A DNA stretch of 64,000 bases from an uncultured Sunxiuqinia sp. (GCA_965372405.1 CBDVCE010000013.1:3777-67776), one strand, 5' to 3'. Positions 1 to 64,000 are shown, counted from the first letter of the stretch. The notes: generated by a model from the letters alone, not told the origin. A program made the numbers and translations.

Positions 1-198
1 CTTTCGTTCAAAATGGCCATCGGACATTTCTCGCTCAGGAGCATATACGGCGGGTTCCCGATTAAAATACGGGACAGGCTGCTAAGTCATAGGAAACAAA
101 ACCGTGTTCAGTTTTATTTGATTGTAGAGTTCCAATAAAGTGATATAACCTCGTTGTAACCGTTGCACTTTGTTGCAACACCACCAACTCATCTTTGA
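1..198 (-). mobile_element. Group IIC intron 3' remnant, copy A (decayed maturase C-terminus plus interrupted domain V; runs off window start)
   Basis: The minus strand encodes ...RLQRGYITLLELYNQIKLNTVLFPMT* (stop at 82-84), like the domain-X end of class C intron RTs. It is followed by CCGCCGTATATG (D5 5' arm, CGC triad) and the same insert as copies B and C. Confidence 0.75.
57..80 (+). repeat. REP-like short palindrome CCCGATTAAAATACGGGACAGGCT
   Basis: Identical 24-mer at 2547-2570 and an inverted variant at 4892-4916; CCCG/CGGG stem. Confidence 0.75.
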
Positions 199-392
199 CG
201 ATTGACGGAAAATTTGAAATAATAAATAAACGAATTGGCTCCGTACAGTTTGAAAGAGAAGTGCTTTGGAAACCCGCACTCCACAAAGCCAAACCGTTAT
301 GCCCAATTACATAATAAGAAACAACAATAGAAAATTCGGGAATTTCATGTTCTGAGTTAAATAATCATATTCTATGTACCTCTGAACTTGCA

Positions 393-770
393 CTATATTG
401 GTTTTCGCCTTCCTTCGATAAATATAACCAGACCACCTCCAGATGCCAAAATAAATAAGTACAAAGCGACTATTCCAATGAAGAAATAGAGAGATTCTTC
501 AGTTTCTGACAGGCCTGATTGCACATTGTGCATAATTATACCTACAATGGCAATAGTGAACGATATTCCGGCTGCTATAATTAATATTTTCAATCTTTTC
601 AATTGCTTTTTAGCTAATCCTGGTTCAATTTCTTCGTGGAAAACACGCTTCCTTTTCCTATACATCACTCCCAAATATATCCAAAATGCCAATGCGAAGA
701 TCATACCAATTGGAAAGGCCATCAAGAGTATCACTACTAATCCTAATCCAATTAATAACTTCTTTTTCAT
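393..770 (-). CDS. Hypothetical membrane protein (about 4 hydrophobic segments)
   Basis: 125-aa ORF with an ATG start, MKKKLLIGLG N-terminus and alternating hydrophobic helices. Confidence 0.75.
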   Translation of the reverse strand: MKKKLLIGLGLVVILLMAFPIGMIFALAFWIYLGVMYRKRKRVFHEEIEPGLAKKQLKRLKILIIAAGISFTIAIVGIIMHNVQSGLSETEESLYFFIGIVALYLFILASGGGLVIFIEGRRKPI

Positions 771-860
771 AATCTCTATATGTTTACCTACTCAAAAGTA
801 GCCAATATTACAAGTCAAGTAATTATATGATATGAATGCAGAAGTAAGCAACAGGGCATA

Positions 861-1134
861 ATCGAGTAGCCCGTCCCACCAGCAAACGCTGATAGGATGA
901 GGCTCTCACACCGGTATTGCTCTCGCAATAACATACGCGAGCTTCGCTCCTTCCTTTCGTTCAAAATGGCCACTGGACATTTCTCGCTCAGGAGCATATA
1001 CGGCGGTTTGCTAAGTCATAGGAAACAAAACCTTACTTGGTTTAATTTGATTGTAGAGTTCCAATAAAGAAACATAACCACGTTGCTTCAAGCTTTCAAC
1101 CGTAATTGTAGGTCCCAACTCCGAAACGAATCAG
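861..1134 (-). mobile_element. Group IIC intron 3' remnant, copy B (maturase tail + D5 + D6 + 3' end)
   Basis: 1118->1011 translates LGPTITVESLKQRGYVSLLELYNQIKPSKVLFPMT*, with an out-of-frame LIRFGV piece at 1134->1117. Then AACCGCCGTATATG...CGTATG...CGGTGTGAGAG and a D6-like stem ending CTACTCGAT at 861. Confidence 0.85.
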
Positions 1135-1571
1135 CTGAATGGTATAAACCATTTGCTTTCATTTCATGCACTACGTTAAGGGTGAATACGCAGCACATGA
1201 AAGCCTTATTCGATTTCTTCATTCTCAAACAGGAACTGCGTTTAGCTCAGCATTATATGCAAGTAAATTTACTAATTCTCGAAACGGATGGGGAAATTAC
1301 AAGGTCGATTCAATTGATTAGCTGGCTCGGAAGATCATTAAGAAGCTGTTTAAGTTTTTTATATTTTGCCAAAAACGAGTCACGATAAATCGTTGTTTTC
1401 TCTGGATCTTCCTTTTCCTAATTTCAGCTCTTTATTGATTTAAAATTGCTCCCAAAATAGTAACATTTTAGTAGTTTAGTTCTATCACTTTTAGTTAGTT
1501 TAATGAGTTAAGTTTTCATCTTAAATGGACAAATAGAATACTCAAAAAGCAATAATGAGTCTTTTGATTTG

Positions 1572-1579
1572 TAACTTTG
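1572..1579 (+). promoter_or_regulatory. Bacteroidota sigma70 -7 element TAACTTTG
   Basis: Matches TAnnTTTG, about 65 nt upstream of the TPR gene. Confidence 0.55.
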
Positions 1580-1642
1580 CCCTCTTCGTAGATGAACAAT
1601 ACCAAGGGCATGGTATTATATTAAAATATAATTAAGGAATAG

Positions 1643-2323
1643 ATGAGTAAAGAAAAGAAGGAAATGATGACAGGAGAAGCTTATGAAATACTTAGAGCTT
1701 TGTATTATTCAGGTAAAGTGAAGCCGACATTAAATAAGATTATTATTGAATTAAAAAATGATTCTGAAAACTTAGAGCTCACTCTTTTGGCTTGTCAGTG
1801 CTTGGTTAGAACTAAGAATTTTGATGAGTTGTCTAAGTACGCTGATGTTTCGATTAAATTGGATCCTAAAATTGCAGGTGGATATTATTACAAGGGAGTG
1901 GCGGTACACCATACAAAAGGAAAAGAGCAAGAAGCTTTAAAAAACTTTAATGAGGCATTAGCTTTTGACCCAGATAACACAATATACCTTAAAAGTAAGG
2001 CTACCACCCATCTTTTGCTTTTTACAGATTATCATTTACCTTTAAATTTTGCTGAAAAACATAGGCTTAAAGCTGAAGAGAGTTTATTGAAAATTATTGA
2101 GCTGATAGAGCAAAAAGAAAATCCTGATTATATTGATTTTTGGACTATTGCTGATGTAAGTACCATGCTTAGACGAAACCTAGATGCCAAGAAGTATTTC
2201 ATTAAAGCGGTAAATGCCTTTAATACTTCGGATAAATCAGAACAAGATATAAATATATATAAAGACATCATTAAGGCTCAAAAAGCTTGTATAAAGTTGA
2301 TGGATAAAATCATTGAAGATTAA
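1643..2323 (+). CDS. Tetratricopeptide-repeat protein
   Basis: 226-aa helical ORF with TPR-like motifs (GYYYKGVA...EALKNFNEALAFDPDN). Confidence 0.8.
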   Translation: MSKEKKEMMTGEAYEILRALYYSGKVKPTLNKIIIELKNDSENLELTLLACQCLVRTKNFDELSKYADVSIKLDPKIAGGYYYKGVAVHHTKGKEQEALKNFNEALAFDPDNTIYLKSKATTHLLLFTDYHLPLNFAEKHRLKAEESLLKIIELIEQKENPDYIDFWTIADVSTMLRRNLDAKKYFIKAVNAFNTSDKSEQDINIYKDIIKAQKACIKLMDKIIED

Positions 2324-2399
2324 TTTCAACATGACCCTTTGAAATTATCAATCAATTAAATAATCATGATTTTCAAAAAAGATAAATAACCAGCACATA

Positions 2400-2546
2400 G
2401 TCGAGTAGACGGTCGTGAGCCATAAAGCTCACGATGCGCCTCTCCCACCGGTATTGCTTTCGCAATAATGTACGCAAGCTACGCTCCTTCCTTTCGTTCA
2501 AAATAGCCACCAGTCATTTCTTGTTCAGGAGCATATACGGCGGTTT
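2400..2546 (-). mobile_element. Group IIC intron 3' remnant, copy C (D5 + D6 only)
   Basis: AACCGCCGTATATG...CGTACAT...CGGTGGGAGAGG, then a D6 stem CGTGAGC/GCTCACG and the end CTACTCGAC at 2400. Confidence 0.8.
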
Positions 2547-2570
2547 CCCGATTAAAATACGGGACAGGCT
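2547..2570 (+). repeat. REP-like short palindrome, copy 2
   Basis: Exact match to 57-80. Confidence 0.75.
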
Positions 2571-2661
2571 ATCCAGTTCATTGAGTTTGTGTCGCGTTCT
2601 AAAAAAAACGCTTAACTCATAATTCAATCTAGTTCTTGTTGCACCCTAGTGAAAGCCTTAG

Positions 2662-2669
2662 TAACTTTG
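2662..2669 (+). promoter_or_regulatory. sigma70 -7 element TAACTTTG for recQ
   Basis: TAnnTTTG about 30 nt upstream of the GTG start. Confidence 0.6.
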
Positions 2670-2698
2670 CGACATAAGTTTAAAAGAGCAAATATTTA

Positions 2699-4837
2699 GT
2701 GAATAAGCAAATATCAGAAAACCATAGCCCCGAAAAACTGCTTCAAAAGCATTTTGGATACAGCACCTTCAGACCACAACAAAAAGAAATAATACAGCAC
2801 GTTATTGATGGTAAGGATGCAGTGGTATTAATGCCTACTGGTGGGGGTAAATCTATGTGCTACCAGTTACCCGCTCTTATGCGAGAAGGACTTACAGTGG
2901 TAATATCTCCATTAATCGCATTAATGAAAGATCAGGTTCAGGCTTTACAATCAAATGGAATTAAGGCTGCTTATCTGAATTCTTCCATGCTTGCCCATGA
3001 AGAGAATCTGGTTCGGGACGAATTGCAGAAGGGAAGTATTAAGTTATTATATGTTTCTCCTGAACGCCTTTTCTCACGAGATTTTTTGGAATATATTGGC
3101 CAACTCAATGTAGGGCTATTTGCCATTGACGAAGCGCATTGTGTTAGCAGCTGGGGACACCACTTCAGACCCGAATACAAGAAATTATCGATATTAAAGC
3201 AGGTTTTTCAGTCTGTTCCGGTAGTCGCATTAACCGCCACAGCCGACAGAGCAGTTCGGGGTGACATAAGCCTTTTATTGAATTTAAACGAGGCTAAATA
3301 TTTCATTTCCTCATTTGACAGGCCTAACATTTCTCTGTCCGTTCTTCCCGGACAAAAAAAATGGCAGCAAATTGAAAAGATAATCCGTAAATACCAGAAT
3401 AAATGCGGCATTATATATTGCAGTAGTAGGGCCGGAACCGAAAAATTGGCTCAGCAAATTCAATCATTAGGTTTCTCGGCTAAAGCCTATCATGCCGGAA
3501 TGAGCAGTGATGTTCGCAGCCAGACCCAAGACGAATTTATTCAGGGCAATTTAAAAATTGTTTGTGCCACACTGGCTTTTGGAATGGGTATCGATAAATC
3601 GAATGTACGATTTGTTATTCATCATAACATGCCCGGTAATCTGGAAAGCTATTATCAGGAAATTGGACGTGCCGGAAGAGATGGGCAAGCTGCTGAAGCC
3701 ATTCTTTTTTATAGCTACCGCGATGTGCAAACACACCTGGGGTTTATTAATGATGTTAAAGATCAGGGCTATGCTAAAATTCAGAAGGCGAAATTAAATC
3801 GAATGCAAGAATATGCTGAAGCCCAGATTTGCAGGAGAAAAATATTATTAAGCTATTTTAGCGAATTACCTGAACACGATTGTAAAAATTGCGATGTGTG
3901 TGCCAACCCACCTAAGTATTTCGATGGAACTAAAGAAGCACAGATGGCCTTATCGGCTGTATACAGAACCAACGAAACAATAGGCGTTAGCACTTTAATA
4001 GATGTTTTAAAAGGTACGCATTCGGCAAACGTATTAGAGCGCAAGCTTGATGCAATAAAAACTTTTGGTGCTGGCAAACAAATTACCCTTTTCAGTTGGC
4101 AAATGTTTGTTCAGCAGTTAATACAACAAGGCTACCTTGAAATTGATTACAAAGAACATTACAATTTAAAGTTGAATGTATTGAGCCAGGAAGTACTGTT
4201 TAAGAATCGGCCGGTGCGTTTAGTTTCATCGGAAACCATTAAAGAGAGACAGGAAAAACTGAAGGAAAAGCCTAAAAGCATAAAGCCTAAGGTTAAAGTA
4301 GATGAATCTCTTTTTGATCATTTAAGATACTTGCGAAAAGAAATAGCGGATAAGATAAAAAAACCAGCTTTTGTTATTTTTAGAGATGCTTCGTTATTGG
4401 AAATGTGCGAGATACTCCCAGTCTCTTATGACGAATTCCTTACTGTAACAGGTGTAGGCGAACACAAAGCAAAATTATATGCAGGTATATTTACCGAGGC
4501 TATTAAAAAATTTACGAATGGCAAAACAAAAGGTGATACCTATAAAGAAACGATGGCTTTGTACACCTCAGGTAAAACCATTTCTGAAATAGCTTTAATA
4601 AGAGGGATACATGACATAACTGTTTATTCTCATCTTGCACATTTAATAAGCAATGGCTATAAGCTTAACATTCGGGAATTAGTAAGCGATGAAGCCTTGG
4701 ATTGCATGAACAAAGCGATTAAAGAATTAGGATATATGACGGCATTAAAACCATACCAGAAGTTTTTTACGCCAAACATTGATTTAGGCAAAATTAGAGT
4801 CATGTTGAGTTATTTTAAATTGCAAGAGGAGGCATAA
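2699..4837 (+). CDS. recQ: ATP-dependent DNA helicase RecQ
   Basis: MPTGGGKSMCYQ (Walker A), DEAHC, ALTATA, YYQEIGRAGRDG, Zn-binding CRR...CKNCDVC, RQC and HRDC regions. Confidence 0.97.
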   Translation: MNKQISENHSPEKLLQKHFGYSTFRPQQKEIIQHVIDGKDAVVLMPTGGGKSMCYQLPALMREGLTVVISPLIALMKDQVQALQSNGIKAAYLNSSMLAHEENLVRDELQKGSIKLLYVSPERLFSRDFLEYIGQLNVGLFAIDEAHCVSSWGHHFRPEYKKLSILKQVFQSVPVVALTATADRAVRGDISLLLNLNEAKYFISSFDRPNISLSVLPGQKKWQQIEKIIRKYQNKCGIIYCSSRAGTEKLAQQIQSLGFSAKAYHAGMSSDVRSQTQDEFIQGNLKIVCATLAFGMGIDKSNVRFVIHHNMPGNLESYYQEIGRAGRDGQAAEAILFYSYRDVQTHLGFINDVKDQGYAKIQKAKLNRMQEYAEAQICRRKILLSYFSELPEHDCKNCDVCANPPKYFDGTKEAQMALSAVYRTNETIGVSTLIDVLKGTHSANVLERKLDAIKTFGAGKQITLFSWQMFVQQLIQQGYLEIDYKEHYNLKLNVLSQEVLFKNRPVRLVSSETIKERQEKLKEKPKSIKPKVKVDESLFDHLRYLRKEIADKIKKPAFVIFRDASLLEMCEILPVSYDEFLTVTGVGEHKAKLYAGIFTEAIKKFTNGKTKGDTYKETMALYTSGKTISEIALIRGIHDITVYSHLAHLISNGYKLNIRELVSDEALDCMNKAIKELGYMTALKPYQKFFTPNIDLGKIRVMLSYFKLQEEA

Positions 4838-4891
4838 TTCGTTTATGAGCCCCAAGAGCCAACGATCAAACCAAAACTTGTCAAAGAGTAT

Positions 4892-4916
4892 GCCTGTCCC
4901 TTCGAATTCAATCGGG
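4892..4916 (-). repeat. REP-like short palindrome, inverted variant
   Basis: The minus strand reads CCCGATTGAATTCGAAGGGACAGGC, sharing the CCCGATT...GGGACAGGC ends with 57-80. Confidence 0.6.
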
Positions 4917-5000
4917 CACATATTCGGCGGTTCGCTAAGTCATAGGAAACAAAACCGAGTTCGGTTTAATTTGATTGTAGCGTTCCAACATAGGAATGTA
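4917..5000 (-). mobile_element. Group IIC intron 3' remnant, copy D (maturase tail + 5' arm of D5)
   Basis: The minus strand encodes YIPMLERYNQIKPNSVLFPMT* (stop at 4935-4937), then GAACCGCCGAATATG. The rest of D5/D6 is missing. Confidence 0.75.
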
Positions 5001-5041
5001 AGCACTGCTAGCAATGAATAAAAATATGTCGGATTTAAATA

Positions 5042-6556
5042 CTATTCATTTGCCAGATTCCACATGGCAATAAAACTGGTTTTAACAACTGCAGACATCT
5101 TTTTGTAATTGATTTTATCCGCATGGTCAAAAGGCCCATGATAATCTGGATGCCCACCTGTATGAAACCACATCATAGGAATATCAATTCTTGCAAACGA
5201 AGCATTATCACTTCCGGCTGCGGGGTTTTTCATTGCTGCATAACGAATATCTAAGCCAAGCTCATGCACTTCATTTGCTGCTTTTACAACTTCTTCAGCC
5301 TTTGGCCAAACAGCAGAATACATGCACGACACCTTCATGTCACGATTTTCCAGATCTCCTTCCCTACCAATCATATCATAATTGTGGTAACACTTTATTT
5401 GATTGGGGTTTTGATGGCTTTTTACAAAATAGCTTGAACCGAACAAACCGCGTTCTTCACCAGTCCATGTCGCAAAAACAACTGTTCGTTTTGGCTTTAT
5501 GCCTGTTTCTTTAAAAGCTCTGGCAATTGCTACTACACCAATAGCACCAGTACCATTATCATCGGCACCATTCCAAATGTAGCCATCATATTTCCCCAAA
5601 TGATCGTAATGTGCACCAACCACAAGCACTTCATCAGTAAGTTCACCTTCAATTACAGCCAAAACATTTCTACAATTCTTTATTTCCTGATCAGCAGAAA
5701 AATTGATAATTATTGTCCCATCAGCAACAGGAAAGCTCTTCTTTTTGTCAGTAGGTGTATTTAATAATTTGCGCCATGCTGGCAAAAGCTGATCAGCCAT
5801 TCGGCTCGAAATACGAATAACAGGAATTCCAGCTGGTCTAGGAAATTCGACTAAATCAAATCCTTTTTTGTAAATTCCTGAAGAGTATTTATTTAATTCC
5901 TTTTCTGCAGGAGCAACAAGATCATCCTGATTTTTTGAAAAAACGAAATCCTGATCAATCTCAAGAATGGCTGAGAATCCTGCCACTACAGCAGCCTCAT
6001 TCTTCATTCCTAAAAGTTTTCGTTCATTCATATTGCTATAAATTATTGAATCTTCAGGAGAGAAACCTTTTACACGCAACAAAATATTTCCAGCATCTTT
6101 CCATTTATCAAGACTCAAGCCATAGTATCCAAATACCAAATTCCCGCTTATCTTTTTATTTGAAAAAAATCGAGATAGGCTGTAATCAATTCCATCATTA
6201 AAGTTAATGACAGATGATGCGCCATCTTCTTTTTTGGTAAGAGATATATGAGCTTTTCCATTTTCAGAAACAATGAAATCAATATTCTGGAAATAACTGT
6301 TTTCAAAATAGGGTTCAAGTTCGAAAGCCCCGAACTGTGAAGCAATGTAATCTGCTGCTTTATGAGCTCCATTTGTAGCTGTTTCTCGGCCTTCAAACCA
6401 ATCAGACGATAGAAACGTTAACTGCGCTTTTAAGCTCTTCTCGGTAATGCTATGCAATCCCTTTTCAATCCCAGACAAGCTTTGTTGTGCCTGAAGATTA
6501 AAAACGACAACTACTAAAAATATAACACTGAATAATCGTTTGATTCCTGAATTCAT
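5042..6556 (-). CDS. M28 family Zn-peptidase with PA-like insert, secreted
   Basis: Signal peptide; GAHYDHLG, GADDNGTG, TGEERGL, NYDMIG, YHGPFD motifs. Confidence 0.92.
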   Translation of the reverse strand: MNSGIKRLFSVIFLVVVVFNLQAQQSLSGIEKGLHSITEKSLKAQLTFLSSDWFEGRETATNGAHKAADYIASQFGAFELEPYFENSYFQNIDFIVSENGKAHISLTKKEDGASSVINFNDGIDYSLSRFFSNKKISGNLVFGYYGLSLDKWKDAGNILLRVKGFSPEDSIIYSNMNERKLLGMKNEAAVVAGFSAILEIDQDFVFSKNQDDLVAPAEKELNKYSSGIYKKGFDLVEFPRPAGIPVIRISSRMADQLLPAWRKLLNTPTDKKKSFPVADGTIIINFSADQEIKNCRNVLAVIEGELTDEVLVVGAHYDHLGKYDGYIWNGADDNGTGAIGVVAIARAFKETGIKPKRTVVFATWTGEERGLFGSSYFVKSHQNPNQIKCYHNYDMIGREGDLENRDMKVSCMYSAVWPKAEEVVKAANEVHELGLDIRYAAMKNPAAGSDNASFARIDIPMMWFHTGGHPDYHGPFDHADKINYKKMSAVVKTSFIAMWNLANE

Positions 6557-6583
6557 GTTGACTCGTTTGTTGATTTAAGGGTG

Positions 6584-6591
6584 CAAATATA
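6584..6591 (-). promoter_or_regulatory. sigma70 -7 element TATATTTG for the M28 peptidase
   Basis: TAnnTTTG on the minus strand, about 28 nt upstream of the ATG. Confidence 0.6.
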
Positions 6592-6745
6592 AACTTATAG
6601 AATGATATAGATAACTCGTAATCAGAAAATTTATCGATAGTAATTAGCAATTATTCACATCCCTTAAAATATTCCAAAATTTTCCCTCCAATTATAAGTT
6701 CTATTGTATTCAACCTTTTGCTACTTTTACAAAAAACAGTATTGA

Positions 6746-7489
6746 ATGAAAGCAATGATCTTTGCGGCCGGATTAGGAACACGGCTTAAACCTTTAACAA
6801 AGAATAAGCCTAAAGCGCTCGTAGAAATAAACGGAAAAACTCTTTTAGAAAGGTGCATATTAAATCTTAAAAAAAGTGGAGTTCGTGAAATCATCGTCAA
6901 TATCCATCACTTCGCAGACGAGATGCTTGATTTCTTTGCAAAGCACAACTTTGAAGGTGTAGATGTTTATATATCAGACGAGCGTAATGAGTTACTCGAA
7001 ACTGGAGGTGGACTAATAAAAGCAAAAGATCTACTTGGAAAAGATGAGCCCGTATTGTTGATTAATGTTGATGTATTAACAAACCTTGATTTTCAACAGT
7101 TAGAGAATTATCATTTAAAGAATGATTCGCTTGCAACACTTGTTGTTCGAAAAAGGAATACTTTCAGATACCTTTTGATTAATGATGAAAAAGAGCTTTG
7201 TGGCTGGATGAATGAGAAGACTGGACAAAAGAAAATTAGTAAAGTTGATCATTTTGAAAAGGCTGCCAAGTACGCATTTAGCGGCATTCATATGGTCAGC
7301 CCAAAAATATTTGAATTAATTGAGGAGACTGGAAAATTCTCGATTATTGATCTCTACCTAAGATTAGCTAAAAGTCAACGAATTCATGCATTTATTGATG
7401 ATGATTCAATTTGGATGGATTTAGGAAAATATGAACAGATAGAGGAAGCTAATCGTCTTGTAAAAAAGATTGATCAATTGAACAAATAA
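6746..7489 (+). CDS. Sugar-phosphate nucleotidyltransferase (MurU/GalU-like)
   Basis: MKAMIFAAGLGTRLKPLT...KPKALV, LLETGGGL, W.DLG motifs. Confidence 0.9.
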   Translation: MKAMIFAAGLGTRLKPLTKNKPKALVEINGKTLLERCILNLKKSGVREIIVNIHHFADEMLDFFAKHNFEGVDVYISDERNELLETGGGLIKAKDLLGKDEPVLLINVDVLTNLDFQQLENYHLKNDSLATLVVRKRNTFRYLLINDEKELCGWMNEKTGQKKISKVDHFEKAAKYAFSGIHMVSPKIFELIEETGKFSIIDLYLRLAKSQRIHAFIDDDSIWMDLGKYEQIEEANRLVKKIDQLNK

Positions 7490-7493
7490 CGAA

Positions 7494-8507
7494 TTATTCA
7501 GTAACCAATTCTTTTAACGCTTCAATCCAAAGAGGATGGTCATTTAGGCTTTCCACCAACTGTAGTTTTTCACCTCCATTTTCCTTAAATAGCTCTTTAT
7601 ATTCCAAGCCAATCTCAACGGTTGTTTCAAGACAATCAGCAACAAATGAAGGAGCAACAAGCAACAGCCTCTTCACTCCTGACTTGGCCTTCTGAACAAG
7701 CATTTCATCAGCAAAAGGATTCATCCAGTTTTTAGTCAGGCGCGATTGAAAAGCTACAGAATATTCATTTTTCTCCAAGCCAACTGCTTCTGCCAATAGA
7801 CGAGTTGTAGCATAACAAGTAGCCTTATAACAATACTGTCCATGAGAAGGCATAGACTCTTCGCATGCACACTGGGTTGAATCTATTTCAGGATGTGTTT
7901 TATCAATTTGGCGATTGGGTAATCCGTGATAAGAGAAAATAATATGATCGTAAGATTTTGGATTATAAGACTGAATACGTTCAGCAAAAGCCGCTATAAA
8001 TTTTGGATGGTCATAAAATTGGCTGACTAATCGAAACTCAGGAACAACATACCAATTGGCAATTTCCTTTGATACATATTCGGCAATACTCCCCGTGGTT
8101 GAAGACGCATATTGAGGAAAAACTGGAATCAAAATCAGTTTACCAAATCGTTTTTCTTTGATTTCATTGAGCACTGTTTTAATTGAAGGATTCCCATAGC
8201 GCATGGCAGTGAAAACCTCAAAATCATCGCCCAATGCATTTTGTAGTCCAATTTTATTTTTCTCGGCATTTACTATCAATGGAGAACCATTTTCTGTCCA
8301 TAGTTGCTGATATAGTTTAGTCGATTTAGGGGCACGAAAAGGGACGATAATCAGATTAACCAAAATCTTTTGCAACAACCAAGGAAGATCAATCACACGA
8401 CGATCATTCAGAAACTGAAAAAGATACCTCCGAACAGCCCCGACTTTGGGTTCATCAGGGGTGCCAATGTTTGCCAGGATTACTGCCGTTTTTTTTGAGT
8501 CGATCAT
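7494..8507 (-). CDS. hemH: Ferrochelatase (start taken at ATG 8507; alternative TTG 8531)
   Basis: NIGTP, RYGNP, FSYHGLP, FQSR, FVADCLET motifs. Confidence 0.95.
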   Translation of the reverse strand: MIDSKKTAVILANIGTPDEPKVGAVRRYLFQFLNDRRVIDLPWLLQKILVNLIIVPFRAPKSTKLYQQLWTENGSPLIVNAEKNKIGLQNALGDDFEVFTAMRYGNPSIKTVLNEIKEKRFGKLILIPVFPQYASSTTGSIAEYVSKEIANWYVVPEFRLVSQFYDHPKFIAAFAERIQSYNPKSYDHIIFSYHGLPNRQIDKTHPEIDSTQCACEESMPSHGQYCYKATCYATTRLLAEAVGLEKNEYSVAFQSRLTKNWMNPFADEMLVQKAKSGVKRLLLVAPSFVADCLETTVEIGLEYKELFKENGGEKLQLVESLNDHPLWIEALKELVTE

Positions 8508-8565
8508 AGAATACTGGTTTCTGGATACCAAATATAAATTTATGAAATTAATTCTTTCTACTCCC

Positions 8566-9477
8566 CTAAGTTGCCCGCTTTCCCATGTTTACCCAATCAA
8601 TATCTTTTTTGAGTAGCTTCAATGTTTCGTGTTCCCTTGATCCTTCTTCAGCTTTGTATTGATATTCCCATGAAACAAGAGGTGGCATACTTAAAAAGAT
8701 GGACTCCGTTCTTCCTCCAGAATCAAGACCAAATTTGGTACCACGGTCGTACAGCAAATTAAACTCGACATATCGTCCTCTTCTTAATCGTTGCCAGTCC
8801 AATTCTTCTTTTGAAAATGACTTATTACGATTTTGATTCATCAATTCAATATATATTCTGGGATAAGCATCTGCTAAGGCTTGTGTGAAATTAAAAAGCT
8901 TTTTAAAATCTAGTTTGTTCTGTGCCAATTGATGATCAAAAAAGACACCTCCAATACCTCTGGTTTCCTGTCGATGAGGGATATAGAAATAATCATCAGC
9001 CCATTTTTTAAAGCCCTGATATGAATCGGATTCGTATTCTGTACAAAGTTCTTCCAATTGCTGATGAAACCAGGATGCCTCGTCAACATTGACATAGTGC
9101 GGAGTCAAGTCAATTCCCCCTCCAAACCAAGCCATTCCTGAATCCAATTGAAAATAACGAACATTCATATGGGTAATGGGAACATGTGGATTTTTGGGAT
9201 GAATGATTGATGAGATTCCTGTGGCAAAATAATTATCCCCAGCTTCAATTTTTAGAGACTTTCTCATACTGTCACTAACCGGACCACTTACTTTTGAAAA
9301 ATTGATTGCCGCTTTCTCCAATGCATCACCATCAGTTAGAACCATGGTTGCGCCTTCACCCAATTCTTTTTTCCAGGAATCTGTAATAAATCGGGCACCA
9401 CCATCTGCTTCTTCCAAAGTGGAGCACATTTTTTGTTGAAGTGTCCGATAAGTGTCCGCTACATGATTGTTTCGCAT
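8566..9477 (-). CDS. hemF: Oxygen-dependent coproporphyrinogen III oxidase (alternative TTG start 9486)
   Basis: HMNVRYF, WFGGGIDLTP, RRGRYVEFNLLYDRGTKFGL motifs. Confidence 0.95.
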   Translation of the reverse strand: MRNNHVADTYRTLQQKMCSTLEEADGGARFITDSWKKELGEGATMVLTDGDALEKAAINFSKVSGPVSDSMRKSLKIEAGDNYFATGISSIIHPKNPHVPITHMNVRYFQLDSGMAWFGGGIDLTPHYVNVDEASWFHQQLEELCTEYESDSYQGFKKWADDYFYIPHRQETRGIGGVFFDHQLAQNKLDFKKLFNFTQALADAYPRIYIELMNQNRNKSFSKEELDWQRLRRGRYVEFNLLYDRGTKFGLDSGGRTESIFLSMPPLVSWEYQYKAEEGSREHETLKLLKKDIDWVNMGKRAT

Positions 9478-9482
9478 AAATA

Positions 9483-10832
9483 TCAATTAATGCTGTCTGC
9501 CAGCTGTTTGCCTTGTTTAATCCGGTCAGCCATTCCAATTCCATCCCTTACATTTCCTGCAATTATCAAACCTGGAAAATCAGTTTCAATTTTGCTAATG
9601 GCAGCCAGCTTCTCTTCTGACTCGAAGCCATACTGCGGAATGGCGTGCTGATACCGATTGATTTCAAACAAATCAGGAGTCCACTTTGTTAAGCCCATCA
9701 TCGATTTTATTTCCTTCTCAACAACAGCCTTAATCTTATCATCTGGCAAATCAGCCAATTCAGACTTTCGCACTCCACCAACAAAGGTTGACAATAATGC
9801 TCCTCCTTCAGGTGCACGATTCTTAAAACAAGATGACATAAATAATACGCCTAGTACATCTCTATTTTCAATAAAAGGAACCAAGCCTCCAAAAGCTTTC
9901 AGGTTTACACCCTCCCACTTTTTAAAACCAATGGCAACTTGTGCAACACGGGCATAGTTCATCGCTTGTATTTTCTGCAATACATCAGATTCAATAAAAG
10001 GAAAGCTTGTAGCTAACTGGTGTCCTCCAATCGTTGAGATCACTCGATCAAACAACTGTGTTTCACCATCTGCATGAATTATTTTATAAGCTGAATCATT
10101 TTGCTCAACGCGAATATCTTTGGTATTTAAATGAATATTCTCTGCTCCTATTGCATCCACCAAGGCTTTGATTAAACTTCCAAGTCCTCCATCAAAAGAG
10201 AAAATCTCTCTCGTTGCCTTTTTGTCTCGTTCACTTTTAGGTTCTTTTCCTTTCTTAATTGCTCCACCAATAAAGCTGCCGTAGTTTTGTTCCAGATTAT
10301 ACAACTTTGGTAAAGCAAAGCGCGGAATCAGTTTTGAAGGATCACCAGCGTAGATTCCCAGAACAAACGGATCGACAGCATAATTGAGGAAGCTTTTGCC
10401 CATTCGGCGATTAACCAACTCAGTAAGCGTTTCATTGGGATTAGTTCCCTTTTTCCGAAAAGGCTCTCCCAACAAACGTAATTTATCTACAAATGAGAAC
10501 AAAGGTGTAGTGACTCCTCTCCATAATCCGGAAGGAATTGCTTCCCATTTTCCGGCTTTCCAAATCCAGCGGTATTTTGCATTTGGATCAGCAACTTCTA
10601 AATTCAACGAATTACCTAAATCTTCAATTAATTCTTTTACTTCCGGCTGCCCAAGTACACCTGAGTTTGGTCCTCTTTCGTACAAGAATCCATCTTTCTG
10701 TACCGATTCAATAACTCCTCCTGCCCGGTCAGACTTTTCAAAAAGCTGCACCTCCAGTCCTTTCTTTTTCAAATAAAAAGCAGTCGTTAGTCCAGTTAAT
10801 CCGGCTCCTATGATGGCAATTTTTGGTTTCAT
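9483..10832 (-). CDS. hemY: FAD-dependent protoporphyrinogen oxidase (HemY type; often annotated HemG)
   Basis: IAIIGAGLTGL dinucleotide motif, ERGPNS, GIYAGDP, AIPQY. Start at MKPKI (ATG 10832), just after the hemN stop. Confidence 0.92.
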   Translation of the reverse strand: MKPKIAIIGAGLTGLTTAFYLKKKGLEVQLFEKSDRAGGVIESVQKDGFLYERGPNSGVLGQPEVKELIEDLGNSLNLEVADPNAKYRWIWKAGKWEAIPSGLWRGVTTPLFSFVDKLRLLGEPFRKKGTNPNETLTELVNRRMGKSFLNYAVDPFVLGIYAGDPSKLIPRFALPKLYNLEQNYGSFIGGAIKKGKEPKSERDKKATREIFSFDGGLGSLIKALVDAIGAENIHLNTKDIRVEQNDSAYKIIHADGETQLFDRVISTIGGHQLATSFPFIESDVLQKIQAMNYARVAQVAIGFKKWEGVNLKAFGGLVPFIENRDVLGVLFMSSCFKNRAPEGGALLSTFVGGVRKSELADLPDDKIKAVVEKEIKSMMGLTKWTPDLFEINRYQHAIPQYGFESEEKLAAISKIETDFPGLIIAGNVRDGIGMADRIKQGKQLADSIN

Positions 10833-10833
10833 A

Positions 10834-12210
10834 TTAGACTGACTTAGAAAATTTACGCCCTCCTTCATTCACTCGAACATCGAATACAGAAGCCATGTTT
10901 CGAAGGAAAAAACGACCTGTTTCTGTAATAATAATCTCTTCATCAGAATAGCTCAATAAATCATTTGTAACAAATCCATCCAGCTTAGATTCTGAAAAAT
11001 CCAGTTTTTTCTTTATTTCGGAAGAAGTAATGCCAAAATGTGCTTCGAGCTGTTTCCAATTCAAATATTGGTTACACATGATTTCATTGATGATATGACG
11101 TGTAATCTTATCCGTTTCAGTCATCTCATACCCTTTTACAATCTGAATCTGCCCCTGCTCAATGCTCGCCAAATAATCTTTTACCGTTCTTGCATTTTGT
11201 GCATAAACGTTTTCCAACTGGCTAATTCCCGTCACACCAAAAGCATAAACCTGCCCTGTCGTTTCTCTCGTACAATATCCTTGAAAATTTCGATGAAGAC
11301 TTTTGTTTTGCAGAGCCACTGCCATATCATCATTAGGTTTGGCATAATGATCTAAGCCAATGGGTATATACCCTGAAGAAGTCATCTTTGCCCAAGCATG
11401 CTCAAACATTTCCACTTTCGCTTCAGGTTCAGGCAAACCGTACTTTTCAAGTTGTTGTTGTGCTTTTTTCACCCAAGGAACATGCGCATAAGAAAAGGTT
11501 ACCAACCGATCGGCATCAATTTTGATTGCCCGATCCATTGTTTCAGCAAATGATGCAGGAGTCTGGTATGGCAACCCATAAATAAAGTCAAGATTAACCG
11601 ACACACCTGGATAAGATTTAATCATCGAAGAAAGCTCCTCAATCGAAATGGCTGGTATTTGTCGATGGACTGCATTTAAAACCTTCTCCTGAAAATCCTG
11701 AACCCCCATACTAATCCGGTTAAAACCAAACGAAACTAGATCAGCAATATACTTTTCATCTAAATGAGCAGGATTGCACTCAATGGCTATTTCGGGCTTT
11801 TCAATAAAGGTAAATTTGGCGTGAATCACTTCCATGATTTCACCAACATAAGCTGAAGGCATGGCATTTGGTGTTCCACCTCCCCAATGAACTTGTGAAA
11901 CTTTTCGATTTTCATCCAAGCTTGGCCTGATCATCAGAATCTCCTTTTTCAGCGCATCAACATATTGACGCATAATATCCTGATCTTTCGTAATGTGCGT
12001 ATTGCACCCACAATACAGGCATAGCTGCGGACAGAAAGGAATATGAATGTAAATTGATATATTTTCCGGTTGCTTTGAATTCGAATCAACAACTGCTTTT
12101 AAATAGTCATCAGTTCCAAAATTATTATCAAAGAAATTAGCAGGAGGATAACTGGTATACCTCGGAACCGGAATGTTATATTTATCTATTAATGAATGTG
12201 GAATTTTCAT
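10834..12210 (-). CDS. hemN: Oxygen-independent coproporphyrinogen III oxidase (radical SAM)
   Basis: PRYTSYP, CPQLCLYCGC (CxxxCxxC), WGGGTP, HRNFQGY: genuine HemN signature. Confidence 0.95.
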   Translation of the reverse strand: MKIPHSLIDKYNIPVPRYTSYPPANFFDNNFGTDDYLKAVVDSNSKQPENISIYIHIPFCPQLCLYCGCNTHITKDQDIMRQYVDALKKEILMIRPSLDENRKVSQVHWGGGTPNAMPSAYVGEIMEVIHAKFTFIEKPEIAIECNPAHLDEKYIADLVSFGFNRISMGVQDFQEKVLNAVHRQIPAISIEELSSMIKSYPGVSVNLDFIYGLPYQTPASFAETMDRAIKIDADRLVTFSYAHVPWVKKAQQQLEKYGLPEPEAKVEMFEHAWAKMTSSGYIPIGLDHYAKPNDDMAVALQNKSLHRNFQGYCTRETTGQVYAFGVTGISQLENVYAQNARTVKDYLASIEQGQIQIVKGYEMTETDKITRHIINEIMCNQYLNWKQLEAHFGITSSEIKKKLDFSESKLDGFVTNDLLSYSDEEIIITETGRFFLRNMASVFDVRVNEGGRKFSKSV

Positions 12211-12219
12211 GTTTTCAAA

Positions 12220-13455
12220 TTATGAATTATTTAATTCGGTACTAGGGTCACCCTCCATATATTTTTCCTTTTTGAAAATAAAAGGAAGTAGCAATAAAAC
12301 CAATACACAAAGCACCATTTCAATTCTGAACAAACCACGATACGCAATTTGATCAGCTAGTTTTCCACTAAAAACAGCTATAAATAAGCTGCTTAAATGA
12401 GTAAGTACAATCTGAATCGTAAAATCTGTTCCTTCACGTCCTTTTCGAACAACTGCCATGCACAAGGTAAAAATAAACACCGATGACATAGCATAAGCCG
12501 ACCACAATAAACAAACCGCCATATAAATTAGGTACAGCGGATGATTTGTATAGGTCAGCATAAAAAAGAATGAAGCAGCAAATAAGTTTACCGTAGCAAA
12601 TAAATACACTGATTTACCAAAACCAATTTTTCGAATAATAAAACCAGCTGGAATGGCAATTAATGCACCACAGGCCGTGCCCCAAATGCCAGATATGAAA
12701 CCAATTTCCCTGATACTATAACCCAAATCAACCAAATAAGGTTTTACCATTGTTAAAACACCAATGATGCCTGAATAAAACACTAGTAGAATCAATATAT
12801 GTTTGATGGTGGATGCTTCACGAAAGAATAGAACAAACTCATAAAAAGTAACCTTTTTGCTAGTCGGTTTAACTTCTTCAATTGGTTTTATCTTATAAAA
12901 CGTAACAGGAATTAAGGCTAATAAAACGAAACCGGCTAAGCCAAACAATAAATAAGTCCAGCCAAAAGTGCCATATATTATTAGTAAGACACCGCTACCG
13001 AACAATGTACCCAAAAAACTACCAGCTGACTGCATGCTATTCCCCAGGCTTCTTTCCTTCTTCCGAAGCGATAGAATGGCAAACGCATCTGTTGCAATAT
13101 CCTGAGTTGCTGAGGCGGTAAAAGCAATCACCATTAATGCGATAATGGTCGAAAAATCAGTTTTTAAATTAAAGAAACCAATACTGACGATGATCATCGC
13201 GTACAGCAATTCAGACAGCAGTATCCACTTGCGATATTGCTTTGGAGTTTTGCAGTTTCGGTCAACAATTGGTGCCCATAGAAACTTGGCAATCCATGGT
13301 AATTTAATCAACTGTAAATAACCAATCGACTCTAACGAGTAACTCTCCATGCGCATGATAACAGGTACCACCGTAGAGAAAAAACTCATGGGAATAGACT
13401 GCGCCAAATACAAGGTTAGCAGCGTAAAGTACTTATCAAATTCCTTCTTAAACAT
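12220..13455 (-). CDS. MFS transporter, AmpG/RhtX/FptX-like
   Basis: LYLAQSIP, LPWIAKFLWAPIVD, SATQDIATDA motifs; about 12 TM segments. Confidence 0.88.
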   Translation of the reverse strand: MFKKEFDKYFTLLTLYLAQSIPMSFFSTVVPVIMRMESYSLESIGYLQLIKLPWIAKFLWAPIVDRNCKTPKQYRKWILLSELLYAMIIVSIGFFNLKTDFSTIIALMVIAFTASATQDIATDAFAILSLRKKERSLGNSMQSAGSFLGTLFGSGVLLIIYGTFGWTYLLFGLAGFVLLALIPVTFYKIKPIEEVKPTSKKVTFYEFVLFFREASTIKHILILLVFYSGIIGVLTMVKPYLVDLGYSIREIGFISGIWGTACGALIAIPAGFIIRKIGFGKSVYLFATVNLFAASFFFMLTYTNHPLYLIYMAVCLLWSAYAMSSVFIFTLCMAVVRKGREGTDFTIQIVLTHLSSLFIAVFSGKLADQIAYRGLFRIEMVLCVLVLLLLPFIFKKEKYMEGDPSTELNNS

Positions 13456-13464
13456 CTACGAATT

Positions 13465-15564
13465 CTAAAATCTAACTTTTGCAGTAACTCCTACCCTCGA
13501 AGGTTTTCCAATCTGAGCATACGAATTTCCAAGCGCAGTAAAGTAAAAAGAATTATAATCAGCATCAAATAAGTTTTTACACCAAATGCTTAAAGAAATA
13601 TCATTTTTCTGGAATGAGACCCTTCCGCTTACTAAACCATAGAAATCTTGCCAGGCATTATTTGATTCGTGCCAGTATGTTTTACCAAACCCCTGATACT
13701 GAAGCAGAATAGTCATTCTATCAACAAGTTCACTATTAAATTCAAAAGCCTGTTTTACACCCAAATTCAATGTAAAGCGAGGTGCATATGGCAAATAATT
13801 ACCAGCATAATCAGTAGAATCGTTTCTCATGTATTCAACAAATTTTGCTTTGTTAAAACCAAACATTCCCCATGCTTCAAATTTATTATCCGGGCTGTAG
13901 CGCATTTCCAACTCAAAACCCATACTTTCAGATTTACCTGCATTTTTCAGCATAGATCCTCGGCCACTTGGTGCTGGTTGATAAACTTGCTGCTTACGCC
14001 AATCCATATAATAAGCTCCAATTCCTGCTTTTATATTATTTTTTGGGCAACGAAATTTCCAACCAAATTCATAATTATAACTTTCTTCCGGTTCATAAGA
14101 ACGATCTTCATCCCGTTCAAAAGTTGAGTTAAACCCACCAGCATTGTAACCTTTTGAGAAAGTTGCATAGTGGCTAATATTCTCATTAATATTGTACTTC
14201 ACAGATATTTTTGGAAGAAATACCACATTATCCAGTTCAAGTTCGGCATCACCTACATGACTAGTATTTCCTACAACCTCCTTATCATGCTGATAGTCCA
14301 ATGTTGCTTTTTCATAATCCCCCCTCAAGCCAGCAATAATATTCACTTTTCCAATATTCAATACCGATTGATGATAAAATGCAACTCCAGAAGTCGTATT
14401 GTCATAGCCTTTGGTATAGTTATAAGAACCTGGCAAGCGATATTTACTAATTCCATCTTCGCCGTACTCCACAAATACTTCTTTATCTAAAGACTGTCTG
14501 AAAACAAATCCTCCAAAGAGCCATTCATATATTTTCCCTTTTTCAGAACTCACTGTTAGTTCCTGAGCAAACATGTTTTGCTTTTGATTCTGGTTCACCA
14601 TAAATAAGCTTGCTGGTGTAAAATCCTGATCAATTTTTTGAAAATCATCTAACAACTGAAAACTGGTTGCTGAACTCAAATAAACAGATCCGAAATCGGC
14701 ATTCATAGATAGCCCTGCTGAAAATAGCTCACGTTCGTATCCACTTGCAAAATCATAACTTACATCACCTGCACTTTGTGTGTCAATATCATACAAAGCG
14801 TAAGGATAACCTGCCTGATCACTGTTTTCATATTGAAGTGTAAGACGCGTATTAAATGAAGAGCAAACATCATAGTTCAACTTCAATCGTCCAGAATAGC
14901 TATCAAGTTTATCTGCTGACTCGCCTAAAAATTCATTGGTAAAATAACCATCATTATGAACCTTCCCAAAATTCACAATCATTCCCAGTTTATCATTAAT
15001 TGGCTGATTATGTGAAATCTGTGTTTCAAGCTGATTAAAGCTCCCATAATTCACTTGCACACTGGTTGACCTATCTGGTTTTGGTTGTTGAGTCGTAATA
15101 TTAATTAAACCTGCCAGAGTATTTCTCCCGAAAAGCGTCCCCTGTGGACCACGTAGCACATCAATGCTTTCAATATCCTGAAAATTAAAATTGAATGCCG
15201 CCTTCAAAAAATAAGGAATATTGTCCACGTAAAGTCCTACCGAAGGTGAATTAATACGTGTACCAACTCCGCGTATGTAAACAGGAGAAGTTAGTTTTGA
15301 GCCATAATCTGGCATAAAGAAGTTGGGAACAAAACCTGACAAATCGGTTAGGTTTTCAATCTTATTATCAACGATAATATAAGCAGGCAACTTTGAAGCA
15401 GCTGCTGGCAACTGAAAAACATCGCTATTGTATTTGGTTGAACTTATCGTTATTTCTCCGATATCTATTGATTTATAAACCGTTGTATCGGCTGGCTCTT
15501 CTTCTGCAAAAACGACTAATGCAAAAACGAGGATACACGCAGTCAGTAATATTTTATTATACAT
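13465..15564 (-). CDS. TonB-dependent outer-membrane receptor (FyuA/siderophore-receptor-like)
   Basis: Signal peptide, plug motif LRGPQGTLFGRNTLAGLINI, C-terminal ...GVTAKVRF; 699 aa. Confidence 0.93.
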   Translation of the reverse strand: MYNKILLTACILVFALVVFAEEEPADTTVYKSIDIGEITISSTKYNSDVFQLPAAASKLPAYIIVDNKIENLTDLSGFVPNFFMPDYGSKLTSPVYIRGVGTRINSPSVGLYVDNIPYFLKAAFNFNFQDIESIDVLRGPQGTLFGRNTLAGLINITTQQPKPDRSTSVQVNYGSFNQLETQISHNQPINDKLGMIVNFGKVHNDGYFTNEFLGESADKLDSYSGRLKLNYDVCSSFNTRLTLQYENSDQAGYPYALYDIDTQSAGDVSYDFASGYERELFSAGLSMNADFGSVYLSSATSFQLLDDFQKIDQDFTPASLFMVNQNQKQNMFAQELTVSSEKGKIYEWLFGGFVFRQSLDKEVFVEYGEDGISKYRLPGSYNYTKGYDNTTSGVAFYHQSVLNIGKVNIIAGLRGDYEKATLDYQHDKEVVGNTSHVGDAELELDNVVFLPKISVKYNINENISHYATFSKGYNAGGFNSTFERDEDRSYEPEESYNYEFGWKFRCPKNNIKAGIGAYYMDWRKQQVYQPAPSGRGSMLKNAGKSESMGFELEMRYSPDNKFEAWGMFGFNKAKFVEYMRNDSTDYAGNYLPYAPRFTLNLGVKQAFEFNSELVDRMTILLQYQGFGKTYWHESNNAWQDFYGLVSGRVSFQKNDISLSIWCKNLFDADYNSFYFTALGNSYAQIGKPSRVGVTAKVRF

Positions 15565-15579
15565 CTAATTATTTTTTAT

Positions 15580-15607
15580 CCGAAAATCAGTAAGCTTGAA
15601 TTTTCGG
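15580..15607 (-). promoter_or_regulatory. Stem-loop 15 nt upstream of the TonB receptor start
   Basis: CCGAAAAT (15580-15587) / ATTTTCGG (15600-15607) inverted repeat; no U-tract on the coding strand. Confidence 0.4.
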
Positions 15608-15641
15608 GAATAGACAAAAGGTTGGTTAATACATTCAGATA

Positions 15642-15989
15642 TTAGATGCAAAAAGGTGGGGGGCGATTAACAACCTGCCCTTTCTGCTCATAAAGATGAG
15701 CAATTTTAATCCGGTCTCCCGGGCCAAGAATTATTTGATTTTGTGTAAAATGGAAGGTCGAATTTTGATGAATATCAGAATCTGTTTTCTGATCATCTTC
15801 ACCATAATAATATGAACTTTCATCAATTTGATCATCAGCATCAACAAAAACTTCTTTCTTCCCAAAAAAGAATTCTTCAAGAAGTTCTTTCTTTTCAACT
15901 GACTTATTTGAAACAAAAAAGTAAGTCAGATAAAAAAAGAAAAAAACCAGATATGGAATATGTGTGCTAAAAATCCCGAAAGAAAACAT
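15642..15989 (-). CDS. Small leader-type protein: N-terminal hydrophobic segment, acidic middle, C-terminal RPPP
   Basis: 115-aa ATG ORF directly upstream of the TonB receptor and directly downstream of a -7 element; ends NRPPPFCI. Confidence 0.7.
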   Translation of the reverse strand: MFSFGIFSTHIPYLVFFFFYLTYFFVSNKSVEKKELLEEFFFGKKEVFVDADDQIDESSYYYGEDDQKTDSDIHQNSTFHFTQNQIILGPGDRIKIAHLYEQKGQVVNRPPPFCI

Positions 15990-16013
15990 AAATATCTATT
16001 CAAAATTCAAGTT

Positions 16014-16021
16014 CAAAAGTA
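16014..16021 (-). promoter_or_regulatory. sigma70 -7 element TACTTTTG for the leader/TBDR/hem operon
   Basis: TAnnTTTG about 25 nt upstream of ATG 15989. Confidence 0.55.
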
Positions 16022-16184
16022 AAAAAAAATAGAGAATTCTATCTCTGAATTGATATTTATCAATGTAATGCTTAACATTTTTATTCTTGTTATGCTTTTC
16101 ATTTTTTGAAACAAGTTGAGTTCAATTGAAAACAATACAATTAGAATATTTTCATATTGGTCATATGATCTCTATCTTTACGAA

Positions 16185-16595
16185 ATGATTTCAGGAAATA
16201 TACAAATAAAGTCAAGATATGATGAGGTAGACCAAATGGGTTACATATATCATGCAAACTACGTGAAATATTGCCACATAGGAAGAACAGAGTTAATGAG
16301 ACAATTTAATATTCATGATGAATGTTTGGAAGAGAATAACATTCTTCTACCAGTTATTGAAATGAATTTACAATACCTTAAACCAGCAAAATATGATGAT
16401 CTGCTAACCATTAATACCAGAATTGCGGAATTACCTAAAACACGACTTTTCTTTAATTTCGAAATTAGAAACGAAAAAGAAGAAATCATCTGTAAAGCAA
16501 ACTCTACAATTGTTTTTGTAGATTCGAATTCAAGAAAACCAATGAAGGCACCAAAAATTATTTTGGACGCATTATCAACTAAAACAGCGTTATGA
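16185..16595 (+). CDS. Acyl-CoA thioesterase (YbgC/FadM, 4HBT fold)
   Basis: RYDEVDQMGYIYHANYVKY motif; start taken at ATG 16185. Confidence 0.9.
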   Translation: MISGNIQIKSRYDEVDQMGYIYHANYVKYCHIGRTELMRQFNIHDECLEENNILLPVIEMNLQYLKPAKYDDLLTINTRIAELPKTRLFFNFEIRNEKEEIICKANSTIVFVDSNSRKPMKAPKIILDALSTKTAL

Positions 16596-17374
16596 AGTTA
16601 AGAGTTCTCACAGAAAATAATGCAAGTGGACACTTTCTAGCCGAACACGGACTTTCTTACTTAATTGAGCATGATGGAAAAACGATATTATTTGACACAG
16701 GGCATACGGATATCTTTTACAGAAATGCAGTTCAGTTTGGTATAAATCTCAATAATCAGGTTGATGTAATTGTGCTAAGTCATGGACATTGGGATCATGG
16801 CGGCGGCTTACAGTACATTCAAAACAAACCCCTTCTCACTCACCCGGCTTCATTTATGAAACGATATAATAAGTATAGTTCTTCTTTCTCAGGCTTGCAG
16901 CTTACACAAAAAGAAATTGAACAACAATTTCAACTTATAACATCTGAAAAGCCCTATTATATTACTGATCAAATTATTTTTCTTGGTGAAATTCCAAGAG
17001 TCAATATTTTCGAATCGCAAACAACAACTTTTGTTGACAAAAATGGTTCTGAAGATTATATTCCAGACGATACTGCGCTAGCTATAATCAATAACAATCA
17101 ATTGGTTATAGTTTCTGGTTGTGCTCATTCTGGTATTTGTAATATTTGCGACTATGCCATAAAGCTTACAGGAATTCAAACCATTCAGGCAGTTATTGGT
17201 GGGTTTCATTTAAAAAAGAATGATAATCAAACAAAAGAAACTATCCAGTATTTTAAAGATGCTGGAGTTGATCGGCTATATCCTTCACATTGCACTGAGC
17301 TTCCTGCTCTTTCGGCATTTCATTCACATTTCAAAACAACTCAGGTTAAAACAGGATTTACTTTTACATTTTAA
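16592..17374 (+). CDS. MBL-fold metallo-hydrolase (MJ0448-like)
   Basis: AEHGLS, LFDTG, LSHGHWDHGG, GCAHSG, GGFHL, HCT motifs. Confidence 0.9.
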   Translation: MKLRVLTENNASGHFLAEHGLSYLIEHDGKTILFDTGHTDIFYRNAVQFGINLNNQVDVIVLSHGHWDHGGGLQYIQNKPLLTHPASFMKRYNKYSSSFSGLQLTQKEIEQQFQLITSEKPYYITDQIIFLGEIPRVNIFESQTTTFVDKNGSEDYIPDDTALAIINNNQLVIVSGCAHSGICNICDYAIKLTGIQTIQAVIGGFHLKKNDNQTKETIQYFKDAGVDRLYPSHCTELPALSAFHSHFKTTQVKTGFTFTF

Positions 17375-17534
17375 GAACAAGAAACTCTGAAATTTATTTT
17401 TTTTCATTGGCTATAGTTATTTGTTTTTATCTACATGGATAACAATATCTCTATGTCCATAATATCAATCAATTAACACTCTCAGAGCATCTTTTAGTAA
17501 TCTATAAAAAAAAGTACAAAAATACTTTCATAAG

Positions 17535-17546
17535 GAACATATGTTC
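17535..17546. promoter_or_regulatory. Perfect palindrome GAACATATGTTC, candidate operator
   Basis: 12-bp dyad two bases upstream of the -7 element TATATTTG (17549-17556). Confidence 0.55.
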
Positions 17547-17548
17547 TA

Positions 17549-17556
17549 TATATTTG
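17549..17556 (+). promoter_or_regulatory. sigma70 -7 element TATATTTG for the NifX/ATPase operon
   Basis: TAnnTTTG 24 nt upstream of ATG 17580. Confidence 0.65.
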
Positions 17557-17579
17557 CAATATCAAATAATTAAAAAACT

Positions 17580-17903
17580 ATGAAAATTGCAATAACAGCG
17601 AGTGAGCAGAACATTAACTCAAAACTTGACAGCCGCTTTGGACGTTGTTCTTATTTTGCCATATACGATACAGAAAGTAATGATATTGAATTTGCTTTAA
17701 ATCCAAACAAAGAGGCAGCCGAAGGTGCAGGACCTGCATCGGTACAATTAATTGCTTCGAAAGGGGTAAAAAAGATTATATCTGGAAATTTCGGAGGTAA
17801 AGTCAAAAATATTCTTGAAGATCTGGGAATACAAATGGTCGTTTTTAATGACGCTGAGAAAACGATAAATGAAATTCTTAGTCATCTTAAATTCAAACAA
17901 TAA
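17580..17903 (+). CDS. NifB/NifX family Fe-Mo cofactor-binding domain protein
   Basis: MKIAIT...RFGRCSYF...GAG...GNFG motifs. Confidence 0.9.
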   Translation: MKIAITASEQNINSKLDSRFGRCSYFAIYDTESNDIEFALNPNKEAAEGAGPASVQLIASKGVKKIISGNFGGKVKNILEDLGIQMVVFNDAEKTINEILSHLKFKQ

Positions 17904-17921
17904 TAAAGAAAGGAGGTGTTT

Positions 17922-18140
17922 ATGCCTGGATTCAACAGAAAAGGACCACAAGGTGAAGGTTCAATGACAGGTCGTGGCATGGGGCGTTGTAACTCTGAAA
18001 ATAAAAATCAACTTTCAGATAAAACACAAAACATGTCTAAAGATACAGATGAAAAACAAACCAACTCAACCACAGGTAGAGGCCTAGGATTAAGAAGAGG
18101 CAAAGGAGCAGGATTTGGTTTAAGAAAAAACGGTTGTTAA
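17922..18140 (+). CDS. DUF5320-like small Gly/Arg-rich protein
   Basis: MPGFNRKGPQGEGSMTGRGMGRC N-terminus; preceded by AGGAGGT at 17911-17917. Confidence 0.85.
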   Translation: MPGFNRKGPQGEGSMTGRGMGRCNSENKNQLSDKTQNMSKDTDEKQTNSTTGRGLGLRRGKGAGFGLRKNGC

Positions 18141-18150
18141 CAGATGAATT

Positions 18151-18186
18151 CCCTGACAACAAAATATTTTTCTTGAGTTGTCAGGG
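18151..18186 (+). terminator. Intra-operon stem-loop (terminator or RNA-stability hairpin)
   Basis: CCCTGACAAC (18151-18160) / GTTGTCAGGG (18177-18186), followed by GTTT. Confidence 0.45.
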
Positions 18187-18208
18187 GTTTACTTTAGAAC
18201 TTATAAGT

Positions 18209-18544
18209 ATGACAAAAATTGCTATTCCTACAGAAAATGAACTTCTTTGTTCTCATTTCGGTCATTGTAAAGAATTTTCAATTATTGAAACTGATGGTCA
18301 AAAAATAATCAAAGAAGAAAAAATTGCAGCTCCCCCTCATGAACCCGGACTTTTACCAAAATGGTTAGCTGAGCGCAATGTAAGCAACGTAATTGCAGGT
18401 AGTATTGGACAAAGAGCTGTTGCTCTTTTCAATCAACAAAATATTCAGGTAGATGTTGGAGCTGAAATTAAAGCTCCAAAACAATTGGTGGAAGATTGGC
18501 TAAAAGGAGCATTATCTACAGGCGCGAATGCATGTGATCATTAA
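18209..18544 (+). CDS. NifB/NifX family protein (HFGHC type)
   Basis: MTKIAIP...HFGHC...PPHEPG...NACDH; start taken at ATG 18209. Confidence 0.9.
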   Translation: MTKIAIPTENELLCSHFGHCKEFSIIETDGQKIIKEEKIAAPPHEPGLLPKWLAERNVSNVIAGSIGQRAVALFNQQNIQVDVGAEIKAPKQLVEDWLKGALSTGANACDH

Positions 18545-18556
18545 AATTTCTATGTT

Positions 18557-19471
18557 TTGAATTACAGATGTTTTTTCTGCTTATCAAGAGCTTTTGAGAA
18601 GTTAATTATCAAGGAGAAGCTTTCAAACGAGCAAGCCAATCTGTTTACGAAGGAAATTATTCAGCTATATTCTGAAAAGGGTGATAGTTATCTCACGCCT
18701 CAGTTTGCTGGAGCAATCTATGCAAACTTAAAAAGGTATACAGGGAATAATGATCCTTTTAGTCAGGTTAAAAGGCAAAGCAACGATTTGGTTTTAGGCA
18801 TGTATGATAACTTAAAAGAAAAAGTTGAAAAAGCCAACAACCCATTTGACATGGCTCTTCGTCTGGCAATTGCTGGAAATATTATTGATTTTGCAGTAAA
18901 TGACAAATATAATTTACAAGAAACAATAAATCATGTATTAAATACAGATTTCAGTATTAATCATAGCGAAGACCTTCAAAACGAATTAAAACAAGCTGAT
19001 ACAGTTTTATATCTCGGAGATAACAATGGTGAAATTGTTTTAGACAAGCTTTTAATCGAAACGATCAATCATCCAAACCTAATTTTTGCAGTAAGAGGAG
19101 AACCTGTGATAAATGACATTACAATAAAAGATGCTGAATATGTAGGGATGAAAAAAATTGTTCCAATTGTCTCAAATGGTACGAACCTACCCTCCACAGT
19201 ATTAAGTGAATGTTCCGATGAATTCAAGGAAATTTTCAATAAAGCAGACCTAGTCATTTCAAAAGGACAAGGCAATCTGGAAGGATTACAGAATGAATCT
19301 AATCACAATATCTTTTTCCTGTTAATGGTAAAATGTGATGTAATTGCAGAAAGTATAAAGGTTAAAAAAGGAGATTTTGTAGTAAAAATGAATAAGTCGA
19401 CCCATGAAAATAGCAATAGCAAGTGGCAAAGGAGGAACTGGAAAGACTCTCGTTTCCACAAATCTTTTTAA
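18557..19471 (+). CDS. DUF89/ARMT1-like metal-dependent phosphatase
   Basis: N-terminal CFFC, AGNIIDF, DNNGE, ISKGQGNLE, KC motifs. Confidence 0.88.
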   Translation: MNYRCFFCLSRAFEKLIIKEKLSNEQANLFTKEIIQLYSEKGDSYLTPQFAGAIYANLKRYTGNNDPFSQVKRQSNDLVLGMYDNLKEKVEKANNPFDMALRLAIAGNIIDFAVNDKYNLQETINHVLNTDFSINHSEDLQNELKQADTVLYLGDNNGEIVLDKLLIETINHPNLIFAVRGEPVINDITIKDAEYVGMKKIVPIVSNGTNLPSTVLSECSDEFKEIFNKADLVISKGQGNLEGLQNESNHNIFFLLMVKCDVIAESIKVKKGDFVVKMNKSTHENSNSKWQRRNWKDSRFHKSF

Positions 19472-20255
19472 TACAATACGAAACATTGGAGAACCAGTAA
19501 CACTCGTAGATTGTGATGCAGAAGAACCAAATGCACAGCAATTCATAAAAGGAAACTTGATTGATGAGCAATTCGTAATTCAAAAAGTTCCAATTATTGA
19601 TTTGAAGAATTGTACTTTCTGTGGTAAATGCCAGAAATTCTGCAATTATAATGCAATTATTGTTATACCTGAAATTAAACGAATTCAGGTAATTGAAGAA
19701 CTATGTCATGATTGTGGTGCTTGCTCTTTTGCGTGCAAATTTTCTGCAATTACCGAAAAGGACAAGACAATAGGTACGATTAGTATATTTGAATTGGATA
19801 AGTATTCCGTACTATTAGAAAGCAGATTGAATATTGGGGTTTATTCATCAGTACCATTAATTAAATCGGCTATTAGTGCTGTAGATAACGAAACTATTGC
19901 TCTATTTGATGCACCACCCGGGACTTCGTGCCCATTTATTGCATCGGTGGAGGATGCTGATTATGTAGTACTGGTTACAGAACCTACTCCATTTGGATTG
20001 AATGATTTAAAACTCTCGGTAAATACTCTCAAAGAACTAAGAAAATCTTTTGGTGTAGTAATAAATCGCGTTGGAATCGGCAATAATGATGTTTTTAACT
20101 ACTTAAAAGAAAATCAAATACCTCTTTTAGCTGAAATTCCTTTTGATCGTGAGATAGCGAGGAACTATTCTGAAGGAAAGTTAATTACCCAAGCACTCCC
20201 TCAATATCAGGAAGTATTTGAACAATTGTATTTTACCATTCAAAACATTAACTAA
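19404..20255 (+). CDS. MinD-superfamily P-loop ATPase with inserted 2x[4Fe-4S] ferredoxin
   Basis: SGKGGTGKT, DCDAEEPN, CTFCGKCQKFC / CHDCGACSFAC, DAPPGTSCP, EPTPFG. Confidence 0.92.
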   Translation: MKIAIASGKGGTGKTLVSTNLFNTIRNIGEPVTLVDCDAEEPNAQQFIKGNLIDEQFVIQKVPIIDLKNCTFCGKCQKFCNYNAIIVIPEIKRIQVIEELCHDCGACSFACKFSAITEKDKTIGTISIFELDKYSVLLESRLNIGVYSSVPLIKSAISAVDNETIALFDAPPGTSCPFIASVEDADYVVLVTEPTPFGLNDLKLSVNTLKELRKSFGVVINRVGIGNNDVFNYLKENQIPLLAEIPFDREIARNYSEGKLITQALPQYQEVFEQLYFTIQNIN

Positions 20256-20256
20256 A

Positions 20257-21141
20257 GTGATAGAAATAGCCATATTAAGCGGGAAAGGTGGTACTGGAAA
20301 AACAAGTCTAAGTGCAGCTTTTACATCACTTGAATCGAATATTGTTGTAGCTGATTGTGATGTAGATGCAGCAAATTTACATTTAGTATTAAACCCTCAG
20401 AATTATCGGGAAGAAGTATACATTTCAGGACAAAAAGCGATAATTGATTACAATAAATGTACTAATTGTGCACTTTGTCTAGAATATTGTCGGTTTGGAG
20501 CAATCCAAATAAAGAATCAAAAAATAGAGATTTCGGAAACATCCTGCGATGGCTGTCACCTGTGTGCAAGAGTTTGTCCTGCAGATGCAATTACAATGGA
20601 AAATCATGATAAAAGCCGCTGGTATGAGGCTACGATTGAAAATGGAAGAATGGTTCATGCCCACCTTGCTCCTGGTGAAGATAATTCAGGCAAGTTGGTC
20701 AATATTGTAAGAGATCAAGCAAGAGAAATTGCATTTAATATTGATTCAGAGATCATTCTTATTGATGGTCCTCCGGGAATTGGATGTCCGGTTATTTCGT
20801 CTCTAACAGGAACGGACAAAGTACTATTAGTCACAGAACCAAGCCAATCTGGGCTTCATGATTTAAAAAGAATTGTTGAACTAGTTAATCAGTTCAAAAT
20901 AAAAGCCTTTGTTGTAATAAATAAATTCGATCTAAACATTCAAATAAGTGAAGAGATTGAAAATTGGAGCAAGCAGAAAGACATTCCTGTTGCAGGAAAA
21001 TTACCTTTTGACCCTATTGTTGTTGATGCAATGATTAATTGTAAAACAATAACTCAATGGTTACCTGATTCCCCATTCAGCAAAGAAATAATTGAAATAT
21101 GGAATAAGTTAAAAACAAATGAACACAAAAAACCTATTTGA
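20257..21141 (+). CDS. MinD-superfamily P-loop ATPase with inserted ferredoxin, second paralog
   Basis: SGKGGTGKT, DCDVDAANL, CTNCALCLEYC / CDGCHLCARVC, DGPPGIGCP; likely GTG start at 20257. Confidence 0.92.
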   Translation: MIEIAILSGKGGTGKTSLSAAFTSLESNIVVADCDVDAANLHLVLNPQNYREEVYISGQKAIIDYNKCTNCALCLEYCRFGAIQIKNQKIEISETSCDGCHLCARVCPADAITMENHDKSRWYEATIENGRMVHAHLAPGEDNSGKLVNIVRDQAREIAFNIDSEIILIDGPPGIGCPVISSLTGTDKVLLVTEPSQSGLHDLKRIVELVNQFKIKAFVVINKFDLNIQISEEIENWSKQKDIPVAGKLPFDPIVVDAMINCKTITQWLPDSPFSKEIIEIWNKLKTNEHKKPI

Positions 21142-21955
21142 GAAGATTGACATGCCTGGTGTTAAAAACACCATTGTTGTAGCATCAGGTAAAGGAGGGG
21201 TTGGAAAATCAACAGTATCTGCAAATCTAGCAATGGCACTAGCAAGAGAGGGCTATAAAACAGCACTTTTTGATGCTGATTTATTTGGCCCATCTATTCC
21301 AATATTATTTGGAGTTCAGGGTGAGAAACCAAAAGTTAGTAATCCAAACGGTCAAGAACGAATTTCTCCAATTGAAAAATATGGAGTTAAAATTATGAGC
21401 ATTGCTTTTTTCATGATTAACAAAAAATCGCTCATATGGAGAGGCCCGGCAGCATCTGCAGGATTAACTCAATTATTATCAGCTACAGAATGGGGTGAGA
21501 TTGATTATTTAATTATTGACTTTCCTCCTGGAACTAGTGATGTTCAGTTAACAATAACTCAAAAACTATATCTTACCGGATCAATCCTTGTTACTACACC
21601 ACAAGATATTGCAGTTGCAGATGCACTAAAAGCAGCTGATATGTTTCAAACCCCAAAAATTCAGGTACCAATATTGGGTGTTGTTGAAAACATGTCCTAT
21701 TTCACTCCTGATAAACATCCAGATGAAAAATATTTTCTTTTTGGTAAAGGAGGAGGTGAAAAATTATCAAGCCAATTAAATGTGCCATTATTAGGCCAAA
21801 TTCCTCTGGTAAGTGATGTTTGTGAGCTTGGCGACAATGGGAAATCCATATACTTATCGAAGAACCAATTAATCGCAAATGAATTTAACAATCTTGTTTT
21901 AAATCTAATTGAAACTCTTAGCTCCTCTCCAAAAGAACAATTGAATAGAACTTAA
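21119..21955 (+). CDS. mrp: Mrp/NBP35 Fe-S cluster carrier ATPase
   Basis: SGKGGVGKS, DADLFGPS, WRGP, DFPPGTSD, VVENMS motifs. Confidence 0.9.
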   Translation: MNTKNLFEKIDMPGVKNTIVVASGKGGVGKSTVSANLAMALAREGYKTALFDADLFGPSIPILFGVQGEKPKVSNPNGQERISPIEKYGVKIMSIAFFMINKKSLIWRGPAASAGLTQLLSATEWGEIDYLIIDFPPGTSDVQLTITQKLYLTGSILVTTPQDIAVADALKAADMFQTPKIQVPILGVVENMSYFTPDKHPDEKYFLFGKGGGEKLSSQLNVPLLGQIPLVSDVCELGDNGKSIYLSKNQLIANEFNNLVLNLIETLSSSPKEQLNRT

Positions 21956-22019
21956 AATTCCAAAGACAATAAGTTCCGGTCAATTCGAGTATCGTTTAAA
22001 CTAATTAAATAGAAACAAC

Positions 22020-22673
22020 GTGAACTTTTCAAAACCTAAGGTAAATATCATTATTGACGGAATCATGTGCCTCTGTTTTATTTTCCTAATATTCAATGGC
22101 TTACTAGCAAGATATATCCTCTTACCTGGATTTAAAAGAAATCTAAAATACGGAGCTGATTATGACCTATACTTTTTAGGAATGGATAGACATCAATGGG
22201 GGACGATTCATTTTATTGTCAGTTTAGTACTAATTCTGGGTTTACTTTTCCACTTCATTCTCCATTGGAAATCGATAAAAAGCAAAATGAATCGCTTGAT
22301 ATCCAAAAGTACATTCACGAAAATAACCTACATAGTTTTACTAATCTTAATCTTTTCCTGCGTTTTTGGGACATTTATGATTAAACCAGACGTCGTAAGA
22401 AGGGAGCATCTGGAATTAAACAGAAATAATTTAAATGATAGAATTAAGCCAAACAACCAAGAAACACAAGACTTGCATAGTGAAATTGAAATAATGGGAT
22501 CGATGTCTCTTGAACAAGCTGCAGAAAAATATGATGTTTCTATAGAAAAAATAGTAGATAAACTGGGAGTTAATCAAAATGAATCAACTGAAAATATTGG
22601 AAGACTTCGGAAGAAATATGGCTTCACAATGAATGAATTAAAGGAATTGATTCAAAAAAACAGACACAAATAA
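22020..22673 (+). CDS. DUF4405-like membrane protein (cytochrome b-like His pair)
   Basis: GMDRHQWGTIH...HFILHW motif; three TM segments and a soluble C-terminus. Confidence 0.75.
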   Translation: MNFSKPKVNIIIDGIMCLCFIFLIFNGLLARYILLPGFKRNLKYGADYDLYFLGMDRHQWGTIHFIVSLVLILGLLFHFILHWKSIKSKMNRLISKSTFTKITYIVLLILIFSCVFGTFMIKPDVVRREHLELNRNNLNDRIKPNNQETQDLHSEIEIMGSMSLEQAAEKYDVSIEKIVDKLGVNQNESTENIGRLRKKYGFTMNELKELIQKNRHK

Positions 22674-22674
22674 C

Positions 22675-23292
22675 ATGTTTGAAATTTCTAAACCTGTTGA
22701 AACTGATAGCATTATTATCGGTTCACAAGTAACGCTTCCCAGTCAATATGGTTACTTCGAAATAATTCCATTTAAAGAAAAACTAAACAATCTTGAGCAC
22801 ATCGCTATCATAAAGAATTTGAATAGAAATGATGAGAGTGTTTTAACAAGAATTCATTCCGCATGTGCAACTGGAGATTTATTCGGATCACTAAGGTGTG
22901 ACTGTGGAGATCAGCTAAAAAAGGCACTTCAACTAATTGAACTAGAAGAAAAAGGAATACTAATATATCTTCAGCAGGAAGGCCGTGGAATTGGGCTAAT
23001 GAATAAAATTGAAGCTTACAAACTGCAAGATCAGGGAATGGATACTGTTGATGCTAATTTGCATTTGGGCTTTAAAGCCGATGAACGCAATTACAAAATA
23101 GGAGCAGAAATTCTCAATTATTTTAGAATAAAAAGCATACGGCTTTTAACCAATAATCCAGCAAAAAGCACTGGACTAAAATCTTATGGAATTGAAATTA
23201 CTAAGTGCATCCCAATTACTATTAAGGCGAACAAATACAACAAATTCTATTTGAAAACAAAAAAAGTACGAATGGGACATTTCTTTGAATAA
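22675..23292 (+). CDS. ribA: GTP cyclohydrolase II (stand-alone)
   Basis: RIHSACATGDLFGSLRCDCG Zn motif, QEGRGIGL, AYKLQD, LLTNNP. Confidence 0.92.
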   Translation: MFEISKPVETDSIIIGSQVTLPSQYGYFEIIPFKEKLNNLEHIAIIKNLNRNDESVLTRIHSACATGDLFGSLRCDCGDQLKKALQLIELEEKGILIYLQQEGRGIGLMNKIEAYKLQDQGMDTVDANLHLGFKADERNYKIGAEILNYFRIKSIRLLTNNPAKSTGLKSYGIEITKCIPITIKANKYNKFYLKTKKVRMGHFFE

Positions 23293-25003
23293 AAAAATCA
23301 AATATATCAACATGAAGAATACAAGAATAATAGTAATTGGAGGTTCTGCTGCAGGCCCAAAAGCTGCAGCAAGAGCAAGACGGATGGATGAATTTGCAGA
23401 AATAACAATATATCAAAAGGGATCTGACTTATCAATGGCTTCGTGTGGTTATCCCTATTTTATTGGTGGCTATTTTGATGACCGAAATAAGCTACTATGC
23501 ACTCCTGCCGGTGTAGTCAGAGACCCCCAGTTTTATTGGAATGCCAAAGGAATTACGGCAAAGATCAATACTGAGGTTACCCGAATTGATAGGCAAAACA
23601 AAAAAATTGAATTTAAAAATCGAATTACGAACGAAATCGGATCGCAATCTTATGACAAATTAGTCATTACAACTGGAGCTACACCCAATATGCCTCCTCT
23701 TCCCGGAATTGAACTTACAGGTATTACAACTCTTCAATCAATGCAGGATGCTGATTATTTAAGAAAAATAAAAGATGAAAGAAAAGTAAAAAAAGCAGTC
23801 GTAATTGGAGGTGGACTTATTGGAATTGAAACATTAGAAGCCTTGAATTTTGCAGGAATTGAATTAACAATAGTGGAACTTTTACCACAATTGCTAACAT
23901 TTTTAGATTGGAAAATGGCTAAGCTGGTAGAAAACTATTTAAAGACCAAAGCCAATGTAATAACAAAAAATGGAGTTGCTGAATTCTTAGGTGTAAATGG
24001 AAAGCTCAAAGGCGTTAGACTTCAAAATGGCACTGAAATCCCTTGTGAACTTGCAGTTATTGCAATTGGTGTAAAACCAAATATACAACTTGCAAAAGAA
24101 GCCGGACTGGATATTGGTTCGTTAGGCGGAATTTCCGTAAACAAATTTATGCAAACCAATGATCCAAATATATTTGCTGCCGGCGACTGTTGTGAAATTA
24201 CAAACCTAATAACCGGTAAAAAAGTTTTAGCTCCTTATGGAGACCTTGCAAACCTTGAAGGACGTGTTGTTGGAGAAAACTGCATAAAGGATAACACTGC
24301 AAGTTTTCCTGGTACAATTCAAACAGGAATTTGTAAACTTTTTGATTATACTGTAGGCATTACTGGTCTTTCAGAAACAAGAGCAAAAGAAAATGGGTTT
24401 AACTATATAAAAGTAATAAATGCAAGTCCTGACAAACCTGGATTCATGGAAGGTAAATTGCTAATTACAAAGTTAGTTGCGGAAAAAGATTCTGGCCGAA
24501 TTCTAGGTGTACAATGCCTAGGTCCAGGAGATGTTAGCAAACAATTAGCAATATGGGCTACTGCTATAAAAGGAAAACTTACAGTAGATGACATGATTAA
24601 TGCAGATATGCCTTATGCACCGCCATTTTCACTAGCAATTGACCATAGCATTGCCACTGCACATATTATCCAGAATAAAATGAATGGTCTATTTAATGGA
24701 GTATCAGCAATGGAAGTAAAAGAAAAAATCAACAATGGTGAAGATATTTTCTTATTGGACACCAGAGGTGCCGATGAATATGAAGAAACACGCATTGGAG
24801 CAGGAGAAACATTAATCCCGATTGGAATGCTGCGAAAAAGGATGAATGATCTTCCTGATAACAAGAATACAGAGATTATTACTTTCTGTAAAATATCATT
24901 AAGAGGATATGAAGCTGCACGACTGCTTCATGAAAATGGGTATACCAATGTAAAAGTGATGGAAGGTGGAATTTCTGCATGGCCATTTGAAAAAGAAAAA
25001 TAG
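23285..25003 (+). CDS. FAD-dependent CoA-disulfide/persulfide reductase with C-terminal rhodanese (CoADR-RHD/Npsr-like)
   Basis: GGSAAG, SMASCGYPY redox Cys, GGGLIG, AAGDC, PYAPPFS, rhodanese FCKISLRG. Confidence 0.92.
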   Translation: MNKKIKYINMKNTRIIVIGGSAAGPKAAARARRMDEFAEITIYQKGSDLSMASCGYPYFIGGYFDDRNKLLCTPAGVVRDPQFYWNAKGITAKINTEVTRIDRQNKKIEFKNRITNEIGSQSYDKLVITTGATPNMPPLPGIELTGITTLQSMQDADYLRKIKDERKVKKAVVIGGGLIGIETLEALNFAGIELTIVELLPQLLTFLDWKMAKLVENYLKTKANVITKNGVAEFLGVNGKLKGVRLQNGTEIPCELAVIAIGVKPNIQLAKEAGLDIGSLGGISVNKFMQTNDPNIFAAGDCCEITNLITGKKVLAPYGDLANLEGRVVGENCIKDNTASFPGTIQTGICKLFDYTVGITGLSETRAKENGFNYIKVINASPDKPGFMEGKLLITKLVAEKDSGRILGVQCLGPGDVSKQLAIWATAIKGKLTVDDMINADMPYAPPFSLAIDHSIATAHIIQNKMNGLFNGVSAMEVKEKINNGEDIFLLDTRGADEYEETRIGAGETLIPIGMLRKRMNDLPDNKNTEIITFCKISLRGYEAARLLHENGYTNVKVMEGGISAWPFEKEK

Positions 25004-25239
25004 AAAATCTACTTAAACTCAACACATTGCAGGCATCATCAATAACACACAAATCTTTAACGAACAAATGGTTAATAAAATTCAACTTCTTTTATTCAAT
25101 TTTTATTTAGATTGATTAAATATTTCACTGTTTTTCTATTTCATTGAAAAACACCCTACTGCACATGATAGCATTGTCAATTAAATCGATTATTTTCGAC
25201 TTCGATCAAAAATTTATCTAACTTTTTAAATTAATCATT

Positions 25240-25992
25240 TTGAAAACTCCAAAAGACGATTACAGGATTAGTTTCTTTAATCCTACGACTAAGCATGCCC
25301 GAATCGATCGCAACATGGCAATCTTGCTTGTGAGCATCTGGGCTATTGCTGTATTTGGGTTTCAGATAGCATTAAGAGTGCTTGAGAAACCAACTCCGGA
25401 GAAAACATTGGTTACTTTTGAATCGGTTTGGGATGATGTGCAGGGAGGAAACGCTGATTTAGAACAAAACCAACAGTTTATCAACTCCTGTCTTTCCGTA
25501 ATTGGGAAGCAGTCAGTAAAATCTGAGCATTTAGCTCTTCTTAAAAATGCCTGTGGATCAACTATTTTCACTTTGATCCCGGAAGCTCAGAAAGCAGGTT
25601 TTATGGAGGATATAAAGCAATTAAATCAGTTTATTAGCAATGAGGTCTCCATTACAGATCACAACTACCTACAACTTAAAAATAAAATTGCAACAAAGGT
25701 AGGCCCTCTTGCTGCAATTGATCAGAATAGTTTACTTTATGAATTTGTTCACATAGGATTAACTGGAAATATTGAAATGCTTACTGAAGATTGTAAATCC
25801 AATCTCCATCCGATTATGAAGTTATACCTGACTCATAATCAATCGATATTAACTGATTTCAAATTCTTAGGATTCCCATTTCACTACTTCTACTCAGCGG
25901 TCTTTTTGCTAATATTTTTTGTCGGCATCTGTTGGTTTTACTGCTTCAGGGTAGATCGATTAAATGCATTATTAGGTCTCAAAGACAAGTAG
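25240..25992 (+). CDS. DUF4212-like symporter accessory protein with a large soluble insert
   Basis: N-terminal TM (IWAIAVFGFQ) and C-terminal FLGFPFHYFY...VDRLN resemble the two halves of DUF4212, separated by about 150 soluble residues. Confidence 0.65.
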   Translation: MKTPKDDYRISFFNPTTKHARIDRNMAILLVSIWAIAVFGFQIALRVLEKPTPEKTLVTFESVWDDVQGGNADLEQNQQFINSCLSVIGKQSVKSEHLALLKNACGSTIFTLIPEAQKAGFMEDIKQLNQFISNEVSITDHNYLQLKNKIATKVGPLAAIDQNSLLYEFVHIGLTGNIEMLTEDCKSNLHPIMKLYLTHNQSILTDFKFLGFPFHYFYSAVFLLIFFVGICWFYCFRVDRLNALLGLKDK

Positions 25993-26028
25993 TGAAATTC
26001 TAGTGTGAATCAAATTAAATCTGATAAG

Positions 26029-27693
26029 ATGAAATCTAAAAAAATACTTTTAACAATACTTACTACCCTTCCACTACTTTCAAATGCAGCCAGTACAGCA
26101 ACTGCTCTGGAAGGGAGCTTTAAGTTTGGACCAGCTGTTATTCTAATTACAATACTGTCTATTTTTGTTATGGTTGGGATAATCTTCCGAGCCAAAGACA
26201 CCAATGATTTTTATGCAGCCGGACGAGGAATTTCCAGAATTGGTTCCGGTATGGCCATTGCCTCTAACTGGATGAGTGCAGCTTCATTTTTAGGAATGGC
26301 GGCACTTATGTATGGCTATGGTTACCATGGACTTGCCTATGTAGTAGGATGGACTGGAGGCTATGTACTTTTACTAATTCTAATGGCCGGACAAATTCGT
26401 CGCTATGGTAAATATACTGCTGCTGACTTTATTGGTGACCGTTATTATTCCCAAACACTTCGTGCAGTTGGAGCCATTGTAGCCATACTGATATCTATCT
26501 CTTATTGCGTTGGACAGTTTGGTGGAATTGGCCTGATGTTTAAATGGGTACTTGGTCTGGATTACGTATGGTCTGTGATTATTGGCGGATCAGTTGTGTT
26601 AACTTACACATTGATTTCCGGAATGCTTGGTGTTACCAAAAATATGCAGATTCAGTACATTATCATTATTATATCCTTTCTTATACCACTCTTTATCATG
26701 ACAGTTAAGTTTGACTATTTCTGGGTTTTACCACAAATAGGTTACGGTGCTGCGGTTAATGATATAGCTGAAGGTGTTAAACTTGCTGGTGTCACAAACT
26801 CATTCGGACATAGTTACGGAATTGTCCCAAGTCCCGAACTTGTCATGCCATGGGATGCTGCTACCGGTCAAACATTCTTTCAATGGATGGCGATTACCTT
26901 TTCATTGATGATTGGAACTGCTGGCTTGCCACACGTCATCCAGCGTTTTTATGTAGTACCTAAAGCTCGCGATGCACGTTGGTCTGTTGTTTGGGGCTTA
27001 TTCTTTATCTGTATTTTGTACTGGAGTGCTCCTGCTTATTCAGCAATTGGAACAATACTCTCATCAAACCCTGAAGTAGGTAAACTGGCGAAAGATGCCA
27101 TCGTTGTATATACAGCTCAGCTAGGTAATGTTCATCCTTTAATTGTTGGATTCCTTGCTGCGGGGGGTGTATCAGCCGCTTTCTCAACAGTTTCAGGTTT
27201 GTTGGTTGCTGGTGCTTCTGCTTTTTCTCATGACTTATATGTTAAGGTTTTTAATCCTGATGCAAGTCCGAAGAAACAATTGCAAATGGCACGCTGGGGA
27301 ACCATCCTTATGGCAGCAATTGTAACGGTTATCGCCCTATTAGATCTTGCATTAATTGGGCAATTAGTAGCTGTCGCTTTCTCGTTGGCTGGCTGCACTA
27401 TTTTCCCCATGTTCCTACTTGGAATTTGGTGGAGTGGTTCAAATCGTCCGGGAGCAGTTGCAGGTCTAATTACAGGTCTGACTGTTTCACTTACAGCTTT
27501 GAGTTATTTTATAGCTGGGAAATACGGGATTCATTTACCTGCGCATGAGTTTGTCAGTTATTGGCTTGGAGCGTGGTATTTTGCATGGATTGGTGCTCCT
27601 CTATCCATATTAATTCATATTATTGTGTCGAGGGTAACTAAAGAAACACCATTAGAAATACGGAAATTTTTGGTTGAACAAGTACACGGATAA
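26029..27693 (+). CDS. Sodium:solute symporter (ActP/VC_2705-like)
   Basis: WMSAASFLG, GKYTAADFIGDRY, GTAGLPHVIQRF motifs; multi-TM. Alternative GTG start at 26005. Confidence 0.92.
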   Translation: MKSKKILLTILTTLPLLSNAASTATALEGSFKFGPAVILITILSIFVMVGIIFRAKDTNDFYAAGRGISRIGSGMAIASNWMSAASFLGMAALMYGYGYHGLAYVVGWTGGYVLLLILMAGQIRRYGKYTAADFIGDRYYSQTLRAVGAIVAILISISYCVGQFGGIGLMFKWVLGLDYVWSVIIGGSVVLTYTLISGMLGVTKNMQIQYIIIIISFLIPLFIMTVKFDYFWVLPQIGYGAAVNDIAEGVKLAGVTNSFGHSYGIVPSPELVMPWDAATGQTFFQWMAITFSLMIGTAGLPHVIQRFYVVPKARDARWSVVWGLFFICILYWSAPAYSAIGTILSSNPEVGKLAKDAIVVYTAQLGNVHPLIVGFLAAGGVSAAFSTVSGLLVAGASAFSHDLYVKVFNPDASPKKQLQMARWGTILMAAIVTVIALLDLALIGQLVAVAFSLAGCTIFPMFLLGIWWSGSNRPGAVAGLITGLTVSLTALSYFIAGKYGIHLPAHEFVSYWLGAWYFAWIGAPLSILIHIIVSRVTKETPLEIRKFLVEQVHG

Positions 27694-28445
27694 TGATAAA
27701 TTTAACGAAAGAAACCAGGAGGGTCATTCAAGTAATGATCCTCCTTACTTTAATTGCATTGACAGTTGCATGGTTCTATTACCGGGATAAAAACAGATCT
27801 GAAGATCCCCGAGTGGTTGAAGCGAAGTATAAAATTCAGAGATTCCAACTGGTATCTGATACTGAAGACTATGTGCATGCACTCTCAATTCTCGATTCGA
27901 TTCAAGTGTTATATAATACATTTGAACACTATAGAAATTCCTATGAAGTAGGTGTTATATACAACAATAAATCTGCGATTTACCTTACCCTGGCTCTACA
28001 TCATAATACAGATTCATTAGGAAAATTAAAAAACTTTGAATTCGCAGAAAAATATGCCAAGCTTAGTATAAGTATTTACGAAAACTGGCTTAATAAATTT
28101 GAGAATCTTACGGAAGATAAAATTGGGATTGAGATTCAAAACAATTTCACGGATGGATTAGTAGCCTCTGAAAAAAGAATAACGAAGATTTTCAAAAAAC
28201 GCATCAAAGAAATTCAGGATGCTCAATATGAAACACAAAGAAGATTATCGGTAAGCTATACGAATCTTGGAATTGTGAATCGTCATAACAATCAGGTAGA
28301 AGCAGCTGCTGAATGTTATCAAAAAGCATTAGAACTATGGGTCAGAAATCTATCTGCCAGAAACAACCTAAACATCATACTTGATAAGCCTCTTGAAAAA
28401 CTAAACTTCATTGACAAAATGTTTCCGCCAGAAAAAGAAGAGTAA
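27693..28445 (+). CDS. Membrane-anchored TPR protein
   Basis: N-terminal TM, then TPR motifs (SYTNLGIV...AAECYQKALELW); translationally coupled to the symporter. Confidence 0.8.
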   Translation: MINLTKETRRVIQVMILLTLIALTVAWFYYRDKNRSEDPRVVEAKYKIQRFQLVSDTEDYVHALSILDSIQVLYNTFEHYRNSYEVGVIYNNKSAIYLTLALHHNTDSLGKLKNFEFAEKYAKLSISIYENWLNKFENLTEDKIGIEIQNNFTDGLVASEKRITKIFKKRIKEIQDAQYETQRRLSVSYTNLGIVNRHNNQVEAAAECYQKALELWVRNLSARNNLNIILDKPLEKLNFIDKMFPPEKEE

Positions 28446-29025
28446 AAACTTCAAATTCTATAAAATAACTTTACACTAATTACGAATTGAAAAACGTAAA
28501 CTGCTAGCACACTGACAATAAACAAGTGAACAGCTATCACTGCTTGTGCTTTAGTTTTAAAGATTCCATTGGCACATTTCCCAATAAATCAGAAGTCTAA
28601 CAGTTTTAGATTTCGATATAAAAAGCATAATTGACATCTACTAAGCAATCATACATCTCCATAAATTTCATACTCATCCCTACATATAAATCAAATCTAA
28701 AGAGATTGCCTTGTAGATCTCATTTTATTCCAACAAGAACAATCCTTCCTGCCAAAATCCGCTGTATTTCTTCGTGTATACCTTTCGTAAATAGCACACA
28801 AAAACTCTGAACAGAACATAATCTACTGCCAAATAACATTTGACATATATTTCTATTAATTTGAATTATTCCTTCAATACGCTCGCCTACTGTTACATAC
28901 AGCGCCTAAATATATTTGACACTTATATTTATCCAAAACTATCAATGTATTTTTTTTGACATTTTATTCAAAAAGCATAGTCATAAGTTTAGCTACACTT
29001 AAAATTCAAACCAAACTATTAATTT

Positions 29026-31680
29026 ATGAGAAAAATGACGCGCTTAATGTTAATGCTCATGCTCATATCTTGCTTAAATGTAAGAGCGGGGAGCGAGCAT
29101 AGCATTGATTCACTAAACTATGAGAAAGCGGAGTTTGTCAATTTACCTGATAAAATTGATAAAATCCCGTTCTCATCCCTTGAAAACCTTCTTCAGGGTA
29201 AGTTTGCTGGCTTGTATGTCCAAAAGTATTCTGGGACACCTGGTAGTCAACAAAAGTTTTCGATTCGAAATGTTGGGAATAGCGGTTTAGAAAGCACACC
29301 GCTTGTGATCTTAAATGGTATTACCATTTTTCCAGATGCTTCTGACATTACTGGAACAAACCCGTTATCGAGTATTGTTGTTGACGACATTAGTAGTATC
29401 GAACTCGTAAAAGATGCTGCAGCGTTAGCTATTTACGGTTCTAGAGGTGCTAATGGTGCATTAATAATTAATACAAAAAAGGCCTTGGCTAAAAGCCAGG
29501 TAAACATCAACCTTACTAACGGAGTTTCTGTTGGAGGAGATTCATACCGTGATGTTATAGGTGGCAATCTTGAATTGCAGCAACTAAAAAGGCTGTATGA
29601 TAATCGCAACCTGCTATACCCAAACAATCAGGTTGATTATCCACTATTTGTTTCTAATCCTAAAAATTCATTCTACCGATCGAATGATTGGCAAGATGAT
29701 TCACAAAATTTAGGAAAATACCTGAATTACAATTTTGGCATTTCTGGTACTGGAGTCTTCGGGTTTTATAATATCAGTTTAGGCTTCTTGAATCAGGATG
29801 GTCTTACTGATGATGCAAAACTTCAACGGTATAACCTGAGTATAAATTCAAGGTATAATGTAACAGAAAAATTTGGGTTCGACTTTTATATTACTGGATT
29901 ACAAATGCTAAGAGAAAGAGGCTCCAGCACTATGCTTCCTCCAGCTTATGCTCCTTTTACTTCAGACCCCGTTTTCCCAGAGAATGTTTTCATATCTGAT
30001 AACTCAGCAATAGATGAAAATGTAAACAACCATGTATTTACAAACGCAAAGGTTTTTTACAACTTCTCAGATAAACTGGAACTTACATCGATGATTGGGA
30101 TGGTTTATGAGAATTACAGACGTGATTTTTTCGTGCCATCTACCGCAAATAACGGAGTATTGGTAGCAGCCGCCATGTCTTCCCAAAATCAACGATTTAT
30201 CAGCAGGACTGAACTTTCTTATAAAGGAAATCTAGGCGATCGTGGATTAACTGCCAAGGCCGGTTTTGAGATAACACAAACTCAAAAAGAATATATCGGA
30301 GTAGTTGGTAAACGATACGGTTCAGCCTTTAGTGATTTTGTTAAAGTTGTACAAGGATATGGAAGGAGTCAACTTGAAGGAGGAACATCCTACAGTAAAA
30401 TCAGTTTGATTTCGGGATATGCAACATTTGATTATGAACTAACAAAAAACATTGACGTAACAGGTACGCTTAGGCTTGATGGTTCTTCTCAGTTTACTTC
30501 TGAAAACCAGTTTAAGCTATTCCCCGGTTTGGGAATTGATTGGCAGCTTGTTGAAAATAAAGACGGACTCATTAAAAATGCAAATTTGAAAATGGGTGGT
30601 GCTGTTACCGGACTTCAATCAGAAATTGGATCTCTATATGGTGGTAGCATGGAATCGATTGGCAGCTACTTATCCGTACAAGCACCTACAACTGTTTCTG
30701 CAGCGAATAACGATTTAAGCTTTCCAGTTAGCAAACAGTTTGATATTAGTTTAAATGTTGATTTAAACAATGGTTTGTGGTTTGGAATTGAAGCCTATTC
30801 AAAAAATATCTCCGATTATATTATAAATGTGCCTGCGCAACAATTTACAGGTCGTCTTTTTGATGTAGTTAATGGCTTAGATTTTTCACTAACCGGGCTG
30901 GAATTCACACTTGGATTAGACAAGAAAATTGGAAATGTCGATTGGAGTTCCAGACTTGTTGTATCATCAGTTGCAAGTGAGATTAAAGAGATTGCAGATA
31001 ACCAAACTGGTCTTCAAAAAGGTGAATCATTATCTGCAATTTACGCTTATAAATCGAGTGGAAAATTAACAATAGCACCTGTTAATTCGAAAACAGGTAG
31101 AGCTCTTAACTTTGAGGGAACTCCTTTTCAAGTAGGATTACCAGCAATTGTTGATGCTAACAATGACCAATTTATAAATGCTCTGGACAAAGAAGTTATT
31201 GCTGACTCACAACCAAAGATTTTTGGAGGATGGAATAACCAATTTTCATACAAGAACTTTTATATTGATGCTCAAGTGAATTTCATGAGTGGAGCTGAAA
31301 TTGCAGTTGAATCGAGACTCGAACGATATGCAAACAATTCATATCTACATGCTTTATATCCTGATAATGGAAAAACTACTCCATACTATTTCTTACAAAA
31401 GAATGAATTAGGAGTTGAAATTCAAGGTATTTCTTCAATTGAAAAGATTTCATACGTTAGACTAAACAGCCTTACCGTTGGATATTCGTTTAAACCGAAG
31501 GATTTCTTTAAAGCGAAAGATCTAAACGTATATGCCTCTGCTACCAACTTGCTTACCCTCTCTGGTTACGATGGACTTAATCCAGAGGAAAACAGCAATG
31601 GAATTTCACACTTTAATCTAAATTCTACAGGTACACCATTATTTAGAACAGTGGTTCTGGGAGTTAAAGTCAAATTTTAA
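29026..31680 (+). CDS. SusC/RagA TonB-dependent transporter 1 (short; no N-terminal carboxypeptidase-regulatory-like domain)
   Basis: LLQGKFAGL plug start, KDAAALAIYGSRGANG SusC signature, C-terminal F; 884 aa. Confidence 0.92.
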   Translation: MRKMTRLMLMLMLISCLNVRAGSEHSIDSLNYEKAEFVNLPDKIDKIPFSSLENLLQGKFAGLYVQKYSGTPGSQQKFSIRNVGNSGLESTPLVILNGITIFPDASDITGTNPLSSIVVDDISSIELVKDAAALAIYGSRGANGALIINTKKALAKSQVNINLTNGVSVGGDSYRDVIGGNLELQQLKRLYDNRNLLYPNNQVDYPLFVSNPKNSFYRSNDWQDDSQNLGKYLNYNFGISGTGVFGFYNISLGFLNQDGLTDDAKLQRYNLSINSRYNVTEKFGFDFYITGLQMLRERGSSTMLPPAYAPFTSDPVFPENVFISDNSAIDENVNNHVFTNAKVFYNFSDKLELTSMIGMVYENYRRDFFVPSTANNGVLVAAAMSSQNQRFISRTELSYKGNLGDRGLTAKAGFEITQTQKEYIGVVGKRYGSAFSDFVKVVQGYGRSQLEGGTSYSKISLISGYATFDYELTKNIDVTGTLRLDGSSQFTSENQFKLFPGLGIDWQLVENKDGLIKNANLKMGGAVTGLQSEIGSLYGGSMESIGSYLSVQAPTTVSAANNDLSFPVSKQFDISLNVDLNNGLWFGIEAYSKNISDYIINVPAQQFTGRLFDVVNGLDFSLTGLEFTLGLDKKIGNVDWSSRLVVSSVASEIKEIADNQTGLQKGESLSAIYAYKSSGKLTIAPVNSKTGRALNFEGTPFQVGLPAIVDANNDQFINALDKEVIADSQPKIFGGWNNQFSYKNFYIDAQVNFMSGAEIAVESRLERYANNSYLHALYPDNGKTTPYYFLQKNELGVEIQGISSIEKISYVRLNSLTVGYSFKPKDFFKAKDLNVYASATNLLTLSGYDGLNPEENSNGISHFNLNSTGTPLFRTVVLGVKVKF

Positions 31681-31694
31681 ACTCATACCGAAAT

Positions 31695-33074
31695 ATGGAA
31701 ATTATAAAATATTTACGATATACAATCCTGTTGCTTTTGGTAGTGTTTACATCATGCGATAAAATGCTTGATGTTGAATCAATAAACACAACCTCTCCGG
31801 AAGGATTTATAAAAGACAGGCAAACGGCAACGAATGCCTTGGCAAGTGCCTATGCAATATCACGCCGTGCTGTTGCAAAAAATGGTTCATGGCTAGCATA
31901 TTCTGATTTAAGGACGGGCAACTTAAAAATGAACAGCCGTACAGGTATTTATTTATCAAATCAAGACCTGAATACTTCCGATGCTGCAATTGAAACCATG
32001 AGAAATTGGAATTTCTTTTTGGAAGCAATAGCAGAATCAAACAGTTTAATTGAGAATATTGATAATGCAAGTAACTTTTTACAGGAAGATGAGTTGGATT
32101 CATACAAAGGACAAGCCTACTTCCTACGTGCATTAATGCATTTAAACATGACAGAGGTATGGGGCGACTGTCCTGTTGTTCTCAGCAGTAATGTTTCAAC
32201 TGTCTCAAAATCATCAAAATCAGATGTATTAAAAACAGTAATTGCCGATGCATTACAAGCAATTGAACTACTCCCTCTTACCCATACAGATAATAATGGA
32301 AATATCTATCGCTATTTCACAGTTAGGTATGCCAATAAAATTGCAGCAATAAGCCTGCTAATTAAAGCTTATGTTGCTGATGGTAATTATGCCGATGCGA
32401 TAAAATGGCATCAAACTCTTGCAGTAGAAAATCGGGCCAGGATTTTTGAACTTGAAATTGGTAATAACCTTGCTGATATATATGATGGGGGTTCAAATGA
32501 AACCGTTTTTGGGTTTAGTTTGGGAGGAGATTATGGATATAATAACTCAAATCTATTTGGATGGGATATCTTTTTTAAAGGTGAAGAAAAGAAATACATC
32601 GAAGTAACCTCAGCTCAATACATTACGGATTTGTACAATGAAGAGGATCTTCGTCTTAATAAGCTATTTAATGTAGAGGATGAAAGTGTTGAAATTCTCA
32701 AATACAGCAGTTCATTCCTTGTAATCTTTCGTTTAACCGAAATTGATCTTCTGGCAGCCGAAGCATATTTCAAAACCGGTAACGAAGAAAAAGCACTTGC
32801 TATAATCAATAAACTTAAAGTAAGAGCTGGACTTGATGAAGAAAGTCTCGAAGGCGATGCTTTATGGAATGAAATCATGCAAGAGTTTGAACGTGAACTA
32901 TTCGCCGAAGGAAAACTCTTTTTCCACTGGGATCGCTGGGGAGTGATTGCAGACAAAATTGAGACGATCTCGCAGGAACAATATGATGCAGGAATTGCCG
33001 TATGGCCAATTGCTGATGTGTGTTTCACATCAAACCCTGGCTTGAGTCAAAACCCTTATTGGTTAAATAATTAG
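31695..33074 (+). CDS. SusD/RagB lipoprotein 1
   Basis: Lipobox TSC; GQAYFLRA, IFRLTEIDLLAAEA, ERELFAEG motifs. Confidence 0.92.
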   Translation: MEIIKYLRYTILLLLVVFTSCDKMLDVESINTTSPEGFIKDRQTATNALASAYAISRRAVAKNGSWLAYSDLRTGNLKMNSRTGIYLSNQDLNTSDAAIETMRNWNFFLEAIAESNSLIENIDNASNFLQEDELDSYKGQAYFLRALMHLNMTEVWGDCPVVLSSNVSTVSKSSKSDVLKTVIADALQAIELLPLTHTDNNGNIYRYFTVRYANKIAAISLLIKAYVADGNYADAIKWHQTLAVENRARIFELEIGNNLADIYDGGSNETVFGFSLGGDYGYNNSNLFGWDIFFKGEEKKYIEVTSAQYITDLYNEEDLRLNKLFNVEDESVEILKYSSSFLVIFRLTEIDLLAAEAYFKTGNEEKALAIINKLKVRAGLDEESLEGDALWNEIMQEFERELFAEGKLFFHWDRWGVIADKIETISQEQYDAGIAVWPIADVCFTSNPGLSQNPYWLNN

Positions 33075-33076
33075 AG

Positions 33077-33691
33077 ATGGATAGTATGAAAAAAATAAAT
33101 AGAAAAATCAGTTACGCACTGATTTGTAGCTTGATAGCTATCTTGTTTACTTCTTGCTCTGATAAGGATTACTTTTTCGAAGAGAATATTCAGGTAACAA
33201 ACAAAATAAGTACAGGAACTTATGAGTATTTGGCATCAATGCCTAATCAGTTTAGCCAGTTTGTTTCTGTAATTGACCTGACAAATTCGAAAGACCTTAT
33301 CAATAGTGCCAATTATACAATTATTGCACCTCAAAATTTCAGTATTGAACGATTTGTCTTTGAATATGGCAAAAAAGACATTACCGAGTTTTCGATGGAT
33401 GAACTTGATGCACTATTAAAGAGATATGTAATCAATACAAAAATTACTTCCGATGTTTTAGGCGATGCATTGCAAGTTGCCAGTGAAGGCGACCAAGAGC
33501 TCGTTTTTACAATTCGACAAGAGAATTGGAAGGGAGTTGAAAATATTGGACCTGAATACATATCAATCGATAATTTGAAAGATATCGATGATGACAAGGA
33601 CAACATCCGGGTAAAGGTTGTTACCCCAGATCTTGAAACGTCAACAGGGATAGTTCAGGTTTTATCTAAGAATCACCTTTTTGGTTTTTAA
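33077..33691 (+). CDS. Fasciclin (FAS1)-domain lipoprotein 1
   Basis: Lipobox TSC; YTIIAPQN and DLETSTGIVQVL motifs; ends HLFGF. Confidence 0.8.
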   Translation: MDSMKKINRKISYALICSLIAILFTSCSDKDYFFEENIQVTNKISTGTYEYLASMPNQFSQFVSVIDLTNSKDLINSANYTIIAPQNFSIERFVFEYGKKDITEFSMDELDALLKRYVINTKITSDVLGDALQVASEGDQELVFTIRQENWKGVENIGPEYISIDNLKDIDDDKDNIRVKVVTPDLETSTGIVQVLSKNHLFGF

Positions 33692-33708
33692 CAAATCACG
33701 AGATTATT

Positions 33709-36700
33709 ATGAAGAAAATATTTATTCTAATATTGATAGTATTATCGTTTGGGCAAGCATTTGCACAATCCAGGCTCATTAAAGGGCGGATTACTGGTGC
33801 CGAAGACGATTTGCCTCTACCGGGTGTTTCTGTGATTATTGTAGGAACAACCAAAGGTACGGCAACGAATATGGACGGAGAGTATTCATTACAAGTGGAT
33901 AAAGGTGAAGATGCACTGAAATTCACATTTATTGGATATGAATCTCAGGAAGTTAAGATTGGCAATATGAGCCAGATTAACATTGCATTATCCGAATCAA
34001 AACAGCAATTGGACGAAGTAATGGTTGTTGGGTATGGTAAACAGACACGACGAGAGGTCGTTGGTTCTATTAAAAGTGTAAATGTCGAAGAACTTGCAGA
34101 GAGTGTACCAGCCGTAAGTGTTGAATCATTACTGCAAGGACAAATTGCCGGTGTAAACATTCAGATGAATTCTGGAGAACCAGGAGCCTCTCCTATTATT
34201 ATGGTTCGTGGACTTGGTAAAATATCGCGAACAGATAGAGATGTGACAAGTGCTCCTCTTTTTGTTGTAGATGAAGTTCCATTTATATCGAATGATGCAG
34301 GTGGTTCAAATGTCTTAGCTGATATTGACCCTAATGACATTGCCAATATAACTGTTCTGAAAGATGCATCAGCCGCTGCAATTTATGGATCAAGGGCTCT
34401 TAATGGAGTTATCATGATTACCACTAAAAAAGGTAAATCGGGCCGTCCGCAAGTAACTATAAGCACAAAAGCAGGTTTTAACTTTCCTGGGTCAAGGTTA
34501 CCAACAATTGGAGGTAGCCTGGAGCGCCAACGCAAAATAGCGCTTTATGATCGATTTGACCCAGACCGTGAACTGCCAAGCATCTTGTCAGATAGTATTT
34601 CACCATACTACAATAACTCTACAGACTGGCAAGATGAGAAATATCGTGTATCTGCCTACCAGTCCTATAATGCAGCAATACGTGGTGCTGGAGACTTTGG
34701 TAATTACTCGATAAGTATTGGACATTTAAACAATAAAGGTACCGTTGTTAATACAGGTTATCAACGTAATAACATTATGGTTCGTAACTCAATTTATGCA
34801 TTAAATAAAAAGTTGAGTATTAACTCTGCAATTGCATTTACCCGTACTAATAATACTAAAAGGGTAAGTATCTCTGAACCTTCGTTGACAAGTTCACTTC
34901 TTGCTCCTATTCATTCAGATATATATAAAGGTTTTGATGAAGTTGAAAAGTCGGAGAATACGGATATAAGAGACAGGTTTATGGCCAATGTATTGTTCAA
35001 ATACTATATTAGTCCAGCTTTAAATCTTGAATCAAAACTAAGTATTAACTTTTCAAGAGAAGTTGATTCTAAATATTTTCCAGCACAAATTGTTCCTTCA
35101 TTAGATCCAGAAGATTATCCTTCATCAACTGAGTCTGACGAGTTTGATGGTCGTAATTACCTGATGGAGAATGTTCTTAGCTATATGAAAATCTTCAAGG
35201 ATAAACACTTCCTTACTTTAATGGCTGGGCAAAGTATGGAGTTAAATGAAAGTCTTGGCACTTATGTAGGTGGAATGAAAGTTCAATCATTTTCCCAAAC
35301 AGTTAATTGGCCAAAACTTATCTCCACTGGAGACAGTGACTACGAAGCTTATGGAATGTTATCCTACTATTCTCGTTTAACTTATAAGTTTAAAGAGAAA
35401 TATATTTTCAATGGATCAATCCGTACCGATGGTTCTTCAAAATTTGGAGAAGGTAACAAATGGGGAGTCTTCCCATCAATAGGTGTTGGTTATGTTTTAT
35501 CCCATGAACCATTTTTAAAGGATAATCCAGTATTTAATTTTATCAAGTTCAGAGCCAGTTATGGTGTTGTTGGAGGACAATTTAATGAAAACTACCTTGC
35601 ACAGGGAGTTATGCAGTCATCCTCAAACTATATTGGTGGAACCGGATTCACTCCAAGTTGGAATAAAGGATTTAGAAATAAAAACCTTACCTGGGAGCAA
35701 TCAAAAACCTGGAACTTTGGTTTAGATCTTACATTGTTTAAAGAGCGAATTGATGTGACACTGGATGTTTATAAACGTACAGTTGAAGGAAACCTTATGG
35801 ATATTGCTCTTTCAAATACATCCGGTTATGTTGATGTTTTTAGAAATGCAGCAGACATTGTCAATCAAGGTATTGAGCTAACGTTTGAGACTGTAAACTT
35901 TGAAACCAAAAACTTCAGGTGGGAAACAAATCTAAACTTTTCCAATAACGATAACTACGTAAAAACAATTTATGGTGGCGATGAAGATATCATACGTGAT
36001 TTATCATCAATTATTCGTGTAGGAAAGCCCGCAAATGGTTTATTTTTCTTTAAAGGGAAAGGGATTATTCAAGGTTATGATGAGATTCCGGTAAACCCAC
36101 AAAATGGTAGGCCATTAACAGGCATTGATGGTGAAACACTAGAATTAGGGGATAAATTGTATGAAGATGTAAATAAAGATTACAAATTAGATTACCGTGA
36201 TCGGGTATATGCAGGTAGTCCAAATCCAACTATTGTAGGTGGTTTTAATAATCAGATTTATTATAAGAGTTTCTATTTGTACTTAAACACTGCATTCATT
36301 TTTAATCGTGATGTTGTGAATTCCTCTCAACTTAGTCGGATGGGCTTGGAAAGCGGATTTGCGGGTGATAGTTTCCCAAATCTTGATGGATTCCAGATTT
36401 GGAATAAACCGAATGACACTGCTCAATTCCCATCTATTAATCCTTGGAACCAAAGAGCACAGGCATATTCAAATGACTCAGATTACATTGAAGACGGTTC
36501 GTACTTTAAAATTAGGAGTTTAACACTAGGTTATAATTTCAGTAGAAATTCATTGAAAAGTGTAAACATGAGGAACCTTAGGGTTTATGTGACATTATCA
36601 AACCTACATACGTTCCAATCCTACAGTGGTCCTGATGCTGAAATGATTTCAAGTTCAGGTTACGATACTTCTTCCGGTTATCCTGCACCATTTACAGTTA

Positions 36701-36726
36701 TTGGAGGTATATCAATTGGTTTATAA
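33709..36726 (+). CDS. SusC/RagA TonB-dependent transporter 2 (full length)
   Basis: N-terminal LPGVSV...GTATNMDGEY domain, YGKQ, KDASAAAIYGSRALNGVI; 1005 aa. Confidence 0.95.
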   Translation: MKKIFILILIVLSFGQAFAQSRLIKGRITGAEDDLPLPGVSVIIVGTTKGTATNMDGEYSLQVDKGEDALKFTFIGYESQEVKIGNMSQINIALSESKQQLDEVMVVGYGKQTRREVVGSIKSVNVEELAESVPAVSVESLLQGQIAGVNIQMNSGEPGASPIIMVRGLGKISRTDRDVTSAPLFVVDEVPFISNDAGGSNVLADIDPNDIANITVLKDASAAAIYGSRALNGVIMITTKKGKSGRPQVTISTKAGFNFPGSRLPTIGGSLERQRKIALYDRFDPDRELPSILSDSISPYYNNSTDWQDEKYRVSAYQSYNAAIRGAGDFGNYSISIGHLNNKGTVVNTGYQRNNIMVRNSIYALNKKLSINSAIAFTRTNNTKRVSISEPSLTSSLLAPIHSDIYKGFDEVEKSENTDIRDRFMANVLFKYYISPALNLESKLSINFSREVDSKYFPAQIVPSLDPEDYPSSTESDEFDGRNYLMENVLSYMKIFKDKHFLTLMAGQSMELNESLGTYVGGMKVQSFSQTVNWPKLISTGDSDYEAYGMLSYYSRLTYKFKEKYIFNGSIRTDGSSKFGEGNKWGVFPSIGVGYVLSHEPFLKDNPVFNFIKFRASYGVVGGQFNENYLAQGVMQSSSNYIGGTGFTPSWNKGFRNKNLTWEQSKTWNFGLDLTLFKERIDVTLDVYKRTVEGNLMDIALSNTSGYVDVFRNAADIVNQGIELTFETVNFETKNFRWETNLNFSNNDNYVKTIYGGDEDIIRDLSSIIRVGKPANGLFFFKGKGIIQGYDEIPVNPQNGRPLTGIDGETLELGDKLYEDVNKDYKLDYRDRVYAGSPNPTIVGGFNNQIYYKSFYLYLNTAFIFNRDVVNSSQLSRMGLESGFAGDSFPNLDGFQIWNKPNDTAQFPSINPWNQRAQAYSNDSDYIEDGSYFKIRSLTLGYNFSRNSLKSVNMRNLRVYVTLSNLHTFQSYSGPDAEMISSSGYDTSSGYPAPFTVIGGISIGL

Positions 36727-36735
36727 ATCAGAATT

Positions 36736-38253
36736 ATGAAAAGAATATTGACTAAAATATTAATAATTGTTACAGTTGCGGTGTTCATAGTCACCGGCTG
36801 TACTGATGAGCTTTTAGAACAAGAACCTAGACATACGGTTACTTATAAGCTCTTTTGGAAAACTAATCGCGATGTTGAAGCGGCTCTTAATGGAATGTAC
36901 TCACTGGTAAAGAGTTCATATAATGGTTTGACACGAAATGATGTACCAAATTCAAGACGTTGGGGATCATGGGGTGATTATATCATTTATGGTGAAGTGC
37001 GATCAGGAGACTGGATCACTCCGAATAATGATAGTGACTGGAAAAACATCATGAAAAATAACCTTCGTGCTTTCCCAGCTCTTCAGGATTTGCAGAATTG
37101 GCGACTTTACTTCCGAACCATCGAACAGGCAAATCAAATTATTACACATGTGCCTGAGATGACTTCTAACATTACTGAGGAAGAGAAAAAGCTGGCCATA
37201 TCTCAAGCTCTTTTTGCTCGTGCATTTATCCATTTTCATATGACCCGAATTTGGGGTGATGTTCCTATAAATCTGGAAATTGAAAATGTAGTGCCCTTAG
37301 AGAGACAGAAAAAAGAGGTAGTTTGGGCTACATGTGTTGATGACCTTACGCAAGCACTTGAGGGTCTACCAGAACGTTATTTTGTAGATGGATCTACTGG
37401 AGCAGTTGATAACATCAAAACACGTTGTTATGCAACAAAAGGTGCAGCATGGGCTTTATTGGCTCATATCCATATGTGGCAAAAAGAATATCAAAAAACA
37501 GTTGATGTTATTGATAAACTTGAAGTAACTGGCTTATACCGTCTATTAGATGGGTCACAGTACCGCACAATTTTCGACGAGGGCTTATCGGATGAAGGTA
37601 TCTTCGAAATCTTTTATGATTTCAATTATGGTGAATATGAAACCTATTATGGTTCTGCATTAACCTGGTATTTTATTCGTCCATTTACTACTCGAACAGA
37701 ACTCTCATTTTCAGTTGCAAAATCAAAAATTATGGAAATCTTCCATTATGAGAATGATGCGCGTGTAGCAGAATTTTTCATGAGTATTGATGAAGTAACA
37801 CACACACCTATGCCTGGTGCACTTGATGGTGAAGAAGATGGGATAATGTTTGCCAAGTTCAGAAAGGAACCAAATGAATCTTATCTATTCGATAACAATG
37901 TTATCATCTGGCGTTATTCAGAAATATTATTATTGAAGGCCGAAGCTGAAGCGAATATAGGAAATTCGGACAAAGCGCTTGAATACCTAAACCAAATACG
38001 TGATCGTGCTGGCATTGCACAATTTAACACTTCAGACAAGACTGTGCTAATTGAAGAAATTATGCAGGAAAGACGTAGAGAGCTAATTGGAGAATATCAA
38101 CGTTTTTATGATTTACTCCGCTTAGGTTGGATTCATAAATTTAACACGTTTGTTACTGAAGCTGACGAATTGAACGGTGGTGGTTACTGGCCAGTACACG
38201 ATGAAGCATTTTTACAAAATCCTCAAATGGAGCAGAACTCATTCTGGGAATAA
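36736..38253 (+). CDS. SusD/RagB lipoprotein 2
   Basis: Lipobox TGC; ALFARAF, WRYSEILLLKAEA, ERRRELIGE, RFYDLLR. Confidence 0.94.
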   Translation: MKRILTKILIIVTVAVFIVTGCTDELLEQEPRHTVTYKLFWKTNRDVEAALNGMYSLVKSSYNGLTRNDVPNSRRWGSWGDYIIYGEVRSGDWITPNNDSDWKNIMKNNLRAFPALQDLQNWRLYFRTIEQANQIITHVPEMTSNITEEEKKLAISQALFARAFIHFHMTRIWGDVPINLEIENVVPLERQKKEVVWATCVDDLTQALEGLPERYFVDGSTGAVDNIKTRCYATKGAAWALLAHIHMWQKEYQKTVDVIDKLEVTGLYRLLDGSQYRTIFDEGLSDEGIFEIFYDFNYGEYETYYGSALTWYFIRPFTTRTELSFSVAKSKIMEIFHYENDARVAEFFMSIDEVTHTPMPGALDGEEDGIMFAKFRKEPNESYLFDNNVIIWRYSEILLLKAEAEANIGNSDKALEYLNQIRDRAGIAQFNTSDKTVLIEEIMQERRRELIGEYQRFYDLLRLGWIHKFNTFVTEADELNGGGYWPVHDEAFLQNPQMEQNSFWE

Positions 38254-38265
38254 AAAATTGAAATT

Positions 38266-38877
38266 ATGAAAAATGTATTAATAGCAATTATACTTTTAAT
38301 AATTATCCTCCCATCATGCGAAGAAGACTATTTTCTAGATGGAGGATTAGCAAATGGTGAATTAAACATGTCAACCTATGATTTTATAAAATCAAGGCCC
38401 GATATGTTTGAAAAGCTACTATGGATTATTGATAACAATAACCTGAAGGATAAGATCAACAAAGAAGGGAGTACCTTTTTCCCTCCTCAGGATGGATCTA
38501 TTGTAGCTTATCTTGAAGCCAGACAAGTGGAATCTGTTCAGCTAGAGAAATTACCTCAAGCTGAAATTGACACCTTGGCAATGAATGTAGAGTTGTACTT
38601 ATTTCCTTTTGAGGTTATGCGTAAAGATCTTTCAACAAACATGAAAGAGTATGTATCTATTAACGATAACCTAATGGGCATAACTTTATTTGTACAACCA
38701 TATCAGGAGATTCCAGGGTTTGGGCCTTCTCATATCATTCTAACTGGTCCGGTTCGACCTGTAAAAGATTCTCAAACGGGTATTAGAAGGGCTGCTATTG
38801 TAGCTACTTCTGATTTAGAATCTACTAACGGGGTAGTACATGTATTAAAGCATACCGGGCATATATTCGGTTTTTAA
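38266..38877 (+). CDS. Fasciclin (FAS1)-domain lipoprotein 2
   Basis: Lipobox PSC; STFFPPQD and DLESTNGVVHVL motifs; ends HIFGF. Paralog of 33077-33691. Confidence 0.8.
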   Translation: MKNVLIAIILLIIILPSCEEDYFLDGGLANGELNMSTYDFIKSRPDMFEKLLWIIDNNNLKDKINKEGSTFFPPQDGSIVAYLEARQVESVQLEKLPQAEIDTLAMNVELYLFPFEVMRKDLSTNMKEYVSINDNLMGITLFVQPYQEIPGFGPSHIILTGPVRPVKDSQTGIRRAAIVATSDLESTNGVVHVLKHTGHIFGF

Positions 38878-38906
38878 CATTCTGAAAATCATTAAAAAAT
38901 AATCAG

Positions 38907-39755
38907 ATGAAATTAAAAAATATAACATATACCCTACTAATAGCCATTTTGCTTTTAGCAACATTTACTGGCTGTCAAGAGGATATTAAAGTCGGGACTC
39001 TCTCGGTGGACATGAAGTATTTTGATAAGAAACAGGAGACTACAGTTGGTTTTTCAGGGGAGTTTGGAAGCTTCTACTTCTCAAAGTCTTCATTACCTAT
39101 TGAGTTTTCTATTGAAAATGTGACTGAAGAAGGTGGAGGTTCCATCAAAGAACTCAGCGATATGGTTCGTATTTCAATTTACGATCAGATAGTTGTTAGT
39201 GGCGACAGTGATGCCGCTAAAGAAATGAAAAATGATTCAATTGATGTACCTGCTGTAGAGATAGATAAATATACTGGTGAGCTTATCGTTCACAATAACA
39301 ATAAAGTTTTACCAGGCACTTATCATTTCAATGTAGGTCTTAGCAATGTATCTGGATTCAAAGTTCTGGAGGATGCCTTAATTCTAAAGATGAACGCATT
39401 TACTATGCCTTGGTTTAGTACTGACCTAGGGGGGAAACCTGAAATCAATTACCTAGGTGCAAGTCCTGAGCAAATTGTGTTTAAAATTTACAGATACAAT
39501 ATTGAAACTAAGGTTTTTGACATGCTTTCAACTGTTGATCATTTCTTTATTAAAAGATCAGATTTTGAAGGAAATGATCATTCGTACATCCTGGAGGACA
39601 CTCATCATGCGGGTGAAACCTGGCAAGTTCAATTTCCAATAAGCTTTGATGGAAGTTTTTATGACATTGAAGATGGAAGTTATAAAGACAAAGGTGGTGC
39701 TGAGATTGATTTTGGGCAGCCTGGGAATTATGAAGTAAAAATATTCGTGAAATAA
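38907..39755 (+). CDS. Lipoprotein, DUF5007-like
   Basis: Lipobox TGC; SLPIEFSIENV...TGELIV...GTYHFNVGLSNVSG resembles DUF5007 proteins recalled from SusCD-fasciclin loci. Confidence 0.6.
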   Translation: MKLKNITYTLLIAILLLATFTGCQEDIKVGTLSVDMKYFDKKQETTVGFSGEFGSFYFSKSSLPIEFSIENVTEEGGGSIKELSDMVRISIYDQIVVSGDSDAAKEMKNDSIDVPAVEIDKYTGELIVHNNNKVLPGTYHFNVGLSNVSGFKVLEDALILKMNAFTMPWFSTDLGGKPEINYLGASPEQIVFKIYRYNIETKVFDMLSTVDHFFIKRSDFEGNDHSYILEDTHHAGETWQVQFPISFDGSFYDIEDGSYKDKGGAEIDFGQPGNYEVKIFVK

Positions 39756-39769
39756 TAAACTATTTCGTT

Positions 39770-41653
39770 ATGAATTTAATTTATAAAAAATTACATATCC
39801 TAATATTCATCTTCCTCTTTAGCTACATTGCTATGGGGAGTGAAAACAGGACATTGATTATCTGTATAGACGGATGTAACTCTACTGTTGTAGATTACGC
39901 CTACACTCCTACAGTGCAGGCACTAATCGACAATTCAACGTTCTCTACTAAAGTACAATTAAGAGGAAATGCATATCCTACTTCAGGATGGGCTTCCCTA
40001 CTAACCGGAGCATATTCCATCAATCATGGGGTTGAGAAAGACAGTATTTGGGATGATAACAAGTTTGACGAATACCCATTACTTTTTGACCGAATTAGAA
40101 CGGAGACTCCTGAGAAAAAAACACGAGCTGTTGTTTGTAATGAGATCTTGTATGAGATCGTACAATCTGCTGATAATTTTGAATTATTAGATGATGATGA
40201 CTTGGTGGAAAGTGCAGTTCTTAATTATCTGAATTCGGATATTGAAACCAATCTTTACTTTGTTGAATTTGAAGGTGTTTTTGAAGCAGGTAGAACTTAT
40301 GGTTTTGATGATGCAAGAATTGAATATGTTAAAGCATTTCAACGGATTGATGAACGGATTGGAAATTTTATGCAAGCAATCCAGAACCGTCCTGAATATG
40401 ACAATGAAAATTGGACTATCATGCTTACTTCAAATCATGGTGGAAATATTGATGGAACATATGGTGGTGACTCTAAAAGTGAAACAACCATACCTCTTAT
40501 TATAAGCGGCGACGGTATTGACAACCGAAACTTGGCCTCGGGTTTATCAGATGCCAAGCCTGACAAAGACAACAGTATCCAGTTTGAACCGGAGAATACT
40601 AAAGACTTCCGTTATGTCATGATCAAAAAGACAGGAACAAAGTTGGAAGAAATGCTTGATTTCACTGTTGAATTTAAAGTTTATGCGAACGACTGGACCA
40701 GCGATCCAAGTATTATTGGAGACAAAGACTGGGGTTCTGGTGGAAATCCAGGATGGACAGTGGCTCGTCGTGGTAGTGCTTATAAATTTAACCATGCAAG
40801 TGTGAAACGTTCTCGTATCGACTTGAATGGTGGAGGAACAATTGCAGATGGTGACTGGCATCATGTAGCAATTACATTTGATCCTACAGGATATTGCAGA
40901 ATGTATACCGATGGTGAATTATCTGAAGAAAAGCCGATGTCATACATTGATGATGATGAATTTAAGTCACCTTTCGATTATCTGGCAATTGGAAATGAAG
41001 GAACTCTAACGTACAATAACTGGAAAGGTATTATTGATGAAGTACGGATATGGGATGTTCCATTATCTGCAGAAACCGTTATTGAATATTATAAGAAAGA
41101 TAATATTGAAAGATTAGATCATCCAAACATTGACGATCTTCTTGCTTATTACAAGATGAATGAAACGACCGAGGCAGATGGTAGCAAAGTGTATGACCAT
41201 AGTGGAAATGATTACCATGGTACACTAGTAAAAGGGAATCGAGTATATGTTGCACCACTTAAACTTACAGATATTCATCCTACCGTAATTGACCAATTTG
41301 GTGGATCTGTTCAGAATGAATGGAAGCTAAATGGCGATATCGTTAAAAATGATGTCCGTTTTATTCTTGGTGAAGAAGCTGCCAATGCAATAAGCACTGT
41401 GGGGAGTCATTACCCCAACCCTATTCGTTCATCCGAATTACTAAACGTAATCATTCCTGAGTCATTTGACCAAATGAGCAATGTAGATCTTAAAGTGCTC
41501 GACATTAATGGTTCAATATACCAAAATAAGGAAGTGACATTGTTGGGAAATGGAACTTACAAACTAAAAACCGAAGGATTAAAAAGTGGATATTACATCT
41601 ATAGTATCCGTTCTGGAAATAAATACTTGCTTGGTAAATTTCAGGTAAGGTAA
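39770..41653 (+). CDS. Alkaline-phosphatase-superfamily (NPP-like) domain + LamG + T9SS C-terminal domain; catalytic motifs degenerate
   Basis: IICIDG, SLLTG...NHGV, NHGG; LamG WHHVAITFD...GIIDEVRIW; YPNP...SGYYIY...KFQVR sorting tail. Confidence 0.88.
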   Translation: MNLIYKKLHILIFIFLFSYIAMGSENRTLIICIDGCNSTVVDYAYTPTVQALIDNSTFSTKVQLRGNAYPTSGWASLLTGAYSINHGVEKDSIWDDNKFDEYPLLFDRIRTETPEKKTRAVVCNEILYEIVQSADNFELLDDDDLVESAVLNYLNSDIETNLYFVEFEGVFEAGRTYGFDDARIEYVKAFQRIDERIGNFMQAIQNRPEYDNENWTIMLTSNHGGNIDGTYGGDSKSETTIPLIISGDGIDNRNLASGLSDAKPDKDNSIQFEPENTKDFRYVMIKKTGTKLEEMLDFTVEFKVYANDWTSDPSIIGDKDWGSGGNPGWTVARRGSAYKFNHASVKRSRIDLNGGGTIADGDWHHVAITFDPTGYCRMYTDGELSEEKPMSYIDDDEFKSPFDYLAIGNEGTLTYNNWKGIIDEVRIWDVPLSAETVIEYYKKDNIERLDHPNIDDLLAYYKMNETTEADGSKVYDHSGNDYHGTLVKGNRVYVAPLKLTDIHPTVIDQFGGSVQNEWKLNGDIVKNDVRFILGEEAANAISTVGSHYPNPIRSSELLNVIIPESFDQMSNVDLKVLDINGSIYQNKEVTLLGNGTYKLKTEGLKSGYYIYSIRSGNKYLLGKFQVR

Positions 41654-41672
41654 TTTGATTAATAATTAAATT

Positions 41673-42155
41673 ATGAAATGTAAAATTATGAAGCATTTAC
41701 TATATACAGTTTTACTATTCTCAGCAATCCTATTTGTGAGCTGTGAAGAACAAACCATTTACGAAGGCAATTTTGATGAGCAGCAAATTTCAGCAAAAAG
41801 CCTTAATGGAACATGGGAATCACCCAAAGATGTAAAGACACCTGATAATGTTCCTAAGTCTATTATAAGCAAATTAAGAATCGTTTTCACTGTTGATGAA
41901 AATGGCATGCCAAATGAATTCTTTAGTGAAGGTGCTAATGATGTTTTTAAAACGGCCTCAGGTACATGGAGCTTTATAAACAACGATGTCACCATGATAT
42001 CTCTAATAGGTATTGAACCAATTAAAGAATTTGAGATTGACGCTTCGGTGAAAGACAGATTAAAATTATGGTTTAACTCAACATGGAGAGATACTGAAGG
42101 AAACTCAGGTGAAGGATTATTTGAAGTAACATTAATCCGTGCTGGTACTGAATAG
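41673..42155 (+). CDS. Small lipoprotein (lipocalin/DUF5004-like)
   Basis: Lipobox VSC; LNGTW, ASGTWSF motifs. Confidence 0.7.
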   Translation: MKCKIMKHLLYTVLLFSAILFVSCEEQTIYEGNFDEQQISAKSLNGTWESPKDVKTPDNVPKSIISKLRIVFTVDENGMPNEFFSEGANDVFKTASGTWSFINNDVTMISLIGIEPIKEFEIDASVKDRLKLWFNSTWRDTEGNSGEGLFEVTLIRAGTE

Positions 42156-42215
42156 CCATATCGGGGCGACAGTATATCCTGAAGCTCCGGGCTTTCATTA
42201 ATTACTAACGTAAAA

Positions 42216-43928
42216 TTGAGTAAAATGAAAATAAAAGATTATAGAATATTATTAGTATTTCTTTTGTTTGTTACAGCCTTTATTGGCTGTGACGAAAAAG
42301 AAGTAATTGAGCCTGAAGTCAAGCAAATTGACCCTCATGAAATATCTATCGTTAATATAAATCCGAATACGGAGGAAGAATATACTTTAGAGGAATTGGG
42401 GCAATTACTTTATGATCCGGGGAGTGAAGATTATTATGACAGCACTCAGGTAATAAAAATGTATTTGCATATTCCACATGATGCTACTAAAATTGAAGCA
42501 TTAAGGTCGAATGGAGTGGTTTTTAATTCGGTTACAAATATTGAAAAGGTTGAAAGTGGTTATAGAGCTTATTTTGAGTTTACCGTTTTAGATCTTGGCG
42601 TTCAAATATTTGATGAAACACACCTTACTTTTGTTGTCACATATAAGGATGCAACAATAACCGGCGATGGATTGGCTGTATATAAAATTCATCATATTGA
42701 GAAATACATTCCACCACAATACGGAACTCCATTCCATTTTATTAAGCAGTCTGGAGATACAGTTAAAATTGCAATTGAGGTTGATCCAGACTTGATGAGC
42801 GATGGACGTATGTTTGGTACCGTTATTACGCACTCAAACGGAAGCTATGCTAAAGTTGATGCAGGAAGCCAGCTCGATTTTAGGCATGAAAATGATTTCA
42901 CAGTTGGAGTTTGGGTGAATACCGATGTTAATCAAAGTGATCCTGTTATTATAGGTGACAAAGATTGGGGTTCTGGTGGAAATCCAGGATTCTTATTTAC
43001 CCAAATTGGTAGCAACTGGAAACTAAATGCAGGTGATGGATCAAATCGTATTGATGTTACAGGAACTGATATTGATGATGGTTTTTGGCATTTTCTAGCA
43101 GTATCATTTGATCGCGATGGCGAAGCAACTGTTTACACTGATGGTATCAAAAATAGCTCATCTGATATGTCTGCACTTGGTAATATGTCTGCTGACTTAG
43201 ATCTTAATCTTGGTCAGGACGGAACTGGAGGTTATCAGCCATGGGATGGAAAAACAGGTTCTGCATACATTTATGATTATGTACTCACACCAGAAGAAAT
43301 TCTTCAAATCGGAGCATCTGGTGCTTCATTAATGAGAAGTGATGGATCAATATCTCCTTTGCCTACTATAAACGAAGCTAGCTCGAAAACACTTGATGGA
43401 AATAAAGTGGTGTATGAAACGAATGGCTCTGATGAATTGGTTACTCTTGATACTATTCCGGAATTGGAATTTAGGTTTGAAGAGGATTTTTCAGTGGCAG
43501 TTTGGGTGAATACAACAGTAAGTCAAAGTGATCCTGTAATTGCGGGTGATAAAAACTGGGGAAGTGGTAGTAATCCAGGTTGGTTACTTACACAAATAGG
43601 AAGTAACTGGAAGCTAAATATGGCTGGAGTTGCATCTGACACCAGAATAGATATTACGGGTAATGACATCAACGACGGTAGCTGGCACTTAATTGGAGCA
43701 ACCTTTGACAGAGATGGTGAAGTAACTATTTATCAGGATGGTGTTGCAATTGAGAGTAAAGACATGTCTCATGTCGGAACCATGCAAACTCCTGAAAACT
43801 ATCCAATTCGGTTAGCGCAGGATGGTACTGGCACATATGGCTATTGGTATGAAGGAAAAGTAGCTAACTGTGTAATTACCGATTATGTCTTAACTGCTGA
43901 AGAGATGATGGATTTATTTAATCAATAG
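42216..43928 (+). CDS. Lipoprotein with two tandem LamG-like jelly-roll domains
   Basis: Lipobox IGC; repeated F(T/S)V.VWVNT...SDPVI.GDK(D/N)WGSG.NPG...W(H)...FDRDG...QDGTG. Confidence 0.88.
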   Translation: MSKMKIKDYRILLVFLLFVTAFIGCDEKEVIEPEVKQIDPHEISIVNINPNTEEEYTLEELGQLLYDPGSEDYYDSTQVIKMYLHIPHDATKIEALRSNGVVFNSVTNIEKVESGYRAYFEFTVLDLGVQIFDETHLTFVVTYKDATITGDGLAVYKIHHIEKYIPPQYGTPFHFIKQSGDTVKIAIEVDPDLMSDGRMFGTVITHSNGSYAKVDAGSQLDFRHENDFTVGVWVNTDVNQSDPVIIGDKDWGSGGNPGFLFTQIGSNWKLNAGDGSNRIDVTGTDIDDGFWHFLAVSFDRDGEATVYTDGIKNSSSDMSALGNMSADLDLNLGQDGTGGYQPWDGKTGSAYIYDYVLTPEEILQIGASGASLMRSDGSISPLPTINEASSKTLDGNKVVYETNGSDELVTLDTIPELEFRFEEDFSVAVWVNTTVSQSDPVIAGDKNWGSGSNPGWLLTQIGSNWKLNMAGVASDTRIDITGNDINDGSWHLIGATFDRDGEVTIYQDGVAIESKDMSHVGTMQTPENYPIRLAQDGTGTYGYWYEGKVANCVITDYVLTAEEMMDLFNQ

Positions 43929-43967
43929 ATAAGGATGATTTTTCTTAAAGCGATTTAGTTAGATCAT

Positions 43968-44017
43968 GAGGCTGCCGGATAATTCTGGATAGGAATTGTT
44001 AGGGCAGCCTCCTTTTT
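43968..44017 (+). terminator. Rho-independent terminator after the SusCD/LamG operon
   Basis: GAGGCTGCC / GGCAGCCTC stem with an inner AATTC/GAATT stem, followed by a T-tract. Confidence 0.8.
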
Positions 44018-44076
44018 ATCTGAATTTACTTTACTTGCTTTCAATATGCATCTAGTACCAAATTAAGGATACAAAA

Positions 44077-45162
44077 ATGAATTATTATTTGACTGTTTTT
44101 ATCGTGTTATTGGCTTCTCTGGCTTATGGACAATCGTTGCTGGAGAATGAAATAAAAATCGATGTTCATATAGAAGGATTGCAGGATGGTAAAATGTTTT
44201 TCCTTAATAGCGTTAGCGAGGCACGGTTGGATTCTTCAGTTGTGAAAAATGATAAATTGACATTCTCGTATAAAGGTGAACCTGCGTCCGTTGTTATCTT
44301 TTCAAGACCTGATATGGGAGGGAACAGTACCGATCAATGTCTTGCCATGTTTATTACTGATAAATATGATATGAAGCTGACCGGACATGTTGATAGCGTG
44401 GAGAATTTAAGTATAGAAGGCTCAGATAATCATGATGAATTATATCGATTCCATTTTAATATTAAAATGCCTTTGGAGATGGCGCTAGACACGATTTTAC
44501 CATTTCCACAGAATACGTCAGTACGCGATAGCTTGCAAAACATAATTAATATCGCTCATACCAACTTTATCAAAGAACATTCTGATTCATATCCTGGGCT
44601 TTTTGTTTTGTATTATCAAATTCTTGATAAACTATACACAAAGGACGGCGCTCTTGAGTTACTATCTCTTTTTGAAAAGAATTATAGCGGTTCCATTTAC
44701 TACAAATCATGCAAGAGTATGATAGCTAATAAAAATTGTGTTCAGGTAGGTAGTATTGCTCCCGACTTTTCATGTACAGATAGTAATAACAAGATGATTT
44801 CACTTTCAGATTATCGCGGTAAATATGTTTTGTTAGAGTTTTGGTCTTCATGGTGCGGACCGTGCAGATCCGAAGTACCCTTCTTGGTAAAAGCGTATGA
44901 AAAGTATAAAAAATTGGGATTGGAGATTATTGGGATCTCCCTGGATATAAATAAAGCTACCTGGCGGAAAACTATAGAAGAAAAAAAGTTTTCATGGATT
45001 CAAATATGCGATTTTAAGGGACATTTTAATGAAATCGCAGTGTTGTATACTGTAAATTCAGTTCCGAATAATTTTTTAATAAATCCTGAAGGAAGAATTA
45101 TTGCGAAGAATTTAAGGACTATTCAGCTAAAAGAAAAGCTTGAGGAAATAATGAAACAATAA
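44077..45162 (+). CDS. TlpA/ResA-like thiol-disulfide oxidoreductase
   Basis: APDF, FWSSWCGPC, SVPNNFLINPEGRIIA; DUF4369-like N-terminus. Confidence 0.92.
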   Translation: MNYYLTVFIVLLASLAYGQSLLENEIKIDVHIEGLQDGKMFFLNSVSEARLDSSVVKNDKLTFSYKGEPASVVIFSRPDMGGNSTDQCLAMFITDKYDMKLTGHVDSVENLSIEGSDNHDELYRFHFNIKMPLEMALDTILPFPQNTSVRDSLQNIINIAHTNFIKEHSDSYPGLFVLYYQILDKLYTKDGALELLSLFEKNYSGSIYYKSCKSMIANKNCVQVGSIAPDFSCTDSNNKMISLSDYRGKYVLLEFWSSWCGPCRSEVPFLVKAYEKYKKLGLEIIGISLDINKATWRKTIEEKKFSWIQICDFKGHFNEIAVLYTVNSVPNNFLINPEGRIIAKNLRTIQLKEKLEEIMKQ

Positions 45163-45214
45163 ATAAACTAGCTTTTAACGATTAAACTTCAGCTCAACTC
45201 AAAGAACTAGACAA

Positions 45215-45441
45215 ATGAAAAACTTAATTATTCTAATTCTAACGGTTTTGATAATTTTACAATACAGCACTCCCCAAACAGGCAAAAAAACCTGATGGAG
45301 GCAAAACCGATCCTTTATCATGTGAATGGAGAACAAGTTTTCCTTTTTAAGGAAATTAAATTTGATAGCGATAATGTTGATGTAAAATTCGAATTCTACA
45401 AATTGGAAAACGATTCTTTAAAAAGAATGATAGTTAAGTAG
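45215..45441 (+). pseudogene. Possible frameshifted small secreted-protein remnant
   Basis: MKNLIILILTVLIILQ signal-like start stops after an A7 run; one extra A would join it to a 48-codon downstream frame. Confidence 0.3.
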
Positions 45442-45517
45442 AATCGATTAGTTTGGAAGGTTACATTTCGTGATAATTTATCTCTTTTAATTTAAAACCA
45501 TAAATCAAAAACATACT

Positions 45518-47392
45518 ATGTCAATCAAATCACTACTTTTAATATTTCTTGGATTCTGTTCTATTCTTGGATTTGCCAAAGAAAATAAAGTACTTATAAT
45601 CGGAATTGATGGTGTACGACCAGATGCAATGGTTGTTGCAGAAACACCAAATATTGATGATCTTATTTCAAATTCAACGTATTCTTTGGATGCAATAAAT
45701 GAAGGCACTACATCTAGTGGTCCAAGTTGGTCTGCAATGCTAACAGGCGTTTGGCAAAGCAAACACGGTGTAAATGATAATTCATTTAATGGGGAAAATT
45801 ATAATGAATATCCACATTTCTTTAAATATTTAGAAGATACAAATCCTGAATTACATACCGCATCAATTTGTCAATGGGATCCAATAAACGATCAATTAGC
45901 GTACTTAGAAGCTGACTACGTAAAGAATGTATCCAGTGAAGCACAGTTGATAACTGAAACAGTAAATTATTTATCAAACAACGATCCAGATGCACTTTTC
46001 ATACATTTTGATGATGTTGATGGCGCAGGACATGGACAGGGCTACTCCCCTACCAATCCACCTTACCTAACTGCCATTGAAGAAGTAGATGCAGGCATTG
46101 GGCAAATTATGCAAGCATTAAAAGGTAGAGCAAACTATGAAAACGAAAATTGGTTAATTATTATATCAACTGATCATGGCGGTATAGGTCATGGGCATGG
46201 TGGCAATTCTATCGAAGAACGAAATATTTTTGTCATTTGCAGTGGCGATGAAGTACCAAATATTGAAATCAAAAAGGATAGTACTTTAACCAGTGTACCT
46301 CCAGTTGAGAATTGTTTGCAAGATTCTGTTGAACTTTACTTTAGTGGTACTTCAAAAGTTACAACTCCGTTGAAGGATGTTTTCAACTTCGGAACTGATA
46401 AAGATTTTTCTATAGAATGTCGCATCCGAACTACAAATTCAGGCGATGTGGCAATAGTTACTGATAAAGACTGGGATACTGGAAGAAATCCAGGAGTTGT
46501 TTTTTCATTCGTAGGAGGAGGTTCCGGACCATGGAAAGTTAATATTGGTGATGGAACTAATCGGGCTGACATTAACGGGAACGTCGTTCATGACAACCTT
46601 TGGCACACCCTTAGTGCAACCTTCGACCGAGATGGAAGATTGATTATTTACGCAGATGGTGCTGTACTTGACAGTGTCTCAATTGCATCAATCGGAGATA
46701 TCTATTCCGGATTTCCTATTTCCTTTGGTGCTGATGCAAACAATAGCTATGCTTACAAAGGGCATATTGCAGAAGTAAGAGTCTTTAGTGAAATTCTGGC
46801 ACCATCAACCATTAACAATTGGAATTGTAAGAAAATTGACGACACGCATGAGAATTACAATTCACTAATCGGTTATTGGCAACTTACAGAAGGAAATAAT
46901 AGCCAGGTTGTAACAGATTACAGCACCACCGAGGCACATGGAAATATTTCAAATGCCACATGGAAAAACGCGAAAGATACAATAGAAACATGGGAGTATG
47001 ATTTTAGCAATACTCCACGTACAGTAGATGTTGCTGTTTCAGCTATGAAACACATGTGTATTACAATTAATGAAGATTGGAATTTGGATGGAAACGTTGT
47101 AGGGGCAGTTTGTAACACCCCAACCAGTATTGAAGAGAAAATCATAAATGACAAAATTAAAGTTTATCCCAATCCGGGAAGCGAGTACGTAAATTTTGAG
47201 ACTTCTAGTCTCCTTTACAATGAAGATGTTTTTGTTTCAATCTTTAACAGTTATGGCAATTTGGTTATACGTAAACAAATCAAAAACAGGAAGCTTAGAC
47301 TTGACAGAGGAAATCTAAATTCAGGCCTGTATTTTTATAAAGTTGAATCACAAAATAAGCCATTTGCGAGTGGTAAGTTTACTTTAAGATGA
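45518..47392 (+). CDS. Alkaline-phosphatase-superfamily (NPP-like) enzyme + LamG + T9SS C-terminal domain; motifs intact
   Basis: IIGIDG, TSSGPSW, DDVDGAGH, STDHGG, GHGG; LamG domain; VYPNP...SGLYFY...GKFTLR tail. Confidence 0.9.
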   Translation: MSIKSLLLIFLGFCSILGFAKENKVLIIGIDGVRPDAMVVAETPNIDDLISNSTYSLDAINEGTTSSGPSWSAMLTGVWQSKHGVNDNSFNGENYNEYPHFFKYLEDTNPELHTASICQWDPINDQLAYLEADYVKNVSSEAQLITETVNYLSNNDPDALFIHFDDVDGAGHGQGYSPTNPPYLTAIEEVDAGIGQIMQALKGRANYENENWLIIISTDHGGIGHGHGGNSIEERNIFVICSGDEVPNIEIKKDSTLTSVPPVENCLQDSVELYFSGTSKVTTPLKDVFNFGTDKDFSIECRIRTTNSGDVAIVTDKDWDTGRNPGVVFSFVGGGSGPWKVNIGDGTNRADINGNVVHDNLWHTLSATFDRDGRLIIYADGAVLDSVSIASIGDIYSGFPISFGADANNSYAYKGHIAEVRVFSEILAPSTINNWNCKKIDDTHENYNSLIGYWQLTEGNNSQVVTDYSTTEAHGNISNATWKNAKDTIETWEYDFSNTPRTVDVAVSAMKHMCITINEDWNLDGNVVGAVCNTPTSIEEKIINDKIKVYPNPGSEYVNFETSSLLYNEDVFVSIFNSYGNLVIRKQIKNRKLRLDRGNLNSGLYFYKVESQNKPFASGKFTLR

Positions 47393-47464
47393 TTTTCAAA
47401 TAAATTAAGCATTCAATCCATCAGGCAAAGAAACTCAAGCTAAAATCATCAATAATAGCCACAT

Positions 47465-48127
47465 ATGACACAATTCCAAATGTCTTTTTTAAAAAAAGCA
47501 GGGATATTAATTTTGTTCTCGATATTATTTATTCCATTATTTGGGAGGTCTAAAAGTGATGTTATTGATGAAATTTGGCAAGAGCTACTTGTTGATTATG
47601 ATATTAATAACAACTTAAGCACAGGTATTTTAATAAACAATTTTTACAGTACCCAACAGGGCAACTACGATAGATTTATTGAATTTATCCTTTGCTACCA
47701 ATTCTCCCAAAAGTTTCAAATTGAAGGATTATACCGACATGAGTATTATAAATTAGATAATATATGGTCTTATGAATACCGCCCTTCTGTTCGTTTGTCA
47801 TATCAAATAAATAGAGGCGGTTTTCATTTTCGAAACAGACACCGTGCAGAACTACGCCTTTTTTCTATTGAAAAATCCAGCTACAGATATCGTACTGATT
47901 TACTTATAAAACCTGAGTGGTCATTATCAACATTCGAATTAAAACCATACATTATTGGGGAAGTTTTTATTGAAAAAGAAGGAGTTTCAAGGTGTCGAAG
48001 TTATTTAGGAATTGAAGGTCGAAAGGGAAAGATCTCACCATCAATCTACTTATTATTACAATCTGATAATTATAAAAGTTGGGAACATTCAACAATCCTA
48101 GGAGTGAGCCTATCGATAGAACTATAA
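47465..48127 (+). CDS. DUF2490-like outer-membrane beta-barrel protein
   Basis: Signal peptide; EYRP, FRNRHRAELR, RYRTDL pattern; alternating beta-strand C-terminus. Confidence 0.75.
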   Translation: MTQFQMSFLKKAGILILFSILFIPLFGRSKSDVIDEIWQELLVDYDINNNLSTGILINNFYSTQQGNYDRFIEFILCYQFSQKFQIEGLYRHEYYKLDNIWSYEYRPSVRLSYQINRGGFHFRNRHRAELRLFSIEKSSYRYRTDLLIKPEWSLSTFELKPYIIGEVFIEKEGVSRCRSYLGIEGRKGKISPSIYLLLQSDNYKSWEHSTILGVSLSIEL

Positions 48128-48194
48128 AAGTTATTGTAAAACATTAGTATCCCTAAAATGAATTTGATCAAATAGCTAAAAACAAAGGTTCAAG

Positions 48195-57913: not shown

Positions 57914-58993
57914 TCAGTTTTTAAACTTGAGAACATAACTCACCGTACAATTTCCTCCGTAAATATTAGTGCCAGATGGCGCATACAGATACTGAGGTTT
58001 CCCATCAATCAAAAGTATTTGGGGACGTTCAAATTTCGCATATCCTCTATTTTTAGACCCATAATGAACTGCAACTTCATCCATATTAATATCAGCATAA
58101 TAGTTGATTCGATGAAACCCTTTTTTGAAGGTATCGAAATGAATCCCATCATCCGAAGTCCAAAGAATACCTCCACCAGGCTCAATCATTCCATGGTTAT
58201 CAGTAGTCAGTAATGCAAACTTTCCATTATACATGAAAGCATATCCATCTTCTATATTTTGGTCATTAGCAGTTACTGGAAATGGTAATTGGACATAAGG
58301 ACCTTCAATATTCTCAGCAATAGCCAACCCCATGCGAGCTTTCTCTGATTTAAAATAAAGAAAGAAACCGCCATTAGGATGTTGTAAAAAAGCAGGATTA
58401 TTCACTCCATTACTTGCGTTGAAATTCCAATAGTCCCGATTTTTTGAAGGAGAAAGTATTTTCCCATTATCGCCAGCTTTTTCCCAGGGACCATATAAAC
58501 TATTTGAAACTGCCAGACATATATACTGATTTGAAGGATGCTCCTCAATTCCATCATTTACGATGTAAAATAAAGCGTACAAACTATCAACCTTATGAAT
58601 GGCCGGGTTATGCGGCGCATAAACTTTTCTGTTCTTGACTTTATGAATAGTAGGATTGCAGGGTGCTTTACTTTCTTTATTATCATTGATATCTCCTCTT
58701 ATAGCCACATCCGAAAAAACGAATGGTCCTTCAGGAGACTCTCCTACATAATGTGCAATTTCACTATGAGTTCGCCAGCCCGGATCAACTTTTAATTCGC
58801 CAGGCCATCGGGCTACAAACAAATGCACTTTCCCATCATCTCCCAAAATTGGAGATGTTCCCCAAATTGTAAAGCCAGGTTCCTCAACGGCAACGCCAAC
58901 AAACTCCCATTTATCTGCAAAAGTGCCGTTCTCCTGTGCAATTAAATCTAAATTCAGGGTGAGACACATGATTAAAACAATTATTCTGTACAT
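57914..58993 (-). CDS. GH43-like beta-propeller glycoside hydrolase
   Basis: VHLFVARW...HSEIAH...HNPAI...NNPA...EDG...FERP; paralogous to the N-half of 53996-56377. Confidence 0.8.
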   Translation of the reverse strand: MYRIIVLIMCLTLNLDLIAQENGTFADKWEFVGVAVEEPGFTIWGTSPILGDDGKVHLFVARWPGELKVDPGWRTHSEIAHYVGESPEGPFVFSDVAIRGDINDNKESKAPCNPTIHKVKNRKVYAPHNPAIHKVDSLYALFYIVNDGIEEHPSNQYICLAVSNSLYGPWEKAGDNGKILSPSKNRDYWNFNASNGVNNPAFLQHPNGGFFLYFKSEKARMGLAIAENIEGPYVQLPFPVTANDQNIEDGYAFMYNGKFALLTTDNHGMIEPGGGILWTSDDGIHFDTFKKGFHRINYYADINMDEVAVHYGSKNRGYAKFERPQILLIDGKPQYLYAPSGTNIYGGNCTVSYVLKFKN

Positions 58994-59028
58994 TTTTAAA
59001 GATTCAATAGAATTTAATATCGCATGAA

Positions 59029-61377
59029 TTAAAGTTTCACTTCAAAATATCCTTTTTCATTAATTTTAAAATTCCCAGAATTACCTTGATACTTAAATGT
59101 GCCAGAAGATGCAACTTCACCATAAATCTCAGCATGAATTAATTCACCATCTTTCCACTCCATGCTTATTTCATAGCCACCACGTGCTTTTAATCCCTTC
59201 ACGCTACCATTTTCCCAGCGTGTAGGTAATGCCGGTAATAACTCAATAATGCCAGAATGTGATTGGAGTAACAGTTCTGCAATACCAGCACAGCCACCCA
59301 TGTTACCATCCAATTGAAAAGGAGGATGCGCACACAAAAGATTGCTATAGCTACCACCACCATGAACCATCTCTGTTCCCTGACTTGCAGTAGGTCTTAA
59401 CAATCTTCTAAATAATTCATAGGCACGATCACCATCTTTCAACCTGGCCCAAAAATTTACTTTCCAGGCTAACGACCATCCTGTCCCACTGTCTCCACGA
59501 GCATTCAAGCTTACTTTTGTAGCTTCAGCCAATTCTGGATTCTCATCAATTGTTATCTGCTTGCCAGGATGCAAAGCATAAAGGTGAGACACATGTCTGT
59601 GTTTATTATCTAGAGAATCAACATCTTCTTTCCACTCCTGCAACTGTCCCCAATTTCCAATCATAGGAGGACATATTTTGTCACGAATAGCTATCGCTTC
59701 GTTCTTAAATTCATCATCAATATCCAAAACATCACATGCCTGCACGCAGTTATTCAATAAGTCCCATGCCATTTGATGATCCATTGATGCACCCGTTGAA
59801 ATACCACCGTGTTCTGGAGAATATGATGGACAAGAAACCAAGTATCCATTTTCATCTTCAATTAAATAGTCTATCCAAAATAAGGCAGCTTCCTTCATTA
59901 AAGGATAAGCAGTTTCTCTGAGATATTTCTCATCTTGAGTAAAATCATAATGCTCCCAGGCATGTTGACACAACCAAGCCGCTCCGCCTGGAAAAAATCC
60001 CCATGGAAATCCCCATCCAGGAGCAGTGAAGCCAAATGGATTATTCATTGTATTAACGATCCATCCACGCGTATTAAAGAATTCTTTAGCAGAAATTTTA
60101 CCCGGCTCAACCAAACTCTCCATATAATCAAAAAGTGGCAGATGACATTCGCCCAAATTGGTAATCTCAGCAGGCCAGTATAGCATTTGTTGATTAATGT
60201 TCATATGGTAATCACATGCCCACGGAGGATTTGTACTGTTATTCCATTTCCCTTGCAAATGCAGCGGCATGGCTCCTTTACGGGATGCTGCAATCATCAT
60301 ATAACGGCTATACTGAAAATAGAGCTGTTCTAAACCGCTGTCATTCGTACCATTTGCGTATTCAGCAAGTCGAATATCAGTAGGAATCGAATCTCTGCTG
60401 TTCTCTCCCAAATTTAGCTCTACACGGTCGAATAAATTCTTATAATCTTTCTGATGAGCCTCTCTAATTTTTTCATAAGACTGACCTTCGAGTTTTAATA
60501 ATGCTTCTTTATTCTCCTCCAGAAAATCATTTCCTTTATACTTAGGATATTCCAATGTGTATTCAGTTGCAGCAACATGATAAATAGTAAGTGATTTTGC
60601 TGAAGAAATTTCAATTTTGCCATTTTGAAAAATGACATCCCCGTCTGTTTCAATCTTCAAACAGGTTTCATATTGCATCCCATTGTCTGCAACTTCGCCC
60701 TGATATGAATAAATTGAGTTTGAAAAAGATTCACTGTTTTTCTGGTGAGGTGATTTATAACTAATAGAGTAATTGGTATTCGAACCACTCTCAAAGAGAT
60801 AAACCATCGATTTATTCGGATAGCTCCCAAAATACGTTCGCTTATATTCAATCCCATCTATTTCATAGGACACTCTCCCCTCTGCATTTTCAATGTCCAG
60901 CTCACGAATATAATTCACTGGTTCACCCGTATGTTCTATGTTGATAAAAAGGTCACCCATTGTTTGTTGTGCTCCATAGTCTCCAAACATTGAACCACCC
61001 TCTTTTTTATGGATTACACCCGTCAATTGACTACTTGCTAATTTATGAGCTTCATCCATTTTCCCTGAGGCTAATAACTCCCGAACCTGTGATAAATATT
61101 TCCAGGCATCTTTTCTATTTCCGTAGTTGTAATCTTCATTTGAGGCAGGACCTCCACTCCACAATGAGCCTTCTGAAAACTGAATCTGTTCAGTTTCAAC
61201 TCCTCCGAAGAACATTGCCCCCATATAGCCATTCCCAAAAGGAAGCGCTTCTGTCATCCATTCTTTTGCAGGTTTATCATACCAAAGTCTCAGTCCTAAT
61301 TCTTTCTTTACTTCTGGCTTACAGCTCAATATGCATAGTATACCGATGAGCATAAGATATCTTGAAACGTTTCTCAT
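59029..61377 (-). CDS. GH95 alpha-L-fucosidase-like glycoside hydrolase
   Basis: [46 protein letters not shown]. Confidence 0.93.
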
Positions 61378-61544
61378 TTTTTAGAATTAACTGGTTTTTA
61401 AAGAATCTATAATCAAAAGTGATATTGATCAAATTTTTTCAAAATGATCTTTTGTATAAAAATAAGTACAATCGCATCTATAACTATCCTGCACTATATG
61501 TTCCAAATTCAAATTAATATCTCTTCAAATAAAAACGCACCTCA

Positions 61545-63998
61545 TTATTTACCTTCAATATAAATCAGCCAACCTTTTCGTGGTTCAATTGTAATTGAAT
61601 CCTCTAAACTCCATTCTTTTGCAGATTGAAAATCTTGAATTTCTGGTGCATACAATTTTACATTCTTCTGATTTAATCCCAATTCTTCGAATTCGATTTT
61701 CAAGGAAATTGTTTTTGGTGAATCCGAAAAATTACCTAGTGAAATCAATGATCGATCCTTCTTTTTATATACAGTTGCTTTAACATCCGGGTTATTCGTT
61801 GAAACCAATGCATTCTCGTTCCAAAAACCAATCATTTTAGCATCCTGAATCCCAAACTCATCCCAAATTTTCCAAACGGGACGCGGATCACAGGTGACGC
61901 CTTCCGTGTGCCATGGGTGACGAACAGTCATACCATACAACATGCCTAACCAACGATTACCACCTGCGTGAAGCATATCTCCCATTAAACCAAAAGGTAT
62001 ACCAGACACCTCTACCAACCAATTCTCAGGAGGCATTTTGTCGTAATGGAAACTCTCACCAAACCACAATTTATCCAGATACGGGAAAAACTCAGCATAT
62101 TGCATTGCTGGTCCTTTTGAAAATCCAGTGTTCGAATGCAGATCAAGCAAACATCCCGGTTTCGTATTATCAAGAACTTTTCGCATTCGTTTTATAATAC
62201 GCCGATCATAAGAAACATCATCCAAATACAATCCATCGATATCGACATTCACAACTAACCATTTTAAACCTTCAATATAATAGTTATACCAGCGTGAATC
62301 GCCCGGAGCATTTACAATAGATGCATCAGCACTTTTATCTGGAAACCATTGATACCACTGGGGACGATAACCAGTCACCAAGTGTTCGCGCAACCAAGGA
62401 TATCCACCACCATCACCGTCACCTAAAATTTCAGTTCCTAAACTACGAAGTGCCCAAATTTCGGTTGTATAGTTAGTCAACTCACGAATCGTATTGTAGA
62501 TTTTAACCTTCTGTCCTTTCTCATGCATTGAACTAACAAATCCTTTCATTTCATCAACAGCAACAAAAGGATAATTAATATGTGGGTTATACTCATTGGC
62601 ATGGTGAACATTTATAATTTTCACTCCAGCATTAAAATCTTCATCACGAGGCATAGGCTTTCCTCCATTATGATAGTAGCGATCGATGAACTGACTTTCA
62701 TAGTTTATTTCTTTTACGGGAGTCATTAGCATAGACCATTCAAATTCCAATTCAGCCCCTTTTTCTAAGTCATGGCTTCCACTAAAAACTATTGCTCTGA
62801 CTTCATTCTTATCAGTTTCAATTTTAAAACCACCTTTATTTCCATTAAACCAAGATTCCGGATATTCAGGATGGTATAAGTTCAACATTGGACCATGATA
62901 ATCACTGCCTCTTAGTTCACACCATATCCCAGCATTCGTATTTCCTATCCAGAAACTATCCTGTGGCCCGTTCCATTTTGCCTTATGTTGTTGGGGTACA
63001 TTTGTTCCTGGCAAATCCATTCCCATCATGTATTTTGCCACTTCTTTTTTAAATGGAATTTCCAGGCGGATATCTTTTGCATTAAAAGATTTTAATGCTT
63101 TTAACTTGATTTTATAATTTATATATCCGTCCGACTCAATTGTTCCAACACCTTCAATTTTAATATTTGCTGAAGTGCTCTCCCAAGTCCCTTTCATAAT
63201 GCCGGGTTTGTTTTTCAAAAGCTGAACATTCTCAGGGCTGGTAAATTTCTCCAACCCTTCTTTCGTTTCAACAACAAATGAGATTGGGCGACTTAAAATT
63301 TCTGTCTCTTTAACTTTTATTGAGCCAGGAAATCCATTTTCCGACATGGTCATTCTTTTTCCTGTAAACCCATAAGTCTGATTACCCAATACAGAAATCG
63401 CATTGAATGGTTTAGTTGGTTCATCATCAATTCCTAATGTTGAATTCAACCACCTTAGACGAGAATGTCTCCAGGTTTCACTATCGCCTCTATCTGCCAG
63501 AAATTTGTTTGTTATTTTTAAAGTGATATTGATGGATTGCGATTCAGAATTTTCTGCAGATATAGTTAGTTCTCCTTCATATTTCCCTTTTGGAATATAT
63601 TCATTTACATCAACCCCAATCCATAGTGGTTGAACATTGCCCTGTTTTACATCCACTTGTTTCACAAATGGTTCTCCATAAGGGTCAATTCCTTCAGTAT
63701 TAAAACAAGTAAAATAACCAGCTGGAATTTCAGAATCTCCATTCTTCAAAGAGGTGAATTCAACTTTCAAATCACTTAATTCTTTTTGAGCAGCATAAAC
63801 CCCCAACTGAAAAGCGTAATATTCATTCTTTTGCACTTCCCCTTCAAATTTAGTTCCGGGACCAGACATAATCCACTTATGAGAAAGTTCGTCCAGCATG
63901 CGAATCGGGAATTTCCGATCCTCAGGAAAAACAAGAAAATCTTCTTTATGAATAGCTAACAACGAATCTTTTTCAGATTGAAGCGCTATAATCTCCAT
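61545..63998 (-). CDS. DUF6067-like putative glycoside hydrolase (probably 5'-truncated by the window edge)
   Basis: WRHSRLRWLNSTLG, KVKIYNT, DGLYLDD, EVSGIPFGLMG motifs. No signal peptide at the first ATG, and the frame is open to the window end. Confidence 0.7.
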   Translation of the reverse strand: MEIIALQSEKDSLLAIHKEDFLVFPEDRKFPIRMLDELSHKWIMSGPGTKFEGEVQKNEYYAFQLGVYAAQKELSDLKVEFTSLKNGDSEIPAGYFTCFNTEGIDPYGEPFVKQVDVKQGNVQPLWIGVDVNEYIPKGKYEGELTISAENSESQSINITLKITNKFLADRGDSETWRHSRLRWLNSTLGIDDEPTKPFNAISVLGNQTYGFTGKRMTMSENGFPGSIKVKETEILSRPISFVVETKEGLEKFTSPENVQLLKNKPGIMKGTWESTSANIKIEGVGTIESDGYINYKIKLKALKSFNAKDIRLEIPFKKEVAKYMMGMDLPGTNVPQQHKAKWNGPQDSFWIGNTNAGIWCELRGSDYHGPMLNLYHPEYPESWFNGNKGGFKIETDKNEVRAIVFSGSHDLEKGAELEFEWSMLMTPVKEINYESQFIDRYYHNGGKPMPRDEDFNAGVKIINVHHANEYNPHINYPFVAVDEMKGFVSSMHEKGQKVKIYNTIRELTNYTTEIWALRSLGTEILGDGDGGGYPWLREHLVTGYRPQWYQWFPDKSADASIVNAPGDSRWYNYYIEGLKWLVVNVDIDGLYLDDVSYDRRIIKRMRKVLDNTKPGCLLDLHSNTGFSKGPAMQYAEFFPYLDKLWFGESFHYDKMPPENWLVEVSGIPFGLMGDMLHAGGNRWLGMLYGMTVRHPWHTEGVTCDPRPVWKIWDEFGIQDAKMIGFWNENALVSTNNPDVKATVYKKKDRSLISLGNFSDSPKTISLKIEFEELGLNQKNVKLYAPEIQDFQSAKEWSLEDSITIEPRKGWLIYIEGK

Positions 63999-64000
63999 CG

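What the first reader, a model, noticed from the sequence alone, without database searches (positions are those of the whole stretch)
1..5000. Four same-strand group IIC intron 3' ends clustered within 5 kb
Seen: related minus-strand segments at 1-198, 861-1134, 2400-2546 and 4917-5000. Three keep a maturase tail ending (V)LFPMT*. All four keep the D5 5' arm CCGCCG(T/A)ATATG. B and C keep D6 and the CTACTCGA(T/C) end, and both are followed by TATG. No RT domain or intron 5' end is visible. Established: class C introns target sites after stem-loops, and 5'-truncated copies are common. Inference: this is either a retrohoming hotspot or a small non-autonomous retro-element moved in trans, and the copies bracket single genes in a cassette-like way.
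Basis: partly seen in the sequence, partly recalled or inferred. Interest (0 to 1): 0.65.

Follow-up and report, generated by a model that had tools for sequence, protein, structure and literature searches.

The report
Decayed class C intron tails, odd D5
Four broken 3' ends of a bacterial class C group II intron (a self-splicing retroelement) lie on one strand within 5 kb; such relics are ordinary, but this lineage carries a 55-base insert in the normally invariant catalytic hairpin (domain 5), which hides it from the standard Rfam intron model.

Summary
Four related minus-strand segments hold the last 22-35 codons of a group II intron maturase and the domain 5 (D5) 5' arm. These are A 1-~215 (cut by the window edge), B 861-1118, C 2400-2590 and D ~4870-5003. 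B and C also keep D6 and the intron 3' end. No RT domain and no D1-D3 occur anywhere in the 64 kb.

Homology to full-length relatives shows they are class C intron 3' ends. Those relatives have IEPs that best match solved IIC reverse transcriptases, an Rfam D1-D4 match, and near-threshold Rfam D5/D6 matches for the short-D5 siblings.

Rfam finds no D5/D6 in the window. In A, B and C the D5 apical loop is replaced by a 55-nt two-hairpin module. B and C have 13 further nt next to the catalytic bulge. The same module occurs only in Geofilum and Thermophagus, always in ORF-defective copies, several of them multiplied ORF-less mini-introns.

The window copies have different 5' break points. They read best as decayed, 5'-truncated retrohoming products, not one non-autonomous unit or a cassette array. 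This lineage sits antisense, just past the stop codon of a convergent gene, which explains the gene-bracketing look.

Verdict: known kind of relic, unusual D5 variant, moderate interest.

The parts
1..53 (-). Copy A: D5 5' arm (42-53, CCGCCGTATATG) and the first ~40 nt of the D5-loop insert, cut by the window start
   Evidence: own covariance model R1 hits 1-38 at 27.6 bits, E=4e-5
56..80 (-). Copy A: 25-nt hairpin AGCCTGTCCCG-loop-CGGGA between the ORF stop and D5. It copies a hairpin that lies upstream of the ORF in the full-length relative L004
   Evidence: 12/12 plus 7/7 match to L004 intron positions 384-410
82..215 (-). Copy A: remnant of the IEP C-terminus (...VQRLQRGYITLLELYNQIKLNTVLFPMT*, stop 82-84). 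Decayed upstream of ~168
   Evidence: tblastn 85-168, E=4e-7; ORF list; 169-215 by eye only
861..908 (-). Copy B: D6 with a bulged A 7 nt from the end, and the intron 3' end ...GGCTACTCGAT. TATG follows at 857-860
   Evidence: 89% identical to L004 D6. L004's D6 and its AU end are aligned by Rfam RF00029. Pair counts
909..1008 (-). Copy B: expanded D5. Lower helix with CGC triad, 2-nt bulge (AU in B), upper helix AUGC/GCGU, then a 55-nt two-hairpin insert (939-993) in place of the loop, plus an extra 13 nt (918-930) by the bulge
   Evidence: R1 115 bits for 861-1008; no Rfam hit
1011..1118 (-). Copy B: IEP C-terminal remnant LGPTITVESLKQRGYVSLLELYNQIKPSKVLFPMT* (stop 1011-1013)
   Evidence: tblastn E=2e-12, 66% identity over 35 aa to the L004 IEP; blastn 997-1111
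2400..2445 (-). Copy C: D6 and 3' end ...GTCTACTCGAC. TATG follows at 2396-2399. The distal stem differs from B's but is fully paired
   Evidence: 7 D6 pairs show compensatory change
2446..2545 (-). Copy C: expanded D5 (AC bulge) with the 55-nt insert (2476-2530) and the extra 13 nt (2455-2467)
   Evidence: R1 110 bits for 2400-2545
2546..2590 (-). Copy C: the same 25-nt hairpin as in A (2546-2570), preceded by a 19-nt exact fragment of the maturase (domain X) coding region (2572-2590, ...NKLNELD...). The ORF tail is deleted
   Evidence: blastn 19/19; local alignment score 38 against a shuffle maximum of 24
4870..4934 (-). Copy D: D5 5' arm CCGCCGAATATG (4919-4930), followed by a degenerate remainder that fades out next to the RecQ stop (4837). 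No recognisable D5 3' arm or D6
   Evidence: not detected by R1
4935..5003 (-). Copy D: IEP C-terminal remnant AYIPMLERYNQIKPNSVLFPMT* (stop 4935-4937). It begins 37 nt after the stop of the M28 peptidase gene
   Evidence: tblastn E=5e-6; blastn 4921-5000

Best explanation
The four segments are dead relics of class C (IIC) group II intron insertions. Each copy entered by retrohoming. In that process the intron RNA reverse-splices into single-stranded DNA just past a stem-loop, and cDNA synthesis starts from the intron's 3' end. That gives a precise 3' junction in B and C. A's 3' end lies beyond the window edge and D's is degenerate.

Each copy lost its 5' part, either at integration through incomplete cDNA synthesis or later by deletion. 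So the 5' break point differs in every copy and no RT or D1-D3 sequence remains. They cannot splice or move now and most likely do nothing.

They belong to a rare sub-lineage seen so far in a Salinivirgaceae-like bacterium (the window), Geofilum and Thermophagus. In this sub-lineage the D5 apical loop is replaced by a 55-nt two-hairpin module.

The gene-bracketing look arises because this lineage lands antisense to a gene, in the short spacer between its stop codon and its terminator stem-loop. C sits behind the TPR gene and D behind RecQ. Copies accumulate locally on one strand.

Shown: identity as IIC 3' ends, the D5 insert, the lack of 5' parts, local clustering, and the antisense position after stop codons. 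Inferred: the integration mechanism, that the insert-bearing parents were once mobile, and that the relics have no present function.
For: 1. Identity.
- Tail to IEP homology.
- D6 is 89% identical to that of full-length intron L004.
- L003 and L004 carry RF02001 at 84 and 78 bits. L004 and L009 hit RF00029 at 38.9 and 37.7 bits, with the intron ending in ...CUACUCGAU.
- The L004 IEP best matches GsI-IIC RT (318 bits) and the E. rectale IIC maturase (298 bits), against LtrA 118 and T.el 117. It is full length with no endonuclease extension.
- The D5 5' arm reads C-CGC-CGUAU, that is a CGC triad.

2. Truncation.
- No RT hit and no 5' ribozyme hit in 64 kb.
- The 5' limits differ: A ~215, B ~1118, C an internal deletion, D 5003.

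3. D5 insert.
- The alignment against short-D5 siblings shows a clean 55-nt insertion between GUAUAUGC and GCGUACGUACGGUGG.
- The consensus fold keeps the lower helix, the AC bulge and the upper helix. 91.9% of cells are paired, against 34-44% in slid controls.

4. The lineage spread with the insert. There are 10 insert-bearing copies at distinct sites in three genomes, plus degenerate D.

5. Landing site.
- The intron 3' end lies about 0-24 nt from the stop of a convergent gene in L001 (20, 13), L002 (0, 15), L003 (14), L004 (12), L005/L006 (9) and L007 (24, 6).
- Window C lies 76 nt after the TPR stop. D fades out 30-80 nt after the RecQ stop.
- L003 has a strong 10-bp hairpin about 15 nt upstream of its 5' end.

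6. Literature (PMC4424553, PMC3001079).
- Most bacterial intron copies are truncated.
- IIC introns insert after terminator or attC stem-loops.
- Introns without an endonuclease domain are primed at replication forks.
Against: - No intact insert-bearing intron, and no intact IEP of any close relative, was found. L003, L004 and L009 are all frameshifted or deleted, so activity of the expanded D5 is unproven.
- B and C share an extra 13 nt two positions from the catalytic bulge and a shortened D5-D6 linker. Either would be expected to harm catalysis. Yet both copies exist at separate sites, which fits poorly with each being an independent retrohoming event from an active parent.
- B does not follow the antisense-after-stop rule. 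Its 3' end faces the start of a co-oriented gene.
- Upstream terminator hairpins cannot be checked for the window copies because their 5' junctions are gone.
- Genome-wide copy number in the source organism is unknown.
Confidence: 0.6

Rival explanations
1. A small non-autonomous retroelement. The 3' module (ORF tail, expanded D5, D6), or an ORF-less mini-intron containing it, is copied in trans by the IEP of resident autonomous IIC introns. The window copies are its 5'-truncated offspring.
For: - In Geofilum (L002), three copies share one internal deletion junction and a fourth is cut downstream of it. Two keep the intron 5' end and two are 5'-truncated; the three with a D5 carry the insert, and copy z has no D5 at all.
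- In Thermophagus (L001), two copies share another deletion junction.
- Every insert-bearing copy seen is ORF-defective.
- The review PMC4424553 notes that ORF-less bacterial introns sit in genomes with related IEPs, and that such elements could be missed if their domain V is unlike known ones.
Against: - The window copies share no 5' junction and keep no D1-D3. Without D1-D3 they cannot reverse-splice.
- No IEP gene lies in the 64 kb.
- The Thermophagus pair also shares more than 100 nt of upstream flank, so it may be a DNA duplication.
Confidence: 0.2
2. Domesticated RNA or DNA elements. The retained D5-insert and D6 hairpins now serve the host. They could act as terminators or insulators for the convergent genes, as antisense RNAs, or as a trans-acting D5.
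For: - Hairpins are well kept in B and C, with compensatory changes.
- The position is constant, next to gene 3' ends.
- A contig from a roughly 98%-identical strain in metagenome X1 spans the TPR end into copy C, and another at about 94% covers part of B.
Against: - Most of the covariation is in D6 (7 of 9 pairs). It is equally explained by divergence of once-active parent introns.
- D has decayed and C has lost its tail, so there is no uniform unit.
- RecQ orthologues in close relatives have no such element.
- No run-of-T terminator signature was seen by eye, and no RNA data are available.
Confidence: 0.1
3. An integron-like cassette array, or its precursor, in which intron fragments mark cassette boundaries. 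This is the model of cassette genesis by IIC-attC introns.
For: - The antisense position just after a gene's stop codon is the geometry reported for IIC-attC introns, which insert into the bottom strand opposite to cassette transcription (PMC3001079).
- In Geofilum the copies alternate with toxin-antitoxin modules.
- DNA homology to RecQ loci of relatives ends about where C and D begin.
Against: - The bracketed window genes lie on both strands and include a full-length RecQ and an M28 peptidase.
- At least one of them appears to have its own promoter box.
- No attC-like long imperfect repeats were seen, and no integrase was noticed among the window ORFs.
- Base composition is uniform.
- Homology ending at gene borders is expected wherever neighbours differ.
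Confidence: 0.04

Closest known systems
Bacterial class C (IIC) group II introns, e.g. B.h.I1, GsI-IIC, O. iheyensis and E. rectale introns
   Same: - The relatives' IEP has no endonuclease domain and best matches solved IIC RTs.
- Small ribozyme: about 500 nt 5' of the ORF and about 85 nt 3' of it in L004.
- CGC triad in D5.
- D6 with a bulged A 7 nt from an AU end.
- Intergenic sites next to stem-loops.
- Many truncated copies.
   Different: - The D5 loop is replaced by a 55-nt two-hairpin module, plus 13 nt by the bulge in the window copies. Rfam RF00029 therefore fails.
- Orientation is antisense to the neighbouring gene, between its stop codon and its terminator.
- The window copies lack everything 5' of the last ~35 IEP codons.
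Group IIC-attC introns (S.ma.I2 lineage)
   Same: [quoted passage not shown]
   Different: No integron, integrase or attC site is evident here. Membership of that monophyletic IEP clade was not tested.
ORF-less or internally deleted bacterial group II introns acting with a sibling IEP in trans (reviewed in PMC4424553)
   Same: The Geofilum and Thermophagus relatives are 300-450-nt derivatives that keep both intron ends and exist in several copies.
   Different: The window copies keep only the 3' end. Known ORF-less introns have a standard D5.
B.c.I4-type introns with an altered 3' end (listed in PMC4424553; that the alteration is an extra segment after D6 is from my own knowledge)
   Same: A lineage-specific RNA insertion in the normally compact 3' part of a bacterial group II intron.
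   Different: There the extra segment follows D6. Here it sits inside D5, the catalytic hairpin.

Membership tests
Group II intron (any class) | Domain 5: ~34-nt hairpin with a catalytic triad and a 2-nt bulge, detectable with Rfam RF00029 | tested here: inconclusive
   There is no RF00029 hit at E<=10. Both D5 arms, the CGC triad and the AC bulge position align to the short-D5 siblings that do hit RF00029. The hairpin is interrupted by 55 nt, plus 13 nt in B and C.
Group II intron (any class) | Domain 6 with a bulged branch-point A 7-8 nt from a 3' end ...AY | tested here: met
   In B and C, GAGAG...CU-A-CUC-GAU/GAC has the bulged A 7 nt from the end. B is 89% identical to L004's D6, whose end is aligned by RF00029. 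7 pairs show compensatory change. In A it is cut off and in D it is lost.
Group II intron (any class) | 5' end GUGYG-like and domains 1-3 | tested here: not met
   None in the window. Present in relatives L003 and L004 (RF02001). The window holds fragments, not introns.
Group II intron (any class) | Intron-encoded RT/maturase in domain 4 | tested here: not met
   Only the last 22-35 codons survive in A, B and D, plus a 19-nt domain X fragment in C. No RT domain in 64 kb.
Class C (IIC) | IEP groups with class C and lacks the endonuclease domain | tested here: met
   Tested on the read-through IEP of relative L004, not on the window. It scores 318 and 298 bits to solved IIC RTs over their full length, against about 118 to IIA and IIB IEPs. 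No formal phylogeny was made.
Class C (IIC) | CGC rather than AGC catalytic triad in D5 (from my own knowledge of IIC ribozymes) | tested here: met
   A/C-C-CGC-CGUAU in all four copies and all relatives.
Class C (IIC) | Insertion just downstream of a terminator or attC-like stem-loop (PMC4424553, PMC3001079) | tested here: inconclusive
   5' junctions are missing in the window. In relatives, L003 has a 10-bp hairpin about 15 nt upstream and L004 has a stable hairpin about 11 nt upstream. L002b and L007 are weak.
Group IIC-attC introns | Inserted in the bottom strand of an integron attC site, opposite to cassette transcription | tested here: inconclusive
   The opposite orientation next to a gene's stop holds in 10 of 12 relative copies checked and in window C (D's 3' end is degenerate). 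No attC or integron was identified and the IEP clade was not tested.
Integron cassette array | Co-oriented, mostly promoterless single-gene cassettes, each ending in attC, next to an IntI integrase | tested here: not met
   The genes lie on both strands and include RecQ and an M28 peptidase. RecQ occurs without these elements in relatives. No integrase was noticed, though not every ORF was scanned.
ORF-less (non-autonomous) group II intron | Both ribozyme ends kept and ORF lost; copies share the same deletion | tested here: not met
   Window: no 5' end and no shared junction. The feature is met by relatives in Geofilum L002 and Thermophagus L001.

The most novel reading that the evidence does not exclude
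The expanded D5 is functional. Under this reading, IIC ribozymes in these Bacteroidia tolerate or use a 55-nt two-hairpin module in place of the D5 loop. The module could be a new tertiary contact, a protein platform or a ligand sensor. It would mark a family of ORF-less mini-introns, mobilised in trans, that surveys based on a D5 motif or on the RT gene cannot see. The window's four tails would be the 5'-truncated debris of that family's local hopping.
Probability: 0.22. Interest if true: 0.7.

Novelty: new variant of a known kind. Interest (0 to 1): 0.4.

Why it matters
Truncated IIC intron copies next to gene ends are routine, so the locus itself teaches little.

Two things are worth keeping. 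First, D5 is the most conserved piece of group II introns and the counterpart of the spliceosomal U6 stem-loop. A lineage that reached at least ten sites in three genomes with a 55-nt module in the D5 loop suggests either unexpected tolerance at the catalytic hairpin or spread of dead copies by another route. Either can be tested with a simple splicing assay.

Second, such copies escape the standard D5/D6 covariance model. The 2015 review PMC4424553 warned that ORF-less bacterial introns would be overlooked only if their domain V were unlike known ones. These are such cases, and annotation pipelines will leave them as unexplained intergenic repeats.

Tried and rejected
- Rfam at gathering and at E<=10 found no intron, ribozyme or riboswitch family over the copies.
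- Pfam and NCBIfam on the 30-36-aa tail peptides found nothing useful.
- I first considered a TnpB/IscB-type guide RNA, a bridge RNA, a retron or DGR, and a hammerhead-like core for the repeat. I dropped these once L003 showed a group II RT directly upstream of the same tail and RNA.
- Exact look-ups of window proteins found no source contig, so copy A could not be extended beyond the window edge.
- The metagenome pattern scan gave only a chance hit in a high-GC coding region, L008.
- The insert is not an internal duplication of intron sequence.
- No sequence from the 5' part of the intron lies upstream of A, B, C or D.
- Laying metagenome contigs gave pieces too short to show empty sites. They showed only that part of B and copy C are covered by contigs 94-98% identical from run X1, and that the tail is high-copy in sediments.
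- No RNA runs were available.
- A search with the peptide encoded by the insert in 5.8 billion proteins found only one Geofilum protein, so there is no intact IEP reading through an expanded D5.
- An outward promoter in the insert was looked for by eye using the Bacteroidota -33 and -7 motifs. None was found.

Full report
**Observation**

Reading the minus strand of 1-6000, the repeat finder and an alignment of the four segments confirm four related copies.
- The 12-mer CCGCCGWATATG occurs four times in 64 kb, all on the minus strand at 42-53, 995-1006, 2532-2543 and 4919-4930. Shuffles give 0.08 expected.
- A, B and D keep an ORF end ...LFPMT*.
- B and C run on for about 150 nt to ...CTACTCGAT / ...CTACTCGAC, followed by TATG.
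- A is cut by the window edge. D decays soon after the 12-mer.

Rfam gives no hit to the group II D5/D6 model, or to any other family, over the copies. This holds at gathering thresholds over the whole window and at E<=10 over 1-6000. The tail peptides alone hit no Pfam or NCBIfam family.

**Relatives**

An exact-pattern scan of one genome per species found the same RNA in Thermophagus xiamenensis (L001) and Geofilum sp. OHC36d9 (L002, L003).
- In L003 the tail and RNA are preceded by a frameshifted group II RT with YADD and domain X. Rfam finds group-II-D1D4-3 there at 84 bits.
- A protein search with the L003 domain X and tail gave 1171 GIIM-domain proteins. Some tails are very close to the window's, for example P0015 ...RGYIPMLELYKQIRPETAMFPMT.
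- The contig of P0015, L004, holds a 1905-nt intron at 2550-4454. It starts with GTGAA, carries a 440-codon ORF with two frameshifts, and has a short D5, a D6 and the end ...CTACTCGAT|TATGG.
- tblastn of the L004 IEP against the window hits only its last 22-35 residues: B E=2e-12, A 4e-7, D 5e-6. It hits nothing of the RT.
- blastn shows B's D6 is 89% identical to L004's. It also shows that C holds a 19-nt exact piece of the domain X coding region.
- No 5' ribozyme sequence occurs anywhere in the window.
- The read-through L004 IEP matches solved class C RTs over their full length: GsI-IIC 318 bits and the E. rectale IIC maturase 298 bits. LtrA and T.el score about 118.

So the copies are 3' ends of class C introns. 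I tested class C membership on relatives, not on the fragments themselves.

**Why Rfam fails**

L004 and L009, siblings with a short D5, do hit RF00029 at 38.9 and 37.7 bits (E about 1e-4, just under the gathering score of 40). The intron end aligns at ...CUACUCGAU.

Aligned with them, window A, B and C and all Geofilum and Thermophagus copies have a clean 55-nt insertion. It lies between the two strands of the D5 upper helix: GUAUAUGC[55 nt]GCGU-AC-GUACGGUGG.

The consensus fold of seven copies keeps these D5 features:
- the lower helix CCGCCGUAU/GUACGGUGG with a CGC triad;
- the AC bulge;
- a 4-bp upper helix.

It turns the loop into two hairpins around an invariant AUUUUGAACGAAAGG.

Pair counts:
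- 91.9% of cells pair, against 34-44% in slid controls.
- 9 of 46 pairs show compensatory change. Seven of these are in D6 and only two lie in the insert.
- Support for the insert's own fold is therefore modest.

B and C carry 13 further nt two positions from the bulge, and a shortened D5-D6 linker. Both should be harmful to catalysis.

The insert has no homology elsewhere in the introns and no Rfam family.

**How widespread is the insert**

- A covariance model built from the seven copies finds only B, C and the stub of A in the window with filters off.
- On the fetched loci the model finds a second Thermophagus copy.
- The metagenome pattern scan gave only a chance hit.
- A profile of the peptide that the insert would encode found a single Geofilum protein among 5.8 billion.

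The variant is rare. Every copy seen is ORF-defective.

Siblings with a short D5 exist for both ORF-tail types. L004 is like the window tail. L009 is 93% identical in protein to the L003-derived query. The insert has therefore been gained or lost, or the 3' module exchanged, between close introns.

**Non-autonomous element?**

- In Geofilum L002, three copies share one internal deletion junction and a fourth starts downstream of it. One of the three lacks D5 altogether. Two keep the intron 5' end.
- The two Thermophagus copies share another junction, but also more than 100 nt of upstream flank.
- So ORF-less derivatives did multiply in relatives.
- In the window the 5' limits all differ, and there is no 5' end sequence.
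- The window copies therefore look like independent 5'-truncated or deleted relics. The review PMC4424553 states that most bacterial intron copies are truncated or inactivated.

**Why they bracket genes**

Across relatives, the intron 3' end lies about 0-24 nt from the stop codon of a convergent gene in 10 of 12 copies checked:
- L001: 20 and 13 nt.
- L002: 0 and 15 nt.
- L003: 14 nt.
- L004: 12 nt.
- L005/L006: 9 nt.
- L007: 24 and 6 nt.

In L003 a 10-bp hairpin lies about 15 nt upstream of the intron 5' end.

From this I infer that the lineage inserts antisense, between a gene's stop codon and its terminator. The literature supports the general behaviour:
- IIC introns insert after stem-loops (PMC4424553).
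- IIC-attC introns sit opposite to the adjacent gene (PMC3001079).

In the window:
- C lies 76 nt after the TPR gene's stop.
- D fills the spacer after RecQ's stop.
- B is an exception.

The bracketed genes are ordinary: a small membrane protein, a TPR protein, a full RecQ and an M28 peptidase.

RecQ orthologues at 88-90% identity sit among unrelated neighbours, without intron pieces. DNA homology to them ends at 2618/2647 and 4839/4870, about where C and D begin. That is expected wherever neighbours differ. It would also fit rearrangement at intron copies. Base composition gives no sign of an island.

**Clustering**

- The window has 4 copies in 5 kb and none in the next 59 kb.
- Geofilum has 4 in about 4 kb.
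- Thermophagus has 2 in 3.6 kb.

Local accumulation on one strand is real in all three genomes. I could not test genome-wide density.

**Verdict**

The most likely account is decayed retrohoming relics without present function.

The unexpected element is the expanded D5. It may mark a hidden family of ORF-less introns, or only a dead lineage. A splicing assay and whole-genome searches would decide which.

Noticed in passing
L002:1200-5050 (Geofilum sp. OHC36d9): Four same-strand intron derivatives alternate with toxin-antitoxin genes on the other strand: a PIN toxin with its antitoxin, and a HigB/HigA-like pair (assigned by eye). The last copy abuts a large 509-aa ATPase-like gene. One copy (1211-1513) has lost D5 altogether, and its last base overlaps the PIN gene's stop codon.
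   Followed up: partly
L001:520-894 and L001:4080-4414 (Thermophagus xiamenensis): Two roughly 300-nt insert-bearing derivatives share the same internal deletion. They also share over 100 nt of upstream flank that is rich in CTGGCTTCTG-like short repeats. The repeat unit may therefore be larger than the intron piece.
   Followed up: partly
L004, L005, L006 (JGI metagenome contigs): The same intron, with the same two frameshifts (ORFs of 249, 70 and 122 aa), occurs in three samples and next to at least two different genes. Either a broken copy has spread or the frameshifts are tolerated.
   Followed up: no
window:56-80 and window:2546-2570: A 25-nt hairpin that lies upstream of the ORF in the full-length relative L004 sits between the ORF stop and D5 in copies A and C, but not in B or D. 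I have no explanation for how it got there.
   Followed up: partly
window:857-860, 2396-2399 and the 3' flanks of all relatives: The first bases after the intron end are similar everywhere: T, then R, K, G. A G/T-rich ..CGT..TTTT stretch often follows. This is probably a target-site preference, but it was not analysed further.
   Followed up: partly
window:1134-1642: A 500-nt stretch upstream of copy B has no convincing gene. The 101-aa ORF at 1083-1388 (+) has no Pfam hit. It may be decayed intron or gene sequence.
   Followed up: partly
window:39770-47392: Direct-repeat families D1 and D5 reflect a shared DKDWGSGGNPGW-like motif in three neighbouring plus-strand genes, which are probably paralogues.
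   Followed up: no
window:19404-21141: Two adjacent overlapping genes share a repeated stretch (19965-20012 and 20821-20868). They look like tandem paralogues.
   Followed up: no
window:1-234 in metagenome runs X1-X4: Contig depth over the ORF tail and D5 arm is 10-50 times that of the flanks in marine and cold-seep sediment metagenomes. The loose ends read the short standard D5. Related introns with a normal D5 are therefore abundant in these communities.
   Followed up: partly
L007:4339-4432: Another truncated relative has a D5 with an 8-bp upper helix and an 8-nt loop (about 42 nt in all). D5 apical length varies more widely in this intron group than in the Rfam consensus.
   Followed up: no

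What the first reader, a model, noticed from the sequence alone, without database searches (positions are those of the whole stretch)
7494..15564. TonB receptor + RhtX/FptX-like MFS in an apparent operon with only the late haem steps: putative porphyrin-salvage system
Seen: TBDR-MFS-hemN-hemY-hemF-hemH on one strand with gaps of about 1-60 nt. No hemA/L/B/C/D/E gene is in the window. Established: a FyuA-like receptor plus an AmpG/RhtX-like MFS is the usual siderophore import pair, and HemN/F-HemY-HemH convert coproporphyrinogen III to haem. Inference: either the pair imports a porphyrin precursor released by other microbes, or it delivers chelated iron for ferrochelatase. A precursor-specific TBDR/MFS pair would be a notable cross-feeding route.
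Basis: partly seen in the sequence, partly recalled or inferred. Interest (0 to 1): 0.7.

Follow-up and report, generated by a model that had tools for sequence, protein, structure and literature searches.

The report
Late-haem operon with built-in importer pair
A sediment bacterium keeps an outer-membrane receptor and an inner-membrane permease inside its late haem-synthesis operon, behind a small ribosome-stalling leader gene; the linkage holds in 80 retrieved related genomes, but relatives also make haem from scratch, so the pair supplements the pathway rather than replacing missing steps.

Summary
Window 7494-15564 (minus strand) encodes a FyuA-like TonB-dependent receptor, an AmpG/RhtX-like MFS permease, HemN, HemY, HemF and HemH, tightly packed, and the window holds no hemA/L/B/C/D/E.

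Three results change the interpretation.
- The order receptor-MFS-hemN-hemY(-hemF)(-hemH) recurs in essentially all of the best 80 of 496 related genomes, despite at least ten different flanks. These are Prolixibacteraceae, Lentimicrobiaceae and other Bacteroidales.
- Relatives are not auxotrophs. Mariniphaga anaerophila has a separate hemA-C-D-B-L-E-F operon. One Draconibacterium MAG has all twelve genes in a single supercluster, with the transporter pair in the middle.
- A seventh, overlooked element heads the operon: a 115-codon leader ORF (15642-15989) ending in RPPP, an RAPP-class translation-arrest motif. The same leader family also heads the hemA operons. In an unbiased metagenome scan it was followed by haem-biosynthesis genes in 43 of 43 informative cases.

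The pair is therefore an accessory, co-regulated import module of the haem regulon. Its cargo is unresolved: I put a tetrapyrrole (precursor or haem) at about 0.4 and an iron chelate for ferrochelatase at about 0.35. Whether the window's own Sunxiuqinia-like lineage has the early genes could not be tested.

The parts
16014..16021 (-). Promoter-like Bacteroidota -7 box TACTTTTG, 24 nt upstream of the leader ORF's ATG
   Evidence: Read directly from the sequence. Similar TAnnTTTG-like boxes lie 25-35 nt upstream of the leader ORFs in related loci. This is an inference; no transcription start was mapped.
15642..15989 (-). Leader ORF, 115 codons. It has a conserved hydrophobic N-terminus (MFSFGIFSTHIPY...), a variable middle, and RPPP (15654-15665) three residues before the stop. 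It is a putative RAPP-class translation-arrest leader of the operon.
   Evidence: No Pfam or NCBIfam hit. An ORF ending in R[P/A/G]PP is present in 72 of 80 testable genome loci by a strict rule. The invariant residues are M1 F2 G5 P12 Y13 R109 P110 P111 P112. Among 101 distinct copies the median length is 112 aa, and all six Arg codons and all four Pro codons are used in the motif. The same family heads hemA operons. The RAPP/RGPP arrest-peptide literature is PMC12992588 and PMC9426467.
15565..15641 (-). 77-nt spacer between the leader ORF and the receptor gene. It holds a hairpin (15607-15600 pairs with 15587-15580). In the minimum-free-energy fold the leader's last codons (15649-15641) pair with the receptor's start region (15569-15561).
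   Evidence: Fold of 15535-15720 (overall z-score only -1.09). A family-wide duplex test was no better than an internal control, so any regulatory role of this pairing is unproven.
13465..15564 (-). TonB-dependent outer-membrane receptor, FyuA-like, 699 aa, with a signal peptide and a TonB-box-like DIGEITISS
   Evidence: It falls below the curated cut-offs of the siderophore (149 against 223.5) and haem (39 against 317) receptor subfamilies and has no FRAP/NPNL motifs.
12220..13455 (-). MFS permease of the AmpG/RhtX-FptX branch, 411 aa; the presumed inner-membrane partner of the receptor
   Evidence: It is adjacent to the receptor in 80 of 84 sources; three of the exceptions (L053, L057, L075) end at a contig edge.
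10834..12210 (-). [quoted passage not shown]
   Evidence: TIGR00538 equivalog, 488.6 bits against a cut-off of 324.95.
9483..10868 (-). HemY-type protoporphyrinogen IX oxidase (FAD). The true start may be the second ATG at 10832.
   Evidence: TIGR00562, 278.5 bits against a cut-off of 97.85; alternative start.
8566..9486 (-). [quoted passage not shown]
   Evidence: NF003727, 363 bits against a cut-off of 297. It sits in the late operon only in the Sunxiuqinia-like lineage and a few others. Elsewhere it closes the early operon.
7494..8531 (-). HemH, ferrochelatase
   Evidence: TIGR00109, 253.7 bits against a cut-off of 124.6.

Best explanation
Window 7494-15989 (minus strand) is most likely a single transcription unit of a Sunxiuqinia-like Prolixibacteraceae bacterium. 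Its order is promoter, 115-codon leader ORF ending in RPPP, FyuA-like TonB-dependent receptor, AmpG/RhtX-like MFS permease, HemN, HemY, HemF, HemH.

Shown:
- the gene identities;
- the deep conservation of the receptor-MFS-hemN-hemY order;
- the presence of a full de novo pathway in relatives;
- the exclusive association of the leader family with haem-biosynthesis operons, both the early hemA-type and the late type.

Inferred:
- The receptor and permease move one small molecule across the outer and inner membranes. They act as an accessory module of the haem regulon that supplements de novo synthesis and does not replace it.
- The cargo is most likely a tetrapyrrole that enters at or after the HemN step: coproporphyrinogen, protoporphyrin(ogen), or haem itself.
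- The leader peptide stalls the ribosome at RPPP. By analogy with CruR, the stall is modulated by a haem-pathway signal sensed by the conserved N-terminus, and this sets expression of the downstream genes, by Rho access or by start-site unmasking.

My sub-confidences are: architecture and functional coupling 0.9; leader acting as an arrest-type regulator 0.65; cargo being a tetrapyrrole 0.4.
For: - Gene calls.
- Conservation: the best 80 of 496 genome loci keep the receptor-MFS-hemN-hemY order, with at least ten different left neighbours.
- hemH independence: eleven loci with at least 1.9 kb of sequence downstream of hemY have no hemH in the cluster yet keep receptor-MFS-hemN-hemY. This ties the pair to the porphyrinogen steps more tightly than to iron insertion.
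- Position: the pair is never found in the early operon although the leader is. In L021 and L104 it sits between hemF and hemN.
- Lineage pattern: in the window's lineage every enzyme from coproporphyrinogen III onward is in the operon with the pair.
- No iron-handling genes: no siderophore-synthesis, ferric-reductase or esterase gene recurs in the 84 loci.
- Leader. The precedent is an RAPP leader that senses the cargo-related signal of a downstream TonB transporter (PMC9426467, PMC12992588).
- Expression: metatranscriptome contigs 95-99% identical to D. orientale cover the receptor, MFS, hemN and hemY, and three cross the MFS-hemN junction.
Against: - Both transporters resemble siderophore importers most closely: FyuA, TIGR01783 and RhtX/FptX.
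- The receptor lacks the FRAP/NPNL haem-receptor motifs.
- Coproporphyrinogen III is oxygen-labile and is not known to be available outside cells. Its stable oxidised form is not a substrate of HemN or HemF (established biochemistry).
- Relatives have complete de novo synthesis, so salvage is not a necessity.
- Some lineages run the same leader-hemN-hemY-hemH operon, or an all-in-one operon, without the pair (L095, L100, L122, L101, L132).
- No binding, uptake or arrest experiment exists.
- The start-site pairing seen in the window is not supported family-wide.
Confidence: 0.42

Rival explanations
1. The pair imports an iron (or other metal) chelate, such as a xenosiderophore or a low-affinity Fe-carboxylate complex. 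This supply is dedicated to ferrochelatase and to the Fe-S enzyme HemN, and is switched on together with haem synthesis. The analogy is the CrtA TonB transporter, which imports chelated copper specifically for haem-copper oxidases under an RAPP leader.
For: - The best family hits for both proteins are siderophore importers: TIGR01783, FyuA 4epa, and TIGR02718 RhtX/FptX.
- Pairs of a receptor with an RhtX/FptX-type MFS are the known one-permease siderophore route (established knowledge: FptA/FptX, RhtA/RhtX).
- hemH is in the operon, or adjacent to it, in 52 of 84 sources.
- A precedent exists for a cofactor-dedicated metal-chelate TonB transporter behind an RAPP leader (PMC12914433, PMC9426467).
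Against: - Both proteins score well below the curated cut-offs of those families.
- The linkage to hemN-hemY persists where hemH is absent.
- No ferric reductase, esterase or siderophore-synthesis gene recurs nearby.
- The same leader family controls the hemA operons. If the signal were iron sufficiency, an iron importer would be switched on when iron is plentiful. The model therefore works only if the signal is haem need.
Confidence: 0.35
2. This is the strong form of the first reader's idea. The window's own Sunxiuqinia-like lineage has lost hemA-E and is a haem-precursor auxotroph. It lives on coproporphyrinogen or protoporphyrin imported by the pair.
For: - The window has no early genes.
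- In this lineage hemF has moved into the late operon, so the operon alone converts coproporphyrinogen III to haem under oxic or anoxic conditions.
- A leader-profile search found only the receptor-linked leader copies of this lineage and no hemA-linked copy.
- Haem auxotrophy is concentrated in Bacteroidales and is common in sediments (PMC11139205).
Against: - Every relative that could be checked has the early operon.
- hemF also sits in the late operon of L007 and L026, which are not in the Sunxiuqinia-like lineage but in the main group of the family; early genes were not checked in those two genomes.
- The negative leader search was weak: only 25 candidates shared words with the query.
- The rest of the genome could not be read.
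Confidence: 0.12
3. There is no functional link. The receptor-MFS pair is an unrelated nutrient importer that happens to share a promoter with the late haem genes.
For: Operons can be mosaics. Some lineages lack the pair in otherwise identical operons.
Against: The adjacency survives from 43% to 78% receptor identity, across several families and at least ten different flanks. No close homologue of the receptor was found outside a haem cluster among the best 80 loci.
Confidence: 0.05

Closest known systems
FyuA/YbtX, FptA/FptX, RhtA/RhtX: a siderophore receptor with an AmpG-like MFS permease
   Same: The two-protein layout is the same: a 22-strand TonB receptor next to a 12-helix MFS of the AmpG/RhtX branch. 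FyuA is the best solved relative of the receptor, and RhtX/FptX is the best family hit for the MFS.
   Different: Both proteins fall below the curated family cut-offs (149 against 223.5; 172 against 356). There are no siderophore synthesis or release genes nearby. The genomic context is haem biosynthesis, not a Fur-type iron locus.
CruR-CrtA(BfrG)-CrpH operon of Bordetella pertussis (PMC9426467, PMC12914433)
   Same: A small leader ORF with a C-terminal R-x-P-P arrest motif heads an operon whose first structural gene is a TonB-dependent transporter. The cargo of that transporter serves one class of cofactor enzymes.
   Different: The leader here has no DUF2946 hit and no CXXC motif. It carries MF.FGIF.TH.PY and RPPP instead of RAPP (RGPP or RAPP in other families). 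The downstream genes are an MFS and haem enzymes, not a PepSY protein. The same leader also heads transporter-free hemA operons. The receptor is not close to CrtA: no such PDB hit appeared at E<=1e-5.
Hus (HusA/HusB) system with residual HemN-HemG-HemH in Porphyromonas gingivalis (PMC12094164, PMC6173696)
   Same: It is a Bacteroidota TonB receptor proposed to bring metal-free porphyrins or coproporphyrinogen to the late haem enzymes.
   Different: Hus has a haemophore-like lipoprotein and no MFS. It is not in an operon with the haem genes, and its host is a true auxotroph. Its precursor-uptake role is itself only a hypothesis. Homology between HusB and this receptor was not tested.
SecM, MifM, VemP and ApdA/ApdP monitoring substrates (RAPP-class arrest peptides)
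   Same: They share an N-terminal hydrophobic or localisation segment, a linker that is variable but constant in length, a conserved Pro-rich arrest motif a few residues before the stop, and control of the gene downstream.
   Different: The downstream genes here are haem biosynthesis and import, not Sec or YidC machinery. Arrest has not been demonstrated.

Membership tests
TonB-dependent receptor superfamily | N-terminal plug domain plus a 22-strand beta-barrel domain | tested here: met
   PF07715 scored 50 bits (cut-off 23.9) and PF00593 scored 123 bits (cut-off 27).
TonB-dependent siderophore receptor subfamily (TIGR01783) | Score at or above the curated cut-off of 223.5 bits | tested here: not met
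   148.6 bits. Divergent orthologues score 161-162 bits.
TonB-dependent haem/haemoglobin receptors (TIGR01785/6) | Score at or above the cut-off of about 317 bits, and FRAP / NPNL boxes | tested here: not met
   38.9 bits. No FRAP, NP.L or related motif is in the sequence.
RhtX/FptX siderophore MFS family (TIGR02718) | Score at or above the curated cut-off of 356 bits | tested here: not met
   172.2 bits over the full length of the model.
AmpG muropeptide permease family (TIGR00901) | Score at or above the curated cut-off of 350 bits | tested here: not met
   144.4 bits. AmpG is the best solved relative, E=1e-23.
Protoporphyrin-dependent late haem pathway (HemN/HemF, HemY, HemH) | Each enzyme scores above its NCBIfam equivalog cut-off | tested here: met
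   HemN 489 against 325; HemY 278 against 98; HemF 363 against 297; HemH 254 against 125.
RAPP-class translation-arrest leader peptides | Small ORF under 300 aa with an R-[A/G]-P-P-like motif a few residues before the stop, and same-strand genes downstream | tested here: met
   The ORF is 115 aa with RPPP three residues before the stop. Among 72 loci the motif is RPPP in 61, RGPP in 6 and RAPP in 5, with a tail of 2-5 residues. RPPP itself was not among the motifs tested in PMC12992588.
RAPP-class translation-arrest leader peptides | N-terminal localisation signal or membrane segment | tested here: inconclusive
   The first 27 residues carry no charged side chain other than one histidine and are rich in aromatic and aliphatic residues. 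A simple Kyte-Doolittle threshold of 1.6 was not reached. No dedicated predictor was available.
RAPP-class translation-arrest leader peptides | Demonstrated ribosome arrest at the motif, and arrest-dependent control of the downstream gene | not testable with these tools
   This needs toeprinting or in-vitro (PURE) translation, plus reporter fusions.
CruR / DUF2946 copper-responsive leaders | DUF2946 domain and a conserved CXXC motif | tested here: not met
   No Pfam hit, and no CXXC in the alignment.
Haem-precursor auxotroph with a salvage-only pathway (P. gingivalis type) | Absence of hemA/L/B/C/E from the whole genome | tested here: inconclusive
   The genes are absent from the 64-kb window but present in relatives.

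The most novel reading that the evidence does not exclude
Many sediment Bacteroidales carry a dedicated two-membrane import route for a haem precursor (coproporphyrinogen or protoporphyrin) or for haem, wired into the late haem operon. Both halves of haem biosynthesis, together with this importer, are governed by a previously unrecognised nascent-peptide sensor: the MF.FGIF.TH.PY...RPPP leader. The leader reads tetrapyrrole status by ribosome arrest. In the window's lineage this module may be the sole source of haem.
Probability: 0.28. Interest if true: 0.85.

Novelty: new variant of a known kind. Interest (0 to 1): 0.66.

Why it matters
Haem and its precursors are suspected to be traded among sediment and gut microbes, but no precursor-specific import route has been demonstrated. 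This receptor-MFS clade has 496 relatives among the species-representative genomes scanned. It offers a defined and testable candidate, in cultured and genetically approachable genera such as Draconibacterium, Mariniphaga and Maribellus.

If the cargo instead proves to be chelated iron, the system would be an iron counterpart of the recently described copper transporter dedicated to respiratory oxidases.

The leader ORF has its own interest. It would extend RAPP-type arrest regulation to RPPP, to Bacteroidota, and to the control of tetrapyrrole biosynthesis, including its first committed step. I found no paper describing this in the library searched.

Tried and rejected
1. Rfam and tRNA scans of the window found nothing.
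2. The sigma-70 promoter and intrinsic-terminator scan was not informative. Counts were below the shuffle means, and the organism uses Bacteroidota-type promoters.
3. I tested whether the leader's end base-pairs with the receptor's start region. The pairing is strong in the window, but across 74 loci it was no better than an internal control. I do not claim it.
4. I looked for a shared operator motif upstream of the leaders by eye. Only promoter-like boxes were found.
5. I tried three routes to establish the early pathway in the window's own lineage. The exact-protein look-up failed. The source runs hold only 6-11% of the sampled words. A leader-profile protein search returned only orthologous late-operon copies.
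6. I tried to find sequencing runs for Sunxiuqinia sp. A32.
7. Matching the 'longest_contig' values between the receptor and HemE hit lists proved unreliable, because both lists are cut at 120 clusters.
8. I checked whether the divergent receptors (34-41% identity) in some metagenome loci belong to a haem-type family. They belong to the same clade as the window's receptor.
9. One literature search on Sunxiuqinia and haem returned nothing useful.
I repeated it with nine sequences.


Full report
**Observation**

- Pfam and NCBIfam identify 13465-15564 as a TonB-dependent receptor with plug and barrel domains.
- 12220-13455 is an MFS permease whose best families are RhtX/FptX (172 bits) and AmpG (144 bits).
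- 10834-12210 is HemN, 9483-10868 is a HemY-type protoporphyrinogen oxidase, 8566-9486 is HemF and 7494-8531 is HemH. All four enzymes score above their curated equivalog cut-offs.
- Against solved structures the receptor's best relative is the yersiniabactin/pesticin receptor FyuA (4epa, E=1.5e-33, nearly full length). The permease's best relative is AmpG (E=1e-23).
- Both transporters score well below the curated cut-offs of those families, so they form a clade of their own.
- The receptor has no FRAP/NPNL haem-receptor boxes.
- The gaps are 9, 9, -35 (or +1 from the second ATG), -4 and 34 nt.
- tblastn with E. coli HemA/L/B/C/D/E finds nothing in the window.
- The neighbours are RecQ, an M28 peptidase, a MurU-like nucleotidyltransferase, a YbgC thioesterase, a metallo-beta-lactamase-fold protein and an Fe-S/NifX-like cluster. 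None is a haem gene.

**Organism**

- The closest receptor homologues are from Sunxiuqinia: 78% identity to a MAG and 69% to strain A32. Other Prolixibacteraceae (Draconibacterium, Mariniphaga, Maribellus) follow at about 50-55%.
- The window comes from a sediment metagenome.

**Conservation of the cluster**

- A scan of one genome per species with a receptor alignment found 496 relatives. The best 80 were fetched with 10-kb flanks.
- Local tblastn and all-against-all clustering covered the window plus L001-L083, 84 sources in all. They found the receptor in 83, the MFS in 80, HemN in 74, HemY in 71 and HemH in 52. The order is always receptor-MFS-hemN-hemY(-hemF)(-hemH). Most of the shortfalls are contig ends; the others are the hemH-lacking clusters and the L073/L074 variants described below.
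- The flanks differ, with at least ten different left neighbours. The taxa span Prolixibacteraceae, Lentimicrobiaceae, other Bacteroidales and a few MAGs labelled Chlorobiota or Omnitrophica, which may be binning errors.
- In the Lentimicrobium-type loci hemH is convergent.
- In eleven loci with at least 1.9 kb of sequence after hemY there is no hemH in the cluster at all, yet receptor-MFS-hemN-hemY remain.
- Variants also exist: L073 lacks the MFS and hemN, and L074 lacks hemN.
- Metatranscriptome contigs 95-99% identical to D. orientale cover the receptor, MFS, hemN and hemY. Three of them cross the MFS-hemN junction. This is weak support for co-transcription, because DNA carry-over cannot be excluded.

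**The early pathway exists in relatives**

- L021, an uncultured Draconibacterium on a 2.0-Mb contig, carries hemA, hemC, hemD, hemB, hemL, hemE and hemF immediately upstream of the pair, on the same strand. All score above curated cut-offs except hemD, whose best model score (117 bits) is below its cut-off.
- A protein search with its HemE finds HemE throughout the Prolixibacteraceae, including Mariniphaga anaerophila and M. sediminis.
- In the M. anaerophila type-strain assembly the hemA-C-D-B-L-E-F operon lies on a different contig from the receptor cluster.
- The flanks of that early operon (PEMT ... aldehyde dehydrogenase, OsmC, Crp) match the flanks of the late operon in L002. This points to an ancestral supercluster like L021 that has split in different ways.
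- 'Only the late steps' is therefore a property of the window, not of the family.
- For the window's own lineage the question stays open. Every route I had to the rest of that genome failed.
- In that lineage hemF sits inside the late operon (window, L001, L004, L138-L140). The operon alone can then take coproporphyrinogen III to haem with or without oxygen. This is compatible with loss of the early operon but does not show it.

**The overlooked seventh element**

- A 115-codon ORF (15642-15989) ends 77 nt before the receptor gene. It has no family hit.
- It is conserved in a distinctive way. The N-terminus is near-invariant and hydrophobic (MF.FGIF.TH.PY). About 80 residues in the middle are not conserved in sequence, yet the total length is held at a median of 112 aa (range 108-122). 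An invariant R-P-P-P lies two to five residues before the stop.
- In Lentimicrobium-type loci the motif is RGPP. In the 'Chlorobiota'-type loci it is RAPP or RGPP.
- All six Arg codons and all four Pro codons occur in the motif, so selection acts on the peptide and not on the RNA.
- RAPP and RGPP near the C-terminus of small, signal-bearing ORFs are experimentally established arrest motifs that resist EF-P. Such ORFs are statistically enriched upstream of TonB-dependent receptors (PMC12992588).
- CruR of Bordetella is a worked example. Arrest at RAPP keeps the downstream TonB transporter expressed. Copper, sensed by the nascent chain, relieves the arrest and allows Rho-dependent termination (PMC9426467).
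- A Bacteroidota-type -7 box (TACTTTTG) lies 24 nt upstream of the leader's ATG, with similar boxes in relatives. The leader is therefore the first cistron.

**The leader belongs to haem biosynthesis, not to the transporter**

- The same leader family precedes hemA in L021 and in M. anaerophila.
- An unbiased metagenome scan with the N-terminal motif returned 48 loci, of which 43 have readable downstream sequence.
  - In 28 the leader is followed by the receptor(-MFS-hemN-hemY-hemH).
  - In 12 it is followed by hemA-C-D-B-L-E, continuing into hemF or into hemN-hemY-hemF.
  - In 3 it is followed directly by hemN, with no transporter.
- Nothing else follows it.
- The pair is thus an optional module inserted between the leader and hemN, under the same class of control as the first committed step of the pathway.
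- The closest relative (L004) has the same promoter-like sequence, but the leader is reduced to Met-Phe-Val-stop. This is either a natural leaderless variant or an assembly artefact.

**What the pair imports**

This is inference.

For a tetrapyrrole:
- The pair is tied to hemN-hemY more strictly than to hemH.
- It never sits in the early operon.
- It lies between the two coproporphyrinogen oxidases in the supercluster.
- No iron-release or siderophore genes accompany it.
- A leader that also controls hemA most naturally reads haem or porphyrin status.
- TonB receptors for tetrapyrroles are well known, and a similar precursor-salvage idea has been proposed for P. gingivalis Hus.

For an iron chelate:
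- Both proteins are most similar to siderophore importers.
- A receptor paired with an RhtX/FptX-type MFS is the classical one-permease siderophore route.
- hemH is usually in the operon.
- The CrtA system shows that a TonB transporter can be dedicated to supplying metal for one cofactor class, behind an RAPP leader.

Against precursor import specifically:
- Coproporphyrinogen is oxygen-labile.
- Coproporphyrin is not a substrate of HemN or HemF.

I put tetrapyrrole at about 0.4, iron chelate at about 0.35, strict auxotrophy of this lineage at about 0.12 (a special case of the first), and no functional link at about 0.05.

**Comparison and novelty**

- The parts are known kinds: a TonB receptor, an AmpG/RhtX-branch MFS, the protoporphyrin-dependent late pathway, and an RAPP-class leader.
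- The combination appears to be new: an importer pair fixed inside the late haem operon of haem prototrophs, and a leader family specific to haem-biosynthesis operons that uses RPPP.
- I found no description of either in the literature available here.
- I rate it a new variant of a known kind. It has good experimental tractability, because several carrier species are in culture.

Noticed in passing
L021:1471-1806; L089:4289-4633; metagenome loci L090, L093, L101, L102, L107-L109, L113, L114, L127, L132, L134: The same MF.FGIF.TH.PY...RPPP leader ORF family also heads hemA-hemC-hemD-hemB-hemL-hemE operons that contain no transporter. Many of these hemA-linked copies share an extra mid-region motif, F.FK[RK]K.
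   Followed up: yes
L004:9800-10010 (MAG Sunxiuqinia sp., the closest relative of the window): The promoter-like sequence is conserved with the window, but the leader ORF is reduced to ATG-TTT-GTT-TAG, directly before the receptor gene. This is either a natural leader deletion or a long-read assembly artefact.
   Followed up: partly
L002:17086-17406; L089:12030-12368; about 21 genome loci and L107, L119, L127, L136, L137: A conserved membrane protein of about 106 aa (...NLPFGY.RGGFRKLSFWWF..HAPVPL...) with no Pfam hit closes the haem operon, after hemH in late operons or after hemF in early ones. It is absent from the window's operon.
   Followed up: partly
L061:2268-2892, and the same position in L062, L066-L072, L078, L080, L082: In the more distant lineages, two tandem DUF4491 genes of about 100 aa each sit immediately upstream of the leader ORF, apparently within the same operon.
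   Followed up: partly
L070:11176-12009, L071:7643-8422, L082:14293-15060: A HemD-like (HEM4) gene lies convergent to hemY in the 'Chlorobiota'-labelled MAGs and in one Bacteroidales MAG.
   Followed up: partly
L101:8987-19313 and L132:3222-13329: All-in-one operons exist: leader-hemA-C-D-B-L-E-hemN-hemY-hemF, with no receptor or MFS. L095, L100 and L122 have leader-hemN directly. The transporter pair is therefore dispensable for the operon design.
   Followed up: partly
window 17580-22673 (+ strand): A cluster of two NifX/NifB-like FeMo-cofactor-domain proteins, an ARMT1-like protein, two MinD/ParA-type NTPases with 4Fe-4S ferredoxin inserts, an Mrp/NUBPL iron-transfer NTPase and a DUF4405 protein. 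It looks like an anaerobe-type Fe-S or metallocofactor handling cluster, unrelated to the finding.
   Followed up: no
window 16031-16050 (minus strand, upstream of the promoter-like box): An 8-nt perfect palindrome, AGAATTCT, lies within AGAGATAGAATTCTCTAT about 45-60 nt upstream of the leader ATG. It could be an operator, but it was not seen conserved in other loci by eye.
   Followed up: partly
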